Assembly: GCA_963719515.1 (NCBI GenBank)
Contig: CAVRCJ010000006.1
Span: 192,001 to 256,000, forward strand
Origin: an uncultured cyanobacterium
Lineage (GTDB): Bacteria > Cyanobacteriota > Cyanobacteriia > CAKZMO01
Length of the DNA stretch: 64,000 nucleotides
Direction of reading: 5' to 3'
Position 1 is the first letter of the stretch; each line of letters starts with the position of its first letter. Shown piece after piece: positions 1 to 64,000 of the stretch. A program made the translations under genes and the position numbers. The notes under the pieces were generated by a model. That model was not told where the DNA came from. It searched no databases and worked only from the letters and a program-made list of their open reading frames with translations.

Positions 1-1488
1 AATATCGCTGCTCAAGCCCCCCGACGCTGCTGGGGATCCTGACCCACCCGAGTATCGGGGTGCCTGCCTCGACGACTCACGGGTGGTGGCCTGTCCATTG
101 CCAGACCAGCTCGACCCTCCCCCATAGCCAGCGGGATGCGTCATGGGCACCTGAGCGATCTCTTCTCCAGGCCGCTGAATAATCATCTCTAGCACGCGCC
201 GCTTGGCCCGAGTATCGATGCCAATCAGCCGGACGTATTCTCCCTGGTGCTCTGCCAAGCATCGCTCTAGGCCGGAGAATACGTCGGACTCTCGGCTGGA
301 CTCAATGGGCGGGCAGGTGTGCCAAGACGAAGTGCGGAACCGGCGCGTGTCGGCATGCTCCATGCCGACGCGGTAGCCTTGGCTGAGGAGCTGTCTGACT
401 TGGTCAACCACCTGGGGCTTGAGCGGACCTGACTGCTCCCGATAGCCACTGCCGTTTCCGTTTTGGGAACTGGAGTATACCGGCTTCTTGACGCTCTGCG
501 TATGGAAGGCCGTTGTTCCGGGGGTGTCTCCAGGGCGCTGGATGATCTCCTCAAACATGCGTCGCTTCGATTGAGTATCAACCCCCAAAAGACGGACGTA
601 CTCGCCCTCATGCTCCGAGAGGCAGCGTTCTAGGGCTTTGATGACGTCACCATCGCGGTTGGACTGGCCCAAGGAGTAGCTGTGCCAGGACGAAGTCTTA
701 AAGCGACGCTTGTCGGCGACTTCAGCGCTAACGCGATAGCCCTGAATGAGCAACCGCCGCACGTGGGAAACTACGCTGGCGTTGAGGTGAGCGGCTTGAC
801 CTGCGTAAGTTGCAGCGGCGTTAGGTAGGGTAGTCATGGTGTGTTGTGTGGATTGATAGCTCTGTTCCAGTTCCTTGCGAATAGCCGTGATGCAGCCGAT
901 ATCTTCAGCGCAGCGGTAGCCACGTCGCAAAGCGTCGTTGACGTCGATCATTTGATGGGCAAATTCAGCGTCGACGGACTGAACATCGGGCAGGCGCTCT
1001 GCCTGCTCTTGCCGCGTGATGATGGAGCCCGACGGCACGTATTTTCCTGCCGGAATCTCCACATCTTGAATCAGGGCATGCATCATTACGATGCAGCCGC
1101 GCCCGACTCGGGCATTAAAAATTGTTGAACGAAATCCAATAAAGCAGTCGTCCCCGATGTAGGCCGGGCCATAGATGAGACACATGTGGGTAATGGAGAT
1201 ATTCTTTCCGATCCACACAGAGTAATTTCGGCCATCGTCCCCGACCACTCGTCCCTGCTCGAGACCATGGATAACCACACCGTCTTGGACATTGCTGCTC
1301 TCGCCGATGTGAAATGGCGTCCCTTGGTCGGCGCGAACAGAGGTTCCTGGGGCTATCAAGACTTTCTCACCCACGTGAACATCTCCAACAATGTTGGAGA
1401 AGGCGTGCACGTAAGCTGACTGATGAATTGTGGGCTTCGCTAAATCCTTAGACCAAGCGGTCGGTGGAGCGGTAGAACCTTGAGCCAT
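1..1488 (-). CDS. ccmM: Carboxysome assembly protein CcmM (gamma-CA domain plus RbcS-like repeats), running off the window start
   Basis: Manual translation from ATG 1488 gives [39 protein letters not shown], followed by two SSU-like domains ([32 protein letters not shown]). It is absent from the ORF track because the stop lies outside the window. It follows ccmL. Confidence 0.95.
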
Positions 1489-1765
1489 TGTAAATCTCTC
1501 CTGTGTAGCCTGCGATCGCGCACTGGCCGCCTGCGGTAAGCATTTTTGTAAGCACCTTGCTGTGGGTAAACAGCCAGACTTCGAGTCCTACACCATAGAG
1601 GCTACAGCCAAGATACCGCATATTGCATACGGACCCCGATTGCAACCCTGGAGACGTTAAATAAACTTTACGCATCTACTCAGCGACCGCCCTCGGAACG
1701 CGCTCAAAGCCTCAAAAGCGTCGCGACCCCTCTTAATGCTGCGGTTTCCACCACTGCACGCCAAT

Positions 1766-2068
1766 CTATCGTTCCTCCTCGCGCTTACTGTACAGGAACT
1801 GGCGATCGACGCTGATCGTGTCGATAATGCCGACCACTAGCGCGTCCAGCGGACGACGCTCCCCACTGTCAAACTGGCGGGCCGCACTTCCTCGACTCAC
1901 CAAGACCCATTCATTGACCCCAGCGCCGACGTTGTCGGCTGCTACCTCATACTCGTCTAGTTCGTTGCCGTTCTCATCTACAAACTGAACCAGGAGAAAT
2001 TTAACTCCGGTCAGACTTTGCTCTTTCTGGGTGCTCACGACAGTACCGCGAACTTTAGCAATTCGCAT
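1766..2068 (-). CDS. ccmL: Carboxysome shell vertex protein CcmL
   Basis: MRIAKVRGTVVSTQK...VAADNVGAGVNEWVLVSRGSAAR, EutN/CcmL signature. Confidence 0.97.
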   Translation of the reverse strand: MRIAKVRGTVVSTQKEQSLTGVKFLLVQFVDENGNELDEYEVAADNVGAGVNEWVLVSRGSAARQFDSGERRPLDALVVGIIDTISVDRQFLYSKREEER

Positions 2069-2335
2069 CAGGCAGTTTATCTCATAGTTGATGGACTAAC
2101 GCCGCGATTTTGTGCAAGGACAGCGCCCTAGACAACTTGCGGCAGCTACTGCTTCTAAATCGAAATAAAGTAGAGGCAATGCTGCCGTCTTTGACCGGAC
2201 GCTACTCCGAAAGAAACGCGGACCGTCAGGGGCAAGTTGGCGAATTACAGACTTGCCCTATCGACAGCGATGCCCAATACAGCAAAAGCCCATAGCGATC
2301 GCTTCCCGGCTAACGCAGTAGTTGAGGATGAGCGC

Positions 2336-2644
2336 CTAGCTTCTAAACTGCTCTACGGCCTCGGTATAGCGAATCGGCAACACGTACTCCAAGTTCTCGT
2401 GAGGCCGCGCAATAATGTGGGTCGACAGGACTTCACCCCCGTTGACGCGCTTTGCGTTTTCGATGCCAGCCGCCACAGATGCCTGAACCTCGGAGACATC
2501 ACCTCGCACGATTACCGTCACGCGGCCACTTCCAATTTTCTCGTAGCCCACCAGCGTCACCCGTGCCGCCTTCACCATGGCGTCAGCCGCCTCAACGACC
2601 GCGGGAAATCCAAGAGTTTCTACCATTCCAACTGCAATCGGCAT
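2336..2644 (-). CDS. ccmK2: Carboxysome shell hexamer CcmK (102 aa, K2-like)
   Basis: [43 protein letters not shown] domain; lacks the K1 C-terminal extension. Confidence 0.93.
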
Positions 2645-3006
2645 TAGTTATCTCCTAAAGCTTTAGATACGCAAGGTTTAGTCTGGGCGCTTGAGAAAAT
2701 TGGCAACCACTCGGCATCGTCTTACCGCATGATCTACTCAAGCACTCCCAGAGAAACGTTGCTAAAAATTACCAAGCTTAAGAATACAGGCCCGCTTCGA
2801 CGTTTGGCAATATAACTTAGAATGATTATTTCAAATCCTTCCAATAAGATAATCTCATATACACCTAAAAGCCATCACCAGCTCAAATGTTTGACAGACG
2901 GTGATACATCTAATTGCTTGTTAATTATTTTTAATAATTTAGAACAGTTGATGTGGCCTCTATGCTGTACCTAGCTTTCAGAAAAGGCTAGCTCAAGATT
3001 GAATTT

Positions 3007-3042
3007 GCAGGGGCGCGAAAGCGATCGCTTTCGCGCCCCTGC
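3007..3042. repeat. Perfect 36-bp palindrome centred on HIP1, REP-like
   Basis: GCAGGGGCGCGAAAGCGATCGCTTTCGCGCCCCTGC equals its own reverse complement. Confidence 0.85.
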
Positions 3043-3344
3043 CGATACCCCCAGTAGCGCAGAAGTAGCGCAGACTCGAAAAACTATCTAGAGTTGAGCT
3101 TCCGCCGAAGGCCTCTTCAATTATCGTCCCGTTCTCCTGGTAAGCTAAGGGGTAGCCCAGATAGACGTCACGACGGTTGCTGGCCCAATCGCCGAGACGG
3201 GGTTGAGTCTTGGACAATTGGCGTTTGGCCTTTGCGCCAAAGCTGCTCCACGCATCAAAGTTAAAGGGTGCTGGAGCCGTTAGCGCATGCTGCAACTCGC
3301 CCTTGCTGCGGCTCAAATACAGTTTTTAGGATGAAGCGATCGCG

Positions 3345-5213
3345 ATGATGCAGGCGCTGCTGCAATCAAGTTGGTGTGTTCCTCTCTATGGGTTGCTCGG
3401 CACGCTGTTGACCTTGCCCTGGTCCATTGGGCTCGTGCGCCGAACTGGCCAGCGACCCGCAGCTTACGTCAATTTGCTGACAACGGTGCTGGCGTTCATC
3501 CACGGGGCGATCGCCTTTAGCTTAGCTTGGGGGCAGCCTCCCCAGCATCTCGTGTTCCAGTGGCTCCAGGTTGCCGATCTCGATCTTCCTTTGGTAGTTG
3601 AAATCTCTGCTACCAGTCTGGGAGCAATGCAGCTCGTGGCGGGAATTAGTCTTCTGGCCCAGCTGTACGCCTTGGGCTACATGGAGAAAGATTGGTCCCT
3701 GGGTCGGTTTTTCGGGCTGATGGGCTTTTTCGAGGCGGCGCTGAGCGGCATTGCCATCAGCGACTCTTTGTTCTTGAGCTATGGCCTTCTTGAGGCTTTA
3801 ACGCTGTCCAGCTACCTCCTAGTTGGCTTTTGGTATGCCCAGCCTCTAGTCATTACCGCCGCCCGTGACGCTTTTTTGACCAAGCGCGTCGGCGACATCA
3901 TTTTGCTGATGGGCTTAGTTGCCCTATCGAGTTTTGGAGAGGGGCTGACCTTCTCAGATCTGCAGACTTGGGCGGAAACGACGCCACTGCCGGCTTCAGC
4001 GGCAGCGTTGTTAGGACTCGCCCTAATCGCTGGCCCCACCGGAAAGTGCGCTCAATTTCCGCTAAACCTATGGCTCGATGAAGCCATGGAAGGGCCCAAC
4101 CCTGCCGGAATTATGCGGAACTCGGTAGTGGTTTCGGCGGGAGCCTACGTGCTGATTAAGCTACAGCCGGTGTTCACCCTGTCGCCTATATCTGCAGACG
4201 CCTTGATCATCATCGGCAGCGTTACGGCCGTTGGAGCCTCTCTGGTGAGCGTCGCTCAAATCGACATCAAGCGCACCTTGTCCCACTCTACTAGCGCCTG
4301 GATGGGGCTAGTGTTTGTGGCTGTTGGGGTGGGTCAGGTGGATGTGGCGCTGCTGCTGCTGCTGGTACACGCCATGGCGAAAGCGCTGATGTTCATGAGC
4401 ATCGGTGCTGTTATCTTCACCACTCACAATCAAAACATGACGGAAATGGGTGGGCTGTGGTCGCGGATGCCGGCCACAACAACCGCCTTTGTCGTGGGTA
4501 GCGCCAACCTCATCGCCTTGTTTCCCTTAGGGGCGTTTTGGATTGTGCAGCGCTGGGCGAGCGGCAGCTGGATTATGCCAACCTGGCTTTTGGGGCTGCT
4601 TTTGGTTGTCAATCTGCTAACGGCCCTCAACCTGACGCGGGTGTTTCGCCTCGTGTTTTGCGGTGCGCCTCAGCCCAAAACGCGGCGAGCGCCGGAGGTG
4701 TCTTGGCCCATGGCGTTGCCCATGGTTAGCCTGACGGTTATCGTGGCGCTGTCGCCGCTGATTCCGATTCGGTGGCCGCTGCTGCTCACGCCTTCCATTC
4801 CCCTACAGATTGCAAGCTCTACTGAGGTCCACCTGTCGGTGCTGCTCATTTTGCTGTCTGGGCTGATTGGCTGCATTTTGGGAGCCACTATAGAGCTGCG
4901 GCGATTTTGGGCGCGCCCGGCAGGGGTCACGCTTCGATTTATGCAGGATCTGCTGGCGTATGATTTTTACATTGAGCGACTTTACGATAGAACCGTGATC
5001 TGGCCGGTCAGCGCGATCGCCAAGATCACCACCTGGTTTGATCGCTATGTGGTTGACGGAGCCGTCAATCTGGTGGGCGTAGTCACCGTGTTTGGCGGTC
5101 AGGCGCTCAAGTACAGCGCTTCGGGGCAGCCGCAGTCCTATGTCCTCACAATTTTGGTGGGCGTCGGCGTTTTACTGCTGGTCACCGTCGGCTGGAGCGG
5201 CTGGATTTTTTAA
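3345..5213 (+). CDS. ndhF4: NDH-1 CO2-uptake subunit NdhF4
   Basis: NuoL/ND5-like membrane protein (GKCAQFPLNLWLDEAMEGP, ARDAFLTKRVGD) in operon with ndhD and cupB. Confidence 0.92.
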   Translation: MMQALLQSSWCVPLYGLLGTLLTLPWSIGLVRRTGQRPAAYVNLLTTVLAFIHGAIAFSLAWGQPPQHLVFQWLQVADLDLPLVVEISATSLGAMQLVAGISLLAQLYALGYMEKDWSLGRFFGLMGFFEAALSGIAISDSLFLSYGLLEALTLSSYLLVGFWYAQPLVITAARDAFLTKRVGDIILLMGLVALSSFGEGLTFSDLQTWAETTPLPASAAALLGLALIAGPTGKCAQFPLNLWLDEAMEGPNPAGIMRNSVVVSAGAYVLIKLQPVFTLSPISADALIIIGSVTAVGASLVSVAQIDIKRTLSHSTSAWMGLVFVAVGVGQVDVALLLLLVHAMAKALMFMSIGAVIFTTHNQNMTEMGGLWSRMPATTTAFVVGSANLIALFPLGAFWIVQRWASGSWIMPTWLLGLLLVVNLLTALNLTRVFRLVFCGAPQPKTRRAPEVSWPMALPMVSLTVIVALSPLIPIRWPLLLTPSIPLQIASSTEVHLSVLLILLSGLIGCILGATIELRRFWARPAGVTLRFMQDLLAYDFYIERLYDRTVIWPVSAIAKITTWFDRYVVDGAVNLVGVVTVFGGQALKYSASGQPQSYVLTILVGVGVLLLVTVGWSGWIF

Positions 5214-5297
5214 GGGGATAGTGAGCCTTGTGGTTTTCAGTGATCAAGACAACCTAGGCGTCGTAGAGACACCAAACTTTTGTGGGAGCGCGCGTTG

Positions 5298-6827
5298 ATG
5301 CTGAGTGCACTAATCTGGTTACCGCTGCTGGGGGTCGTCGTGCTCAGCGTTTTGCCCAAGGCCGAGGACCAGCGATTTCGGCAGACGACGCTGGTAATAT
5401 CGACCATCATGCTGGTTTGGACGATTGTACTGGGGGCGCAGTTTGAGATAGCGCCAGGGCTGCAGTTCTCAGAAGATATCCCCTGGATCACCAGTATCGG
5501 GCTGAGCTATCAGCTCGGCCTAGATGGCCTCTCTCTGCCCCTGGTGGTGCTCAGCAATTTTTTGACGGTGATTGCCGTACTCAGCAGCGATCGCAAACTC
5601 ATCCGCCCCCGGTTCTACTACGTGATGATTTTGCTGCTCAATGTGGGGGTAACGGGGGCATTTTTGGCTCAAGACGTGCTGCTGTTTTTCCTGTTCTACG
5701 AGTTGGAGATCATTCCCCTCTACTTCTTAATCGCAATTTGGGGAGGGGCCAAGCGGGGGTACGCAGCCACTAAGTTTTTGATCTACACTGCGCTATCGGG
5801 CGTTCTTATCCTCGCCGCTTTTTTGGGATTGGCGTGGCTGACAGAGGCCACTAGCTTCAACTACACCGTACTGCGATCGCTTGCGCCTGCGGTAGGACTG
5901 AGGGCCCAGCTAGTGCTGCTGGGCAGCCTGCTTATCGGCTTCGCCATTAAGATTCCCTTCTTCCCATTTCACACCTGGCTCCCCGACGCCCACGTCGAGG
6001 CCTCTACGCCTATTTCCGTGCTGCTAGCGGGGGTACTTCTCAAACTGGGAACCTATGGCCTGCTGCGCTTCGGCCTGGGGCTATTTTTCGAGGCCTGGCT
6101 TGTTCTTGCGCCCTGGCTAGCGATTTGGGCAGCGGTGAGCGCCCTGTACGGAGCCGCCTGCGCCATCGCTCAAACCGACATGAAAAAGGTGGTCGCCTAT
6201 TCTTCTATTGCCCATATGGCCTTTGTTCTGCTAGCTACCGCAGCCACCACGCGGCTGAGCATCGTCGCTGCGGTTTTCCAAATGGTGAGCCACGGCCTGA
6301 TCTCCGCCCTACTGTTTTTGCTGGTGGGCGTGGTGTATAAGAAGACCGGCACGCGAGACGTCAACAAGCTTAAGGGGCTGCTAAACCCGGAGCGAGGGCT
6401 TCCTTTAATCGGTAGTTTGATGATTTTGGGGGTTATGGCTAGCTCCGGGTTACCAGGTCTAGTAGGGTTCATTGCCGAATTTTTGGTCTTTCGAGGGAGC
6501 TTTCCCATCTTTCCGGTTCAGACGCTGCTCTGCATGGTGGGCACTGGCCTAACGGCGGTGTATTTCCTGCTCATGGTGAACCGGGTGTTCTTCGGCAGGC
6601 TTCCCAAAGAGCTCGCCAATTTAGAGCCGGTAACCTGGGGGGAGCGAATGCCCGCGATCGCCCTAGTGGTGCTCGTGCTGGCGTTTGGCCTCAAGCCTGA
6701 CTGGATGCTGCGCTGGAGTGAGCCTGAGGCGGGCTATCTGCTTACTGGTCGGGTGGAAGCTATTTCCTCATATCGATCTCCAGCTCGCCCGTCCTTGTCG
6801 CCTGTCCGTGCGCCCGCGCTCCTGTAG
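5298..6827 (+). CDS. ndhD4: NDH-1 CO2-uptake subunit NdhD4
   Basis: NuoM-like motifs PFHTWLPDAHVEAS and LLNPERGLP; ATG 5298 (MLSALIW) preferred to the upstream TTG. Confidence 0.92.
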   Translation: MLSALIWLPLLGVVVLSVLPKAEDQRFRQTTLVISTIMLVWTIVLGAQFEIAPGLQFSEDIPWITSIGLSYQLGLDGLSLPLVVLSNFLTVIAVLSSDRKLIRPRFYYVMILLLNVGVTGAFLAQDVLLFFLFYELEIIPLYFLIAIWGGAKRGYAATKFLIYTALSGVLILAAFLGLAWLTEATSFNYTVLRSLAPAVGLRAQLVLLGSLLIGFAIKIPFFPFHTWLPDAHVEASTPISVLLAGVLLKLGTYGLLRFGLGLFFEAWLVLAPWLAIWAAVSALYGAACAIAQTDMKKVVAYSSIAHMAFVLLATAATTRLSIVAAVFQMVSHGLISALLFLLVGVVYKKTGTRDVNKLKGLLNPERGLPLIGSLMILGVMASSGLPGLVGFIAEFLVFRGSFPIFPVQTLLCMVGTGLTAVYFLLMVNRVFFGRLPKELANLEPVTWGERMPAIALVVLVLAFGLKPDWMLRWSEPEAGYLLTGRVEAISSYRSPARPSLSPVRAPALL

Positions 6828-6894
6828 GCCTCTACAATAGAGCAGGAGTGTCCCGCAGGGTTCCGTCCATTAGCCGTCATCAGTTATCCACGCC

Positions 6895-8046
6895 ATGGTT
6901 ACCGTCAAGCCATTCTCAAACCCACCCTCAAATCCCTACATCCGTCGACTGGAAGAGGGGGGAGCTTTACTCAGCGACTCTGCGCTCCACCTTGTAGAAG
7001 TGGTGGATATTCTTAAAAGCTATGGCATGGTGCTAGACGCCTATTCCAAAAACTTAATCTACACGGGCGAAACCCAATTCCTCGTCTTTTTTCCGTTTTT
7101 TAAGTACTTCAACGGCGACGTTTCAATTGCTAAGCTCTTCCGGCACTGGCGGCATGATCGCCTCAACTACGAGTATGCAGAGTACTGCGGTAAGTCGATG
7201 TACTGGCACGGCGGCGGCGGATTGGCCGAGTACGTCGATGGACTGACGTTCAAGCCCCGAGTCGAACCCATTATCCAAAACAAGTTTAGGCATAACCCCC
7301 TGGTGCAGGCGCTGCACCGGATATTTCCGGAGTTTCTGCCTGAGCAAATGCGCCTGATGGCTTACTTTCACGGGCTAGGGCAATTTTGGCGGGTAATGAG
7401 CGACATGTTTTTGGAGCTATTCGAGCGCTATCAGCGCGGCGAAATTACCGCTATTCCCGATGTGGTTGACCATATCCGCGATGGGCTGGTGGCGGCGGCC
7501 AGCAACCCGGTGACCTACAGCGTGACGGTGGGCGATGGTCCTTCAGGACCGGCCGCAGGCCATCGCACCTACGACGTCATTCCCAAGTCAGCGGGTCTGA
7601 CCTTTTTGGCAGACCTAGCGGTTCCCTACGTTGAGGCGATCTTTTTTAGAGGCACGCCGTTCCCCGGCACCGTTTCGTACAACGCTCAGGCCTATCAGAT
7701 TCCTCTATACAAGCAGGACTTTGCCTACGGAGCGCTTTACGCCGATCCGCTGCCTATTGGCGGCTCCGGCATCCCACCCACCCAGCTCATGCAGGATATG
7801 CGTCACTTTCTGCCTGAAGACTTGCTCGAAGTCTACCGCAAGGGCACTCGCGGGGAAGACGACCTAAAAGTCAAGATTTGCGAGACATTTCAAAAATCGA
7901 TGTTTTGCGTCACCACCGCCGCGATTCAGGGGCTAGCACCCTTTCCCCTGACCACTCAAGACCCTGCTGAGCAGGAGAAAAATCGCGTCTATCTGCAGGG
8001 TTGGCTGAGCCGACTTCAACCTTCTCGGCTAGAAGACGTACAGTAA
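6895..8046 (+). CDS. cupB: CO2 hydration protein CupB (ChpX)
   Basis: HDRLNYEYAEYC, YGALYADPLPIGGSGIPPTQLMQDMRH; the ~380-aa size fits CupB rather than the longer CupA. Confidence 0.92.
   Translation: MVTVKPFSNPPSNPYIRRLEEGGALLSDSALHLVEVVDILKSYGMVLDAYSKNLIYTGETQFLVFFPFFKYFNGDVSIAKLFRHWRHDRLNYEYAEYCGKSMYWHGGGGLAEYVDGLTFKPRVEPIIQNKFRHNPLVQALHRIFPEFLPEQMRLMAYFHGLGQFWRVMSDMFLELFERYQRGEITAIPDVVDHIRDGLVAAASNPVTYSVTVGDGPSGPAAGHRTYDVIPKSAGLTFLADLAVPYVEAIFFRGTPFPGTVSYNAQAYQIPLYKQDFAYGALYADPLPIGGSGIPPTQLMQDMRHFLPEDLLEVYRKGTRGEDDLKVKICETFQKSMFCVTTAAIQGLAPFPLTTQDPAEQEKNRVYLQGWLSRLQPSRLEDVQ
7535..7561 (+). mobile_element. 27-nt double-hairpin insertion (SDR5-like) in a HIP1 site inside cupB
   Basis: GCG|ATGGTCCTTCAGGACCGGCCGCAGGCC|ATCGC; removing it restores GCGATCGC and keeps the frame. 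Confidence 0.75.
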
Positions 8047-8269
8047 TCGGCGTCAGCGTCAGCCCCTAGGTGCGTGACTTTTGGTCGCTGGCGATCTGCC
8101 GCGACAGATAGACCTGCTAAAGTAATGACAGAACTGCTTCCCAGCGCAGCGATACAGTTGCTCTATATAGTTTGACGCCTTTGCCCTGCTAGCATCTGAC
8201 CTACCCATGGTCTAGCGGTGAATCGTAGCGTCAAACCCTTTTTAGGAGTCTTGCTGATATTGCCGACTT

Positions 8270-11119
8270 TTGAACACGGACGCTATGACTGCCTTTCCTG
8301 TGCCCAATCCCAACCAGTCCGAGCCCTCTCTGCAGACGCCATCCCTTGATTCGGCGTCAACCGGCGCAGTGATAGCCTCTAGCGCAGACGACGTCGCTGC
8401 CGACGTTGACCGGACTGAGCCTGGCCCTGGCGCTTCTGGGGTCGCCGTGCCTGCAGGTACGGCCTCTGAGTCTCCGCCTAGTACGCCGGTCTCCGGGACC
8501 ACAATCAGCGTTCTCGCACAGCCCGTAGGGGCAGAGTCGCTTACATTTCCCCATACGAGCCAGTCATCCACACCCGCGACCGCGACCTCCCAGCTGCTCG
8601 ACTCCCCCAGCCGCTCGCTGACCATCGCCCGGGGCAGCTTTGAGGCATTTCTAGAGCCGCTCACCACCACCACCTTCAAACAGGTTGTTGAAGACGTCGA
8701 GAAGAAGCTGCTGGTTGTCAACCAAACGCTGACAATGCTCGACTCCCTGCTGGATAGCCAGGATTTCGAAGCTATTCTCAACGAAATGCTGCGCTCTATC
8801 ACGCTGAAGACGGGAGAACTGCTGAATGCCGATCGCACGACAATCTATCTCTTGGACGAAGAGAAAAACGAACTGTGGTCACTGATTGCCAAGGACGATA
8901 ACGGCGGCAATTTAGAGCTGCGGTTTCCGGCGACTCAGGGAATTGCGGGGGAGGTGGCCACCGATAAGCGGGCCATCAACATTGCCTTCGACTTTTACGA
9001 TGATCCCCGCGCGGGATTTGCCAAGCAAACCGACCAGGCCACCGGATATCGGACCTACACCATGCTGGTGATGCCGCTGCTTAATGAGCAGGGCAACCTA
9101 GTGGCGGTAGTGCAGCTGATCAACAAGCTCAAGCAGGACTACGACGCTCACACCTCCCTTGAAGCGCGGGTCAACCCAGAGGGATTCTCCGAGGAGGATA
9201 AAGACCTATTCAACGAATTCTCCCCCTCAATTCGCCTGATTTTAGAGTCGTCGCGCTCTTTCTATAAGGCCGCTCAAAAGCAGCGGGCGGCGTCGGCGCT
9301 GATGAAGGCCACCCAGGCGCTGAGTCAGAGCAGTCTGGACCTGGGCGAAACGCTAGAGCGGGTGATGAACGAGGCCAAAGAGCTAATGCAGGCCGACCGC
9401 AGCACCCTGTGGCTGCTGGACGAAGCGCGCCAGGAGCTGTGGACCCGGATCCCCATCCAGGGCGAGCTACAGGAGTACCGCATTCCCAAAGATGCTGGAT
9501 TTGCGGGCCAGGTGGCAGCGACCGGCGAGCCCGTCATCATCCCTTTTGATCTCTACAGCCATCCCAACGCCGAGAAATCAAAAGAGACCGACCGCCACAG
9601 CGGCTACCGCACCTGCAGCATTCTCTGTATGCCGGTGTTCAACACTGACGGCCTGCTGATTGGCGTGACGCAGCTGATCAACAAGGTGCGTCAGGGGGAT
9701 TATCCTGCCTACAATCCAGCCTACTGGCCTGAAGCCCCCGAACGCTGGAAGGCAAGCTTCAACCGCACGGATCTAGAGTTCATGCAGGCGTTTAACACGC
9801 AGGCGGGCGTCGCCCTGCAGAACGCTAAGCTCTTTGACACGGTGAAGCAGCAGGAGCTGATGCAGCGCGACATTTTGCGATCGCTCTCCAACGGCGTGCT
9901 GTCCACCGATCACGAGGGGCGCATTATTGCCGCCAACGAAAGCGCCCGGGCGCTGCTGCACCTGCCCGACGATGTTGCCCTCGAAGGCCGCCAAATCGAC
10001 ACGCTGATTTCTATTGAGGAGCTGGACTTTTCAGACTGCTTTCGGCGGGCCCTGTCTCCAAAAGACGACGTCGACCGCAGGCAGTACTACCCCGAGCAAA
10101 CCCTGGACGCTAAGCGCGGTGAAGACCACCCCGTTGCCCAGCACAGCGTCCATCTCTCAATCAACTCCATTGCCGATGCTAAAGACGCCACCGACGTCTA
10201 CGGGGCGCTGGTGGTAATGGACGACATCAGCGACGAAAAGCGGCTGAAGAGCACCATGTACCGCTACATGAGCCAAGAGGTGGCGGAGCAGCTGCTCAAC
10301 TCGGGAGAGCTGCGGCTGGGGGGCGATCGCAAAGAGGTATCGGTGCTGTTCTCGGACATCCGCGGCTTTACCACCATTGCCGAAAGCATGGACGCTGAAG
10401 AGCTGGTGATCATGCTCAACGACTACTTCGAGACCATGGTGGACGCCGTCATGGCCTACAAAGGCACCCTAGACAAGTACATCGGCGACGCGATTATGGC
10501 CGTGTTCGGCTCGCCGCTGGCCCTAGAAGACCACGCCTGGCGAGCGCTGCAAACCAGCGTTGAAATGCGTCACCGCCTAGAGGCCTTTAACCAGATTCGG
10601 GGGGGGCGTCAGCAGCAGCCCATCAAAATTGGCATCGGCATCAACTCCGGCAGCGTCATCAGCGGCAACATCGGCTCTAGCAAGCGGATGGAGTTTACGG
10701 CCATTGGTGACGGGGTTAACTTAGGGGCGAGGCTGGAAGGGGCGACGAAGCAGTACGGCTGCGACATCGTGATTAGCGAAAACACCTACCGCCCCTGCGC
10801 CGATCAGGTGTGGGCCCTAGAGCTAGACCGAATTCGGGTCAAAGGCAAAAACGACCCCGTGGCTATCTATCATCTGGTAGCCCTGCGCTCCGAGACGCTT
10901 TCGGGCAAAGAGCAACAGCGTATCGATCTCTACACGACTGGGCGAGAGCACTACCTCAACCGGCAGTTTGCCAAAGCGATGGGTAAGTTTGCCCTGGTTT
11001 TAGAAGAGGTAGACTGTAACGACAAAGCCGCAGCCGAACAGCTCAGGCGCTGTCAGTACTGGCTTGAGCACCCGCCTTCCGACGATTGGGACGGGGTTTG
11101 GTCCCTCACCCAGAAGTAG
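8270..11119 (+). CDS. cyaB: GAF-GAF-PAS class III adenylate cyclase, CyaB type
   Basis: Two GAF domains (ADRTTIYLLD..VVQLINK; ADRSTLWLLD..VTQLINK), PAS, catalytic VLFSDIRGFT/DKYIGDAIMA/IGDGVNLGARLEG and TPR-like tail; start uncertain (TTG 8270 or ATG 8285). Confidence 0.9.
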   Translation: MNTDAMTAFPVPNPNQSEPSLQTPSLDSASTGAVIASSADDVAADVDRTEPGPGASGVAVPAGTASESPPSTPVSGTTISVLAQPVGAESLTFPHTSQSSTPATATSQLLDSPSRSLTIARGSFEAFLEPLTTTTFKQVVEDVEKKLLVVNQTLTMLDSLLDSQDFEAILNEMLRSITLKTGELLNADRTTIYLLDEEKNELWSLIAKDDNGGNLELRFPATQGIAGEVATDKRAINIAFDFYDDPRAGFAKQTDQATGYRTYTMLVMPLLNEQGNLVAVVQLINKLKQDYDAHTSLEARVNPEGFSEEDKDLFNEFSPSIRLILESSRSFYKAAQKQRAASALMKATQALSQSSLDLGETLERVMNEAKELMQADRSTLWLLDEARQELWTRIPIQGELQEYRIPKDAGFAGQVAATGEPVIIPFDLYSHPNAEKSKETDRHSGYRTCSILCMPVFNTDGLLIGVTQLINKVRQGDYPAYNPAYWPEAPERWKASFNRTDLEFMQAFNTQAGVALQNAKLFDTVKQQELMQRDILRSLSNGVLSTDHEGRIIAANESARALLHLPDDVALEGRQIDTLISIEELDFSDCFRRALSPKDDVDRRQYYPEQTLDAKRGEDHPVAQHSVHLSINSIADAKDATDVYGALVVMDDISDEKRLKSTMYRYMSQEVAEQLLNSGELRLGGDRKEVSVLFSDIRGFTTIAESMDAEELVIMLNDYFETMVDAVMAYKGTLDKYIGDAIMAVFGSPLALEDHAWRALQTSVEMRHRLEAFNQIRGGRQQQPIKIGIGINSGSVISGNIGSSKRMEFTAIGDGVNLGARLEGATKQYGCDIVISENTYRPCADQVWALELDRIRVKGKNDPVAIYHLVALRSETLSGKEQQRIDLYTTGREHYLNRQFAKAMGKFALVLEEVDCNDKAAAEQLRRCQYWLEHPPSDDWDGVWSLTQK

Positions 11120-11151
11120 CGCCGTCAGTATTGCCGCTCCGCCATAGAATA

Positions 11152-11184
11152 AGCCCTAGCTCTTGCGAGCTAGGGCTGAGTTTT
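11152..11184 (+). terminator. Intrinsic terminator after cyaB
   Basis: AGCCCTAGCTC-TTGC-GAGCTAGGGCT hairpin followed by GAGTTTT. Confidence 0.65.
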
Positions 11185-11303
11185 CTGTATAGTACGGGCC
11201 TCCCGGGAAGGGAGCGGGTTTATAGAGGGTGCATATAGAGTGAAAATCGGAACGCGGTGCGGTGACTATGGGTCTACTTTATCTCTCAGGAGATGAATCC
11301 TGG

Positions 11304-11457
11304 TTAAATGAACTTCTCAATCGCAGCAAGCTGCGGAGTATCACTTCGCTATGCCTCACACACTTCGTGGCTCGGCTTCGCTCAACAGCGCCCTATCGAG
11401 CGCTGTTCTCTAGACCGCAGCAAGCTGCGGGGTATGTGACCCAGAGAACTAGATCAA
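11304..11457 (+). mobile_element. Non-autonomous IS200/IS605-like palindrome-ended element
   Basis: Two direct copies of hairpin CGCAGCAAGCTGCG(G)RGTAT (11322, 11416), bounded by TTAA on the left and TCAA on the right; no transposase ORF. Confidence 0.55.
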
Positions 11458-11546
11458 GTGTAAAGACTCCATAAAAGGCAAGGCTCCGGCAAAATACCTA
11501 ACTTTCGAGCGATCGCGCCGGTTTCTAGGCAGATACGTCGAAATTG

Positions 11547-11786
11547 CTAGGCAGGGCTGCATTTACCGGCGCGGATTAGCCCCACTCGGCGGGCGATCGC
11601 ATCTGACTCAGAGTCAAAGGGTCCCCACTTGCCTACGGCGTCACCAGCTTCTACAGCGCCACTAGTCTCTACAACAGCGTCAGCCGGATTCCCGGACGCC
11701 TTGCTGGGCCGCTCCGAATCGGGAACAATATGGCACTGTCCCTCTTCCTGCTTAACGATGTACCACTTGGTTTGCTCAGAGGCCAT
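11547..11786 (-). CDS. Conserved small cyanobacterial hypothetical protein downstream of cphA
   Basis: WYIVKQ..GQC...KWGPFDSESDAIARRVGLIRAGKC pattern; ATG at 11786. Confidence 0.75.
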   Translation of the reverse strand: MASEQTKWYIVKQEEGQCHIVPDSERPSKASGNPADAVVETSGAVEAGDAVGKWGPFDSESDAIARRVGLIRAGKCSPA

Positions 11787-11830
11787 AGGGGTTAAATCAG
11801 GCTCAAAACCGGTCACAGAGAAAACAGTCT

Positions 11831-14560
11831 CTAGAGGCTGGCCTGTCTAGCGTATTCATCCGACAGCGAGTCGCTCGGCGCTGACGAGCCGTTTGAGGCG
11901 TCGTCTGATGCCAACAGCTCACCGGGAAGGGCGGCTGCGTCATCGCCTGAGGCCGGCTGACGGGCCTGGATCATCTCAATGACGCAGTCCACCTTTTCAG
12001 GCAAGATCACTACGAGGCTGCCGTCCGACGACGAGTCAAGGGCCGCTTCGATGGCCTCAGATTCTTTCAAGATGACCTCGTAGTTGACCTGAGCCTCTTC
12101 ACTGGAAAGGCCTTCGACAATCAGCTCAGCCGCATTTCCGCGAGGGCGACCTCGGGTGTCCTCGTCCTCTTTGACCCAAATACGGTCAAAGATTTTGGCC
12201 GACAGACTCCCTAAAGTGACAAAGTCCTCGTCGCGGCGATCGCCCGGTCCACCGACAACGCCGACGCAGTCTCCAGGCCAGTTGGCCACGAAGCTACCCA
12301 GCGCCTCGTAGCTAGCAGGGTTGTGGGCGTAGTCAATCAGGACGTGGTAGCGTCCTAGGTCAAACAGGTTCATGCGCCCCGGCGTCTGGTCCGTGGAGGC
12401 CACGAAGGTCTCGAGAGCAGCGCGAATATGATCGATGGTCACGCCCTGGGCAAAAGCGATGAGGCTAGCGGCTAGGGCGTTGGCAATCATGAAGGGGGCT
12501 CGCCCGGCCAGGGTGATCGGCACGTTCTTGGCCTTGTCGATGCGGAGAATCCAGTCCCCTTTAAGGATGGTGAGATAGCCGTTCTCGTAGACGGCGGCGA
12601 GGCCACCCTGCTGGGTATGCGATCGCACCAGCTCGCTGTCGGCCTGCATGGAGAAGTAGGCCACCTGCGCCTTGACTCGCTTCGCCATTGCCGCCACCCG
12701 CTCGTCATCCGCGTTGAGAATGGCGTAGCCGCTGGGGCGGGCCGTCTCTGGAACCACGCTCTTCAGGTGGGCAATGTCGTCAACGGTTTCGATGTCACCG
12801 ATGCCGAGGTGGTCCGCCGCGACGTTGAGCACCGCGCCGATGTCGCACTGCTGGAACCCCAACCCCGAGCGCAAGATTCCGCCTCGGGCCGTTTCTAGGA
12901 CCGCCACCTCTACCGTAGGGTCTTGCAAAATCACTTGGGCGCTTTGAGGGCCGGTGGTATCGCCTTTTTCGAGCAGGCAGTCGTTGACGTAGATACCGTC
13001 GGTGGTGGTGTAGCCAACGATTTTTTGGGTCTGCTTAAAGATGTGGGCCGTCAGGCGAGTTGTCGTGGTTTTACCGTTGGTGCCGGTGATGGAAATGACG
13101 GGGATGCGCCTGGGATTTCCGGGGGGAAACAGCATCTTAACGATGGGTTCCGCTACGTTGCGGGGAATGCCCTCGCTGGGAGCCAAGTGCATCCGCAGAC
13201 CGGGGGCCGCATTCACCTCAACAATAACGCCGTCTACCTCTCGCAGCGGCTTAGAGATATCTTCAGTAACGATGTCGATGCCCGCCACATCTAGCCCAAT
13301 AATGCGGGATACCCGTTCAGCCAGCCAAATATTCTCTGGATGAATCTGGGCCGTCCGATCGATTGCGATCCCGCCGGTGCTGAGGTTGGCCGTTGCCCGC
13401 AGATAGCACACCTCACCGTCATCCAGCACCGTTTCAAGGCCTACGCCCTGGCGATCCAGCAGCTCCCAAGTCGTCCGGTCCACCGTAATTCGAGTCAGCA
13501 CATTGTCGTGGCCTTCTCCCCGACGGGGGTCGCGGTTGGTCTCATTGATCAATTCATCGACGGTCAACCGTCCGTCTCCTACCACATGGGCCGGAATCCG
13601 CTCGGCTACAGCCACCACCTGATGGTTGACCACCAAGACGCGGTGGTCTCGCCCGCGGTAAAACCGCTCTATGATGACGCCGTCTGACACAGCGAGAGCA
13701 GCTTCGAAAGCCGTCTCGGCCAGCTCTCGCGTATTGATGTCAATCGTGATGCCTCGCCCATGGTTGCCGTCCAAGGGCTTGATGACAATGGGATAGCCGC
13801 CGACGTCATCGATTGCCCGCTCTAGCTCGTCTGAGTAATAAATTACGGCTCCGCGAGGCACAGGGACTCCGGACTGCCCCAGCAGACGCTTTGTACTTTC
13901 CTTATCGCTGGCCAGCTCTACGGCCAAGATATTGCTGTTTGCGGTCAGGCTTGCCTGAATTCGCTTTTGGTAGCGGCCGCAGCCCAGCTGAATCATGGCC
14001 CGGGCGTCTAGCTCCATCCAGGGAATGTCTAGCGCTTCAGCTTCCTTGATGATGGCTTCGGTGCTTGGTCCTAGGGCGCACTGCTCTTGAAGCTCGCGGA
14101 GATCCCGCAGGTCTTTCTCCAGCTCCTCTACGGGGTAAGTGCCTGTGTCAACTAGGCTCTGGCACAGGCGAAAGGCGGCGCGCCCCGCGTAGCGTCCCGC
14201 TTGCTCATACTGATACTGAAACACCACCTGGTACGTTCCCTCTGTGGCCGTTTCTCGGGTGCGGCCAAACCCAACGGTCATCCCCGCTAGCGTTTGTAGC
14301 TCCAGCGCAACGTGCTCTAAGATGTGGCCCATCATGGTGCCGTCTGCAACACGCTTCAGAAACCCGCCGCGAGTTCCCGGAGAGCAAAAATGCTCGACCA
14401 AGCTTGGCAGCACCTCAACAAGGCCATTGTAAAATCCTGGGATTTGGTCAGAGGGACGCTCGGCAAGGTCCTCTAGATCAAGACGCAGCAGGATGAGCTT
14501 GTGGTAGCGAACACTCCAATAGTTAGGACCTCGAAGCGTTTGGGTTTTCAAAATCCTCAT
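11831..14560 (-). CDS. cphA: Cyanophycin synthetase
   Basis: MRILKTQTLRGPNYWS, ATP-grasp domain plus Mur-ligase domain (ITGTNGKTTT, DYAHNP). Confidence 0.98.
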   Translation of the reverse strand: MRILKTQTLRGPNYWSVRYHKLILLRLDLEDLAERPSDQIPGFYNGLVEVLPSLVEHFCSPGTRGGFLKRVADGTMMGHILEHVALELQTLAGMTVGFGRTRETATEGTYQVVFQYQYEQAGRYAGRAAFRLCQSLVDTGTYPVEELEKDLRDLRELQEQCALGPSTEAIIKEAEALDIPWMELDARAMIQLGCGRYQKRIQASLTANSNILAVELASDKESTKRLLGQSGVPVPRGAVIYYSDELERAIDDVGGYPIVIKPLDGNHGRGITIDINTRELAETAFEAALAVSDGVIIERFYRGRDHRVLVVNHQVVAVAERIPAHVVGDGRLTVDELINETNRDPRRGEGHDNVLTRITVDRTTWELLDRQGVGLETVLDDGEVCYLRATANLSTGGIAIDRTAQIHPENIWLAERVSRIIGLDVAGIDIVTEDISKPLREVDGVIVEVNAAPGLRMHLAPSEGIPRNVAEPIVKMLFPPGNPRRIPVISITGTNGKTTTTRLTAHIFKQTQKIVGYTTTDGIYVNDCLLEKGDTTGPQSAQVILQDPTVEVAVLETARGGILRSGLGFQQCDIGAVLNVAADHLGIGDIETVDDIAHLKSVVPETARPSGYAILNADDERVAAMAKRVKAQVAYFSMQADSELVRSHTQQGGLAAVYENGYLTILKGDWILRIDKAKNVPITLAGRAPFMIANALAASLIAFAQGVTIDHIRAALETFVASTDQTPGRMNLFDLGRYHVLIDYAHNPASYEALGSFVANWPGDCVGVVGGPGDRRDEDFVTLGSLSAKIFDRIWVKEDEDTRGRPRGNAAELIVEGLSSEEAQVNYEVILKESEAIEAALDSSSDGSLVVILPEKVDCVIEMIQARQPASGDDAAALPGELLASDDASNGSSAPSDSLSDEYARQASL

Positions 14561-14869
14561 GGTATACCAGGCAACTTTGCGTTTAAAGCGGGTTTGATTA
14601 GCTTTTAAGTCTCAACGAGACGCAGACCAGCAAACTGTTCACAGCGAGCGATTTGTGAGGTCTTCGCCCATACGATTCCCAAAATAGTCGAGAGGCCAAG
14701 CCAAAAGCATAAATACAGATGTAGGCCTTTGATGGCTAGAGTACGACATTCTATAAAGATCTTGAGGAAAAGTATACTTGATAGCCGTATCTCTTCCGGA
14801 TGATGAGTTCCGTAAATTAGGCCCGAGGTATAGACCCGATTCATGCATTTCGACCTAGAGGGCGAGTCG

Positions 14870-15715
14870 CTATGTGGGGGGCAAGACCTGACGCTTCAGG
14901 TAGTCGTAGCGATCGCCGTGGCTGAGCACATGCACCCGTAAGTTGTGGATGCTGAGGGGGTCGCTGGTGCCCACGTCGGGGTAGTTGGTGTGGGTGAGCT
15001 GAGAGGGATCGACGACGGTGACGTTACCTTTGCCGACGACCTGAAACACCTGCTCACTGAACAAGGTGCAGGTATCTTCATCAATGCCAATGCCCAAGCG
15101 GTCAGGGTAGGCGGCGATCGCCGACATCAGCCGCGCCATCCGGTTCCGATTGTGAAAATGCTGATCGACGATAACTTGAGGAATAATGTTGAGTCCGTCC
15201 GTCATGTCTACCAGCGAGCGATTGGGGGACTCACCGCTGCCGCCGCCCGCAATCATATGCTCGCCCATGATTGCCGCACCCGCGCTCGTGCCCGCTAGAG
15301 CGATTTCCCCCAGCTGAGCCCGCACTCTCACAGTATCCATCAGCGGCGTGTCGGCCATCAGACCGCACAGCCTCAGCTGATCGCCACCGGTGATAAATAC
15401 CCCTGTGCAGTTCGCCAAAAATTCATGCCACTGCGGATTTTCGCTCTCTCGGCGCTCGCGCACGTCGAAAATTTCGATGGCTTCTGCTTCCATCTCCTCA
15501 AAAATTTTCTGATAGCGCTCGCCGATTGCCGCTGGCTCTCGCGAGGCACAGGGAATGATGGCGATCCTAGCGTCCTTCCCCCCAGCCCGCTCAAAGAAAG
15601 TGCTGAGAATTTGTCGTCCGTGAACCTTGTCTTCTGCGCCACCAATAATGATGACAGTGTGCTGTTTAATCTGAGGCATCCTCGGCTGAACAGATTGGTG
15701 ATCGAGCTGAACCAT
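14870..15715 (-). CDS. cphB: Cyanophycinase
   Basis: IIGGAEDK, GGDQLRL, GTSAGAA, DQHFHNRNRMARL; ATG 15715 preferred; upstream of cphA. Confidence 0.96.
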   Translation of the reverse strand: MVQLDHQSVQPRMPQIKQHTVIIIGGAEDKVHGRQILSTFFERAGGKDARIAIIPCASREPAAIGERYQKIFEEMEAEAIEIFDVRERRESENPQWHEFLANCTGVFITGGDQLRLCGLMADTPLMDTVRVRAQLGEIALAGTSAGAAIMGEHMIAGGGSGESPNRSLVDMTDGLNIIPQVIVDQHFHNRNRMARLMSAIAAYPDRLGIGIDEDTCTLFSEQVFQVVGKGNVTVVDPSQLTHTNYPDVGTSDPLSIHNLRVHVLSHGDRYDYLKRQVLPPT

Positions 15716-15959
15716 AGCATGAGACTGGGGTGAGATTGGCGGTGACTGCAGCGGTTTAGCAGACAAGCGCTCCCTAATCTTTCGGCCTAGTAGTCTAAGA
15801 TAGTAGGCCACAGCGATTAGTTAACCTTGAGTCGACGTGACGCTGCTACATTAGCACTTATCCCACCAGCATCTGCCACTTGCATCTATGACGCCACTAT
15901 TTATCGTGCCAGCATTGTGCAGCGCGCGGCTAGGGGATAGGCCTGTCAGTTAAGCCATC

Positions 15960-15973
15960 GTACCAAAAGATAC
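15960..15973. promoter_or_regulatory. Putative NtcA box upstream of cphBA
   Basis: GTACCAAAAGATAC matches GTA-N8-TAC in the cphB/trmD divergent region. Confidence 0.5.
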
Positions 15974-16043
15974 CCCATCAGATGCCTAATGGGAGCGCTA
16001 ATCGCGCCGTGGTTGATAGTCCCCACATTTCAAACTTGGATTA

Positions 16044-16763
16044 GTGACCGTGCGATTTGACCTCATCACCCTATTTCCAGACTTCTTCGTCTCTCCTCTG
16101 CAGTCTGGCCTGGTGGGCCGTGCCCTAGCGCGAGAAATTGCGACAGTCCACATCACTAACCCCCGAGATTTCACCACCGACAAGCACCACCGCGTCGATG
16201 ATGAACCCTACGGCGGCGGGGTGGGGATGTTGATGAAGCCGGACCCCCTGTTTGCGGCGGTGGAGTCGCTGCCGGCGCTGCCCAAGCGGGAGGTGATTTT
16301 GCTGACGCCCCAGGGGGAGCCGATGCACCAGGCGATGTTCCAGGAGCTGGCCACCTATGACCAGCTGCTGCTGGTGTGCGGCCATTATGAGGGGGTAGAC
16401 GAACGGGTGCGCGACCATCTCGTGACCCGCGAGGTGTCTTTGGGAGACTTTGTGCTCACCTGCGGCGAAATTCCGGCGCTAGCGCTGCTCAACGGCGTCT
16501 TGAGGCTGCGGCCCGGCACGGTGGGCAAGCAGGACTCCCTGAAGTTCGAGAGCTTTGAGACGCCGCTGCTCGACTACCCCCAGTACACCCGCCCCGCGAG
16601 CTTTCGGGGCTGGGGGGTTCCCGAGGTGCTTACCTCTGGCAATCACCAGGCGATCGCTCGGTGGCGGCAGGAGCAGCAATTAGAGCGCACGCGGGAGCGG
16701 CGACCGGATTTGTATGAGCGGTGGCGGATTGAGGAGGCTGAGGGGACCGATCAGAAGGCATAA
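16044..16763 (+). CDS. trmD: tRNA (guanine-N1)-methyltransferase
   Basis: RFDLITLFP, VDDEPYGGGVGM, CGHYEGVDER, SLGDFVLTCGE. Confidence 0.97.
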   Translation: MTVRFDLITLFPDFFVSPLQSGLVGRALAREIATVHITNPRDFTTDKHHRVDDEPYGGGVGMLMKPDPLFAAVESLPALPKREVILLTPQGEPMHQAMFQELATYDQLLLVCGHYEGVDERVRDHLVTREVSLGDFVLTCGEIPALALLNGVLRLRPGTVGKQDSLKFESFETPLLDYPQYTRPASFRGWGVPEVLTSGNHQAIARWRQEQQLERTRERRPDLYERWRIEEAEGTDQKA

Positions 16764-16790
16764 TTTTTGTAGGGATGTGTTTGGCGTTTT

Positions 16791-17325
16791 GGAGGACCCC
16801 CTCTAGCTCCCCCTTGGTAAGGGGGAGAACCATGGCCCCGATAGGTGTTTAGCGTTTCGGAGGACCCCCTCTAGCTTTCCCTTGGTAAGGGGGAGAACCA
16901 TGACCCCGATAGGTGTTTAGCGTTTCGGAGGACCGGGGATGTTTGAAAAGTGGTAGCAGTTCTGCATTACCCCCTCTAGCTCCCCCTTGCTAAGGGGGAG
17001 AACCATGGCCCCGGTAGGTGTTTAGCGTTTCGGAGGACCGGGGATGTTTGAAAAGTGGTAGCAGTTCTGCATTGCCCCCTCTAGCTCCCCCTTGGTAAGG
17101 GGGAGAACCATGGCCCCGATAGGTGTTTAGCGTTTCGGAGGACCCCCTCTAGCTCCCCTACGCCCTGCGGGCAGGCTAACGCCAAAGCTCAAGGGGGAGA
17201 ACCACGATTCCCTGCCTTCGTAAGGGCTACGGTGTACATACAGGTCTGCCCTCCTCTGACTTTCTCACGCCCCTTGGCTTTCGCGCAGCGCGTCCTACGG
17301 ACGCAGGGGGATTAAGGGGGGTAAA
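16791..17325. repeat. Tandem array of hairpin-containing units (68, 68, 105, 105 bp plus a fifth interrupted copy)
   Basis: GGAGGACC at 16791, 16859, 16927, 17032, 17137; core CCCCCTCTAGCTCCCCCTTGGTAAGGGGGAGAACC. Confidence 0.9.
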
Positions 17326-17407
17326 GCCAGGATGTATGGCGATCGCTCCACACTTGATGAAAAGGTACCAGCGCCCTGTCCCCAACCTGTCCCCTACTAA
17401 AGACCCC

Positions 17408-17899
17408 ATGACCTCCATGACCCTAAGAATCGGCAACGGCTACGACATTCACCGCCTCGTGCCCGATCGCCCCCTGATTTTGGGCGGCGTCGAAATTCCC
17501 CACACCCTGGGGCTAGACGGCCACAGCGACGCCGATGCCCTCACCCACGCCATCATGGACGCCATGCTGGGGGCGCTGAGCCTGGGAGATATCGGCCATT
17601 ACTTTCCCCCTAGCGACCCGAAGTGGGCGGGGGCCGACAGTATTGAGCTGCTGCGGCAGGTGAATCGGCTGATTGGCGATGCGGGCTGGCAGGTGGGCAA
17701 TATCGACAGCACCTTGGTGGCGGAGCAGCCGAAGCTGAAGCCTCACATCAAGGCGATGACGGAGCGGCTGGCGGAGGCGCTGGGGTGCGATCGCGCTCAG
17801 GTGAGCGTTAAAGCGACTACGAATGAGCGGCTGGGGCCGACGGGGCGTGAGGAGGGGATTGCGGCCTATGCGGTGGTGCTGCTGACTCAGAGTAAGTGA
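17408..17899 (+). CDS. ispF: 2-C-methyl-D-erythritol 2,4-cyclodiphosphate synthase
   Basis: [31 protein letters not shown]. Confidence 0.97.
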
Positions 17900-18119
17900 G
17901 AAGGCTGCACTTATGTGTAAGTTTTGGGTTTCCGGAACTGCGGCGGGCGATCGCGCTTTGGCGGACCGAAAATTTGAGCGTTGGTGGGGCTGTGCTGGAG
18001 GGATGGCTGAGGGGGAAGGCTTTGCGGTGTCTGAGCTTGAGCCGCCCAGGGAGAATCGTGAAGAATTTATTATGTTAGAGGAGTTTTCTTGTGGGCGTGT
18101 TAATGTAGGGGGGTCGGAT

Positions 18120-18296
18120 GAACCTTGAAAACCGCATTATTACGTTTACCCGCCTAAAGTCCTTGTTAGATAAGGGTTTCAGCCGCTTTCTGAGGTTTCT
18201 ACTTGCTCGGAGAATGGCCTTATTGACAAGGCGATCGGACCCCCCTGAAAAGTGGGGTTTGGAGGGCGCTCTCTGTAAGGCTTCTAGGAGCCGAGG
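18120..18296 (+). promoter_or_regulatory. Leader of CRISPR array 1
   Basis: Non-coding region before the first repeat; motif GAACCTTGAAAAC (18120-18132) is shared with the array 2 leader; the degenerate repeat is at the far end of the array. Confidence 0.65.
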
Positions 18297-19590
18297 GTTG
18301 AGCACCTCATCACCCCGCGAGGGGACTGAAACCTGGTTTGCAGTTTACCCTCAACACGTAACAATGAGTTGAGCACCTCATCACCCCGCGAGGGGACTGA
18401 AACAGTGATGCTGAGTCGAGCCAACTTGCCATGTTCGGTTGAGCACCTCATCACCCCGCGAGGGGACTGAAACCTGTCACAGGATCGCCCACGTTACCAT
18501 GTTAGGTTGAGCACCTCATCACCCCGCGAGGGGACTGAAACTGTTTCTCAGACCCAGGTTGGTTCGGGTCTTCAGGGTTGAGCACCTCATCACCCCGCGA
18601 GGGGACTGAAACTGGGGATGACTTCTATGCCTTCATCAGTTGCGCCAGGTTGAGCACCTCATCACCCCGCGAGGGGACTGAAACGCGAGCGACGAGGCAG
18701 AGGCTACCCAGACTCAAAGTTGAGCACCTCATCACCCCGCGAGGGGACTGAAACTCCCCGCTACACGTTTGCGCAACTGCGCTTCCGTTGAGCACCTCAT
18801 CACCCCGCGAGGGGACTGAAACGCGCAATTGCTTCGCATTCATCAGGATTTTCATACCGTTGAGCACCTCATCACCCCGCGAGGGGACTGAAACCGTAAA
18901 GTTTGTCTGTGCCTGAACCACGCCAAGAGTTGAGCACCTCATCACCCCGCGAGGGGACTGAAACAAGTGTGATTACACCAGTAGCTTGTACGTCATCGTT
19001 GAGCACCTCATCACCCCGCGAGGGGACTGAAACCAACGATTACGTCGTTGCTAAAGCTTACGCCGCTTGGTTGAGCACCTCATCACCCCGCGAGGGGACT
19101 GAAACTATATAGACGGCTTTTCCTCATAATTAAGGTCTTGTTGAGCACCTCATCACCCCGCGAGGGGACTGAAACATCTATTGTTAGTCAGACGAAAAGA
19201 TGCTTAACGGTTGAGCACCTCATCACCCCGCGAGGGGACTGAAACTTGGCCCCATGGCCAATCACTTCGCGGAGCGGCGTTGTTCAGCACCTCATCACCC
19301 CGCGAGGGGACTGAAACGTCTACTCTCGAGTTAACTATCAAGCCAATTCCGTGTTGAGCACCTCATCACCCCGCGAGGGGACTGAAACTTGAAGCCAGAG
19401 CCGTATTCTTTGAAACCTTCTAGTTGAGCACCTCATCACCCCGCGAGGGAACTGAAACTAGATCCCGTTACTCTCAATAAATCCTCCTATTAGTTGAGCA
19501 CCTCATCACCCCGCGAGGGGACTGAAACAGTTCACTCAGCTCAACAGGTAATACTGAAAGCTTTGGTCGAGCACCTACATCACCCCGCGA
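18297..19590 (+). CRISPR. CRISPR array 1: 18 full 36-bp repeats plus 1 truncated terminal repeat, 18 spacers of about 32-37 nt
   Basis: Repeat GTTGAGCACCTCATCACCCCGCGAGGGGACTGAAAC from 18297 to 19528; degenerate GTCGAGCACCTACATCACCCCGCGA at 19566-19590; spacers unique. Confidence 0.98.
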
Positions 19591-19654
19591 TCGCCCTCCT
19601 ACCCAGCAACGCCAGACCGGTAATCTCGAACGGTCGCTTAGAGCAATCGACACG

Positions 19655-19900
19655 CCGAGCCTTGAGACCGAAACATCAAGCTTTGAACCCAACGTTCCGA
19701 GCTTCGAGCCCGAGATTCCAAGCTCTGAGCCTGACTATTTGAGCTTTGAACCCGACACTTCGAGCTTTGAACTCGGCGCACCGAGCTTCGAGCTTGAGAT
19801 TTCAAGCTCTGAGCCTGACGTTCCGAGCTTCGAGCCTGACCATTTGAGCTTTGAACCTAATACTCCGAGCTGTGAGCCTGACGTTCTGGGCCTGGAGATT
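19655..19900. repeat. Degenerate 21-bp tandem repeat (about 11-12 units)
   Basis: Units such as CCGAGCTTCGAGCCCGAGATT, CCAAGCTCTGAGCCTGACTAT, TTGAGCTTTGAACCCGACACT. Confidence 0.85.
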
Positions 19901-19925
19901 GAAGGCGATCGCTAGGCGAGTGAAA

Positions 19926-20396
19926 CTAAGCTTCTTCGCCATGGGGCGGCTCAAACACGATTTCAAACTGGCCTTTGGGCATGTAGCGACGAATCGCCCG
20001 CAGATGGTCGTCGGCGTCTTGGCGGTTGCGGAAGCGGGCCACGACGTGGCGCTGCATCTTTTCGCGCAGGAGCACCAGCATCCAGGGGTGGCAGCCTGGC
20101 GGCAGCATTGACACCTCTAGGCAGGCGACCCGTGACGGGTCTAAGACCGACTGAAGAATTTGGATGATCTGCTCTCTTGTGGGGCTGTCGTCGATGGGAT
20201 GGAGAACCCAGCCTGGTGTGGGGTTGAGCTGAAAGCTGAGCTGGTAGCCCTGATGGGACTGAGAGCGATATACGGTCCAGGCGGGGTGCTGTAGTCGCTG
20301 ATAAATCTTGAAGCCTTGGGCTTGGAGGGCGGCTTGGATGCGAAAAATTTCCATAGCGATGTGGCGGTCTTGGGGACCACGGGTGGGGTGAGTCAT
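19926..20396 (-). CDS. Hypothetical two-domain protein between the CRISPR arrays
   Basis: 156-aa ORF from ATG 20396; C-terminal PW..MQRHVVARFRNRQDADDHLRAIRR..P...FEIVFE resembles a small uncharacterised cyanobacterial family. Confidence 0.7.
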   Translation of the reverse strand: MTHPTRGPQDRHIAMEIFRIQAALQAQGFKIYQRLQHPAWTVYRSQSHQGYQLSFQLNPTPGWVLHPIDDSPTREQIIQILQSVLDPSRVACLEVSMLPPGCHPWMLVLLREKMQRHVVARFRNRQDADDHLRAIRRYMPKGQFEIVFEPPHGEEA

Positions 20397-20440
20397 AGGA
20401 ATTGGCCGAGGTTGAGATGCGGTTCTCCCAAAGTTAACAC

Positions 20441-20465
20441 ACAGTGTGCACACTGTTTGCACACT
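20441..20465. promoter_or_regulatory. Putative operator between the divergent genes
   Basis: Perfect palindrome ACAGTGTGCACACTGT (20441-20456) plus an extra half-site TGCACACT (20458-20465). Confidence 0.55.
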
Positions 20466-20512
20466 TTAGGTAAAATATTGCTCATCCGGTAATCTGGTGA
20501 GGTGCGAAACTC

Positions 20513-20698
20513 ATGCAATTTGACGACGTGGCAACAAACAAGGCCAGGCTGGTTGCTTATTGCGACCCAGAGACAAAAGAAAAGCTTGAGAAATTGGCCG
20601 AACTTCGACTCCGAAGCTTGAGCAATTTGATCGAGTCTGTACTGGTTGAGGAGGTTGCCAAAGCTGAAGCTAATGGAGAGCTAGATTTGGGTAGCTGA
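20513..20698 (+). CDS. Ribbon-helix-helix (CopG/Arc-like) DNA-binding protein
   Basis: KARLVAYCD beta strand, PETKEKLEKLAELR helix, RSLSNLIESVLVEEV helix; GTG 20528 is an alternative start. Confidence 0.8.
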   Translation: MQFDDVATNKARLVAYCDPETKEKLEKLAELRLRSLSNLIESVLVEEVAKAEANGELDLGS

Positions 20699-20699
20699 C

Positions 20700-20804
20700 G
20701 TAGGTTGGGTTGGAGCGTAAGCGTAACCCAACGCTATCAATCGTCTTGTTGGGTTTCCTGACGTCTTAGCGCAGCCATGCCCGCAGGGCTATACCGCAAC
20801 CTAC
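20700..20804. repeat. GTAG-type REP doublet (REPIN-like) with a nested small insertion
   Basis: GTAGGTTGGGTT...AACCCAAC...GTTGGGTTTC...CAACCTAC inverted ends. Confidence 0.65.
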
Positions 20805-21107
20805 AGAACACGATTAGCGTGGCGAACAGTGCCACCTATCGCCACGCTATCCGTCGCTGCGCTAATGGGTAGGTGTTTGAGGTGAACGCTAATGTGATGC
20901 CGCTCAAAAGCAGACAGCGTATAGGATGCAGGCGATCGCACCAGAAAAGAGGTTAGCGCAATGGCTGAAAACTAGTAGGAGTAGGAGTTTGACGCTTTGT
21001 GGGTTTGTAGTGATTGGGGCACTTTAGCGATGGATGTGTTAGATTTGGGTAGATTAGCGCAAACGAACCTTGAAAACTTGATAGGCACTCCGTTTCAAAG
21101 TGCCGCA

Positions 21108-21793
21108 GTCGCAATGACCTAATACCCCGCAAGGGGATTGAAACAGCTGTGTTGATTTTTCCTAGATAAGTTTTTACTGTCGCAATGACCTAGTACCCCG
21201 CAAGGGGATTGAAACCTTTAGTGAAGCGTATATCGTGCCCGATTAGAGGAGTCGCAATGACCTAGTACCCCGCAAGGGGATTGAAACTAAAAGTCGGCAC
21301 AGGTTGCAGCTCATGGACGTATGGTCGCAATGACCTAATACCCCGTAAGGGGATTGAAACAGAGCGAGGGCAGTCATGCCGAGCGATTTGCAGTGGTCGC
21401 AATGACCTAATACCCCGCAAGGGGATTGAAACGACTATCTCGCTGCAGTCGATAGACGGACGATTGCAGTCGCAATGACCTAATACCCCGCAAGGGGATT
21501 GAAACCAAATTCGGCATCGTAACTGACAGGGGATCTAGTTGTCGCAATGACCTAATACCCCGCAAGGGGATTGAAACAGCTCGCTATGACCTGGCAGCTT
21601 TGAAAAGATGTGTCGCAATGACCTAATACCCCGCAAGGGGATTGAAACTAAGAATTGATGTGGGTGAAAGAAGAAGATCGAAAAGGTCGCAATGACCTAA
21701 TACCCCGCAAGGGGATTGAAACGCAGTTATCAATATCAATCTCAAGCTGACGCTGCAGTCGCAATGATCTAATACCCCGAGGGGAATTGAAAC
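21108..21793 (+). CRISPR. CRISPR array 2: ten 37-bp repeats (last degenerate), 9 spacers
   Basis: Repeat GTCGCAATGACCTAATACCCCGCAAGGGGATTGAAAC at 21108, 21179, 21251, 21324, 21396, 21469, 21541, 21612, 21686, 21758; leader motif GAACCTTGAAAAC at 21065. Confidence 0.98.
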
Positions 21794-21825
21794 ACCTACT
21801 CAGCGAAATCAACGCTGAGTAGGTG
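21793..21825 (+). terminator. Hairpin directly after the last repeat of array 2
   Basis: CACCTACTCAGCG-AAATCAA-CGCTGAGTAGGTG, 13-bp perfect stem. Confidence 0.6.
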
Positions 21826-21873
21826 CGTTTGCCCACGTGCGATCGCCTACCAGAACACCCCTCACGGAATTCT

Positions 21874-22161
21874 GATACCGCTGGCGAAAAATTTCGTAAT
21901 CGAGCTGCACGCTCTGGAGGCCCCCTCCGCCCTCAATCCTGATACCACTGGCGAAAAGTTTCGTAATCGAGCTGCACGCTTTCGAGGCCCCCTAACCCCC
22001 AATTCTGGGGGAACCGGAGCAGTGGCCATACTATTCGCGGCTATTGACTTTAAGGAGTTCTAACCTCTCTGAAGTCCCTCGAATTGGGGGATTGAGGGGG
22101 CCTTCTCCGGGGCAGGAAATAGCCGAGATGTAAGCAAGACATGAAATTCGCCAGCGGTATC
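21874..22161. mobile_element. MITE with terminal inverted repeats, a 6-bp target-site duplication and a duplicated left end
   Basis: GATACCGCTGGCGAA...TTCGCCAGCGGTATC flanked by AATTCT on both sides (21868-21873, 22162-22167); second left-end copy at 21941. Confidence 0.75.
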
Positions 22162-22251
22162 AATTCTTACGAGACTCCACCTTCCGAGCTTCACCCCTCC
22201 TGAATCAGCAATCAAAGCTCCGCTTCAGAGCCAACGCGATCGCCCAAACCC

Positions 22252-23592
22252 TCAAATCCAGGGATCCTCATCCTCCTCAGCCGATGACGACGTCGAGGGT
22301 TCATCTGTCAAAGCTCCCTCCCCAGACTCCTGTCCATCCCGCGCAGCAGGCTCATCAGCCACAGGTTCCACAACATCAGCATTCTCAGCCACCTCATCGA
22401 CCCAGTCATCCCAGACGTCGCGCTCGTCCGTCTCCAAATCCTGCCCATCGCCCAACGCCTCAGAAGCGATCGCCGCATCCTTCTCCTTGGAATCAGCCAA
22501 AGGCTCTGGCGGCACGTCACCCACTGGCTGAGCGTCCACCTTCCCCTCCGCAGGCTCAGAAACCTGCTCCGCCGCCTCATCCCAGCCATCCCCTCCCCCA
22601 TCCCCACCGGCAGGAACCACTCGCGCCTCAGCAGGACTGCTCTGAGGCCCAGAGCGCGGCGCTTCCTCCTCCCAGTCCTCCAGCCCATCCGGTTCAGAGA
22701 CCTCAGGTTCAGAGACCTCGACGCGATCGCTCCCCCTAGCGCCCCCCTCTTCAACGTCGCCCCAGTCCCCCCAATCGTCCAAATCCTCATCTTCCAAGTC
22801 AGGATCGCCAGTCGGCTCGCCGCGCGGGATTGCCTGCTCCACCCGCTCAGTGACCGTCTGCACCTCAGTTTGAATCGTGCGCACCACCTCCTGCGCCTCT
22901 TGGGAAAAATCCTGCGACAGGGTCTGCGCCCGCTCCCGCGCTCGCTGCACCAGACTCCCCATCTGGCCCTGAGCCCGCTCCGCCATCCCTTGCACCTGAG
23001 ACGAGAGCGATCGCAGCTCTCGGGTGACGCTGTCCACATACTCTTCCTTGAGCATGGCGCGAATTTGGGCCAGCCGCTGCCGTAGGCCAGGCTGATAGAT
23101 CTCCAGCGCCTCCACCTCGTCCGCCGAAATCAGGGTGCGCTTGGCGCTAAAGCTAATAATTTGCTTCGGGGACAGCAGGTAGGTGCCGTCGGTGACCGCC
23201 GCCCAGGTGCCGGGGGTCATCAGGTAGCGCAAAATGACGCCATTGTCGGGGTTAAACAGGCAGTCCACCAGTTTTCCCACCCGCTCACCGCGATCGCTCC
23301 ACACCTCTTGGCCAATCAGCGACTCCAGCTGCTGCACCTTAGCCGCCACCGTCGGCTCTGGCTCTCCCTGCATCAGCAGCTTGTCCTCCCCCACCGCGTC
23401 AATCTGCGTCAGCTTAAACACCAGCCGCTTGGCCCCAAAGCGCCCCGGACGGCAGACCACCCCCAAGACGCGGTTGCGCTGGGGATACATCCACAGCGTC
23501 TCGACCCGGCCCACCTCCTCCATGGTCTGGCTGTCGAGGATGAGCTGACCTACAAGGTCGCGGTACTGCAAAATATCGGCGGGCTGAGTCAT
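22252..23592 (-). CDS. Tandem PRC-barrel domain protein with coiled coil and long acidic tail
   Basis: DLVGQLILDSQTMEEVGRVE and LIGQEVWSDRGERVGKLVDCLFNPDNGVI PRC motifs; D/E/W-rich C-terminus. Confidence 0.85.
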   Translation of the reverse strand: MTQPADILQYRDLVGQLILDSQTMEEVGRVETLWMYPQRNRVLGVVCRPGRFGAKRLVFKLTQIDAVGEDKLLMQGEPEPTVAAKVQQLESLIGQEVWSDRGERVGKLVDCLFNPDNGVILRYLMTPGTWAAVTDGTYLLSPKQIISFSAKRTLISADEVEALEIYQPGLRQRLAQIRAMLKEEYVDSVTRELRSLSSQVQGMAERAQGQMGSLVQRARERAQTLSQDFSQEAQEVVRTIQTEVQTVTERVEQAIPRGEPTGDPDLEDEDLDDWGDWGDVEEGGARGSDRVEVSEPEVSEPDGLEDWEEEAPRSGPQSSPAEARVVPAGGDGGGDGWDEAAEQVSEPAEGKVDAQPVGDVPPEPLADSKEKDAAIASEALGDGQDLETDERDVWDDWVDEVAENADVVEPVADEPAARDGQESGEGALTDEPSTSSSAEEDEDPWI

Positions 23593-23672
23593 TGCGGGTC
23601 TATCTCGATCACCAAGGGATTACGTTAAGAAGCCTTTACAATAGAGTTTAATCCAGTCACTATTACAAGGTT

Positions 23673-24587
23673 ATGGTCGATCAACTTATCCGGGGAGCCG
23701 CTGCAGACGGCGGCATTCGCATCGTTGGGGCTATCACCACACAGGCCGCCAACGAAGCGCGACGGCGGCACCGGGCCTCCCACGTGGCCGCAGCGGCTCT
23801 GGGCCGCACCATGACCTCAGCGCTCATCCTTGCTTCTAGCATGAAACGCCCCGAATCTCGCGTCAACATTCGGGTGCGGGGCAACGGGCCGCTGGGAGAT
23901 GTTTTTGTCGATGGCGGGCTAGACGGCACCGTGCGGGGCTACGTCGATCACCCCGAGGTAGAGCTGCCCCCCAATCCCCAGGGGAAGCTCGACGTGGGCG
24001 GCGCAGTCGGCTCTGAGGGCTACCTCTACGTGGTGCGAGACGTGGGCTATGGCTACCCCTACTCCAGCACGGTGGAGCTGGTGTCTGGGGAAATCAGCGA
24101 GGATGTCACCCACTACCTCTCCACCTCAGAGCAGACGCCCTCGGCCTTGATTACAGGGGTTTTCGTCGATGCCACCGGGGTGACGGCGGCGGGGGGCTTG
24201 CTGATTCAGGTGATGCCCAAGGCGGCGCAGGACGACGAGCTGGTGGAACTCTTGGAGTCTCGCGTCGGTCAGCTGACGGGGTTTACGCCGCTGCTGCGGG
24301 CCGGGAAGACCCTGCCTCAGATTTTTCAGCAGCTGCTGGGGGATATGGGCCTGCAGATTTTCCCTGAAACCCAGATGATCCGGTTCCACTGCGGCTGCTC
24401 CTTCGAGCGCATGCTGGGGGCCATTAAGCTGCTAGGCGAGGACGACCTGCTAGACATGATTGCCAAGGACGACGGGGCCGAGGCCACCTGCCATTTTTGC
24501 GGCATGGTGTACCAGGCCAGCGCAGCAGACTTAGAAGCTCTGATCGAGGAGATTCATCAGGACCAGGAAGAGCGCCAAGCCACTTAA
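23673..24587 (+). CDS. hslO: Hsp33 redox-regulated chaperone
   Basis: AALGRTMT, C-terminal zinc motifs CGCS and CHFC. Confidence 0.96.
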   Translation: MVDQLIRGAAADGGIRIVGAITTQAANEARRRHRASHVAAAALGRTMTSALILASSMKRPESRVNIRVRGNGPLGDVFVDGGLDGTVRGYVDHPEVELPPNPQGKLDVGGAVGSEGYLYVVRDVGYGYPYSSTVELVSGEISEDVTHYLSTSEQTPSALITGVFVDATGVTAAGGLLIQVMPKAAQDDELVELLESRVGQLTGFTPLLRAGKTLPQIFQQLLGDMGLQIFPETQMIRFHCGCSFERMLGAIKLLGEDDLLDMIAKDDGAEATCHFCGMVYQASAADLEALIEEIHQDQEERQAT

Positions 24588-24697
24588 GACCTAGCCTTCT
24601 GCGATGGACAGAGATTCCCCGTACGGGGTACAGCGTGCTATGCCTGCATAAGCTGTGCCCTCCAGCGTACGCCATCCCCTTCTAGCCAAACGCCAGC

Positions 24698-25903
24698 CTA
24701 CCCCAGCAGCGCCCAGCATTCCTTAGCGATCGCCCACTCTTCTCGGGCTGCCACCACCACCGCCCGAATCTTAGACTCCGGCGTCGCCACGTCCCCGTCT
24801 GACGTCACGCGGCTGTTCTTCTCGGGGTCTAGGGCCAAGCCCAAAAACCCTAGCCCCTCACTCGCCCGCTGCCGCACCGCCGCGCTGTGCTCACCCACGC
24901 CGCCGGTAAACACCAGTGCGTCCAGGCCCCCCAAGGCCATCAGCATCGAGCCAATCTCGCTGCGCAGCCGGTGAATAAATAGGTCTAGCGCCAGCTTCGC
25001 TTGCGGATTGCCCTGCTCAATAGCCTGGCCAATCTGTCGCATATCGCCAGAGAGCTCAGACACCCCCTTGAGCCCAGACTCCTTGTTGAGCAGGTGGTCC
25101 AAATGTTCGACGGTGTAGTTTTGCGATCGCACCATGTGAATCAGGATGCCGGGGTCGATGGAGCCTGACCGGGTGCCCATCATCAGACCTTCTAGCGGCG
25201 TAAAGCCCATGGTGGTGTTGATGCTGCGCCCCTCGCCGACCGCCGCCAAAGAGCAGCCGTTACCCAGGTGACAGGTAATCAGCTTTAGCTCGGTGACGTC
25301 CCGCCCTAGAAGCTGGGCGGCCCTGTGGGCGCAATACTGGTGGCTGATGCCGTGGAACCCATAGCGGCGAATCCCGGCTTTGTACCAGCGGTAGGGGACG
25401 GGGTAGAGCTGCGCCGTCAGCGGCATCTGGGCGTGAAACGCGGTGTCAAATACCGCCACTTGGGGCACCGCCGCCCCCAGCCGCTGCCCCACGGCTTCAA
25501 TGCCCTCTAGATTCACGCTGTTGTGGCTGGGGGCCAGGGGAATCAGGCCGGCGATCGCCGCCTTAACGTCATCAGTGATGCGGACGCTTTGCTGATAGTC
25601 GCTGCCGCCGTGAACGACGCGATGACCCACGCCGTCAATGTCGCTCGGGCCATCAATGACGGCGGTTTTTCCCGCCCAGAGGGTGTCGAGCATTTTGGCA
25701 ATGCCAGTGGGTTTATCTGTGCCCTGCAGCTTGTCGTGGTGGGTCTGCCCAGCGGCCTCAACGCTGAGCGCGGGGCCGTCGGCCTGGGTCCAGTCAATGC
25801 TGGCCTTCCACAGGGGCTCTGGCGGAGACTGGGGCAGCGTTGTCAGCTCATACAGGCGGCTCTTCTGGCTGCTCGACCCGGCGTTCATTACAAGTAGTTT
25901 CAT
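24698..25903 (-). CDS. ackA: Acetate kinase
   Basis: NAGSSS, GHRVVHGG, FDTAFH, YGFHGISH, CHLGNG, MGTRSGSIDP. Confidence 0.97.
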   Translation of the reverse strand: MKLLVMNAGSSSQKSRLYELTTLPQSPPEPLWKASIDWTQADGPALSVEAAGQTHHDKLQGTDKPTGIAKMLDTLWAGKTAVIDGPSDIDGVGHRVVHGGSDYQQSVRITDDVKAAIAGLIPLAPSHNSVNLEGIEAVGQRLGAAVPQVAVFDTAFHAQMPLTAQLYPVPYRWYKAGIRRYGFHGISHQYCAHRAAQLLGRDVTELKLITCHLGNGCSLAAVGEGRSINTTMGFTPLEGLMMGTRSGSIDPGILIHMVRSQNYTVEHLDHLLNKESGLKGVSELSGDMRQIGQAIEQGNPQAKLALDLFIHRLRSEIGSMLMALGGLDALVFTGGVGEHSAAVRQRASEGLGFLGLALDPEKNSRVTSDGDVATPESKIRAVVVAAREEWAIAKECWALLG

Positions 25904-25992
25904 TGCCGCCTCTCTCGCTCACAGTCGGTAATTCGTAGATGTTGATCCGATGATACCTTTGTGCCTGATGATCACACCGCTGTAATTGCTCT

Positions 25993-26751
25993 ATGCACAC
26001 TGATGCCTGGCTGGGGCTGCTAATCGGCAACACCCAACTACATTGGGGCCGATTCGAGCGGGGTGCCCTCGTCGAAGTTTGGGACCAGCCTCACCTCAGC
26101 CCTGCCGACTTAGCAGCGCCAGCGATCGCCAGGGTTCCGGCAGCCCATCAGGCCTTAGCGGCCACCCGGCGGCTGTGGCTGGCCTCCGTGGTGCCGCAGC
26201 AGACCCAATACTGGCAAGCTTACTGCCAGCCCCCCATCACCCTAAAGCAGGTGCCGCTGCGGGGCACCTACCCCACCCTCGGCGTCGATCGGGCTTTGGC
26301 GCTGTGGGGGGCAGGGCAGCGCTGGGGCTTTCCGGCCTTAGTCATTGACGGCGGAACGGCCCTCACCTACACCGGAGCCGACGCAGCGCAAACCCTAGTG
26401 GGCGGCGCAATTTTGCCGGGGCTGGGGCTGCAGCTGCGATCGCTGCACCAGTCCACCGGACTGCTGCCTTTGCTGCCTGCCACCCCCCCAAAGCCAGAGC
26501 CGCCCCAGCGCTGGGCCACCACCACCGACGGAGCGATCGCCAGCGGCGTGTTTTATAGCGCGATCGCTGGCGTCGAGTCGTTTCTCACCGACTGGCAACG
26601 CCGGTTCCCCAACAGCGCCGTCCTGTTCACGGGCGGTGACGGCGAGCTGCTGTGCCAGTCCCTTTCAGAGCCGCTGCGGCAGCAGGCCCACCACGACCCC
26701 CACCTTGGGTTTTGGGGGCTTCAGCAGGTGCGCAGCGCGATCGCGAGCTGA
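25993..26751 (+). CDS. coaX: Type III pantothenate kinase
   Basis: IGNT, LGVDR, VIDGGTALT, GGAILPGL, FTGGDG. Confidence 0.93.
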   Translation: MHTDAWLGLLIGNTQLHWGRFERGALVEVWDQPHLSPADLAAPAIARVPAAHQALAATRRLWLASVVPQQTQYWQAYCQPPITLKQVPLRGTYPTLGVDRALALWGAGQRWGFPALVIDGGTALTYTGADAAQTLVGGAILPGLGLQLRSLHQSTGLLPLLPATPPKPEPPQRWATTTDGAIASGVFYSAIAGVESFLTDWQRRFPNSAVLFTGGDGELLCQSLSEPLRQQAHHDPHLGFWGLQQVRSAIAS

Positions 26752-26808
26752 ACCCTATCTAGAATTGGTCTTCGGCGCTGTCCCCCCGCAGAAGCGATGC
26801 GGTAATCG

Positions 26809-27267
26809 CTACGCGACGACGGTTTTGCCGGCGAAGTAGTCAGCGAGCTGCTGGGCGTGATCATGGGCTAGCTCTTCGAGCACGATGTCCTCACGCTTAA
26901 AGGCTTGAGCAACTTTAATCTCAACTTGGTCCTGCACCTTAAACTCCCCGGCCACCTCCACTTCCACCAAAACGCTGATGGCGTGAAAGCGGGGATCTCG
27001 CTGGGGCGACGAGTAGACCCCCACCAGTCGGCGAATCCCCGTGACCTCCAATCCTGTCTCTTCCGCAATCTCTCGGTGCACCGTCTCAGAAATGTCTTGG
27101 CCCCAGTCGATCATGCCGCCGGGAAGAGACCACCTGCCGCTGTCGCGACGCTGTACCAGCACAATGCGGCCATCCGCCAGAATGGGAATCATGGTGGTGC
27201 CGACGACCGGGTGTCGCAGAACGGCCCCCACGGCGGACTGAAATACATGCCAAAGCTGACCGAGCAT
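26809..27267 (-). CDS. NUDIX hydrolase
   Basis: Nudix box WSLPGGMIDWGQDISETVHREIAEETGL. Confidence 0.9.
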   Translation of the reverse strand: MLGQLWHVFQSAVGAVLRHPVVGTTMIPILADGRIVLVQRRDSGRWSLPGGMIDWGQDISETVHREIAEETGLEVTGIRRLVGVYSSPQRDPRFHAISVLVEVEVAGEFKVQDQVEIKVAQAFKREDIVLEELAHDHAQQLADYFAGKTVVA

Positions 27268-27700
27268 AGGTTAGGCGCTGATTAAAAACAAAACGAGTAA
27301 GAGCAGTCGAATGAGTCACATCCTTGAGGTTGGGGGCGATCGCGAGGGTCGCCGCCCTCATTGTGGCTAATCCTAGGGGGGGATGTCGATAGGTCTAAGC
27401 CTGCGATCGCCGCCGTCCCAGCATGTGACGATTTATTAAAAAATGAGAAATCGTTACGTTTTTTAGTAATTTGGGATGAGGGGATACAAACTGGTAGACT
27501 CACTTCGGCTTTGCCGGTTTTTTCAGCGCGTCGTGCTGGTGAACTGCTGCGAGCTGCAGCATTAATCAGAGCCTGATGCGCTGGTGTAGATTAACAAACT
27601 GTTGCAGAATTACATTGTGCAGGATTGAGCTGCATGGGGGCGTGGGAGCGTCAAACGCAGCTCCGGTGAGCTGCCTAGAGCCATGTTGTTAGGGAGAGCT

Positions 27701-28189
27701 ATGCTAAAACGATCTTTTTTATTAATCGCGATCGCTGTTTTGTTCGCGTTCCAGCTGATGGGGTCAGCCACAGCCCTTGAGCTAGACGCTGAGACGCGGA
27801 CCATACCGCTGAATGACGACGGAGAGTCGCTCGTGCTCAGTCTTGAGCAAATTACGCTGGGCAGACGGCAGTTTAATACGGCCTGCGCCAGCTGCCACCT
27901 GGCCGGCGTTACGCGCACTAACCCCAATATTGACCTGAGCCCTGAAGCGCTGTCGCTGGCAACTCCGCCAAGAGACAATATGGAGGCTCTGATAGACTAC
28001 ATCGAAGAGCCGACCTCCTACGACGGTCTCTATGACATTTCAGAGGTCCACCCGGCGATCAAGTCTTCAGATATCTTCCCGAAGATGAGAAACCTTTCGG
28101 ATGAGGATGTCAAGGCGATCGCAGGCCATATTTTGCTTCAGCCTAGGGTCAACGCTGCTCGCTGGTCAGGTGGTAAAGCTTACTACTAA
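27701..28189 (+). CDS. psbV: Photosystem II cytochrome c550
   Basis: Signal peptide, heme motif CASCH, PPRDN..ALIDY, EVHP, IFPKMRNL, GGKAYY end. Confidence 0.95.
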   Translation: MLKRSFLLIAIAVLFAFQLMGSATALELDAETRTIPLNDDGESLVLSLEQITLGRRQFNTACASCHLAGVTRTNPNIDLSPEALSLATPPRDNMEALIDYIEEPTSYDGLYDISEVHPAIKSSDIFPKMRNLSDEDVKAIAGHILLQPRVNAARWSGGKAYY

Positions 28190-28234
28190 TTTCCACTTCA
28201 GCGCCATCGATGCATAAGCATTAATACTCAGCTG

Positions 28235-28263
28235 AAACGGGGCGAAGATTCGCCCCGTTTTTT
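28235..28263 (+). terminator. Intrinsic terminator after psbV
   Basis: AAACGGGGCGAA-GA-TTCGCCCCGTTT followed by TTT. Confidence 0.85.
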
Positions 28264-28468
28264 GCTTTCTGCCTATGCGGCCCTTCTCACTTGCTTGGCC
28301 TCTTTTTTTAGGGCCTACGAGGCCCCGTCAAATCTGTTTTACACCCTGCTTCTAGCCGCCGTTGTCAGGCCTGCTGTTGACCTGCAGCAGGAGGTCAACA
28401 AGCCGGTCTTAACAGTGCTACGATTGCCACATACCAAAAAAAAAGAAAGTTAAAGGACGTAGTACGTC

Positions 28469-30619
28469 ATGTTTGAAGACATAGAGAAGTCGATATCAAT
28501 CGACGGAAGAGATATTCAGCTACGGATCAACTTTCTCGCTCCGCAGGCCGGTGGTTCGGTTTTAGTTCAGTCGGAAGGCACCGCCGTTTTAGTCACGGCA
28601 ACGCGCTCATCAGGCAGGGAAGGCATCGACTTTTTGCCGCTGCTGGTGGATTACGAAGAGCGCCTCTATGCCGCAGGCCGCATTCCGGGAGGGTTTCTGC
28701 GCCGTGAAGGGCGACCCCCCGAGAAGGCAACCCTCACCAGCCGCCTCATTGACCGCCCGATGCGACCGCTGTTTCCCCAGTGGCTGCGGGACGACATTCA
28801 GATTGTAGCTACCACGGTGTCCATGGATGAGCGGGTTCCCCCCGACGTGCTAGCGGTCACCGGCGCGTCGTTGGCGACGCTGCTGGCGCAGATTCCGTTT
28901 AATGGGCCGATGGCGGCGGTGCGAGTTGGGCTATTGGGCGACGACTTTATCATCAACCCCACCTATGAAGAGGTGGAAAAGGGTGATTTGGACCTGATCG
29001 TGGCGGGGTCTCCCGACGGCGTGATCATGGTGGAAGCCGGGGCCAACCAGCTTCCCGAGCAGGACGTCATCGAAGCCATTGACTTTGGCTATGAGGTGGT
29101 GCGCGATTTGATTCAGGCGCAGCGCGACATTATCGAGGAGCTAGGGCTGAAGCCAGTGACGGCGGAGGCGCCCGTGGCGGACGCGAAGCTAGAGGCGTTC
29201 ATCAGCGATCGCGCTACCGAGGACGTCAAGCAGGTGCTCAGCCGCTTTGAGCAAACCAAGGCCGATCGCGACGGGGCGCTAGACGAAATTAAGGCCAAAA
29301 TCAGCGGCGCGATCGCTGAACTCCCTGAGACTGACCCCATCAAAGTGGCGGTGGCGGAAGATGGCAAAGCCCTAGGCAAATTGTTCAAGAGTCTCACCAA
29401 GTCCCTGATGCGTAAGCAGATCGTGGACGACGGCGTGCGGGTTGACGGCCGCAAGCTCGATGAGGTGCGTCCCATCCGCTGCCACACCCACGTGCTGCCG
29501 GACCGGGTGCACGGGTCTGCCGTCTTTCAGCGGGGGCTTACTCAGGTGATGTCGATTGTTACGCTGGGCACCCCCGGCGACGCTCAGGACATGGACGACC
29601 TCCACCCCAACGACTCTAAGCGCTACCTGCACCACTACAACTTCCCCCCCTACTCCGTCGGTGAAACCAAGCCGATGCGATCGCCCGGGCGGCGCGAAAT
29701 TGGTCACGGCGCGTTGGCGGAGCGAGCGATTATGCCCGTGCTGCCGCCGCAGGAAGAGTTTCCCTATGTGGTGAGGGTGGTGTCAGAGGTGCTGTCCTCC
29801 AACGGCTCTACCTCCATGGGCTCGGTGTGCGGCTCCACGCTGTCGCTGATGGATGCAGGCGTACCGCTAGCCAAGCCGGTGAGCGGCACCGCCATGGGCC
29901 TGATCAAAGAAGGCGACGAGGTGCGCATCCTCACCGATATTCAGGGCATTGAGGACTTTTTGGGCGACATGGACTTCAAGGTGGCGGGCACCGACGGCGG
30001 TATCACCGCGCTACAGATGGACATGAAAATCAACGGCCTGCCCATGTCGGTGATTGCCGACGCCATCAACCAGGCCAAGCCGGCCCGCATGCATATCCTG
30101 GAGAAGATGCTGGCGACGCTGCCCGAGCCCCGCGAGGAGATGTCTCCCTACGCGCCTCGCCTGCTGACGATGACCATTGCCCCCGACCTGATCGGCATGG
30201 TGATTGGCCCTGGCGGCAAGACCATTAAGGGCATCACGGAGCAGACCGGTGCCAAGGTCGACATTGAGGATAGCGGTCTGATCACCATTTCCTCCGTCAA
30301 CGGCGACAACGCCAAGAAAGCCCGCAGCATCATTGAGGGGATGACCCGCAAGCTGTCGGCGGGCGACGTCTATGTAGGCCGGGTAACGCGCATCATTCCT
30401 ATCGGAGCCTTTGTGGAGGTGCTGCCCGGTAAAGAGGGCATGATTCACATCTCTCAGCTCGCGGACTACCGCGTGGGCAAGGTAGAAGACGAAGTTGCAG
30501 TGGGCGACGAGGTGATCGTCAAGGTGCGGGAAATCGACAACAAGGGACGCGTGAACCTCACGCGGCTCAATATCCATCCCGATGAAGCCGCCGCTGCTCG
30601 GGCCGAAGTCGAAAGCTAG
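28469..30619 (+). CDS. pnp: Polyribonucleotide nucleotidyltransferase (PNPase)
   Basis: [40 protein letters not shown] and S1 domains. Confidence 0.98.
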
Positions 30620-30636
30620 ACCTGAGCCTTGCACCA

Positions 30637-31143
30637 ATGCCTTCCAACGTGACGCAGTATCTACTGCTAGAGAACCTCATCTTCCTGAGCGTGAGCACCC
30701 TGTTTTTGGTGGCCGCGGGCTACGCCTGGCGAAATCTAAAGCCGTTCGCGTTGCCCAAGCCGCTGCCAGGGTGGTTTTTCCTTTGGTTTGGGTCGGTTCA
30801 GATCTTGGGAGGCATTGTCCCTATTCTTGTTTTGATCTGGGGCATTTGGCAGCGAAACGCCCTAGTTGTGACGGTGCTGGCCCCATTTTTGATTCTGCTG
30901 GGGCTACAGGTTTTAGCGGAGAGCGTGACGCTGAGGCGATCGCAGTCGGTGATCTGGGTAATGGTGCCCTATCTCTATTTGCCCTATCGAATCTGGCAGC
31001 TGTGGGAGGGGTGGCTTTGGCTTGATGACCCCACCTCTAGCTGGCTGGGATGGCTGCTGGCTTTTGAGGTAGGGGTGTGGACCCTCAACTACCTGCTAGA
31101 TCTAGCCCAGCTGCCGCGCCTGCTTCGATGGCCCGAGGCATGA
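30637..31143 (+). CDS. Hypothetical membrane protein
   Basis: 168-aa ORF with several hydrophobic helices, 17 nt after pnp. Confidence 0.75.
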   Translation: MPSNVTQYLLLENLIFLSVSTLFLVAAGYAWRNLKPFALPKPLPGWFFLWFGSVQILGGIVPILVLIWGIWQRNALVVTVLAPFLILLGLQVLAESVTLRRSQSVIWVMVPYLYLPYRIWQLWEGWLWLDDPTSSWLGWLLAFEVGVWTLNYLLDLAQLPRLLRWPEA

Positions 31144-32477
31144 TTTCAAAGCTCAGGCGGCAACGGTGCCTGTTGCTTATCGCCATCGCCGTAGTCTTAG
31201 CGGCTTGCCACCCCCCCAATCAGCTCTTTGCTGACCAGCCGCTGCAGGCGGGCGAGCCGCTCAAGATCGGCGTCATCGTGCCTGAAACGGGGACATACGC
31301 CAAGATTAGTCTCCCAATCATCGATGCCCTCCTGCTGATGCGCGACACGGTTAACGCCTGCGGCGGCGTCAACCGGGCTCCCATTTCTTTAGTCTTCTAC
31401 GACCACGAGGCCGAGCGCCAGACAGAAGCGACGGGGATGCGTCACCTCGTGAACGATGTCGATGTTCACGGGATTGTTGCGGCCCTCATAGAGCCGCTGT
31501 CGATCGATACTCTGGCGATCGCCTTAGACCGTGACGTCAGCGTCATTTCTCCCACCACAACGGCCACGGTGCAGCCCAAGCGACGCCTATCTCTCAGAGG
31601 ATGGGGGCAGCTCAGCTTGACCGAGACGCAGCAGGGGCGGGCTTTAGCCAAGCTGGCGATCGCTCAAGGCTGGCAGCGGGCTGGCCTTTTAGTGAGCGAT
31701 ACCGATAGCGGCCTGCGGTTTGCGCGGGCGTTTACCCCTGTGTTCGAGTCCTTAGATGGCGTTGTGGTCAATAATGGTCCCATGCTTGCTCCCGCTGAGC
31801 CGCTGATGGAGTCAGAAAGTGGCTCGTTTTTCTCTACTGCCGCCCCCAGTGAAGAAAGCGATGCCGCAGCCGCAGACACCAGCGATGCCGTAGCCTTGGC
31901 GCGCACCGTGGACGTACTCGTTGCGTCCTTGGATGGTCCCCAGGGCTATAGTCTGTTGAAGTCTGTCGTAGAGCAAGCTCCCGGTCTCCCTGTCCTGCTC
32001 ACTCACTCCCAAGCGCTCGCTATTTTTGGTGAAGGGCGCTTTCAGCATCTCGACCCCAATCGACCTTATGTTCTCAGTGGTGCTATGGGGCTGCTCCCTC
32101 CTGTCGATACCGATGTGCTGCAAACCCTTGCCTCTCGCTGGCAGGACGCAGACAAGTTCCAGTGGGGGGAATATGTGCCGCAGGCCTGGGATGCCGCCAC
32201 CTTGCTGGTGCTGGCGGCGGAAGCGGCTGGACGCAATTGGAGGTCTGGCATACAGGAAAGATTAAAAGAGGTCGCTAATCCTCCTGGGGTGAGGGTCACG
32301 CAGGTCTGTGAAGGGCTTACGCAGCTTCGCAAGGGGGCTATGATTAATTACCAGGGTGCCAGTGGCACCGTAGATCTGGGGACGGAGGGCCAGCTTTCCG
32401 TTACATCCCAATACCGCCGCTGGCAACTCTCGGCCTCAGGTAAAATTCGCTGGGGAGACAGCATCACGCTGAGGTGA
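31140..32477 (+). CDS. ABC substrate-binding lipoprotein (LivJ/NatB-like, type I periplasmic binding fold)
   Basis: Lipobox LAAC, LKIGVIVPETG, VNACGGVN, WDAATLLVLAAEAA, INYQGASG; ATGA overlap with the previous gene. Confidence 0.8.
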   Translation: MISKLRRQRCLLLIAIAVVLAACHPPNQLFADQPLQAGEPLKIGVIVPETGTYAKISLPIIDALLLMRDTVNACGGVNRAPISLVFYDHEAERQTEATGMRHLVNDVDVHGIVAALIEPLSIDTLAIALDRDVSVISPTTTATVQPKRRLSLRGWGQLSLTETQQGRALAKLAIAQGWQRAGLLVSDTDSGLRFARAFTPVFESLDGVVVNNGPMLAPAEPLMESESGSFFSTAAPSEESDAAAADTSDAVALARTVDVLVASLDGPQGYSLLKSVVEQAPGLPVLLTHSQALAIFGEGRFQHLDPNRPYVLSGAMGLLPPVDTDVLQTLASRWQDADKFQWGEYVPQAWDAATLLVLAAEAAGRNWRSGIQERLKEVANPPGVRVTQVCEGLTQLRKGAMINYQGASGTVDLGTEGQLSVTSQYRRWQLSASGKIRWGDSITLR

Positions 32478-32529
32478 CTGGCTCGAACTGAGTGGCGTTC
32501 TCGACACTATACTGCGACGACAGACAGCA

Positions 32530-34740
32530 ATGAAACTTCCATTTAAACGCGACTCATCCTCTGCCGAAGCGGATCAAAGCCAGGGACTAGGCACGTTTGG
32601 TGGGGTATATACGCCATCGATTCTGACCATCCTGGGCGTCATCATGTACCTGCGGTTTGGCTGGGTCGTGGGCAATGTGGGGCTGATCGGAACGCTCTTG
32701 ATCGTGACGCTGTCTACGTTGATCACTTTTCTGACATCCCTCTCCGTTTGTGCGATCGCCACCGATCGAGTGGTGCGGGCTGGGGGAGCTTACTATATGA
32801 TCAGCCGCTCCCTGGGCATTGAGACGGGCGGGGCCGTTGGCATTCCTCTCTACTTTGCTCAAGCGCTCTCTGTCGCCCTATATACCATCGGCTTTGCCGA
32901 GAGTGTGGTTCAGGTATTCGGCCAGTTCAACCAAACGTACGTCGCCCTGGTCGTCACGATTCTGGTCGCGGTGCTGGCGATCACCTCCGCCAGCGTCGCC
33001 ATCAAGGCCCAGTACTTCATCATGGCCGGCATTGTCCTATCTCTAGTTTCGTTTGCGTTTGGGCATCCCGTAGAGAACACAAATATCGAGATGTGGGGAG
33101 CCGCCGATCGCTATTCGGAACCCTTCTGGACGGTGTTTGCGGTATTCTTCCCGGCCGTCACCGGCATTATGGCGGGAGTCAACCTGTCGGGGGATTTGAA
33201 GGACCCCGTAAAATCCATTCCCACGGGAACTCTGGCTGCAGTCGGCACCGGCTATGTGATCTACATGGTGCTGCCTGTCCTACTGGCAATGCGAGCCGAT
33301 GCCAGCACTCTGATTGCAGAGCCCTTGATCATGCAGGAGATGGCGCTCTGGGGTCCGGCGATTTTGGTGGGGGTTTGGGGGGCAACTCTATCTAGCGCCA
33401 TCGGCAGTATCCTGGGTGCGCCCCGCGTGCTGCAGGCGCTTGCCCGCGACGGGGTGCTGCCGCGCTCGATGCGTTTTTTGGGACAGGGCAGCGGCAAAAC
33501 CGACGAGCCCAAGATCGGCACTGCCGTAACCCTGGTCGTCGCCGTTGCCGCCGTCTGCATCGGCGATCTGAACCTAATTGCCCCGGTTCTAACCATGTTT
33601 TTCCTCACGACCTATGCGGTACTCAACATCGCCGCAGGGGTAGAGGGATTTCTGCAAAGCCCGTCCTACCGCCCAACTTTTCAGGTGCATTGGGCCCTCT
33701 CTCTATTGGGGGCGGTGGGCTGCCTGGCGGTAATGTTCTTGATCAATGCGATCGCCACCGTCGTAGCTGCGGCAATTGTCTTTGGCATCTTTCTGTGGAT
33801 TCAGCGGCGGGAGCTTCGGGCCACTTGGGGAGATGCCCGTCGCGGCATCTGGATGGCGCTGATGCGTACCGGGATCTTACAGCTGCAGGAGACCCAAGAA
33901 GATCCGAGGAACTGGCGGCCCCACATTCTGGCGCTTTCGGGCTCTCCAAGCCGCCGCTGGTCTTTGGTGGAGCTGGCTGATGCGTTTACCCATAACCGAG
34001 GTCTGATCACGGTCTCTAGCGTTTTGCCCAGAGGATCGCGGGACGTTGGCCAGCAAACCGCCATGGAGAAAACCATTGTCGAATACTTAGAGCGGCGCGG
34101 CGTTAGGGCTCTGGTGCGCATTGTCACAGCCTCTGACCCTTTTGAGGGGGCGCTCCAGCTTGTGGAGACCTACGGTATTGGTCCTCTAGTCCCCAACACG
34201 CTCGTCTTGGGCGATAGTGAGGAAGTCAGCCGCCGCGAGAGCTATTGCCGATTGATTTCTCAGGCCCACAGCGCCAAGCGTAACGTGGTTATTTTGAGGG
34301 AGTCTGAGCGCGGGTTTGGCGCTCGCCGTCGCATTGATGTGTGGTGGGGGGGCCGCCAAGCCAACGGGGGGCTGATGCTGCTGCTTTCCGATTTGCTGCG
34401 CAACAACATCGAGTGGCGAAACGTCGATATTTTTCTCAAGCTAGTGGTTCCCAATGCCGCCGCCGCTGAGTCTGCCGGTTCCAATCTGACAGGGCTAATT
34501 CAAGATTTGCGGGTAGATGCCACAACCCAAGTTATCGTATCGGGCGATCGCCCCTTCGACAAAATTCTGCATGAGTCGTCGGCCCAGGCGGATTTGGTCT
34601 TCCTCGGTATGGCAATTCCGATGGATAACTACAGCAGGTACTACGAGGGGCTGCAGCAGCTTGCCGCAGGATTGCCCACCACAATATTTACGCTCGCAGC
34701 GGACGACTTCTCGTTTACTGAGGTTTTGGCAGAGAAGTAG
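32530..34740 (+). CDS. Cation-chloride cotransporter (SLC12/CCC-like, APC superfamily)
   Basis: LGTFGGVYTPSILTILGVIMYLRFGWVVG, GGAYYMISRSLG, FFPAVTGIMAG, NWRPHIL. Confidence 0.9.
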   Translation: MKLPFKRDSSSAEADQSQGLGTFGGVYTPSILTILGVIMYLRFGWVVGNVGLIGTLLIVTLSTLITFLTSLSVCAIATDRVVRAGGAYYMISRSLGIETGGAVGIPLYFAQALSVALYTIGFAESVVQVFGQFNQTYVALVVTILVAVLAITSASVAIKAQYFIMAGIVLSLVSFAFGHPVENTNIEMWGAADRYSEPFWTVFAVFFPAVTGIMAGVNLSGDLKDPVKSIPTGTLAAVGTGYVIYMVLPVLLAMRADASTLIAEPLIMQEMALWGPAILVGVWGATLSSAIGSILGAPRVLQALARDGVLPRSMRFLGQGSGKTDEPKIGTAVTLVVAVAAVCIGDLNLIAPVLTMFFLTTYAVLNIAAGVEGFLQSPSYRPTFQVHWALSLLGAVGCLAVMFLINAIATVVAAAIVFGIFLWIQRRELRATWGDARRGIWMALMRTGILQLQETQEDPRNWRPHILALSGSPSRRWSLVELADAFTHNRGLITVSSVLPRGSRDVGQQTAMEKTIVEYLERRGVRALVRIVTASDPFEGALQLVETYGIGPLVPNTLVLGDSEEVSRRESYCRLISQAHSAKRNVVILRESERGFGARRRIDVWWGGRQANGGLMLLLSDLLRNNIEWRNVDIFLKLVVPNAAAAESAGSNLTGLIQDLRVDATTQVIVSGDRPFDKILHESSAQADLVFLGMAIPMDNYSRYYEGLQQLAAGLPTTIFTLAADDFSFTEVLAEK

Positions 34741-34819
34741 TGCTCATTTGCTTGAGCGCGAACGCTACAGCGCCACAGAATCAGGTGCTGTCCAGTTTTG
34801 ATAATCGGCTTGCCTTTGT

Positions 34820-35284
34820 TTAGCGAGACTTGGGCGTAAAAACGGCGAGTTCTGAAGGGCTATACTCAATTTCAACTGCGTCCTTGGATTTGAGCGCGGG
34901 CACGGGCGGCGCGATGATCTCTAGCGTTGACGCGTCTTGGAAGTTGCGCCGCTTGGTCTCGGGATGTGGGTAGTAAATTAGGCTATCGTAGGCGCTGCTG
35001 TCCGCCAGAAGGCGACAGCGGGAAAACGAAAAATCTTCCGGGGGATGGCGATCGGTCCAGGTGACTTGGCGAAACGTCCACTCGGGGTTGAGGATGCGGT
35101 AGGCCTGCGGCGCGATGGAGACGTTGATCGTTCCTTGAAAGAACTCCGACAGGTCTAACCCCAGCCGCTTGAAAATCGGACGCTGCATCTCAATGGTGCC
35201 GCGCGGATAGGGGCCGTTTGCCGCGCGGCCCGACGCCACGCCGTGGCCCCGGCAAACCATCCCCGCGACGCACTGACTCGGCAT
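34820..35284 (-). CDS. Hypothetical protein, CTP-dependent riboflavin kinase-like
   Basis: GMVCRGHGVASG, GTINVSI and LEIIAP motifs. Confidence 0.6.
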   Translation of the reverse strand: MPSQCVAGMVCRGHGVASGRAANGPYPRGTIEMQRPIFKRLGLDLSEFFQGTINVSIAPQAYRILNPEWTFRQVTWTDRHPPEDFSFSRCRLLADSSAYDSLIYYPHPETKRRNFQDASTLEIIAPPVPALKSKDAVEIEYSPSELAVFTPKSR

Positions 35285-35913
35285 TAGCCCTGCTGCGCCA
35301 GATGCTCAAAGACGCTCTTATCGCCGATGTCGGGAGGAATGGGCTGCAGGACTTTGCGAACGGCAAACACCACTAGCAGCGCAGCGATCGCCACCAGTAA
35401 AGAGCGCTCGACCTGAGGAGTCCAAATTCCTGCCATATGTCCCAAAAGCAGAGCCGGAACTAGGGGCGTGAGAAACTTGGTTTCCAGACGGTCAAAGCAG
35501 AACGCCTCTTTGACAAACAGGCCCACCAGCGCCGCAAAAGTGAACCCCACCCCCCACAGAGCCATAGGCTGCCGGTACACCAGCAGCGCTAGCGGCTCAG
35601 GCTGCATCAAGCTTAACCCAATAGACGCTGTCATCCCTACCAGCAAGAAGAGCTGCAGGGCACGGTGCAGTGGCTTGAGATAGATATGAACGGTAAATAG
35701 ACTGATGGCTAAGGCCACGCAAAGGCAGGCGTATAGGACTGTTACGGCTAGGGCTGCAGTCTCACCCTGCCAGAGCACGAATCCGGTTGCAAAGGCAAAG
35801 CAGGCGGCAACGACGGCTAAACCGCCGCGATACACCTTCACCTCAAGGCGATCGCGATCGTTGATGGTGAAGTTACCAAACTGTCCTTGGTAGACCAACG
35901 GTTGAGACGTCAT
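35284..35913 (-). CDS. DUF2301 membrane protein
   Basis: VYQGQFGNFTI, HIYLKPLH, KEAFCFDRLE, DIGDKSVF. Confidence 0.85.
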   Translation of the reverse strand: MTSQPLVYQGQFGNFTINDRDRLEVKVYRGGLAVVAACFAFATGFVLWQGETAALAVTVLYACLCVALAISLFTVHIYLKPLHRALQLFLLVGMTASIGLSLMQPEPLALLVYRQPMALWGVGFTFAALVGLFVKEAFCFDRLETKFLTPLVPALLLGHMAGIWTPQVERSLLVAIAALLVVFAVRKVLQPIPPDIGDKSVFEHLAQQG

Positions 35914-36185
35914 AACCTATTCACCTGCAGTTACTTTACGCCAGCTCTACATCCAGCATACTCTCTAGCTAGATCTCTGCCCATCAAAAGCAAATCGTCT
36001 ACAGGCAGGTAAAATATAAAATAATGCTTAAGATACGGGTAGAGGCGGCAGCAGACTGTCTCTATATTGCCAAGCTTGAGGCATCGGCAGAGCGCCTGAT
36101 GGGTCAACTAGAGTCGATATTGGAGGGAGCTTGGTCAATCTCAACCGCTTATGCATCAGGCCATGTGATAGTTTGAGAACCGCTC

Positions 36186-37355
36186 ATGAAGGCACCACTG
36201 TCGTCCCGACAAACTGAATCAGCGCCCACCGCGCTCGCCCTAGATCTAAAGCTGCTCCTCTTTGTCGACAAACGACCTCAGTCGAGCGAGCGTATTCGCC
36301 AGATACGACATTATCTGAAGCACCGCGCCGACAGCGATCGCTGTGAGCTTCAGGTCATCGACGTCGGGGAACAGCCCCACTTGGCAGAGCATTTTAAGCT
36401 AGTGGCAACGCCTGCGCTGGTCAAGTCTGCCCCCAAGCCGCAGCAAATGCTGACCGGCACCAACCTGGTGGAGCAGCTTGAAACTTGGTGGTCTCGCTGG
36501 CTTCCCGCAGATGAAGCGGAGTCTAACGGCGCGCCGGTTCAGCTTGCCCAAACCTCAGCTCAGCCGTCGATAGCCCACGAGGCTGAGCTTATTCGCCTGT
36601 CGGACGAGCTGTTTCAGGTGACGCAGGAAAAAGCGAATCTAGAAGCTCAGCTGCAATTCAAAGATCGGCTGATTGCTATGTTGGCCCACGATTTGCGCAA
36701 CCCGCTAACGGCGCTTTCAATTGCCCTAGAAACCCTAGAGATGGGGTTCGAGAGCGACAGCGCCATCTCTCCCCTAAAGCCTGAGCTACAGGCACAGCTG
36801 CTTCACCACGGGCGCACCCAGACCAAAGCAATCGACCGCATGATTACCGATATCCTACAGGCCGCTCGAGGGAGCCATGCCCGCTTCCAGATCAATCCGG
36901 TGCCTCTCGACTTTGCGGCGCTGCTCATCAATATTATTGACCGGCTGCGGCGACAGTTTCACGGCAAATCCCAGCAGGTTGAAGTGGATGTCCCGACTGA
37001 CCTTCCTCAGGTGCATGCCGACCCAGAGCTGGTGCGCCAGCTGGTCATCAACCTGCTCGACAACGCCACCAAGTACACGCCTGAGGGAGGAACCATCAGC
37101 ATCAGCGCTCTGCACCGAACAACCCAGAAGATTCAGGTGAGCATCTGCGATACGGGACCGGGCATCCCGGAGGAAAATCAGCAGCGCATTTTTGAAGACC
37201 GCTTCCGCCTTAAGCGAGATGAAGCAAAAGACGGGTACGGGATCGGGCTTTCGCTCTGTCAGCGTATCGTTACGGCGCACTATGGCCAAATTTGGGTGGA
37301 CTCTGAACCTGATCAGGGAAGCTGCTTTCACTTCACGATGCCGGTATTTCGGTGA
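36186..37355 (+). CDS. sasA: Circadian output histidine kinase SasA
   Basis: KaiB-like N-domain (LLLFVDKRP, HFKLVATPALVK), H-box MLAHDLRNPL, HATPase domain. Confidence 0.93.
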   Translation: MKAPLSSRQTESAPTALALDLKLLLFVDKRPQSSERIRQIRHYLKHRADSDRCELQVIDVGEQPHLAEHFKLVATPALVKSAPKPQQMLTGTNLVEQLETWWSRWLPADEAESNGAPVQLAQTSAQPSIAHEAELIRLSDELFQVTQEKANLEAQLQFKDRLIAMLAHDLRNPLTALSIALETLEMGFESDSAISPLKPELQAQLLHHGRTQTKAIDRMITDILQAARGSHARFQINPVPLDFAALLINIIDRLRRQFHGKSQQVEVDVPTDLPQVHADPELVRQLVINLLDNATKYTPEGGTISISALHRTTQKIQVSICDTGPGIPEENQQRIFEDRFRLKRDEAKDGYGIGLSLCQRIVTAHYGQIWVDSEPDQGSCFHFTMPVFR

Positions 37356-37532
37356 CATCCTCTCCATCCGGTCGCTAGGCGATACGGATGGAGCTTCCTT
37401 GGGTCAATCCGCGCGACGGTCACGTTAAAACGGTAGTCCTCTAAGGTCCGCTAAGCTCAAATGTGTGGTTTGCACAGACTGCAGTCTCTCCAGGAAAATA
37501 GTTCAACCTTAGGCCAACTACCCTATTCTTTA

Positions 37533-38228
37533 GTGCCCAATCCCACTAGCGACTCTCCGCCCTACGCCCTCGCCCTGCACACCACTACCCCAGAGCTCGG
37601 GATAGCCCTAGCGCCCCTCAGCGCCATCTCAGCCCCTCAGTCAACGCAAGATAAAACGCAGGTGTGGAACCTAGGCCACGCCCTCTCAACGCAGCTTCAC
37701 GTCAAGCTGCAGGCCTTTATCCAACCCCTGAGCTGGTCTGACATTTCTCTCATTGCCGTTGCGCGAGGACCAGGAGGATTTACGGGAACCCGCGTCGGTA
37801 TTGTGGCTGCTCGTACCCTGGCCCAGCAGCTCGATCTACCGCTGTTTGCCGTATCGTCCCTAGAGGCAGCGGCCTGGCAGGCGATTCTAGAGCACCCTGA
37901 TGCAGAAGCGAGCCCAACACCAGCGGGCGATATCGCGGTGGAGATGCCTGCTCGCCGGGGCCAGGTCTTTGCGGCGGTCTATAGCGTGCAGCGCGACGCC
38001 AGCGATCGCCTCATCGGCCTTGTGCCCAAACTGCCAGATACGGTGATGGACCGGACCGTGTGGGAAGAGATGCGGCAGCAGTGTGTCCCTTGCCAGCAGT
38101 TTGCGGCTGAGGGAGGCTTAGGCTCAACGGTGAACGCCGTTTTACAGATCGCCCTCGCCCAGTGGCACCGAGGCGATCGCCCCCATTGGTCAGAGGCTCT
38201 GCCGTTCTATGGTCAAAGCCCGGTGTAG
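37533..38228 (+). CDS. tsaB: tRNA t6A biosynthesis protein TsaB
   Basis: ALALHTTT, AVARGPGGFTGTRVG, ARTLAQQL, LPFYGQSPV; GTG 37533 is the likely start. Confidence 0.9.
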   Translation: MPNPTSDSPPYALALHTTTPELGIALAPLSAISAPQSTQDKTQVWNLGHALSTQLHVKLQAFIQPLSWSDISLIAVARGPGGFTGTRVGIVAARTLAQQLDLPLFAVSSLEAAAWQAILEHPDAEASPTPAGDIAVEMPARRGQVFAAVYSVQRDASDRLIGLVPKLPDTVMDRTVWEEMRQQCVPCQQFAAEGGLGSTVNAVLQIALAQWHRGDRPHWSEALPFYGQSPV

Positions 38229-38267
38229 GGTTAGGGCAGTCCCAACCGCATGGACAGGGCACTGCCC

Positions 38268-39404
38268 TCAATTCTTCAGGTCTCGGGGGTCCAGCGCGTC
38301 CCGCAGGCCATCCCCCAGTAGGTTGAACGCCAGCACCGTAATCACGATTAAAAAAGCCGGGGACCACACCAGCCAGGGATAGAGCACCAGCACCGACGCG
38401 CTCGTGGCCAGGGAAAGCATATTGCCCCAGGAGGGGTCGGGCTGTTGAATACCCAAGCCGATGAGGCTGAGGACCGCCTCGGCAACGATAAACCCGGGAA
38501 CCGCCAGGGTAGAAGCAATAATTACGTAGGTGGCCGTCTGGGGCAACACGTGCCGCACAATGGTGTAGAGCGATCGCCCCCCCATCGCCTGGGTAGCGCG
38601 GATGAAGGCCCGCTGCTTAATAGAGAGTACCTGCCCCCGAATAACGCGGGCTAGCCCAGCCCAGCTCACGAAAGACGTAATCAATACAATCAGCAAAAAC
38701 CGCTGCGAGCTGCTCAACCCCGCCGGTAAAATTCCCGCTAGGGCAATCAGCAAATAGATGGTGGGAATCGTCATCAGCACCTCCACCACCCGCATTAGCA
38801 CGGCATCCACCGCGCCGCCGAAGTAGCCAGAGATGCCGCCCACCAGCATTCCTAGAGGGAAGGAGATTGCAATGCCCACTAGCCCAATGCTGAGGCTGAT
38901 ACGGCTGCCGTAGACGAGGCGGCTGAACTGATCGCGGGCCTGCTCGTCTGTTCCTAGTAGGTTGATCCGAGCGGGCCCCACTGCGCCGAATAGATGTCGA
39001 TCTCCTGGGATTCCCGGCAGCAGCTCCACGTCTTCAAAGGCGGGCTCCGCTAGGGAAAACTGCGTCGGCAGCGGCAGCTTGAGCTGGAAGTAGCGGTACT
39101 CCGTCCCTTTGGTCAACAGTCGTAGGGGAGCGGGCTGGCTGTAGTCGACCTGCAGCTCTCTTTCTCCAGTCTCTAGATCCACCGCCCCCAAGGTTGTGGG
39201 GTAGACGTGAGGACCGATAAACTGTCCCTCGGGCGATCGCCAATAAATTTGCGTAGGGGGCAAGAATGAGCCGGTGGCCTGGGTGCTATAGGCATCGTAG
39301 GGGGCCACAAATTCAGCGGTCAGGGCGATCGCATAGAGCGTCGCCAGGACAATGACGCCGAGGCGAGCTAAGGAATTATCTTTGAGCTTTTGCCACCAGT
39401 CCAT
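38268..39404 (-). CDS. Peptide ABC transporter permease (OppC/DppC-like)
   Basis: LLGTDEQARDQFSRLVYGSRISL, QQPDPSWGNML, NLLGDGLRDALDP. Confidence 0.92.
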   Translation of the reverse strand: MDWWQKLKDNSLARLGVIVLATLYAIALTAEFVAPYDAYSTQATGSFLPPTQIYWRSPEGQFIGPHVYPTTLGAVDLETGERELQVDYSQPAPLRLLTKGTEYRYFQLKLPLPTQFSLAEPAFEDVELLPGIPGDRHLFGAVGPARINLLGTDEQARDQFSRLVYGSRISLSIGLVGIAISFPLGMLVGGISGYFGGAVDAVLMRVVEVLMTIPTIYLLIALAGILPAGLSSSQRFLLIVLITSFVSWAGLARVIRGQVLSIKQRAFIRATQAMGGRSLYTIVRHVLPQTATYVIIASTLAVPGFIVAEAVLSLIGLGIQQPDPSWGNMLSLATSASVLVLYPWLVWSPAFLIVITVLAFNLLGDGLRDALDPRDLKN

Positions 39405-39563
39405 ATTGTGCAGTTAAGAGAGGGTGTGAAAAGGTCGATGTTGATGAGAGGTGTAAATTCGCTGCATCGGATAGGCCCGTAGAGACATAGCGGTGCCAAT
39501 GTCTCTACCTGGTATTCAGTCTAGTTTGCCACGTAGCCCCCCGCTGCAGATTTAGATGTACCT

Positions 39564-39619
39564 TGAGTACGAATGAGTACGGATTTAATGAGTACGGATT
39601 TAATAAGTGCGGATTCAAT
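39564..39619. repeat. 15-bp tandem repeat (3 copies plus a partial)
   Basis: AATGAGTACGGATTT twice, then AATAAGTGCGGATTC. Confidence 0.75.
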
Positions 39620-39636
39620 CACAGAGGTGACGCGCT

Positions 39637-40440
39637 ATGGCTGGACGCTTGAGGAAAGTTAGTCGCTATGCTCGGGTATTGCAGCTGTTTTGGGGTGCGG
39701 CGATCGCCGCAGAGCTGGAGTATCGACTCAATTTTGTCATCGCCAGTCTGACGAGCTTAGGGGGTCTGGTGGGGAGCCTATTTGGGCTCTTCCTGTTCTA
39801 CCGCACTGACTATACCTTTAGCGGCTGGTCCTGGACCGAGGCGCTGATCGTACTGGGGCTGTTTACCCTACTGCAGGGGTTTGCCGCCACCTTTTTGTCC
39901 CCAAACCTCAGCCGCATCGTCCGCCATGTGCAGCAGGGCACGCTGGACTTTGTGCTGCTCAAGCCCATCAGCTCTCAGTTTTGGCTTTCGACTCGGACTA
40001 TTTCCCCCTGGGGCCTGCCGGATATTGCCTTTGGACTGCTGATTATTGGCTATGCGGGCACCCAGCTCGGGCTAGCCCCAAGAAACTATCTCCTGGGTCT
40101 GCTGCCGCTGCTCGCCGGTTTTCTCAGCCTCTATAGCCTGTGGTTTATTCTAGGCGCAACCAGCATCTGGTTCGTCAAGGTCTACAACGTTACCGAGGTG
40201 CTGCGGGGGCTGCTGGAGGCGGGGCGCTATCCCATCGTGGCCTACCCTGCCGCCTACCGGGCGTTTTTTACCTTTGTGGTGCCCGTGGCGTTTTTGACCA
40301 CCATCCCGGCTCAGTTTCTTCTGGGCCGCGCTGAGGGCTACTGGCTGGCGATCGCCGCTGGCCTCTCCGTAGGGCTGTTTCTTCTGTCCCAGGCATTTTG
40401 GCGCTTCGCGCTGCGGTTCTACACCAGCGCTTCTAGCTAG
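39637..40440 (+). CDS. ABC-2 type permease (DUF990 family)
   Basis: ELEYRLNF, GTLDFVLLKPISSQF, GRYPIVAYP, YTSASS end. Confidence 0.88.
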   Translation: MAGRLRKVSRYARVLQLFWGAAIAAELEYRLNFVIASLTSLGGLVGSLFGLFLFYRTDYTFSGWSWTEALIVLGLFTLLQGFAATFLSPNLSRIVRHVQQGTLDFVLLKPISSQFWLSTRTISPWGLPDIAFGLLIIGYAGTQLGLAPRNYLLGLLPLLAGFLSLYSLWFILGATSIWFVKVYNVTEVLRGLLEAGRYPIVAYPAAYRAFFTFVVPVAFLTTIPAQFLLGRAEGYWLAIAAGLSVGLFLLSQAFWRFALRFYTSASS

Positions 40441-40734
40441 GCGAATGCCTGGGGTATGAGAACCGCAGCCATTAAGGTCAAAATGCTAAACTGATGACTA
40501 ATGGTGCCGTTATCTGTGCTTGTGTCAAGGCGTGCTCGTGCTAAGACGTTCGCCAAAAGCTTTAGCCCCTAAGAAGTTAATCTGAGAAGATCGAATCCGA
40601 TTAGCAGCCCAGCCCTTGGGCGCATTTGTCCGGCGTAAAGCTACAGAGCCGTCTAATCTAAGTTAATATTAATTAACAATATTCACACAAACGGTTAACG
40701 TTACCTTGAAACGGAATTAGGAGGACAGCTCCCA

Positions 40735-42573
<1,839 letters not shown>

Positions 42574-42582
42574 CCTAAGGGC

Positions 42583-42608
42583 GGCTGGTTCAACCGGTTG
42601 AACCAGCC
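42583..42608. terminator. Perfect 26-bp palindrome or hairpin after ftsH
   Basis: GGCTGGTTCAACCGGTTGAACCAGCC; no U-tract. Confidence 0.5.
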
Positions 42609-42694
42609 CGACGCATCGGTCTAGTACAATAGCGCTACATTCGGGAGCTGTTACGGCGGCTCCCGTTTTACTTGCTTGACGTCGGTTATTTTTG

Positions 42695-43348
42695 ATGGCT
42701 ATGGACCTCACTGCCATCCGCGAAACCTGGCTGCTGCAGCTCAGGCGGCACCGAGCGATCGCGGTAATTCGCGCTGCCACCCCTGACCTGGGCTATGCCA
42801 TGGCGATCGCCGTGGCGGCAGGGGGGATGCGTCTCATTGAGGTGGCTTGGACCACCCCCCAGGCCGCCCGCCTCATCGCCCAGCTGCGCGCTGAGCTACC
42901 CCACTGCCAAATCGGCGTGGGAACGATTTTGTCTATCGAAGCGCTGCGCCAGGCCGTCGACGCCGGGGCCCAGTTCGTTTTTAGCCCTCACACAAACGTC
43001 TCGCTGATGCAGGCGGCGCGACAGCGACCCGTTATTCCTGGGGCGCTGTCGCCTAGCGAAGTTGTTGCCGCCTGGAATGCGGGAGCGGCGAGCGTTAAGG
43101 TTTTTCCGGTTACCGCCGTAGGAGGAGTCGCCTACATCCGCGCCCTGCAGGGACCTTTGGGACATATTCCCCTGGTGCCTACTGGCGGTATTGCCCTAGC
43201 CGCAGCTCCCTTCTATCTAGAAGCAGGGGCGATCGCCGTCGGTCTTTCAACGGCGCTGTTCCCAAAGTCGGCGCTGCGGACTGGCGCTTGGGAGGAAATC
43301 ACGCAGCAGGCTCAAGCGCTCACGGACAAAATTGCGGCGTTGGGTTAG
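42695..43348 (+). CDS. eda: KDPG/KHG aldolase
   Basis: AIAVIRA, IEV, GVGTIL, PGALSPSEV, VKVFP, VPTGGI. Confidence 0.9.
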   Translation: MAMDLTAIRETWLLQLRRHRAIAVIRAATPDLGYAMAIAVAAGGMRLIEVAWTTPQAARLIAQLRAELPHCQIGVGTILSIEALRQAVDAGAQFVFSPHTNVSLMQAARQRPVIPGALSPSEVVAAWNAGAASVKVFPVTAVGGVAYIRALQGPLGHIPLVPTGGIALAAAPFYLEAGAIAVGLSTALFPKSALRTGAWEEITQQAQALTDKIAALG

Positions 43349-43378
43349 CTTAAAATGTATTAAGTAAGGTTAAGCCGT

Positions 43379-44635
43379 GTGGCCTCTGCCACATCTCTCA
43401 CTGTGCTCGTTTCTCCAACCCCATCCAATCTATCTAGCTCTACGCGACACACCGACGTTGCCATTGTCGGCGGCGGCATCGTTGGCATGACCCTTGCCGC
43501 TGCCCTCAGCCGCAGCGGGCTGCATATTACCCTCATTGACGCGAGCACCCGCGAGGCCGGTTTGCAGCGGGAGCGGGCCTACGCCATCACGCTGCTAACG
43601 GGACAAATCTTTGAGGGTTTGGGACTCTGGCGGTCAATTTTGCCGGACATCACCACTTTCGACACGATTCGGCTAGCAGACGCTGACTGCCCGGCGGTGA
43701 TCAACCTGCGCCCTCAGGATTTAGGAACTCCGGCGCTGGGCTACGTCGGTGAGCATCGCGTTTTGGTCCGCGAGCTGCAGCGGTATCTTGACGGGGCGAC
43801 AAACGTTTCTTGGCTCTGTCCCGCTCGGGTTGCGTCGGTCGCCTATGATGAGCGCTCGACGCTGCTGAGGGTTGAAAAGGGCAGCGAGACGTATCCGATC
43901 CAGGCACAGCTCGTGGTGGCCGCCGACGGGTCGCGATCGCAGCTGCGTCAGCAGGCAGGTATCAAAACTTTGGGCTGGAAATACTGGCAGTCCTGCGTCA
44001 CCGCCGTAATTCGCCCCGAAAAGTCTCACGGTAATGTGGCCCGAGAGCACTTTTGGCCCAGCGGCCCTTTCGCCACGCTGCCCCTGCCGGACAACCGCTG
44101 TCAAATTGTGCTGACGGCTCCCCATGCCGAGGCGGAGCGTCTGATGGAAATGAGCGAGCGAGAATTTTTGGCGGTGCTCAGCCTCCGCTATGGCGGGGCG
44201 CTAGGTCAAATCAAGCTGCTGAGCGATCGCCATCTGTTTCCCGTGAAGCTAATGCACAGCCGCCAGTACGCTAAGCCCCGTCTCGCGCTTGTGGGAGATG
44301 CTGCCCACTGTTGCCACCCCGTCGGCGGGCAGGGCCTTAACCTTGGCATCCGCGACGCTGCTGCCCTGGCCCAAACGCTGCTGGCCGCCCACCAAGCCGG
44401 GCAGGACATTGGCGCTCTGCAAACCCTAAAGCGCTACGAGCGGTGGAGACAGGTGGAGAATCTAGCTATTCTTGGCTTCACCGATGTGCTGGACCGCAGC
44501 TTCTCCAATAGCTGGCCGCCCTTAGTACTGGTCAGGCGGCTGGGTCTGCGACTGATGGCGCGGCTGCGGCTAGCTCGGTGGCTGGCGCTCAAGATAATGA
44601 CGGGGTTAGCGGGGCGGCTGCCTCAAGCGCGCTAG
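43379..44635 (+). CDS. UbiH/COQ6-family FAD-dependent hydroxylase
   Basis: DVAIVGGGIVG, VVAADGSRS, LVGDAAHCCHPVGGQGLNLGIRD. Confidence 0.88.
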   Translation: MASATSLTVLVSPTPSNLSSSTRHTDVAIVGGGIVGMTLAAALSRSGLHITLIDASTREAGLQRERAYAITLLTGQIFEGLGLWRSILPDITTFDTIRLADADCPAVINLRPQDLGTPALGYVGEHRVLVRELQRYLDGATNVSWLCPARVASVAYDERSTLLRVEKGSETYPIQAQLVVAADGSRSQLRQQAGIKTLGWKYWQSCVTAVIRPEKSHGNVAREHFWPSGPFATLPLPDNRCQIVLTAPHAEAERLMEMSEREFLAVLSLRYGGALGQIKLLSDRHLFPVKLMHSRQYAKPRLALVGDAAHCCHPVGGQGLNLGIRDAAALAQTLLAAHQAGQDIGALQTLKRYERWRQVENLAILGFTDVLDRSFSNSWPPLVLVRRLGLRLMARLRLARWLALKIMTGLAGRLPQAR

Positions 44636-44664
44636 GCGCGCTTACTGCATGAACTACGGGAGAT

Positions 44665-45621
44665 TTACGCGCGGGACTCGGCGGTAATTTTGTCGAGGAT
44701 GTCTTGTGCGCCCTGGTCCCGGAGCAGCTGCGCGAGTTTGATCCCCAACGCATCGGCTTCGGAGGCCGGACCAGAGACGATGTCCCGTACAATGATCTGC
44801 CCGTCTAGGCTAGCGACCAAACCCGTCACAGTGAGCTGCTCTCCGTCTAGCTGGGTGTTGACGCCAATGGGCACCTGACAGCCCCCCTCTAGCTCCCGCA
44901 GGAAGGCTCGCTCGGCGTAGCAGCGCTGGGCCGTAGGCTGATGCTGCAGCGGCTTGATGATAGCGAGGATATCGGGGTCGTCGGCCCGGCACTCAATGCC
45001 TAGCGCCCCCTGTCCTACCGCATGGAGGGAAATCTCGGGAGGCAGCACCTGATGGACGCGATCGCTCATGTCCATGCGCACGAGCCCTGCCGTTGCCAAG
45101 ATAAGGGCGTCGTACTCGCCGTTGTCTAGCTTGCTCAGGCGCGTGTTGAGGTTGCCCCTGACGTCCTTAAACCTTAGATGAGGGTAGTGGTGACGGAGCT
45201 GCGCGAGACGCCTTAGAGAAGACGTTCCGATGACCGCGCCTTCAGGAAGCGTATCAATCTGCTTATCTTTGTGGTTTTGGTGCACCACCAGCGCATCCGA
45301 CGGGTCTTCCCGCTTGGTCACGCAGCCTAAGGTCAAGCCCTCCGGAAGGCGGGTCGGCAGATCTTTTAGGGAGTGGACAGCGAAGTCCACGTCGCCGTCC
45401 AGCATGCAGGTCTCTAGCTCCTGGGTAAACAGCCCCTTGTCCCCAATCTTGGCCAAGGCCACGTCCAGAATTTTGTCTCCCTGAGTGTTCATGGTGTGCA
45501 CCTCAAACCGACGGTCGGGGAACACCTGCTGCAGGCTATCTCGAACCCAATGCGTTTGAATTAGGGCGAGCTGGCTTTTACGGGAACCGATGCGGATAGA
45601 GCGGGGAGGGCTTGCAACCAT
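44665..45621 (-). CDS. hemC: Hydroxymethylbilane synthase
   Basis: [40 protein letters not shown] 45621 or TTG 45633. Confidence 0.97.
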
Positions 45622-46318
45622 AACACTGGGCAAAAGTTAAAGGATGTAACGTATTAAGTTCTATTGAGCATAACGAGCCAGCGTAACAAAGGATCACACC
45701 GGGCGATCGCCCTAAACCTAACGACTGCTAGACAGCTTAGCGCAGTCCCTACCCTCAGTTCTGTTTAGAGATATTACGACCTTTAGGGGAGGGGGCTTGC
45801 AGAGTTGAAAGGTTAGAAGGCGAAGCCGCCAGAACGACCTTAAATGGGGCCGAGTTCGCGCGCCGTAGAGGCCTACTTTCACATCAGGCTTGAGTCAATG
45901 CGCTTAATGCGTGCTTAATACTACAGCAGCTGTGGCTGACTATACTTCACAATAAGGGATATATAGAATAGACAATGCATCTAAACGCAGTCCTGCGCTT
46001 CCGCTTTCGTCAGACTTTGATGTCCGGCGATGTCAGCCTCAAACGCCATCTACCCATCAGCGCTATTATCACTATTCCGCAGCACATCCATCATGGGGTG
46101 TCTCACCGCTATGATAGATTCAGCACCGAAGTAGTAGCCAGACTACTTAAAGATTCGGCGGTGCTGCACATTCAGGGTATCTACTAGGCTCGACACTGCG
46201 CTCATAAGCCCCGTCTCAGCTGGGAGGTGGAGTTTTCCGTTGGCGGAGAACCTCACGTCTCAAAGTGATTTTGGTTTATTGTGTCAATTATCGTCAACCT
46301 GAGACCTAGTTTCTTCCA

Positions 46319-49300
46319 ATGGCGAACTCCTCCAAAGAGACTCCTTCCCTATCCTCCAACAGCTATTGTTCTCCCGCGTCCGATACATCCGAAGTCTGTG
46401 AGCATCCGAAGATGCCTGACTTTTCAGCTCTGATTCGCGATTCCGATGGGCAATTGACGCGGGAGCAGCTTTACCACGAGCTGCTTGAGCTTCGTCAGCG
46501 TGCCGCTTGTTTAGAAAACTCTAACCGGCAGATGCAGGAAGCTCAAGAAAGGCTGCAGGAGTTTAAGGATAGGGTGGACAATGCTTTAATTGGCTTCTTT
46601 CAGCTTTCGGCTGACGGAGACTGTCTCTATGCCAACAACGCACTCGCTCAGATCCTAGGCTATTCCACAGCTGACGACTTCAAGGCCAGCAGCAGCCCGC
46701 AGTCTCTTTTTCAAAATCCACAGGATTATCAGCGCCTCGTGCAGCGCGTTGAGCGTCACGGCATAGCGCAAGAGTTTGAGCATACCGCTCAGCCAAAGGA
46801 CGGACCAGCGATCTGGCTTGTGAGCTACGCTCGTGCCGTTCGTGATCACGAGGGTGGGGCTGCGGCCTATGAGGGGTATTGCATCAACATCACCGCACGT
46901 AAGCATGCCGAGGCCGATGACCATCAGCTTAAACTTACGCTAGAGCAGCAGATAGAAGAGCGCACGGCGGCGCTGCGTGAGTCCAATGATTATCTGATTG
47001 AAGAGATTGCTGAGCGTCAGCGCATTCTGAACGCGCTCAAGAAAAGCGAAACCCAGAAGGAAGAAATACTAGCGGCGATTCCAGACTTGATGACCGTTGT
47101 GGGCCGGGACGGTATCTATCTCGACAAAGTTCATAGCGAGGCGTTTTCAGACTACCTCAACGAGTCAGTTGACGTCGTAGGTCAGCACGTGAGCGACGTA
47201 CTGCCAGAAGACGTCGCCGAGCGTCAGCTTCAGGCCGTTCAGCAGGTGCTGGACACGGGGGTAGGCCAGGTCTTCGAGCAGCAGCTCCAGATTGGCGATC
47301 GCATTCAGTACGAAGAAGTTCGCGTGTTTCCCTGCCAGGACGATACTGCGTTAGTCATCCTGCGGGATATTACGGCCCGCAGAACGTCTCAAGATCAGTT
47401 CCAGGCTATTTTAGAAACGATTCCGGGTATCGTGTCTTGGATTGGGGCGGACCTGCGCTATCGGGGGGTGAACGCGCAGCTGGCCAGCATGTTTGGCTTG
47501 GAGCCCAAAGATTTTGCAAATCAAGATATCGGTTTTCTCCAGGCAAGCTCCGAATTTGCTGAATTTGTTCGAGAGTTTTTCAGACAAGATAGCAGAGAAG
47601 CCTACCGCGAGTTTCCGGCGATCGTTAGCGGTCAGAAACGCACCTATCTCATGGTGGTACAGAAATATAGCGATAACCAAGCGGCCTTCGCCGTTGGCAT
47701 TGACGTCACCGACCGCCGTAACGCTGAAGACGAACTCAAGAGAACTAAGGCCCAGCTTGAGGCTGCGCTCGATGCTGTTCCCGGCATTGTCTCCTGGGTC
47801 AGCGCCGACCTACGCTATCTGGGCGTCAACCGCCACCTAGCCGACTTATTTAATTTGCCTCCCAGCGCCTTTGTGAATCAAGACATTGGATTTCTTCAGA
47901 CGGGGCAAGACTTCAGTGACTTTGTTCAGCAAGTCTTTGACAGCCCAGGCACCTACGATAGCCGAGAAATCGACGCCAACATCAACGGGGCGCTGCATAA
48001 CTTCTTGATCATGGCTCAAAAGTACGATCAGGGGGACTCCCAGGCAGTCTTTACTGTTGGCATTGACATCACGGAGCGCAAGCAGGCTGAACTGGCGCTC
48101 GAGCAGGCGGAAGTCAACTACCGCAGCATCTTCGAGCGGGTTGCCGAGGGGATTTTTCAAACCAATGTGCAGGGTCAGTATCTGAGCGCTAACCCCGCCT
48201 TGGCTAGAATCTATGGCTACAGCTCAGCTGACGAACTGATGAGCGACTTGACGAGCATTCAAAATCAGCTCTACGTCGAGCCCGACCGACGATGCGAATT
48301 TGTCGATGCGCTAGAGCAGCAGGGCGAGATTTTCAAGTTCGAGTCCCAGATTTACCGAAAGGACGGACAGCTGATCTGGATCTCTGAAAATGCGCGCGTC
48401 GTTCGCGATGAGGCGGGCAGGAGTCTGTACTACGAGGGGACGGTTGAAGATATCACGGAGAGGAAGCAGGCGGTTGTAGAGCTAGAGCGAACTAAAGAAG
48501 ATCTCGAGAGCAAGGTTCTAGAGCGAACTCGCACGCTGCAGGATTTGAACCAGCGGCTGTTTGAGGAGATTTCTGAGCGTCAGCGCATCGAAAAAGCGCT
48601 GCGCTCCTCCGAGGCAGAACTGCGGGCCCTATTTGCGGCGATGACAGACTACATCGCGGTCTTTGATGCAGGGGGGCGTTACCGAAAAATTGTGTCCACG
48701 AGGTCCGATCTGCTCTACAGCCCAGATCTTGAGCGCGTGGGTAAAACGGTCTATGACGTGCTGCCCCGCGAGCAGGCGGCGCTGTTCATCATCCATATTC
48801 AGCGGGCGCTCAACACTGGCAGAACGCTCAACCTCGAATACTGCTTGCCGGTTGGTGATGGCTCTGAGGAGGTTTGGTTCACCGCCAGCGTATCTCCCAT
48901 GCCGGATAACTGCGTCATCTGGGTCGCGCGGGATATTACCCAGCAAAAGCGCGCTCAATCAGCGCTGCGACAGGCGGAGGAAAAATATCGCGACATTTTC
49001 GAGCACGCTGCAGAGGGAATTTTTCAGACCACTCCTGACGGCAACTACATCAGCGTCAATCCGGCCTTGGTCCAGATGTACGGCTACAGCTCTGCTGAAG
49101 ATTTAATCAATCAGGTCAACAGTGTCGATCAGCTGTATGTCGATGCTAATCGACGAACCGAATTTATTGATCTCATCGATGTAGAGAACACGATCTCAAA
49201 CTTTGAGGCTACCGTATATCGCAAGGATGGCGATATCATTTGGACGGCGGAAAACGCGCGAGCGGTGCGCGATGAGCAGAGCAATATTCTCTACTATGAG

Positions 49301-50011
49301 GGTACCGTTCAAGACATCACTATCCGCAAACTGGCAGAAATTGCGCTGCTGGAAGAGCGAGCTGAATCAGAGCGACTTCTGCTTAACATTTTGCCTCGCC
49401 CAATCGCCGAAAATCTTAAGCTTAGAAGAGACGATCGGGCGATCGCAGAACGCTTTGAGCAGGCCACTATTTTGTTCGCCGATATTGTTGACTTTACCCC
49501 TATTGCGGCCAGCATTTCTGCCTCTGAAATTGTCGACTTACTCAACAGTATTTTTTCCTGCTTTGATAAGCTAGCCGACGTTCACGGGCTTGAAAAAATC
49601 AAAACGATTGGTGATGCCTACATGGTTGCCGGGGGAATTCCGACCCGTAGCGATGACCACGTCAGCGCGATCGCAGACATGGCCCTCGACATGCAGCGAG
49701 AGATTACCAAGTTTCGTCGCTCTTCCAAATCAAAAGAAGAGGCTGCACCATTTCAGCTCAGAATTGGGATTCACACCGGCCCAGTCGTTGCCGGCGTAAT
49801 CGGCATCCGCAAATTTATTTACGATCTCTGGGGTGACGCGGTCAACATTGCGAGCCGTATGGAGTCCCAGGGCGAACCGAACTCGATTCAGGTCACTGCC
49901 GACGTCTACAGTATCTTGAAGGATCGATATCGGCTGAAAGAGCGCGGCCCAGTTGACGTCAAGGGACGGGGAATTATGAATACCTATTGGCTTCAAGGTC
50001 GCCGCTTCTAA
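46319..50011 (+). CDS. Multi-PAS class III adenylate/guanylate cyclase
   Basis: About seven PAS/PAC segments with coiled-coil linkers; catalytic ILFADIVDFT, EKIKTIGDAYMV, YDLWGDAVNIASRMES. Confidence 0.92.
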   Translation: MANSSKETPSLSSNSYCSPASDTSEVCEHPKMPDFSALIRDSDGQLTREQLYHELLELRQRAACLENSNRQMQEAQERLQEFKDRVDNALIGFFQLSADGDCLYANNALAQILGYSTADDFKASSSPQSLFQNPQDYQRLVQRVERHGIAQEFEHTAQPKDGPAIWLVSYARAVRDHEGGAAAYEGYCINITARKHAEADDHQLKLTLEQQIEERTAALRESNDYLIEEIAERQRILNALKKSETQKEEILAAIPDLMTVVGRDGIYLDKVHSEAFSDYLNESVDVVGQHVSDVLPEDVAERQLQAVQQVLDTGVGQVFEQQLQIGDRIQYEEVRVFPCQDDTALVILRDITARRTSQDQFQAILETIPGIVSWIGADLRYRGVNAQLASMFGLEPKDFANQDIGFLQASSEFAEFVREFFRQDSREAYREFPAIVSGQKRTYLMVVQKYSDNQAAFAVGIDVTDRRNAEDELKRTKAQLEAALDAVPGIVSWVSADLRYLGVNRHLADLFNLPPSAFVNQDIGFLQTGQDFSDFVQQVFDSPGTYDSREIDANINGALHNFLIMAQKYDQGDSQAVFTVGIDITERKQAELALEQAEVNYRSIFERVAEGIFQTNVQGQYLSANPALARIYGYSSADELMSDLTSIQNQLYVEPDRRCEFVDALEQQGEIFKFESQIYRKDGQLIWISENARVVRDEAGRSLYYEGTVEDITERKQAVVELERTKEDLESKVLERTRTLQDLNQRLFEEISERQRIEKALRSSEAELRALFAAMTDYIAVFDAGGRYRKIVSTRSDLLYSPDLERVGKTVYDVLPREQAALFIIHIQRALNTGRTLNLEYCLPVGDGSEEVWFTASVSPMPDNCVIWVARDITQQKRAQSALRQAEEKYRDIFEHAAEGIFQTTPDGNYISVNPALVQMYGYSSAEDLINQVNSVDQLYVDANRRTEFIDLIDVENTISNFEATVYRKDGDIIWTAENARAVRDEQSNILYYEGTVQDITIRKLAEIALLEERAESERLLLNILPRPIAENLKLRRDDRAIAERFEQATILFADIVDFTPIAASISASEIVDLLNSIFSCFDKLADVHGLEKIKTIGDAYMVAGGIPTRSDDHVSAIADMALDMQREITKFRRSSKSKEEAAPFQLRIGIHTGPVVAGVIGIRKFIYDLWGDAVNIASRMESQGEPNSIQVTADVYSILKDRYRLKERGPVDVKGRGIMNTYWLQGRRF

Positions 50012-50278
50012 AGGCATTCGGTTCAGCCGGTGCAGCTCCACAGGTTCAAGTCCTAGGTCAATGCAGCATTGCTTCATCAGGATTTGATGTGGACCCTACT
50101 AATTTCACGGTGTCTCACCCTGATGAAGAAAGGGCGTGGATGTATCTATGGTTATGCCTTGCCTATATAGGCGGAGCAATATCACTGTCTAGGTCTGAAT
50201 AGTCGCTTGCAATAGACGACGTATGACGGACAGCGCGGGGTGCAAGACGACGTAACCTTTAATACTTCTCCCTTGTCT

Positions 50279-51598
50279 ATGTCTATTAGTACCGCTGCAT
50301 TGTGGACATTAGCGGCTTTAGCGACCGGTGAGCTGCCTCAAGCTGCTTCCACCGAGCCGGCTACTCCCCCCACCCCATCTTCCCTAGCGTCCTCCGAGGC
50401 TCTGCCTGATATAGCGGCGTCAGCAACAGCTGAAATATCCATCGCGCCTGAGACGATCGACCTACTAGAGCTTTCATCGCCGCCAAGCAGCGACGAATGG
50501 GCTGACTCACCTGCAGGGTTAGATCCGACTCAAGACCCACGCCTCAGCCCTTTGCCAGAGCGTCTAGCTGCGACCCCCCCCTCTGAAGCAGCGGCGGAGG
50601 CGATCGCAGCTGCCCCTGAAGCCGTTGGGTCAGCCACATCCGGTTTGTCCCCAGTTATAGATCCAGTGGTGGATCCAGTTATAGATCCAGTGGTAGACCC
50701 TGCTGCAGCGGCGAAAGTTATTAAAGAGACGCGGCTTGCACAGGTGCTAGATACTTTGCATCAGCAGGCGTTGACGACTCCCCAAAGCCTTTCGGTAACC
50801 GAGGTGACCCCGGCGGTTCGAGCTGATTCGCAGCCGCAGCTCCTAGCACAAACGCCCTCGCGGGAGCAAGTTGACCAGCTTCAAGAGCAGCTGCAAAATC
50901 TAGAACCGACGCCGGAATTTGGCAACATTTACGAAGGCTCACCCGCCATTACGCTATCTAACCCCTCAGGGTTTGGGGCAGACGACTTTACTGGGTTTGT
51001 CGGCTTTGGCTACCAGGAGCGGACCCGGTTTGGCAACAAAGACGATGGCACTTTAGGGGTAGGGATTGGCCTAGGAGATGCGGAAGAGGCCGTCGGCCTG
51101 CAGCTGTCTTACACCGTGGCTAGCTTTGGGGGCAGCCGGGATTTTGGCGCTGGTGGATTTAATGCCAAGCTGCACCGACAGCTTCCCGGTGGCTGGGGCA
51201 TTGCCCTGGGCTGGGAGGGGTTTCTGACGACGGGTGAAGTGGACTTTGAAGATTCGATCTATGGCTCCGTCACCAACATCCTCAAAACCCGGGAAGATAT
51301 TCGCAACCCGTTTAGCCGCGTTGCCTTCACCGCTGGGGTTGGGTCAGGTCGGTTTAGAAGCGAGAACGACATCATCAATGACGACGACGGCGTCGGCGTG
51401 TTTGGCGGGGTTGCCGTGCGCGTGATTCAGCCGGTTAGCGCCATCGTTGAATGGACGGGCCAGGATTTAGCGGCGGCGGTATCGGTGGTTCCTTTCCGAA
51501 ATATTCCTATCGTAATTACGCCTGGCGTACGGGACATCACCGGAGCAGGCGACGGTGCCCGATTTGTCTTGGGGGCGGGGGTGTCGTTTAAGTTCTAG
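50279..51598 (+). CDS. Hypothetical outer-membrane beta-barrel protein with disordered N-terminal half
   Basis: P/S/A/E-rich N-region, Gly/aromatic-rich alternating strands, terminal VSFKF (BAM-type C-terminal Phe); GTG 50240 is an alternative start. Confidence 0.7.
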   Translation: MSISTAALWTLAALATGELPQAASTEPATPPTPSSLASSEALPDIAASATAEISIAPETIDLLELSSPPSSDEWADSPAGLDPTQDPRLSPLPERLAATPPSEAAAEAIAAAPEAVGSATSGLSPVIDPVVDPVIDPVVDPAAAAKVIKETRLAQVLDTLHQQALTTPQSLSVTEVTPAVRADSQPQLLAQTPSREQVDQLQEQLQNLEPTPEFGNIYEGSPAITLSNPSGFGADDFTGFVGFGYQERTRFGNKDDGTLGVGIGLGDAEEAVGLQLSYTVASFGGSRDFGAGGFNAKLHRQLPGGWGIALGWEGFLTTGEVDFEDSIYGSVTNILKTREDIRNPFSRVAFTAGVGSGRFRSENDIINDDDGVGVFGGVAVRVIQPVSAIVEWTGQDLAAAVSVVPFRNIPIVITPGVRDITGAGDGARFVLGAGVSFKF

Positions 51599-51635
51599 GT
51601 CACTTTTCTAACCATTCTAGGAGTTTATTTTTACG

Positions 51636-52088
51636 ATGAAACTTATGCAGTATGGCTTGATTGGACTGTTAGGGGGGGCGATCGCAATTGTGGGGAGCGG
51701 TGCGCCAGCCCTAGCCCAGAACCAGTCGGATGTCACTGGCCCCAACGTCTCTGACATCACTGGCCCCAACGTTTCCGATATCACTGGCCCCAACGTTTCC
51801 GACAATACGGGAACGATAGTAGACAGTATCCGGTTTATTGACGAGACCACTATCAATCAGGCGAATGAGCTATCGCGCCTGCTAGAAGAAGCCTACTCCG
51901 CCTGCGAGATGTCTCAGTCTGTTACAGGCCCCAGGCGATTTGCCCGAGGGCCAAGTAGCCCTCAAGACTGCACAACGACCGCCTGTGTGCAATTTAACCA
52001 GATCGTGAGCCAGACCCAGCAGTTTTTGAGCGGACTAGACCCTGAGGTGGCAGAGCAGTTCTCGGGCGCTCTAGGTCGGCTCTGGTAG
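51636..52088 (+). CDS. Secreted hypothetical protein with SD(I/V)TGPNV repeats
   Basis: Signal peptide ending PALA-Q; 24-bp unit three times at 51729-51800. Confidence 0.75.
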   Translation: MKLMQYGLIGLLGGAIAIVGSGAPALAQNQSDVTGPNVSDITGPNVSDITGPNVSDNTGTIVDSIRFIDETTINQANELSRLLEEAYSACEMSQSVTGPRRFARGPSSPQDCTTTACVQFNQIVSQTQQFLSGLDPEVAEQFSGALGRLW

Positions 52089-52155
52089 CGATCGCTATCG
52101 AAAATTCAAGTCCTAATTTTTGCCGTAATCCACACTTTATCCTGAGGGAGAGACT

Positions 52156-52833
52156 ATGCCTAATTTCGCTTGGAAACCACTGGCGATGCTGGCGGTACTG
52201 GGCAGCGTTCTTGTTCCAGCGTCTTTAGTTCAAGCCGAAGAGTTTGACAACGGCGCTGTTCGGTTCGACGCTGACACCATTATCGAGTTTGAATTTATTG
52301 AGTCCAATAACGCCTATCAATCAACCTTCGGCGTTGCGGAACTCGACAACAGTGGCCGAGTTGTCCGCACCTACCCGCTCTATGAGGAAACCGTTCCATC
52401 TGATCGCAGTCAAGACGTAACCGCCCCCTCCAGATACAGAGATGACTTGGGTTTGCCAGATAGAAGCGACTTTTCCGGTAGCCCCGGCGTCACCGTTCCA
52501 GACCCGCTAGCAGAGTTCGAGTTTCGGGCCGATACGAGCTACGCCTTTTATCTAGAGTCTCAGTTCAACGGAATTTCGGAGGAGATTCTCTATTCGCTAG
52601 ACGCTCTAAACCAGGGAAGACAGCGCTGGTTTAAATTTGGCGGGACCCTGAGCGACTTAGGTAATGGCGGCATCGTCATTCGCGTTGAAGATACTGGCTC
52701 AATTTTGGTGGGTGAGAGCGGATCAGACCAAGACTTCGACGATTTCAACGTCCGCGCGGGGGGGCATGTAGCCTGCTTCGACGCGGGCTTGCGCTCTGGC
52801 TCCAAAGCGGCTGACTGCCCGTTCGCCAAGTAG
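52156..52833 (+). CDS. Secreted acidic hypothetical protein (DUF4114-like C-terminal motif)
   Basis: Signal peptide ending VQA-E, NNAYQSTFGV, IRVEDTG...SDQDFDDFNV. Confidence 0.7.
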   Translation: MPNFAWKPLAMLAVLGSVLVPASLVQAEEFDNGAVRFDADTIIEFEFIESNNAYQSTFGVAELDNSGRVVRTYPLYEETVPSDRSQDVTAPSRYRDDLGLPDRSDFSGSPGVTVPDPLAEFEFRADTSYAFYLESQFNGISEEILYSLDALNQGRQRWFKFGGTLSDLGNGGIVIRVEDTGSILVGESGSDQDFDDFNVRAGGHVACFDAGLRSGSKAADCPFAK

Positions 52834-52874
52834 TGTAGGGAGGGGTGACGAAATCGTCCTCGTTCAGCCAACGG

Positions 52875-54356
52875 CTACTTAGCGGGCGATGTCCCCTCCC
52901 CTATCTCCAAAGACTGCGGCACCTGAACCCCCAAAACTACCGCTCGCACCAGCATGAATGCCGCCATCGCTGCCCACAGCAGCCCGTTTGCGCTCAGCTG
53001 CCAGCTCGCGATCGCCAGCGGCAGGAATCCCACAACGACTGCCGTAGCCATACTGTTGCGCAGAATCGGCCCGTTGGCCAAGCCTAGAAAATAGCCGTCT
53101 AGCACAAACGCCATTGACCCAAACCCCAACACGGGCAGCAGCCACAGGACGTCGTGGGCGATATGCTGCACGATTTCGCCGTGGTTGGTCAGCAGGGCAA
53201 AGAGAGATCCGGGAAACGCTGCGAATACCGTAGCCACCCCCAACCCCAGCACTAGCCCTGTTCCTCCCGCTAACTTCAGCAGCGGCAGGAGGGAACCGGT
53301 GGCCTTAGCGCCATAAAAGCTCCCCGCAATGCTCTCGGTGGCGAACGCCAGCCCGTCAATGAAGTACACCGCCAAAATGACCACCTGCAGCAGCAGCATG
53401 TTGGCCGCTAGGGCTGTCGTTCCGAGAGAAGCGCTCCAGGCGGTGAATAGGGCATAGACAGTAATAAACAGCACGCTGCGCAGCCAAATGTTGGCGTTGA
53501 GCCGAAAGGCCATCGTTAGCGATCGCCGGTTGAGAATTTGAGGGGCGATTCGCCAGTGCTGCAGGGGCACATCCCGTATCACAAAAAACAGCCCTACGAG
53601 CAGCATGATGTACTGACTGAGGGCAGTAGCCAGCCCCGCCCCAGCGCTCTGCCACCCCAGATGCACAATGAACCAGTAGTCCAGCGCCACGTTCCCCCCA
53701 TTGCTGAGCGCCGACAGCAGCAGCACGCGCCCCCCCTGCTCGCGCCCTAAAAACCACCCCAGCAGCACAAAGTTGAGCAGCGTAGCGGGGGCATCCCAAA
53801 TGCGAGCGCTGTAGTAGCTGCGCCCCGCCTCTACGACATCAGGGGTGGCATCAAACAGAGCAAACCCCAAAGTCCTGAGAGGGTTTTGCAGCAGCAGCAG
53901 CAGGACGCCCAGCGCCAGGGCAATAAGGCCGTTACGCAGCAAAATTAGCAGCACCTCATCGGGGAGGTCAGGGGCAGGTGCGGCGGCTGTAGACGCTTTC
54001 TCAGCAGAGGCCTCAGCGCTCGGGGCCACACTGCTACCAACCTGTTCAGCAGTCCCGCTAGCAGCTAACGCTTGGGCGGTAGGGCCTGTGGTGCCCATAC
54101 GTAGAAAGTTGCAGGGTCGGTAGAGGTAATTGAATAGGGCGGTGGCGATCGCCACCCCAGCCAAAAAGCGAATGTTGCTGAGGTGCCCCAAGAAGGCTGA
54201 GTCCACTAGACCCGCCAAGGGCACCATCAGGTTCGAGAGCACGTTGACAGCCGCAAGACGGGCGAATCGTATCCAGAGCGGCTGATGGGGCAGGACGCTT
54301 TGGGTGGCGCTTAAAGAATCACTCACAGGAGTCACGGTACAGAACGGTTTGCCCAC
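52875..54356 (-). CDS. MATE family efflux transporter (DinF-like)
   Basis: NVLSNLMVPLAGLVDSAFLGHL, FLRMGTTG, YFIDGLAFATE; start uncertain. Confidence 0.9.
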   Translation of the reverse strand: MGKPFCTVTPVSDSLSATQSVLPHQPLWIRFARLAAVNVLSNLMVPLAGLVDSAFLGHLSNIRFLAGVAIATALFNYLYRPCNFLRMGTTGPTAQALAASGTAEQVGSSVAPSAEASAEKASTAAAPAPDLPDEVLLILLRNGLIALALGVLLLLLQNPLRTLGFALFDATPDVVEAGRSYYSARIWDAPATLLNFVLLGWFLGREQGGRVLLLSALSNGGNVALDYWFIVHLGWQSAGAGLATALSQYIMLLVGLFFVIRDVPLQHWRIAPQILNRRSLTMAFRLNANIWLRSVLFITVYALFTAWSASLGTTALAANMLLLQVVILAVYFIDGLAFATESIAGSFYGAKATGSLLPLLKLAGGTGLVLGLGVATVFAAFPGSLFALLTNHGEIVQHIAHDVLWLLPVLGFGSMAFVLDGYFLGLANGPILRNSMATAVVVGFLPLAIASWQLSANGLLWAAMAAFMLVRAVVLGVQVPQSLEIGEGTSPAK

Positions 54357-54496
54357 AAACTGACTCTAGACCCTGCTCGTTTCGTTTGGCTAGGTAGGCT
54401 GGGAAGAAATTATCTGGGATTGACCTATTGGTGCGTTGGGCAACCCGATAACAGGGCGTGTATCCGCACGCCCCTACGGTACTGGAATCTGTTGAT

Positions 54497-56398
54497 CTAG
54501 CCGACCAGCTCTTTGACTTTTTTCATGATGCCTGTCGGGTCGATGCCCTGGTGGGGGAACTGCTCCCACAGGCCGCCGCTGCCCTCTTCATGGGTGCCCA
54601 AGAAGGCGAACTTCGGCGCGTAGCCCCGCTCTAGCAGCCAGGAACCGAAGCGGCTCCCTAAGCCCGTGCGGCGGTTAAACGATTCCACCGTCAGCACGAA
54701 GGGGGAGCTGCCCACCTTCTTCATCATGTCCTCGTCCACGACGTTCAGCGTCGCCTTGTTGATTAGGCCGACGTCAATGCCCTCTTTCTTCAGCCGCTCC
54801 ACCGCGTCTACCGCCCGGTATAGCGCCTCACCAAAAGCCACAATGTAGCCGGCAGTGCCCTCGCGCACCACCTCGTCTTTACCGGGGGTGAAGGTATAGT
54901 CGCCGCCAAACATCTCGTTGCCGTCACCGTCCAAAATCATTGGCACCTTAGAGCGGGTGGAGAAGATGAACCGCAGGCCCTCGTCGTGGAACACCTTTTT
55001 GACGCAGGCCCGCATTTGGTTAGCGTCGGCGGGGAAGTAAAGTCGAGTGGCGTAGCTGTCATCTAGGCCACCGTCAGCGAACATATTGTTCAGCCCGAAG
55101 TGGCAGGTGTTGTCCGCCATGTCGTCGATGCCGGAGTGGGAGAAGTGACACAGCAGGTTGGAGTTGTTGAGCCGCGCCATGGTGATCTCGGAGATGCACA
55201 TCTCTAGGAAGGCGCTAAAGGTGGCGAACACCCCCTGCTTGCCCTTCTCCATGCCGAAGCCCGCCGCCGCCGCTAGGTTGCCCCGCTCCATAATGCCGCC
55301 GCTGATGAAGATTTCGGGGTAAGCTTTGCGAATCTGAGTCAGACCGCAGGAGCCTTCTAGGTCGCTGTCAATGACCAAGACGCTGTTCTTGCGCTCCTCG
55401 TCGCTCATACCGCTCATCGCGTCCACCATGGCCTCGCCGAAGACGTTGCGGTTAGATCCCACTTTGTCGGTGGAGCCCATGAAGGCATAGTCGTTCTTGG
55501 GCTTTTTGATCCCCTTCAGGTGGTCGGCAGCGGCCTGGTAGCCTTTGGATTCTAGATAGTTAATAGCGCCGTCGACGGTAATCACGTCGTGACCGTGGTT
55601 GGTGCCCTCCAGCCCTTCGATGCCGGGGCACATGGGCCGCTTGTTAATGACAGCGATGGGGCCCGGCGTGTTGATGGCTTCGCAGATATTGCTGTACAGC
55701 CCGTCGATATCCTCGCCGTCGCCCCGCAGCACCTTGAGCCCATGCCCCTCTAGGGTGCGGCCCACGTCAAAGCCGGGGAGATACTTGGAGGGGTGACCGG
55801 CGATGGTGACGTCGTTGTCGTCGATCAGCAGCTTGACGTTCAGGTATTGGGCCACGGCCAGGCGAGCGGCCTCGGCGTCGTCCCCCTCCTGCTGAGCGCC
55901 GTCAGAGCCGAGGCAGAACACCGTCTTGCCGGGGTTAGCAAAGGCGACGCCGTTGACGTAGGGCCACATGTGACCTAGACGACCGGAGCTGAACTTAATG
56001 CCCGGCGTGAGGCCCAGCTCGGGGTGGCCCGGCAGCTTAGAGTGAGCCATGCGGTAGTTCATCAGCTTCTCTGCGGGCAGGTCACCGTCCAAGGTGGCCA
56101 TTAGGTACTGGGTGCCCACCCGATGTCCGGCTTCGTCAAAGAAGATGGGGACAAACTTGTCGGCGTTGCTCTTGAACAGCGCATCGAGAATCATCACCTC
56201 GGGAACCGTGTCGTAAGGTCCACCCGTGTGGCCACCGACCCCATGGGCTGCGCCGGTTGCGGTGAAGAAGACGATAGCGGCGCGAGACAGCTCGATGTTG
56301 GCCTTGAGGGCCTCGCGCTGGTCGTCTGTGAGGGTGGTGGTGCTAGGGTCTAGCGTAATTTTTTTGTAGGCGCTGAGGTCAATGGGAAAGGTAGCCAT
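54497..56398 (-). CDS. Atypical transketolase-family ThDP enzyme
   Basis: GGHTGG, LPGHPE, SGRLGH, ThDP motif GSDGAQQEG...IDDND, DSDLEGS, GIMERG, C-terminal domain. Confidence 0.85.
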   Translation of the reverse strand: MATFPIDLSAYKKITLDPSTTTLTDDQREALKANIELSRAAIVFFTATGAAHGVGGHTGGPYDTVPEVMILDALFKSNADKFVPIFFDEAGHRVGTQYLMATLDGDLPAEKLMNYRMAHSKLPGHPELGLTPGIKFSSGRLGHMWPYVNGVAFANPGKTVFCLGSDGAQQEGDDAEAARLAVAQYLNVKLLIDDNDVTIAGHPSKYLPGFDVGRTLEGHGLKVLRGDGEDIDGLYSNICEAINTPGPIAVINKRPMCPGIEGLEGTNHGHDVITVDGAINYLESKGYQAAADHLKGIKKPKNDYAFMGSTDKVGSNRNVFGEAMVDAMSGMSDEERKNSVLVIDSDLEGSCGLTQIRKAYPEIFISGGIMERGNLAAAAGFGMEKGKQGVFATFSAFLEMCISEITMARLNNSNLLCHFSHSGIDDMADNTCHFGLNNMFADGGLDDSYATRLYFPADANQMRACVKKVFHDEGLRFIFSTRSKVPMILDGDGNEMFGGDYTFTPGKDEVVREGTAGYIVAFGEALYRAVDAVERLKKEGIDVGLINKATLNVVDEDMMKKVGSSPFVLTVESFNRRTGLGSRFGSWLLERGYAPKFAFLGTHEEGSGGLWEQFPHQGIDPTGIMKKVKELVG

Positions 56399-56619
56399 AG
56401 GGTTAAGTCCTTATAGAGCAGTAATAGGGGTGAAGTTAGGGCAAGGAAATGCGATCGCAAGCAGGATCAATAATTACTATCCATTATCGATGGCCGAGGC
56501 ACTCGCAGCGTGAGTTAGGTCTGAGCGAACAGGTGCTGGAGCCGCCTAGCGCTTTAGCCATGGCGCTTTGAGTCAGCACGATGGGTCAATATTTAGGCAA
56601 TGTCGCTGGGCCAACATAA

Positions 56620-56656
56620 ATAGCAGATAGATTAAATGAGCTTATCTATCTGCTAT
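56620..56656. promoter_or_regulatory. AT-rich 13-bp inverted repeat (operator or terminator)
   Basis: ATAGCAGATAGAT-N11-ATCTATCTGCTAT. Confidence 0.5.
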
Positions 56657-56851
56657 GAGATTACCGCAATCGGGATCAGGGTTTCAAGAGATTCGGCGAC
56701 ACGCTTTGAGTATTTATGCTTACTACTCTTGTGGAAAGTGGCCTAGAACCGCTCTATCCAGGGCCGTAGCTCGATTTTCCAGGTCCAGGCGCTACAGAGC
56801 GGCTGCAAAATCCGCAGATAGCTCCGGAGCGTAGCGCTATGCCGCGACGCC

Positions 56852-58210
56852 CTATGGCAGGTGCAATCCGCATTCCTGCTTCAATCCATGGAAGCGAGTT
56901 GATCGCTCGTCGGTGTCTTCAGCGGTTAGAGGGCGGCTAGAGTGCCAGTCGCCCACCGTCACGTAGCCCTGGTCAAAGAAGGGATGGTAGGGCAGATCGT
57001 GGGCAGTAAGATACTGGTAGAGATCTCGGGCATTCCAGCCCAAGATGGGGTGAATTTTAGTGATGCCCTCCTGCTGCACAACGCGATTTAAGCCTCGGCG
57101 GTAGTCCGTTTGCTGCTGTCTTAGGCCCGCCAACCAGGCGGTTGCCTTCAGGTCTCGCAGCGCCCTTTGCATCGGCTCCACCTTACGAATCTGATCGTAC
57201 TTGTTCAGCGCCGCTAGGTCTTCCTGTGCCCAGAGCTGGCCGTACTGAGCCTCCATTCGGGCGGGGCTGAGGGGAGATTGATATACCTTGAGGTTGAGAT
57301 TTAGCCGCTGGGTCAGCTCGTCAGCAAAGCGGTAGGTCTCGAGGGGCAGGTAGCCAGTATCCACCCAAACAACGGGGATATCGGGCACCACCTGCGTCAC
57401 GAGGTGCAGCATTACCGCCGACTGAATGCCGAAGCTGGTGCTCATCATCAAGCCATCGCCAAATTCCTCGGCGGCCCACTGGACAAGCTCCGAAGCTGGT
57501 TTGTCTATCGTGTCGTCTCTCATGGGGTCTAGAGTAGCTCGTTCGGACTGTGATGCTTCAATCGGTTGTGCTGCCGGCTCGGGCTGTACAGCTAACGAAT
57601 CCTTCCGCTTTATCTGAGCTGGGACTCCCACAGCTGTTGCATCGGCGGGCACGTCTTTCACCACCACGGCCCCCGCACCTATACGGCAACGATCGCCTAC
57701 GGTAAGGTTGCCGAGAATCTTGGCACCGGCCCCTACCATCACCTCGCGGCCTACTGTGGGGTGGCGCTTGCCGCTGCCTTTACCCGTGCCGCCGAGAGTC
57801 ACGCCCTGGTAAATCACGCAGCGATCGCCCACGATAGCAGTTTCCCCGATCACTACGCCCATACCGTGATCGATAAACACCTCTTGACCCAGGGTTGCGC
57901 CAGGGTGAATCTCAATGCCGGTGAGGAGACGGGAGAGGTGAGAAATTAGCCGGGGCAGCAGGGGAAGGCCGAGCTGGTGTAGCTCATGGGCAAGCCGATG
58001 GAGCGCGATCGCTTGGGGACCGGGGTAGCAAAGCAGCACCTCAAGCCAGCTGCGGGCGGCGGGGTCGCGCTCTAGGGCAATGCGATAGTCGGAGACGAGA
58101 GCGTTGAGCCTATTGACCAGGCTTTTTCGGAAGGCAGCGGCAGCGGACCAAAAGGGAGTCGGCGGGGCGACCGGGGAGGCAACAGACTGACGGGTTGGGT
58201 GGCAAGTCAT
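56852..58210 (-). CDS. cysE-cysH: Fusion of serine O-acetyltransferase (CysE) and PAPS reductase (CysH)
   Basis: N-half [41 protein letters not shown]-half [35 protein letters not shown]; one 452-aa frame. Confidence 0.92.
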
Positions 58211-58311
58211 GGTGTTTCCTGTAGTAGCTGGAGTCTACTGTGACGACTGCTGGAACGAGCGCTGTTGAAGAGGTTATGTACTGAACGGTCAACAACTGAG
58301 CAAAAAAAGGT

Positions 58312-58902
58312 CTAGATCTGGGGCTCAAGCATGCGGATTATCAAGTCTGACTGTTGATTGAGCAGGTCTTGGGGGACTTCAGCCTTGAGGCTGGTGAACA
58401 GGCCCATGAGAACGTGGAACATCAGTAGCCCTAGATCCTCAGCGTCAGCATCGGTGCGGAACTCCCCCGCCGCTTGGCCCTGGGCAATGACGCTGGTGAG
58501 CAGCGATCGCACCCGGGAGCGGTAGCCCTGAAGCAGCCGCTTGACGGCCTCATCGTGGGGGGCAAGCTCAATGAGGGAGTTGACGGCGAGGCAGCCGCGA
58601 CAGTCGCTGTAGCCGCCGTAGACCTCGATGAGGTCACCAAGCCATTGACGCAGATCGCACCTGGGGGAAGAGCAGTGGCCGAGGCGATCGCGATGGGCCG
58701 CATAGGCTTCGTCGAGGTAGCGCTCTAGGGCGATAATGAACAGCGAGTGCTTGTCTTTGAACGCTTTGTATAAGCTGCCTTTCTGCAGGCCCGTAGCGGC
58801 CATAAGTGCGGTGAGCGATGTAGAGCCATAGCCGCGTAGCCAGAAGATCTCCATAGCGGCGTCTAGGACAATATCTTCGTCGAATTCGCGGGGTCGGGCC
58901 AT
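58312..58902 (-). CDS. TetR/AcrR regulator (NemR/ComR-like)
   Basis: MARPREFDED..AMEIFW..GY..TS...GLQKGSLYKAFKDKHSLF; C-terminal RGCLAVN. Confidence 0.92.
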   Translation of the reverse strand: MARPREFDEDIVLDAAMEIFWLRGYGSTSLTALMAATGLQKGSLYKAFKDKHSLFIIALERYLDEAYAAHRDRLGHCSSPRCDLRQWLGDLIEVYGGYSDCRGCLAVNSLIELAPHDEAVKRLLQGYRSRVRSLLTSVIAQGQAAGEFRTDADAEDLGLLMFHVLMGLFTSLKAEVPQDLLNQQSDLIIRMLEPQI

Positions 58903-58935
58903 GTGGCGGGATAAAACAGGTATTTTATAGATTCC

Positions 58936-58967
58936 AGTGTAGCAATTAGAAACCGATCGGTCAACAA
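58936..58967 (-). promoter_or_regulatory. Sigma70-type promoter of the TetR gene with overlapping palindromic operator
   Basis: Minus strand TTGACC-N17-TACACT; palindrome ACCGATCGGT (58952-58961); related motif at 58280-58295. Confidence 0.65.
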
Positions 58968-59031
58968 TATGCGCTCGACCTTGAGAGAGATAAGTCTTTA
59001 GGGAAAAGTCGGTCAGGGGGACGCTGACGGG

Positions 59032-59256
59032 TTAGGGTCCGGCCTCGTCGCTCGGGTTAACCAGCTCCCTCAGCCGCTCCAACGTGCCGGGTTCGGGCTC
59101 AGGGTCGAGGCCCAGAAGATTGGAGACGATGGGGCGCAGCAGCGGATTGCCCCGGGCGTACCAGCCAAATTTAACGCACTGAGCCGTGAACCAAAAGACA
59201 AGAAACACCGCAAATAGGGTAGAGGCAACGTCACCTATCTTTCGCCATGGATTCAT
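59032..59256 (-). CDS. Small hypothetical membrane protein
   Basis: 74-aa ATG ORF with a single hydrophobic helix. Confidence 0.55.
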   Translation of the reverse strand: MNPWRKIGDVASTLFAVFLVFWFTAQCVKFGWYARGNPLLRPIVSNLLGLDPEPEPGTLERLRELVNPSDEAGP

Positions 59257-59351
59257 GGGGGTTTATCCTGGAGTGAAGAGAATCCTGTGAGATCAGGGTA
59301 GTGCTTCTCTACTGCACTGTACAGTGCCACGATTATGACAGTGCCACGATT

Positions 59352-59813
59352 ATGATTCTGTTGACCCCACGTAAGATTTTCGGTTCTGGCATAAGGCGAT
59401 TTTTGCTGGTGTTCCTGGTTGTGCCCATTGTTGTACCGGTGTTTTTAGGGGCGATCGCCTCTAGCGCAGCGTGGGACAGTCTTGCCATCGCCGCTGTTGA
59501 CCCGGCTGCCGACACCGCCTGGGTTGCCGTTGCCCGCTCAGAGCAAGGGATCCAATACGTCGCCCCCGGATCAATTCAGGTCACGGCGGGAGGGGTACGG
59601 CTGAAGAGCTATTGGCAGCCTCCCACCGACGGAGGACTGGAGACGGTGTACTACGTGACGGAATACGACTGCCAGGGTCGCTACCGCGACGTAGAGGCGA
59701 CCAACGGAGTCAAAGGCCCGAGCCAGAAAGATACAAATTGGAAATCCATTGGCGCAGACCCCCTAAATCGTGGTGCTATGGAATATGGCTGTGCAAGGCA
59801 AGGGGGAAACTAG
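59352..59813 (+). CDS. Exported hypothetical protein
   Basis: N-terminal hydrophobic helix, YVAPGSI, EYDC and terminal C pair; ends 1 nt before the cobH-like gene. Confidence 0.6.
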   Translation: MILLTPRKIFGSGIRRFLLVFLVVPIVVPVFLGAIASSAAWDSLAIAAVDPAADTAWVAVARSEQGIQYVAPGSIQVTAGGVRLKSYWQPPTDGGLETVYYVTEYDCQGRYRDVEATNGVKGPSQKDTNWKSIGADPLNRGAMEYGCARQGGN

Positions 59814-59814
59814 G

Positions 59815-60444
59815 ATGGAGTGGCATATCACCGACGCGCAGAGTTTACGCATTATCGATCAGGAGATAGGCGACCATACTTTTTCACCGGCAGAGTACGA
59901 GATCGTACGGCGGGCAGTCTACGTCACAGCAGACTTTGAGTACGCCAACCTGATTCGCTTTTCTGAGCAAGCCCTGCAGTCTGGCGCAGCGGCTTTAGCC
60001 GCCCGCAGTACCCTCATTGTCGATATGCCTATGGTGCAGGTGGGGATTGCCCCCCTGATTCAGCGCACCTTTGCCAACCCGGTGTACTGCAGCATGGACA
60101 CCCTAACCCGTCCTCAGCGGCAAAAGACGGAGTCGGCCTGGGGCATGGAAACGCTAGCCCACCGCTATCCCGAGGCCATCTGCATCGTGGGTCAGTCTCA
60201 AACGGCGCTGCGATCGCTTATTGAGCTTATTGAGGCGGAGGATATCCGGCCAGCTCTAGTCATTGGCACCCCTGCCGCTTTTGTGGGATTGGACAATATC
60301 GATGAGCGGCTGAAAGACTCGCTGGTGCCTTTTATTCACGTGGCTGGACGCAAAGGGAGTGCAGTAGTGGCGGCGGCGATCGCCTGTGGTTTAGTCGACC
60401 TGGCCTGGCAGGCCTATGGAGAAGGCCACAACATTCGCCCCTAG
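59815..60444 (+). CDS. Precorrin-8X methylmutase-like protein (CobH/CbiC paralogue)
   Basis: QSLRIIDQEIG, TADF, IVDMPMVQVGI, PALVIGTPAAFVG, GRKGSAVVAAA. Confidence 0.8.
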   Translation: MEWHITDAQSLRIIDQEIGDHTFSPAEYEIVRRAVYVTADFEYANLIRFSEQALQSGAAALAARSTLIVDMPMVQVGIAPLIQRTFANPVYCSMDTLTRPQRQKTESAWGMETLAHRYPEAICIVGQSQTALRSLIELIEAEDIRPALVIGTPAAFVGLDNIDERLKDSLVPFIHVAGRKGSAVVAAAIACGLVDLAWQAYGEGHNIRP

Positions 60445-60451
60445 AGCAAAC

Positions 60452-61189
60452 CTAGTATCTAGTCCCAAGCAGCCGCTGGCGCAACCCCTCCGCAATTTTG
60501 TGGCCCAGATATTCTGGAATGAGGCCCTCATTGGGGCCCAAGAGATAAAACAGCAGACGGGTACGGCCTCGCCAGACAAGCAGGTTGGCATTGACCACGA
60601 GCAGGTCTTCCTGCCACAGCGAGTACATCACCTTGTAGAAGAGGCCAGGCTGCGTTTCCGCATCAATCAGCAGCGCAGGCAGGTGAAACACGGGGTCAAT
60701 GTAAAATTCTGTTTCCACATCTGATAGCCCCGCATCAAGATTAAACTCCACCGCCAGCATTTCCTCCACCTCAAATCGCCCGGCCAGGGCTTCATAGACA
60801 GCACGGCGGACGTTGTCTGCAGTACTCTCAGTAAGGGCTTTACTGTCCCGAGAGACGACCAGCTTAATGAACACCAGCATGGGCGGTGAAATCTGACCGT
60901 ACAGGCTCAAGCTGTGAATGGTCAGCCCGTAGGCCGCAAGAACGCCAAAAATGTCGCTGAGCAAAAACGACTGGTTCCTGTAGGCAAAGTGCAGAGCGCT
61001 TTTGCTGGCTTCCGGCCTAACTTCAACAACAGCCTGCCGAGTCTTATGAAGCTGGTAGGCCAGCCGTAGGTTCTGAAGTTGAATCTCGCTGCTTGCGAAC
61101 TGCTCATAGAATTTTGGAAACGCTCGATTAAAGCGTTTGAGGAGACCAACGGTGGCTGGGTTGAGCCCCTGCGTCAGCGAAGCAGGCAC
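60452..61189 (-). CDS. ACT-domain-like hypothetical protein
   Basis: RNQSFLLSDIFGVLAAYGLTIHS and ETQPGLFYKVMYSLWQEDLLVVNA resemble tandem GlnD-type ACT domains; start uncertain (GTG 61189). Confidence 0.7.
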   Translation of the reverse strand: MPASLTQGLNPATVGLLKRFNRAFPKFYEQFASSEIQLQNLRLAYQLHKTRQAVVEVRPEASKSALHFAYRNQSFLLSDIFGVLAAYGLTIHSLSLYGQISPPMLVFIKLVVSRDSKALTESTADNVRRAVYEALAGRFEVEEMLAVEFNLDAGLSDVETEFYIDPVFHLPALLIDAETQPGLFYKVMYSLWQEDLLVVNANLLVWRGRTRLLFYLLGPNEGLIPEYLGHKIAEGLRQRLLGTRY

Positions 61190-61409
61190 AGCGTGACTCC
61201 CAATAGATATGTTTGCCCTGAGCATGATGCGATACCAGTTGACAAGTATGCGTTCAGCGTTCCACGGTGTTTCTATGATAGAGCCGCGACGCAATGCCCC
61301 TGATGAACTCTCTAACCCACAATTTCTTGGAAACTGAAGGCGCTTAGAAGTGATACGGAGGATATACTAGCAGTATTGCGATCTATTGTGACTAGCCAAG
61401 TGCGCCTGC

Positions 61410-61940
61410 ATGGGTTTCTGGAAAAGCTTATTCACCACTGCTGACACCCCTACCACCGTTGCTTCTACCCCCTCTGCTGGCGCTCAGGTGGCCGTAAAAG
61501 TGGCTAGTGATACAGCGGACGATACAAAGTTCTTCTTTACCACCGATAAAGAAATTGATCTTTATGACCTAGAGGAGCTTTGTGATGCGGTCGGCTGGTC
61601 TCGGCGTCCACTGCGCAAGGTCAAAAAGGCAATTCAGTTTAGCTTCCTGGTAGTCGCAATGTGGGAGCAGTGCGGCAATCGCCGCCGTCTGATTGGATTT
61701 TCGAGGGCCACCTCAGACCATGCGTTCAACGCCACCGTGTGGGATGTGGTTGTTCACCCTGATTTTCAGGGCCGCAAGCTGGGCAAGGCCCTGATGAAAT
61801 ATACCATTCAAAAGTTAAGGTCTGAGGACATCAGCAATATCACTCTATTTGCTGACCCTCACGTCGTTGACTTCTACCGCAACCTTGGCTTTGTCTCCGA
61901 CCCGGAAGGCATTAAGGGTATGTTTTGGTATCCCGATTGA
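61410..61940 (+). CDS. GNAT acetyltransferase (Ycf52-like)
   Basis: [51 protein letters not shown]. Confidence 0.9.
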
Positions 61941-62198
61941 TGGGGCTCGACTGACCCTCAGTCAACTGCGCCCCTTCACTCAACTGCGCCTCAGATGACC
62001 CACGAGCGCAGCCGCAGGGCTACCGCCAATCGCTGAACTGGCCTATAAAATCCCAGCGGCAGCGCCCTGGGCAAGCCAAGCCTCATAGCGCCTCGGGGGT
62101 GAAGCCGCTCCAGTCAGACAGGTGGAGCGTTATAGGCTGTAAACTAAGGCGATCGCCGCTTTGATTGTCTTGACACCACAATCAGCTAGGCACGACCC

Positions 62199-62411
62199 AT
62201 GGAACTTTTTGCTTATATCGAAGCTTCTGCTCGCCAGCTCATAGCCAGCTCACCGGATGCTGCCGGCCAGAGCGGCACAAAGGCTGCCACGCCGGACGAT
62301 CGCCTCAAGCTAGACGCCGCAGACGATTTAGAAGCCCAAGCGCAGCCCTCTACACCCACAGAGACCCACAGATGGGAAGACGACGCGATGGCGTCCAGCT
62401 GGTGGGTTTAG
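62199..62411 (+). CDS. Small hypothetical protein
   Basis: 70-aa ATG ORF, MELFAYIEASARQL...WEDDAMASSWWV, convergent with the next gene. Confidence 0.5.
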   Translation: MELFAYIEASARQLIASSPDAAGQSGTKAATPDDRLKLDAADDLEAQAQPSTPTETHRWEDDAMASSWWV

Positions 62412-62417
62412 CCTGAA

Positions 62418-62672
62418 CTACCGGTAGTCCAGCTCGGTTTGAGTTTGGGGGTGGGCCAATTCGAAGTTGGTCGGGTCGCGCAGATAGCGGATAACCTCTT
62501 CTTCTAGGCGGTGGATGAGATAGGACTCAATGACATCTGAGTGGCGCAAGGCTGCCAGATAGCCGTCGATGTAATGGCGAAGATCGTCGTAACGATAGCC
62601 CCGCCGCCACTGATCAACCAGGGCATCGGTGATGCGTTGATAGTAGCGAATAGTTTGAGTGTCCTGAAGCAT
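62418..62672 (-). CDS. Conserved cyanobacterial hypothetical protein (DUF6761-like)
   Basis: MLQDTQTIRYYQRITDALV...YLIHRLEEEVIRYLRDPTNF from ATG 62672. Confidence 0.8.
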   Translation of the reverse strand: MLQDTQTIRYYQRITDALVDQWRRGYRYDDLRHYIDGYLAALRHSDVIESYLIHRLEEEVIRYLRDPTNFELAHPQTQTELDYR

Positions 62673-62826
62673 GATAGAGATTTGGCTTTCCCAGCGGTTT
62701 CGCTGTAGAGAGGAACTTAAGGCACAAAGCCTGTAATCTATTGTAACGCCATCCCAAAGGCCATAGAATTTCAAGATGCCCTCTTTGGATGCGGTTGATG
62801 CCTTTTTCGAATAGGGTTGACAGGTC

Positions 62827-64000
62827 TTGACGGACACAGTGGACCAAAAAGCTACAGTGATAGGCCGCCTCCAGTGGCTGCTTACTACGCCTACGACCCC
62901 AGGAGACACCCGCCGAGCGCTGTGGTTTGGCGTCAGTATTGCGGCGGCCTTGCTCTACGCAGGACTGGGGCTGAAAGAGGCATTTGGCAACCCTTATGTC
63001 ATCCATGACGACGTGCGGTCCCACGTCTTTTGGATGTGGCGCTTCTTCGACGCGTCCCTATTTCCCGGCGATCTGGTGACAGACTATTTCCAGTCCGTTG
63101 CCCCCCACGGCTACACGGCGCTTTACCGCGCCGCTGCGGCAGTAGGCATCGATCCGCTCACCTTCAACAAGCTGCTGCCCTTGCCCATCGCCCTAGTCAC
63201 CACAGGCTATTGTTTTTGGCTCACTCTCTCAATCTTGCCGGTTCCTACTGCTGGGTTTCTTGCCTCAGCCTTGCTCAACCAGGCCATCTGGAACACCCAT
63301 GACGTGGCCTCCGCGACCCCTAGGGCGTTTATCTACCCCTTTTTCATGGCGTTCTTGTATTACGTGGCCCAGCGCTCTTTGCTGCCCGCCCTGGTCGCCG
63401 TGGTGCTGCAGGGACTGTTTTACCCCCAGTGCCTGTTTCTCTCGTCGGGGGTGCTGGTGCTGCGGCTGCTAGAGTGGCGCGGGGGGCGACCCCGACTGTC
63501 GCGGGAGCGCCAGGACTACCTGTTTTTCGCCACTGGGTTAGGGGTCGCCTTTATCATGCTGCTGCCCTATGCCCTCAAGATTTCAGACTATGGCCCGGTG
63601 CTCACGGTGGCAGAAGCCAAAAAACTGCCCACCTTGGCGGGTGACGGCCGAAAAAACTTCTTTTTTGACAACCCGATTAAATTTTGGCTCTGCGGCGAGC
63701 GTTCGGGCATCTTGCCCTACAGCTGGTGCAAATACGAGCGGCCCCCGGAGCTATGGGCCTCCCTAGCGCTGCCGCTGCTGCTCTGGCCGCGGCGATCGCC
63801 ATCATCGTCAGCGAAGCCACCGTCACCACCGCAAACATCACTAAAGCAGGTGACGCCCCAAGTTTATCTACTGCTCCAGGTTATCGCCGCTTCTGTGGGC
63901 ATGTTCTTCCTGGCCCATATCCTGCTGTTTCGGCTGCATTTGCCCAGCCGCTATATAAAGCACAGCGTGCCTATGGTGGTGGCGATCGCCGCCGGATTAT
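62827..64000 (+). CDS. Polytopic membrane protein (GT-C glycosyltransferase-like), running off the window end
   Basis: Manual translation: YVIHDDVRSHVFWMWRFFDASLFPGDLVTDYFQSVAPHGY...SATPRAF, many TM helices; no stop seen before the window end. Confidence 0.7.
   Translation, partial: MTDTVDQKATVIGRLQWLLTTPTTPGDTRRALWFGVSIAAALLYAGLGLKEAFGNPYVIHDDVRSHVFWMWRFFDASLFPGDLVTDYFQSVAPHGYTALYRAAAAVGIDPLTFNKLLPLPIALVTTGYCFWLTLSILPVPTAGFLASALLNQAIWNTHDVASATPRAFIYPFFMAFLYYVAQRSLLPALVAVVLQGLFYPQCLFLSSGVLVLRLLEWRGGRPRLSRERQDYLFFATGLGVAFIMLLPYALKISDYGPVLTVAEAKKLPTLAGDGRKNFFFDNPIKFWLCGERSGILPYSWCKYERPPELWASLALPLLLWPRRSPSSSAKPPSPPQTSLKQVTPQVYLLLQVIAASVGMFFLAHILLFRLHLPSRYIKHSVPMVVAIAAGL

Follow-up and report, generated by a model that had tools for sequence, protein, structure and literature searches.

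That cyanobacterial CRISPR arrays often lie far from cas genes, a premise of an earlier note made on the DNA analysed here, is an established habit (10.1101/2020.04.14.041012). Indeed, the orphan (cas-free) arrays of Anabaena sp. PCC 7120 are processed by Cas6 enzymes encoded at remote sites, and that report (Reimann et al. 2020) presents array fragmentation as a tendency and Cas6 processing as acting in trans. Small ribbon-helix-helix (RHH) proteins are known from the type V-K CASTs of cyanobacteria, where small Arc-like RHH repressors are encoded divergently from cas12k (Ziemann et al. 2023, PMC9938897). Furthermore, boxA/Nus-factor antitermination in CRISPR leaders has been credited to Stringer et al. 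2020 in 10.64898/2026.07.09.737519, and the motif carries the name boxA in PMC8461337.

The window, a 64-kb stretch of a cyanobacterial chromosome analysed as a whole, carries two genuine, co-oriented and cas-less CRISPR arrays (Table 1). Both are read on the + strand, each has its own leader, as the earlier note had stated, and the gap between them measures 1.58 kb. Sixteen of the 18 repeat copies of array 1 are exact and two carry one mismatch, while its 17 spacers (32-36 nt) are all unique; a decayed 19th copy follows at ~19566-19591. Array 2 comprises six exact copies, three with one mismatch and a degenerate last copy, with nine spacers of 34-37 nt. Both arrays conform to the definition of a CRISPR array: three or more nearly identical direct repeats (23-50 nt) alternate with unique spacers of comparable length, none of which is duplicated, and both have a leader at one side and a degenerate repeat at the far end. 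The best match to the curated Rfam CRISPR-DR families, that of array 2 to CRISPR-DR10, scored 27.3 bits, below the gathering score of 39; the repeats are outside these curated families, which is no argument against their CRISPR identity. In addition, sediment contigs from one study, possibly the source of the assembly, join the same repeats to other spacers.

Table 1. Features of the two-array region and its flanks (positions in the window).
Feature	Position	Strand	Details
ispF (YgbB)	17336-17899	+	left island flank; Pfam YgbB, E 6.4e-69
Leader of array 1	18100-18296	+	boxA GAACCTTGAAAAC at 18120-18132
CRISPR array 1	18297-19528	+	18 repeats of 36 nt, 17 spacers; repeat GTTGAGCACCTCATCACCCCGCGAGGGGACTGAAAC
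21-nt tandem repeat	19647-19898		between the arrays; 12 imperfect copies, core GAGCTTYGARCC
156-aa two-domain protein, no known family	19926-20396	-	conserved gene
Predicted operator/promoter	20444-20476	+	sites GTGTGCACAC and GTTTGCACAC, 11 nt apart
CopG-family RHH protein, 61 aa	20513-20698	+	Pfam RHH_1 at cut-off
Short repeated element, ~100 nt	20700-20805		directly past the RHH stop codon
Leader of array 2	20856-21107	+	boxA at 21065-21077
CRISPR array 2	21108-21793	+	10 repeats of 37 nt, 9 spacers; repeat GTCGCAATGACCTAATACCCCGCAAGGGGATTGAAAC
MITE-like multicopy element	21868-22163		right island edge; includes 67-nt duplication (family D7)
PRC-barrel protein gene	22252-23592	-	right island flank; Pfam PRC, E 1.2e-11

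The absence of cas genes from the 64 kb, likewise claimed earlier, was confirmed: when the 42 non-nested ORFs (120 aa or longer) were compared with Pfam (E<=1e-5), none matched a Cas family, the ORFs with matches carried housekeeping domains and eight had no match. The repeats had been taken for Cas6-processed types of the I-D/III kind, and the type III half of this assignment stands. The array 1 repeat can form a CCCC/GGGG hairpin, behind which comes the 8-nt tail ACUGAAAC, and both repeats combine a hairpin with an 8-nt 3' tail ending in GAAAC (ACUGAAAC or AUUGAAAC). The array 1 repeat differs by three mismatches from that of an array on another contig of the genome (C5:108k), which adjoins a csm locus, and the array 2 repeat by one mismatch from that of an orphan array on contig C10 and by two from that of L113, a metagenomic relative in which the array of this second type comes after csm4-csm5-cas6. 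Judged by these neighbourhoods, both repeat families belong to type III (Csm) loci. The type I-D half found no support, as the profile TIGR03157 for the I-D marker Csc2 (Cas7d) had no match in the genome (G000, estimated 100% complete).

Repeat classification and a search for cas loci elsewhere in the genome, both proposed in the earlier note, thus gave type III families and a single cas locus, on contig C5. This locus looks partly decayed: cas1 is present only as a C-terminal remnant, cas2 was not found in the genome, and csm3 lies in two pieces and csm4 in three with a TAG, although part of the apparent decay of these two genes may stem from errors of assembly. Cas10 has an open frame of 791 aa, and the only intact cas6 of the genome is a fusion gene (C5:127419-128618), termed Cas6-HTH here, whose product is a candidate Cas6 joined to a sigma-70 region-4 HTH. 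The pre-crRNA of both arrays would be cut 8 nt before the repeat end by this Cas6, made elsewhere, and any use of the crRNAs would fall to the type III effector of the C5 locus. Since the C5 locus lacks a working cas1-cas2, the arrays can presumably no longer grow in this strain.

The leaders are also related to others in the genome, where homology holds within each array family: some 180 nt of the array 1 leader are homologous to the leaders of both C5 arrays, and the array 2 leader is homologous to those of the C10 array and of L113. Each leader retains a boxA of the rRNA type. The 13-mer in the array 1 leader is identical to one in two rrn spacers upstream of the 23S gene, and it was found at all five leaders of the genome in addition to these two spacers; NusB is encoded (120 bits), and no protein of the genome reached the family cut-off for Rho. 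Identity of the leader boxA with that of the organism's own rRNA operons is shared with the leaders of Stringer et al. 2020, as described in 10.64898/2026.07.09.737519. The enteric leader boxA counters Rho, however, and with none found here its role would have to differ from the enteric cases. This leads to a question worth pursuing, namely what Nus-type antitermination does for crRNA transcription where Rho is missing.

Comparison with related genomes identifies the region as an inserted 4.36-kb island (~17900-22250) with ispF and the PRC-barrel gene as its flanks. The block is missing between these two genes in two genomes of the same genus, neither of which has arrays there: in G003, trmD-ispF and the PRC gene are 512 bp apart, and in G001 the distance from ispF to the conserved part of the PRC gene is 627 nt. 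In a further genome, G004, this chromosomal site does have a type-2 array, with a terminal type-2 repeat 1.15 kb from the PRC-barrel gene. The RHH gene and the divergent 156-aa gene do lie between the arrays as first described, but the tandem repeat and the ~100-nt element had been left unlisted. The former has no further copy in its own genome, and comparable tandem repeats occur in G004:C713 and G002:C219, away from genes of the families discussed below. The latter has at least six more partial copies in the genome and copies in many relatives, while copies of the MITE-like element are found on C11, C1, C3 and C5 (95-97% identity).

The RHH ORF scores 20.5 bits (E 4.6e-4) against PF01402 (RHH_1), a match right at the cut-off. 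Its 44 homologues at 72-100% identity include some named CopG family by their sources, among them NCBI, and it is 77% identical to a gene on the Kovacikia plasmid pB. The two candidate sites GTGTGCACAC and GTTTGCACAC lie within a 16-nt palindrome, ACAGTGTGCACACTGT, and its flank; they are the only two in the window, at 20444 and 20455, and overlap a promoter-like TGCACA-18-TAAAAT, including the -35 box. They stand mid-way in the shared 116-bp intergenic region, 48 and 49 nt from the two start codons, and related sites are located upstream of RHH homologues in other cyanobacteria (L074-L079) and in L113. An RHH domain together with repeated candidate half-sites at its own promoter suggests a CopG/RHH_1 repressor. 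The protein would bind the two tandem GTGTGCACAC-like sites in the middle of the intergenic region; since these overlap its own -35 box, it would repress itself and probably the 156-aa gene too, making the two genes a divergent, self-regulated pair.

The 156-aa protein has 14 relatives among 5.8 billion proteins, and its start, MTHPTRGPQD, is conserved. It has no match in Pfam, NCBIfam or PADLOC, and its AF2 model (pLDDT 73) has two domains. The wider family amounts to 419 profile matches, without a Pfam model. The genome itself encodes six short paralogues, five of them near a small divergent HTH or RHH gene; elsewhere the family is found in a conserved block of Nodosilinea and relatives, beside an RHH gene in G001, and on four plasmids. 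Among 400 other genomes from the class, homologues of the RHH protein (E<=1e-12) occupy nine loci in eight genomes, none of which belongs to the organism's own family, and their neighbours include Rep/primase-like, HTH and Uma2 genes. No arrays were detected at 23 genome loci of the 156-aa family or at 10 loci of RHH homologues, although the detector required three exact 18-20-mers and many contigs were short, so that some arrays near relatives may be missed. The main home of both gene families is on plasmids and mobile elements of cyanobacteria, without CRISPR in the vicinity.

Two further interpretations were considered. The pair might be a toxin-antitoxin-like addiction module that stabilizes the island, in which the RHH protein would be the antitoxin and the 156-aa protein the toxin. 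The RHH fold is common among antitoxins, both families are multicopy and tied to mobile elements, and the CRISPR/defence loci of this genome do hold TA-like pairs (PIN_10 with DUF433/HTH at C5). We consider such a module very improbable, as the genes are divergent rather than in a single operon, the three collections named above give no toxin family for the 156-aa protein, close RHH homologues have other partners, and the HTH or RHH partners of 156-aa family members are of several unrelated kinds. Nor does the pair correspond to a type II TA pair as defined by co-transcription and a known toxin fold.

The second interpretation, Acr/Aca-like counter-defence cargo from a mobile element once inserted between the arrays, would account for a small gene of no known family beside a small, predicted autoregulated DNA-binding gene, and for the carriage of both families by mobile elements. 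Known acr-aca pairs are co-directional with aca downstream, as expected of an operon on a phage or plasmid with acr upstream, whereas the present pair is divergent. Moreover, neither family was found in the IMG/VR viral contigs, the island holds neither integrase nor element ends, and the pair has been retained in a host CRISPR locus under purifying selection, as described next. The pair does not have the layout of an Acr-Aca operon, and a counter-defence origin has, in our estimation, hardly any likelihood.

Linkage with array 2 is seen in L113. Here, the pair sits between the cas6 end of the csm operon and the leader, in the same order as in the window: 156-aa gene (79% identity), operator, RHH gene (95%), boxA leader and type-2 array, with a 212-aa gene between the RHH gene and the leader. 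At a dS of ~0.7 between the two loci, dN/dS is 0.18 for the 156-aa gene and 0.07 for the RHH gene, which indicates that both are under purifying selection. Short contigs in four sediment runs of one study, possibly the source of the assembly, carry the same junctions. The earlier note had also considered an independent insertion into a tolerant region. The island as a whole was inserted; an arrival of the pair independent of array 2 does not agree with these data. That the pair is a recent, functionless insertion, placed between the arrays by chance, would suit a site that gathers repeats and MITE-like elements and whose island is absent from G003 and G001. It is nevertheless quite unlikely because of L113, which keeps the order of pair, leader and array at this dS with low dN/dS, and the type-2 array of G004 at the same chromosomal site also counts against it. 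Strong purifying selection during linkage to array 2 is as compatible with a locus-related function as with a selfish cassette.

The earlier note had thought a CRISPR-linked accessory or regulatory unit possible. Could the pair then be a genuine module of this kind, serving the type III CRISPR-Cas loci of cyanobacteria? The RHH protein might, for example, set read-through into leader 2 and array 2, and the 156-aa protein might act with Cas6-HTH or the Csm complex. Besides the conserved position in L113, several contexts speak for this. Full-length relatives of the 156-aa protein are found inside CRISPR-Cas loci in four of 14 contexts, namely the window, G004, L113 and the plasmid pMIC7113.03. 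The closest homologue, in G004, ends 16 nt ahead of the cas6-HTH gene, and the distant member on pMIC7113.03 (38% identity) has cas2 on one side and a second array's leader on the other, while an orthologue of cas6-HTH (52% identity) is encoded 2 kb from it. The + strand from the RHH gene to array 2 showed no terminator-like site, and the Arc-like repressors divergent from cas12k in CASTs (PMC9938897) offer a parallel. On the other hand, the RHH operator is confined to its own promoter and absent from both leaders, none of the 10 RHH loci has an array, and none of nine close RHH loci has a 156-aa relative. Only one of 12 full-length cas6-HTH loci adjoins a family member, and six Nodosilinea-type loci, G001 and pMIC7113.01 have no CRISPR. 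Furthermore, the window, G004 and L113 form one clade, reducing the linked full-length contexts to two independent events, and the 212-aa gene intervenes before the L113 leader. The evidence on such a module is mixed, and we regard it as an unlikely though by no means negligible explanation. Overall, the interpretation given in the earlier note is partly supported.

On balance, we lean towards the reading that the arrays are detached pieces of type III (Csm) systems in an inserted island, and that the pair is a plasmid-type, self-regulated passenger cassette. The pair would have accompanied the type-2 leader and array from a time before the L113 lineage diverged; the csm genes on the far side of the pair would have been lost in the window, with array 1 in their place. 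We infer a resident passenger rather than a controller of the arrays. What speaks against a pure passenger is that the 156-aa family is found in CRISPR-Cas loci more often (the four of 14 contexts) than such a cassette should be. There is a rather slim chance that the 156-aa protein is an undescribed accessory module of cyanobacterial type III loci with a small DNA-binding partner, which would be the RHH protein here and a ~100-aa HTH-like protein of a three-gene cassette elsewhere. It might act beside the leader with Cas6-HTH, e.g., by controlling crRNA production or retaining the locus, and the many plasmid copies would then represent a recruitment pool. Its full-length form inside type III loci of two unrelated lineages makes this uncharacterized family worthy of follow-up.

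If the passenger reading is correct, the locus is a further case of CRISPR fragmentation in a filamentous-type cyanobacterium, in which arrays outlast cas genes and take plasmid-type cassettes along. It would then advise caution in annotation, where genes between arrays should not automatically be called 'CRISPR-associated'. As in the Anabaena PCC 7120 genome, there are several arrays with grouped repeats, mostly far from cas cassettes. Unlike in that strain, the sole cas locus here appears partly decayed, without cas1-cas2, which makes function uncertain, and the candidate Cas6 carries a fused sigma-70 region-4 HTH. With the Arc-like RHH genes of CASTs, the likeness is one of layout: an RHH gene of 53-72 aa divergent from its partner, a CRISPR-related locus and a putative operator overlapping the promoter. 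The partner here is a 156-aa protein and not cas12k, however, the RHH gene is co-oriented with the array, and its close homologues are mainly on plasmids without CRISPR. Finally, pMIC7113.03 of Allocoleopsis franciscana PCC 7113 differs in that its locus is complete (cas1, cas2 and RAMP genes), the family member comes third in a co-directional cassette of three genes, and no divergent RHH gene is among those listed in the PLSDB gene table, which is incomplete. This plasmid nonetheless resembles the present locus in its two co-oriented arrays, each of which has a leader and whose repeats are related without being the same, in a 156-aa family member that immediately precedes the second leader, and in a Cas6-HTH orthologue nearby.

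The earlier note's two CRISPR arrays without cas genes were borne out by their anatomy: array 1 has 17 spacers of 32-36 nt with no duplicates, array 2 has nine of 34-37 nt, and both repeats form a CCCC/GGGG hairpin of four pairs with an 8-nt tail behind it (ACUGAAAC or AUUGAAAC). No match to the Rfam CRISPR-DR models reached the gathering score (best 27.3 versus 39). A Pfam scan of 42 non-nested window ORFs of at least 120 aa returned no Cas family; eight had no match at all, and those matched are housekeeping genes (e.g., ChpY, cyanophycin synthetase, TrmD, Hsp33, acetate kinase, PNPase and FtsH). The cyanobacterial assembly (5.28 Mb, 21 contigs), which encodes PipX and whose closest relative bears the label Elainellaceae, holds three further arrays. 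The one on contig C10 is flanked by a cyclopropane-fatty-acid synthase gene on one side and a histidine kinase gene on the other, and the two on contig C5 bracket the only cas locus that a search of the rest of the genome located. As this is a csm locus beside arrays, the suspected link to type III systems held, while the I-D alternative lost its footing, its marker Csc2 not being found in this genome. Array 1 and array 2 are ordinary orphan type III arrays.

Features of the window (bare coordinates; C6:192001-256000 of the assembly) and of the rest of the same genome (C-numbers)
Feature	Position	Strand	Remarks
Tandem unit, ~70-105 nt	16790-17150		4 copies, between trmD and ispF
boxA GAACCTTGAAAAC, array 1 leader	18120-18132
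Array 1	18297-19528		18 x 36-nt repeat: 16 exact, 2 with 1 mismatch
Decayed extra repeat of array 1	~19566-19591
21-nt tandem repeat	19647-19898		12 imperfect copies, core GAGCTTYGARCC, 84-nt super-period
156-aa gene	19926-20396	-	14 relatives among 5.8 billion proteins; conserved start
RHH gene	20513-20698	+	Pfam RHH_1, at cut-off
Short element, arms GGTTGGGTT...AACCCAAC	20700-20805		directly 3' of RHH stop codon
boxA GAACCTTGAAAAC, array 2 leader	21065-21077
Array 2	21108-21793		10 x 37-nt repeat, final copy degenerate
MITE-like element, ~230 bp	21868-22163		island right edge; internal 67-nt duplication
Array	C5:108052-109476		repeat 3 mismatches from array 1 repeat
Array	C5:126095-126851
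Array	C10:416422-417401		repeat 1 mismatch from array 2 repeat; cas-less
boxA GAACCTTGAAAAC, other leaders	C5:109641, C5:127014, C10:416379
boxA GAACCTTGAAAAC, rrn spacers	C10:206466, C14:208858
boxA GAACCTTGAAAAC, other site	C6:140154
cas locus, apparently decayed	C5:109971-120174
Cas10/Csm1	C5 cas locus		791-aa open frame
csm3	C5 cas locus		two pieces, middle missing
csm4	C5 cas locus		three pieces/frames, one TAG
cas6 fragment	C5 cas locus
cas1	C5 cas locus		C-terminal remnant, last third
TIR-SAVED gene	C5 cas locus		open
Cas6-sigma-70 region-4 helix-turn-helix fusion (Cas6-HTH; L090)	C5:127419-128618		intact

The partner system on C5 looks eroded and devoid of an adaptation module, and cas2 was not found in the genome; an assembly error may possibly lie behind the csm3 and csm4 frameshifts. 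Since cas1-cas2 are lacking, the arrays cannot grow in this strain. Cas6-HTH proteins with the C-terminal sigma-70 region-4 domain (~380-420 aa) are conserved, with orthologues at loci L088, L089 and L091-L099 and at locus position 8556-9683 of L109, a stretch of plasmid pMIC7113.03. Matches occur in 19 of 41 relatives' genomes (E<=1e-10), 12 of them full length, in addition to that of the plasmid.

Neither array has a spacer with a blastn match among 50,697 phage records, and in IMG/VR two leader-proximal spacers (26 nt each) are without an exact match. Compared with the genome and the fetched loci, 56 spacers from four arrays, a set that leaves out the C5:126k array, yielded nothing beyond short chance matches of up to 19 nt. 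Short sediment contigs from four runs of one study join the window repeats to other spacers, and the same runs contain the junctions of the window module at 95-99% identity; this study is a possible source of the assembly and therefore does not constitute independent support. Two "arrays" flagged by the detector at other loci (L133 and L136) proved to be a coding repeat and a hairpin-repeat cluster.

The two C5 arrays have leaders that can be aligned with the 180 nt preceding array 1, and the C10 array has one that can be aligned with the 45-56 nt preceding array 2; these repeat and leader families are termed type-1 and type-2, respectively. The sole stretch invariant across all five leaders is GAACCTTGAAAAC, of which the genome holds eight copies (chance expectation ~0.16, by our own arithmetic): five in leaders, two in rRNA spacers directly 5' of the 23S rRNA, and one elsewhere. 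PMC8461337 identifies the 12-mer GAACCTTGAAAA as boxA in the 16S-23S spacers of cyanobacteria. Of 11 arrays in fetched loci of other cyanobacteria, 8 have it within 350-400 nt when at most one mismatch is allowed, the remaining three being the two PCC 7113 arrays and one with a truncated flank. A literature search, with Stringer 2020 outside its coverage, returned no publication describing boxA at cyanobacterial CRISPR arrays. In the same-genus genome G004 (L086, contig C481), a type-2 leader with a single repeat stands before cas1-cas2, and behind these genes come a type-1-like leader, which has boxA, and an array of repeat GTTTCATCCTCATTACCCCGCAAGGGGACGGAAAC. In that genome, both leader families thus flank the adaptation genes in physical linkage.

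Judging from same-genus genomes, the whole island, the ~4.36-kb block between ispF and a PRC-barrel gene that holds both arrays and the gene pair between them, is an insertion. The order in G003 is trmD, ispF, 512 bp and the PRC-barrel gene, and in G001 627 nt separate ispF from the conserved PRC part; arrays are absent from both sites. A G004 contig ending in the PRC gene has at its start a spacer plus a terminal type-2 repeat, which is 1.15 kb away from the gene, and a type-2 array at this site is therefore older than the split between G004 and the present genome. Four other contigs carry the MITE-like element at 95-97% identity: C11 (two copies), C1 (two), C3 and C5. Partial copies of the short element behind the RHH gene occur on C6, C10, C3 and C11, with 55-85-nt matches in many other cyanobacterial genomes, and a 63-nt piece of the unit between trmD and ispF recurs at C10:417680-417742, ~280 nt downstream of the orphan C10 array. 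Tandem repeats resembling the 21-nt unit are found in other contexts on G004:C713 and at the end of G002:C219. The idea that this unit is an iteron- or centromere-like site of the RHH protein was dropped, as it shares nothing with the RHH operator and the repeats of genus-mates lie away from such genes. A 58-aa ORF over the unit (19739-19915) matched no family and was taken as non-coding.

The pair consists of a 61-aa CopG-type RHH gene and a divergent 156-aa gene. The centre of the 116-bp region between them holds GTGTGCACAC and, at a spacing of 11 nt, GTTTGCACAC; the two fall inside and next to a perfect 16-nt palindrome and overlap a promoter-like TGCACA-18-TAAAAT. These are the only two operator-type sites in the 64 kb, and neither array leader contains one; RHH homologues of other cyanobacteria and of L113, a metagenome contig, have related sites upstream. 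We infer from this arrangement that the RHH protein probably represses its own gene at the divergent promoter, through a putative operator.

The 6.5-kb contig L113 holds the pair beside cas genes. It reads csm4, csm5, cas6, Uma2, a 117-aa gene, Uma2 and a 147-aa gene, then the 156-aa gene (79% identity), the same operator, the RHH gene (95%), a 212-aa gene, a boxA leader and a type-2 array whose repeat is two bases from that of array 2. Between window and L113, the 156-aa gene has a dN/dS of 0.18 and the RHH gene one of 0.07 (dS ~0.7); given this order and these low ratios, the two genes are functional, and their linkage with array 2 has been maintained. That the pair landed between the arrays by chance insertion is, in our estimation, highly improbable.

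Two further homologues lie beside CRISPR-Cas genes. The closest one, in G004 (81% identity, one in-frame TAG), ends 16 nt before a Cas6-HTH orthologue. On pMIC7113.03 of Allocoleopsis franciscana PCC 7113, a member of 38% identity has cas1-cas2 on one side and the leader of a second array on the other, with a first array of related but different repeat upstream and a Cas6-HTH orthologue (52% identity) 2 kb downstream. PLSDB lists no repeat features at this locus (L109; NC_019740.1, 8716-21102), where the gaps at locus positions 2524-3090 and 6779-7545 hold CRISPR arrays of 8 and 11 repeats; the repeats of the two differ in the 5' half only. Full-length 156-aa members with a visible context number 14 (window, L022, L023-L027, L035, L083, L109, L110 and L113-L115), and four of these contexts are inside CRISPR-Cas loci; the window, G004 and L113 form one clade, so two independent events underlie the four. 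As read from these loci, the association of the family with CRISPR is suggestive, and it could mirror the frequent location of cyanobacterial CRISPR-Cas loci on plasmids.

Both families have the profile of plasmid and mobile-element genes. The RHH protein has 44 homologues of 72-100% identity, several named CopG family, and a homologue of 77% identity is encoded on plasmid pB of Kovacikia minuta. Among 400 other genomes of the class, 8 contain close homologues; these 8 belong to four other families, with none in the window's own family at E<=1e-12; they neighbour Rep/primase-like proteins, a divergent HTH protein and Uma2-family genes, and none of nine such loci has a 156-aa relative. In Nodosilinea, Almyronema and Leptolyngbya, the full-length 156-aa form closes a conserved block after 166-aa and 109-aa proteins. 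This three-gene cassette is divergent from an RHH gene of 46% identity in G001, beside a PAPS-reductase-like gene, and recurs on four plasmids beside integrases, MobB, the CyRepA1 replication gene or DISARM.

The 156-aa protein matched nothing in Pfam, NCBIfam or PADLOC, and the latter two yielded nothing useful for the RHH ORF. A profile search found 419 proteins (E<=0.001), many of which consist of just one of the two domains, N-terminal or C-terminal. Of 17 genomes of the order, 14 have any match, with 1-8 in each. Six short paralogues in the present genome consist of the C-terminal domain only, and five have a small HTH or RHH gene close by in divergent orientation. The AlphaFold model (pLDDT 73) comprises an alpha-beta4-alpha and a beta-beta-alpha-beta domain. 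Foldseek found no PDB match at E<=0.001, the ESM Atlas gave cyanobacterial hypothetical clusters only, and the best VIA-align wide match (Z 7.4) was a KA1-like fold over residues 9-89 only, from which no function was drawn because this value is within the range of common arrangements. A predicted complex of two RHH copies and the 156-aa protein scored 0.00, which speaks neither for nor against binding. We hold it very doubtful that the pair is a toxin-antitoxin system. Neither family was found in IMG/VR viral contigs, and an Acr/Aca pair is likewise hardly to be expected.

The earlier note had suggested that the cassette may be a CRISPR-linked accessory or regulatory unit and proposed looking for arrays beside its homologues. 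The linkage itself stands in four of the 14 full-length contexts, L113 among them, but it does not extend to the families at large, which are mostly on plasmids and mobile elements without arrays: none were present at 23 genome loci of the 156-aa family or within ~8 kb of ten RHH loci (nine close ones and G001), CRISPR was nearby at none of 39 C-terminal-domain-only loci (37 once two duplicates are removed), and only 1 of 12 full-length Cas6-HTH loci has an adjoining family member. A true CRISPR-Cas accessory, for which the constrained pair and array of L113 and the neighbourhoods in G004 and pMIC7113.03 speak, is therefore unlikely in view of these counts. The view that suits the pair best is that of a self-regulated cassette of plasmid type travelling with such loci.

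With moderate confidence, we favor the explanation that the island is a detached type III piece of the L113 kind, with the pair as a resident, self-repressed cassette of plasmid origin. The island would have arisen from such a locus by detachment, the cassette being seated after the cas6 end of the operon and before the leader; array 1 and the 21-nt tandem repeat would have replaced the csm side in the present strain, and the crRNAs of both arrays would rely in trans on Cas6-HTH and on the effector encoded on C5.

Two known systems offer comparison. The boxA of the leaders is shared with CRISPR leaders of Salmonella, Vibrio and Myxococcus, where, according to 10.64898/2026.07.09.737519, it counters Rho. 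In the present genome, this usual role cannot apply as such, because NusB is present but no Rho reaches the family cut-off (best 26.8 bits versus 509). Trans dependence of orphan-array crRNAs, in turn, has been shown in Anabaena, as set out in 10.1101/2020.04.14.041012; the supply of Cas6 in trans, demonstrated there, is what we propose for the window arrays.
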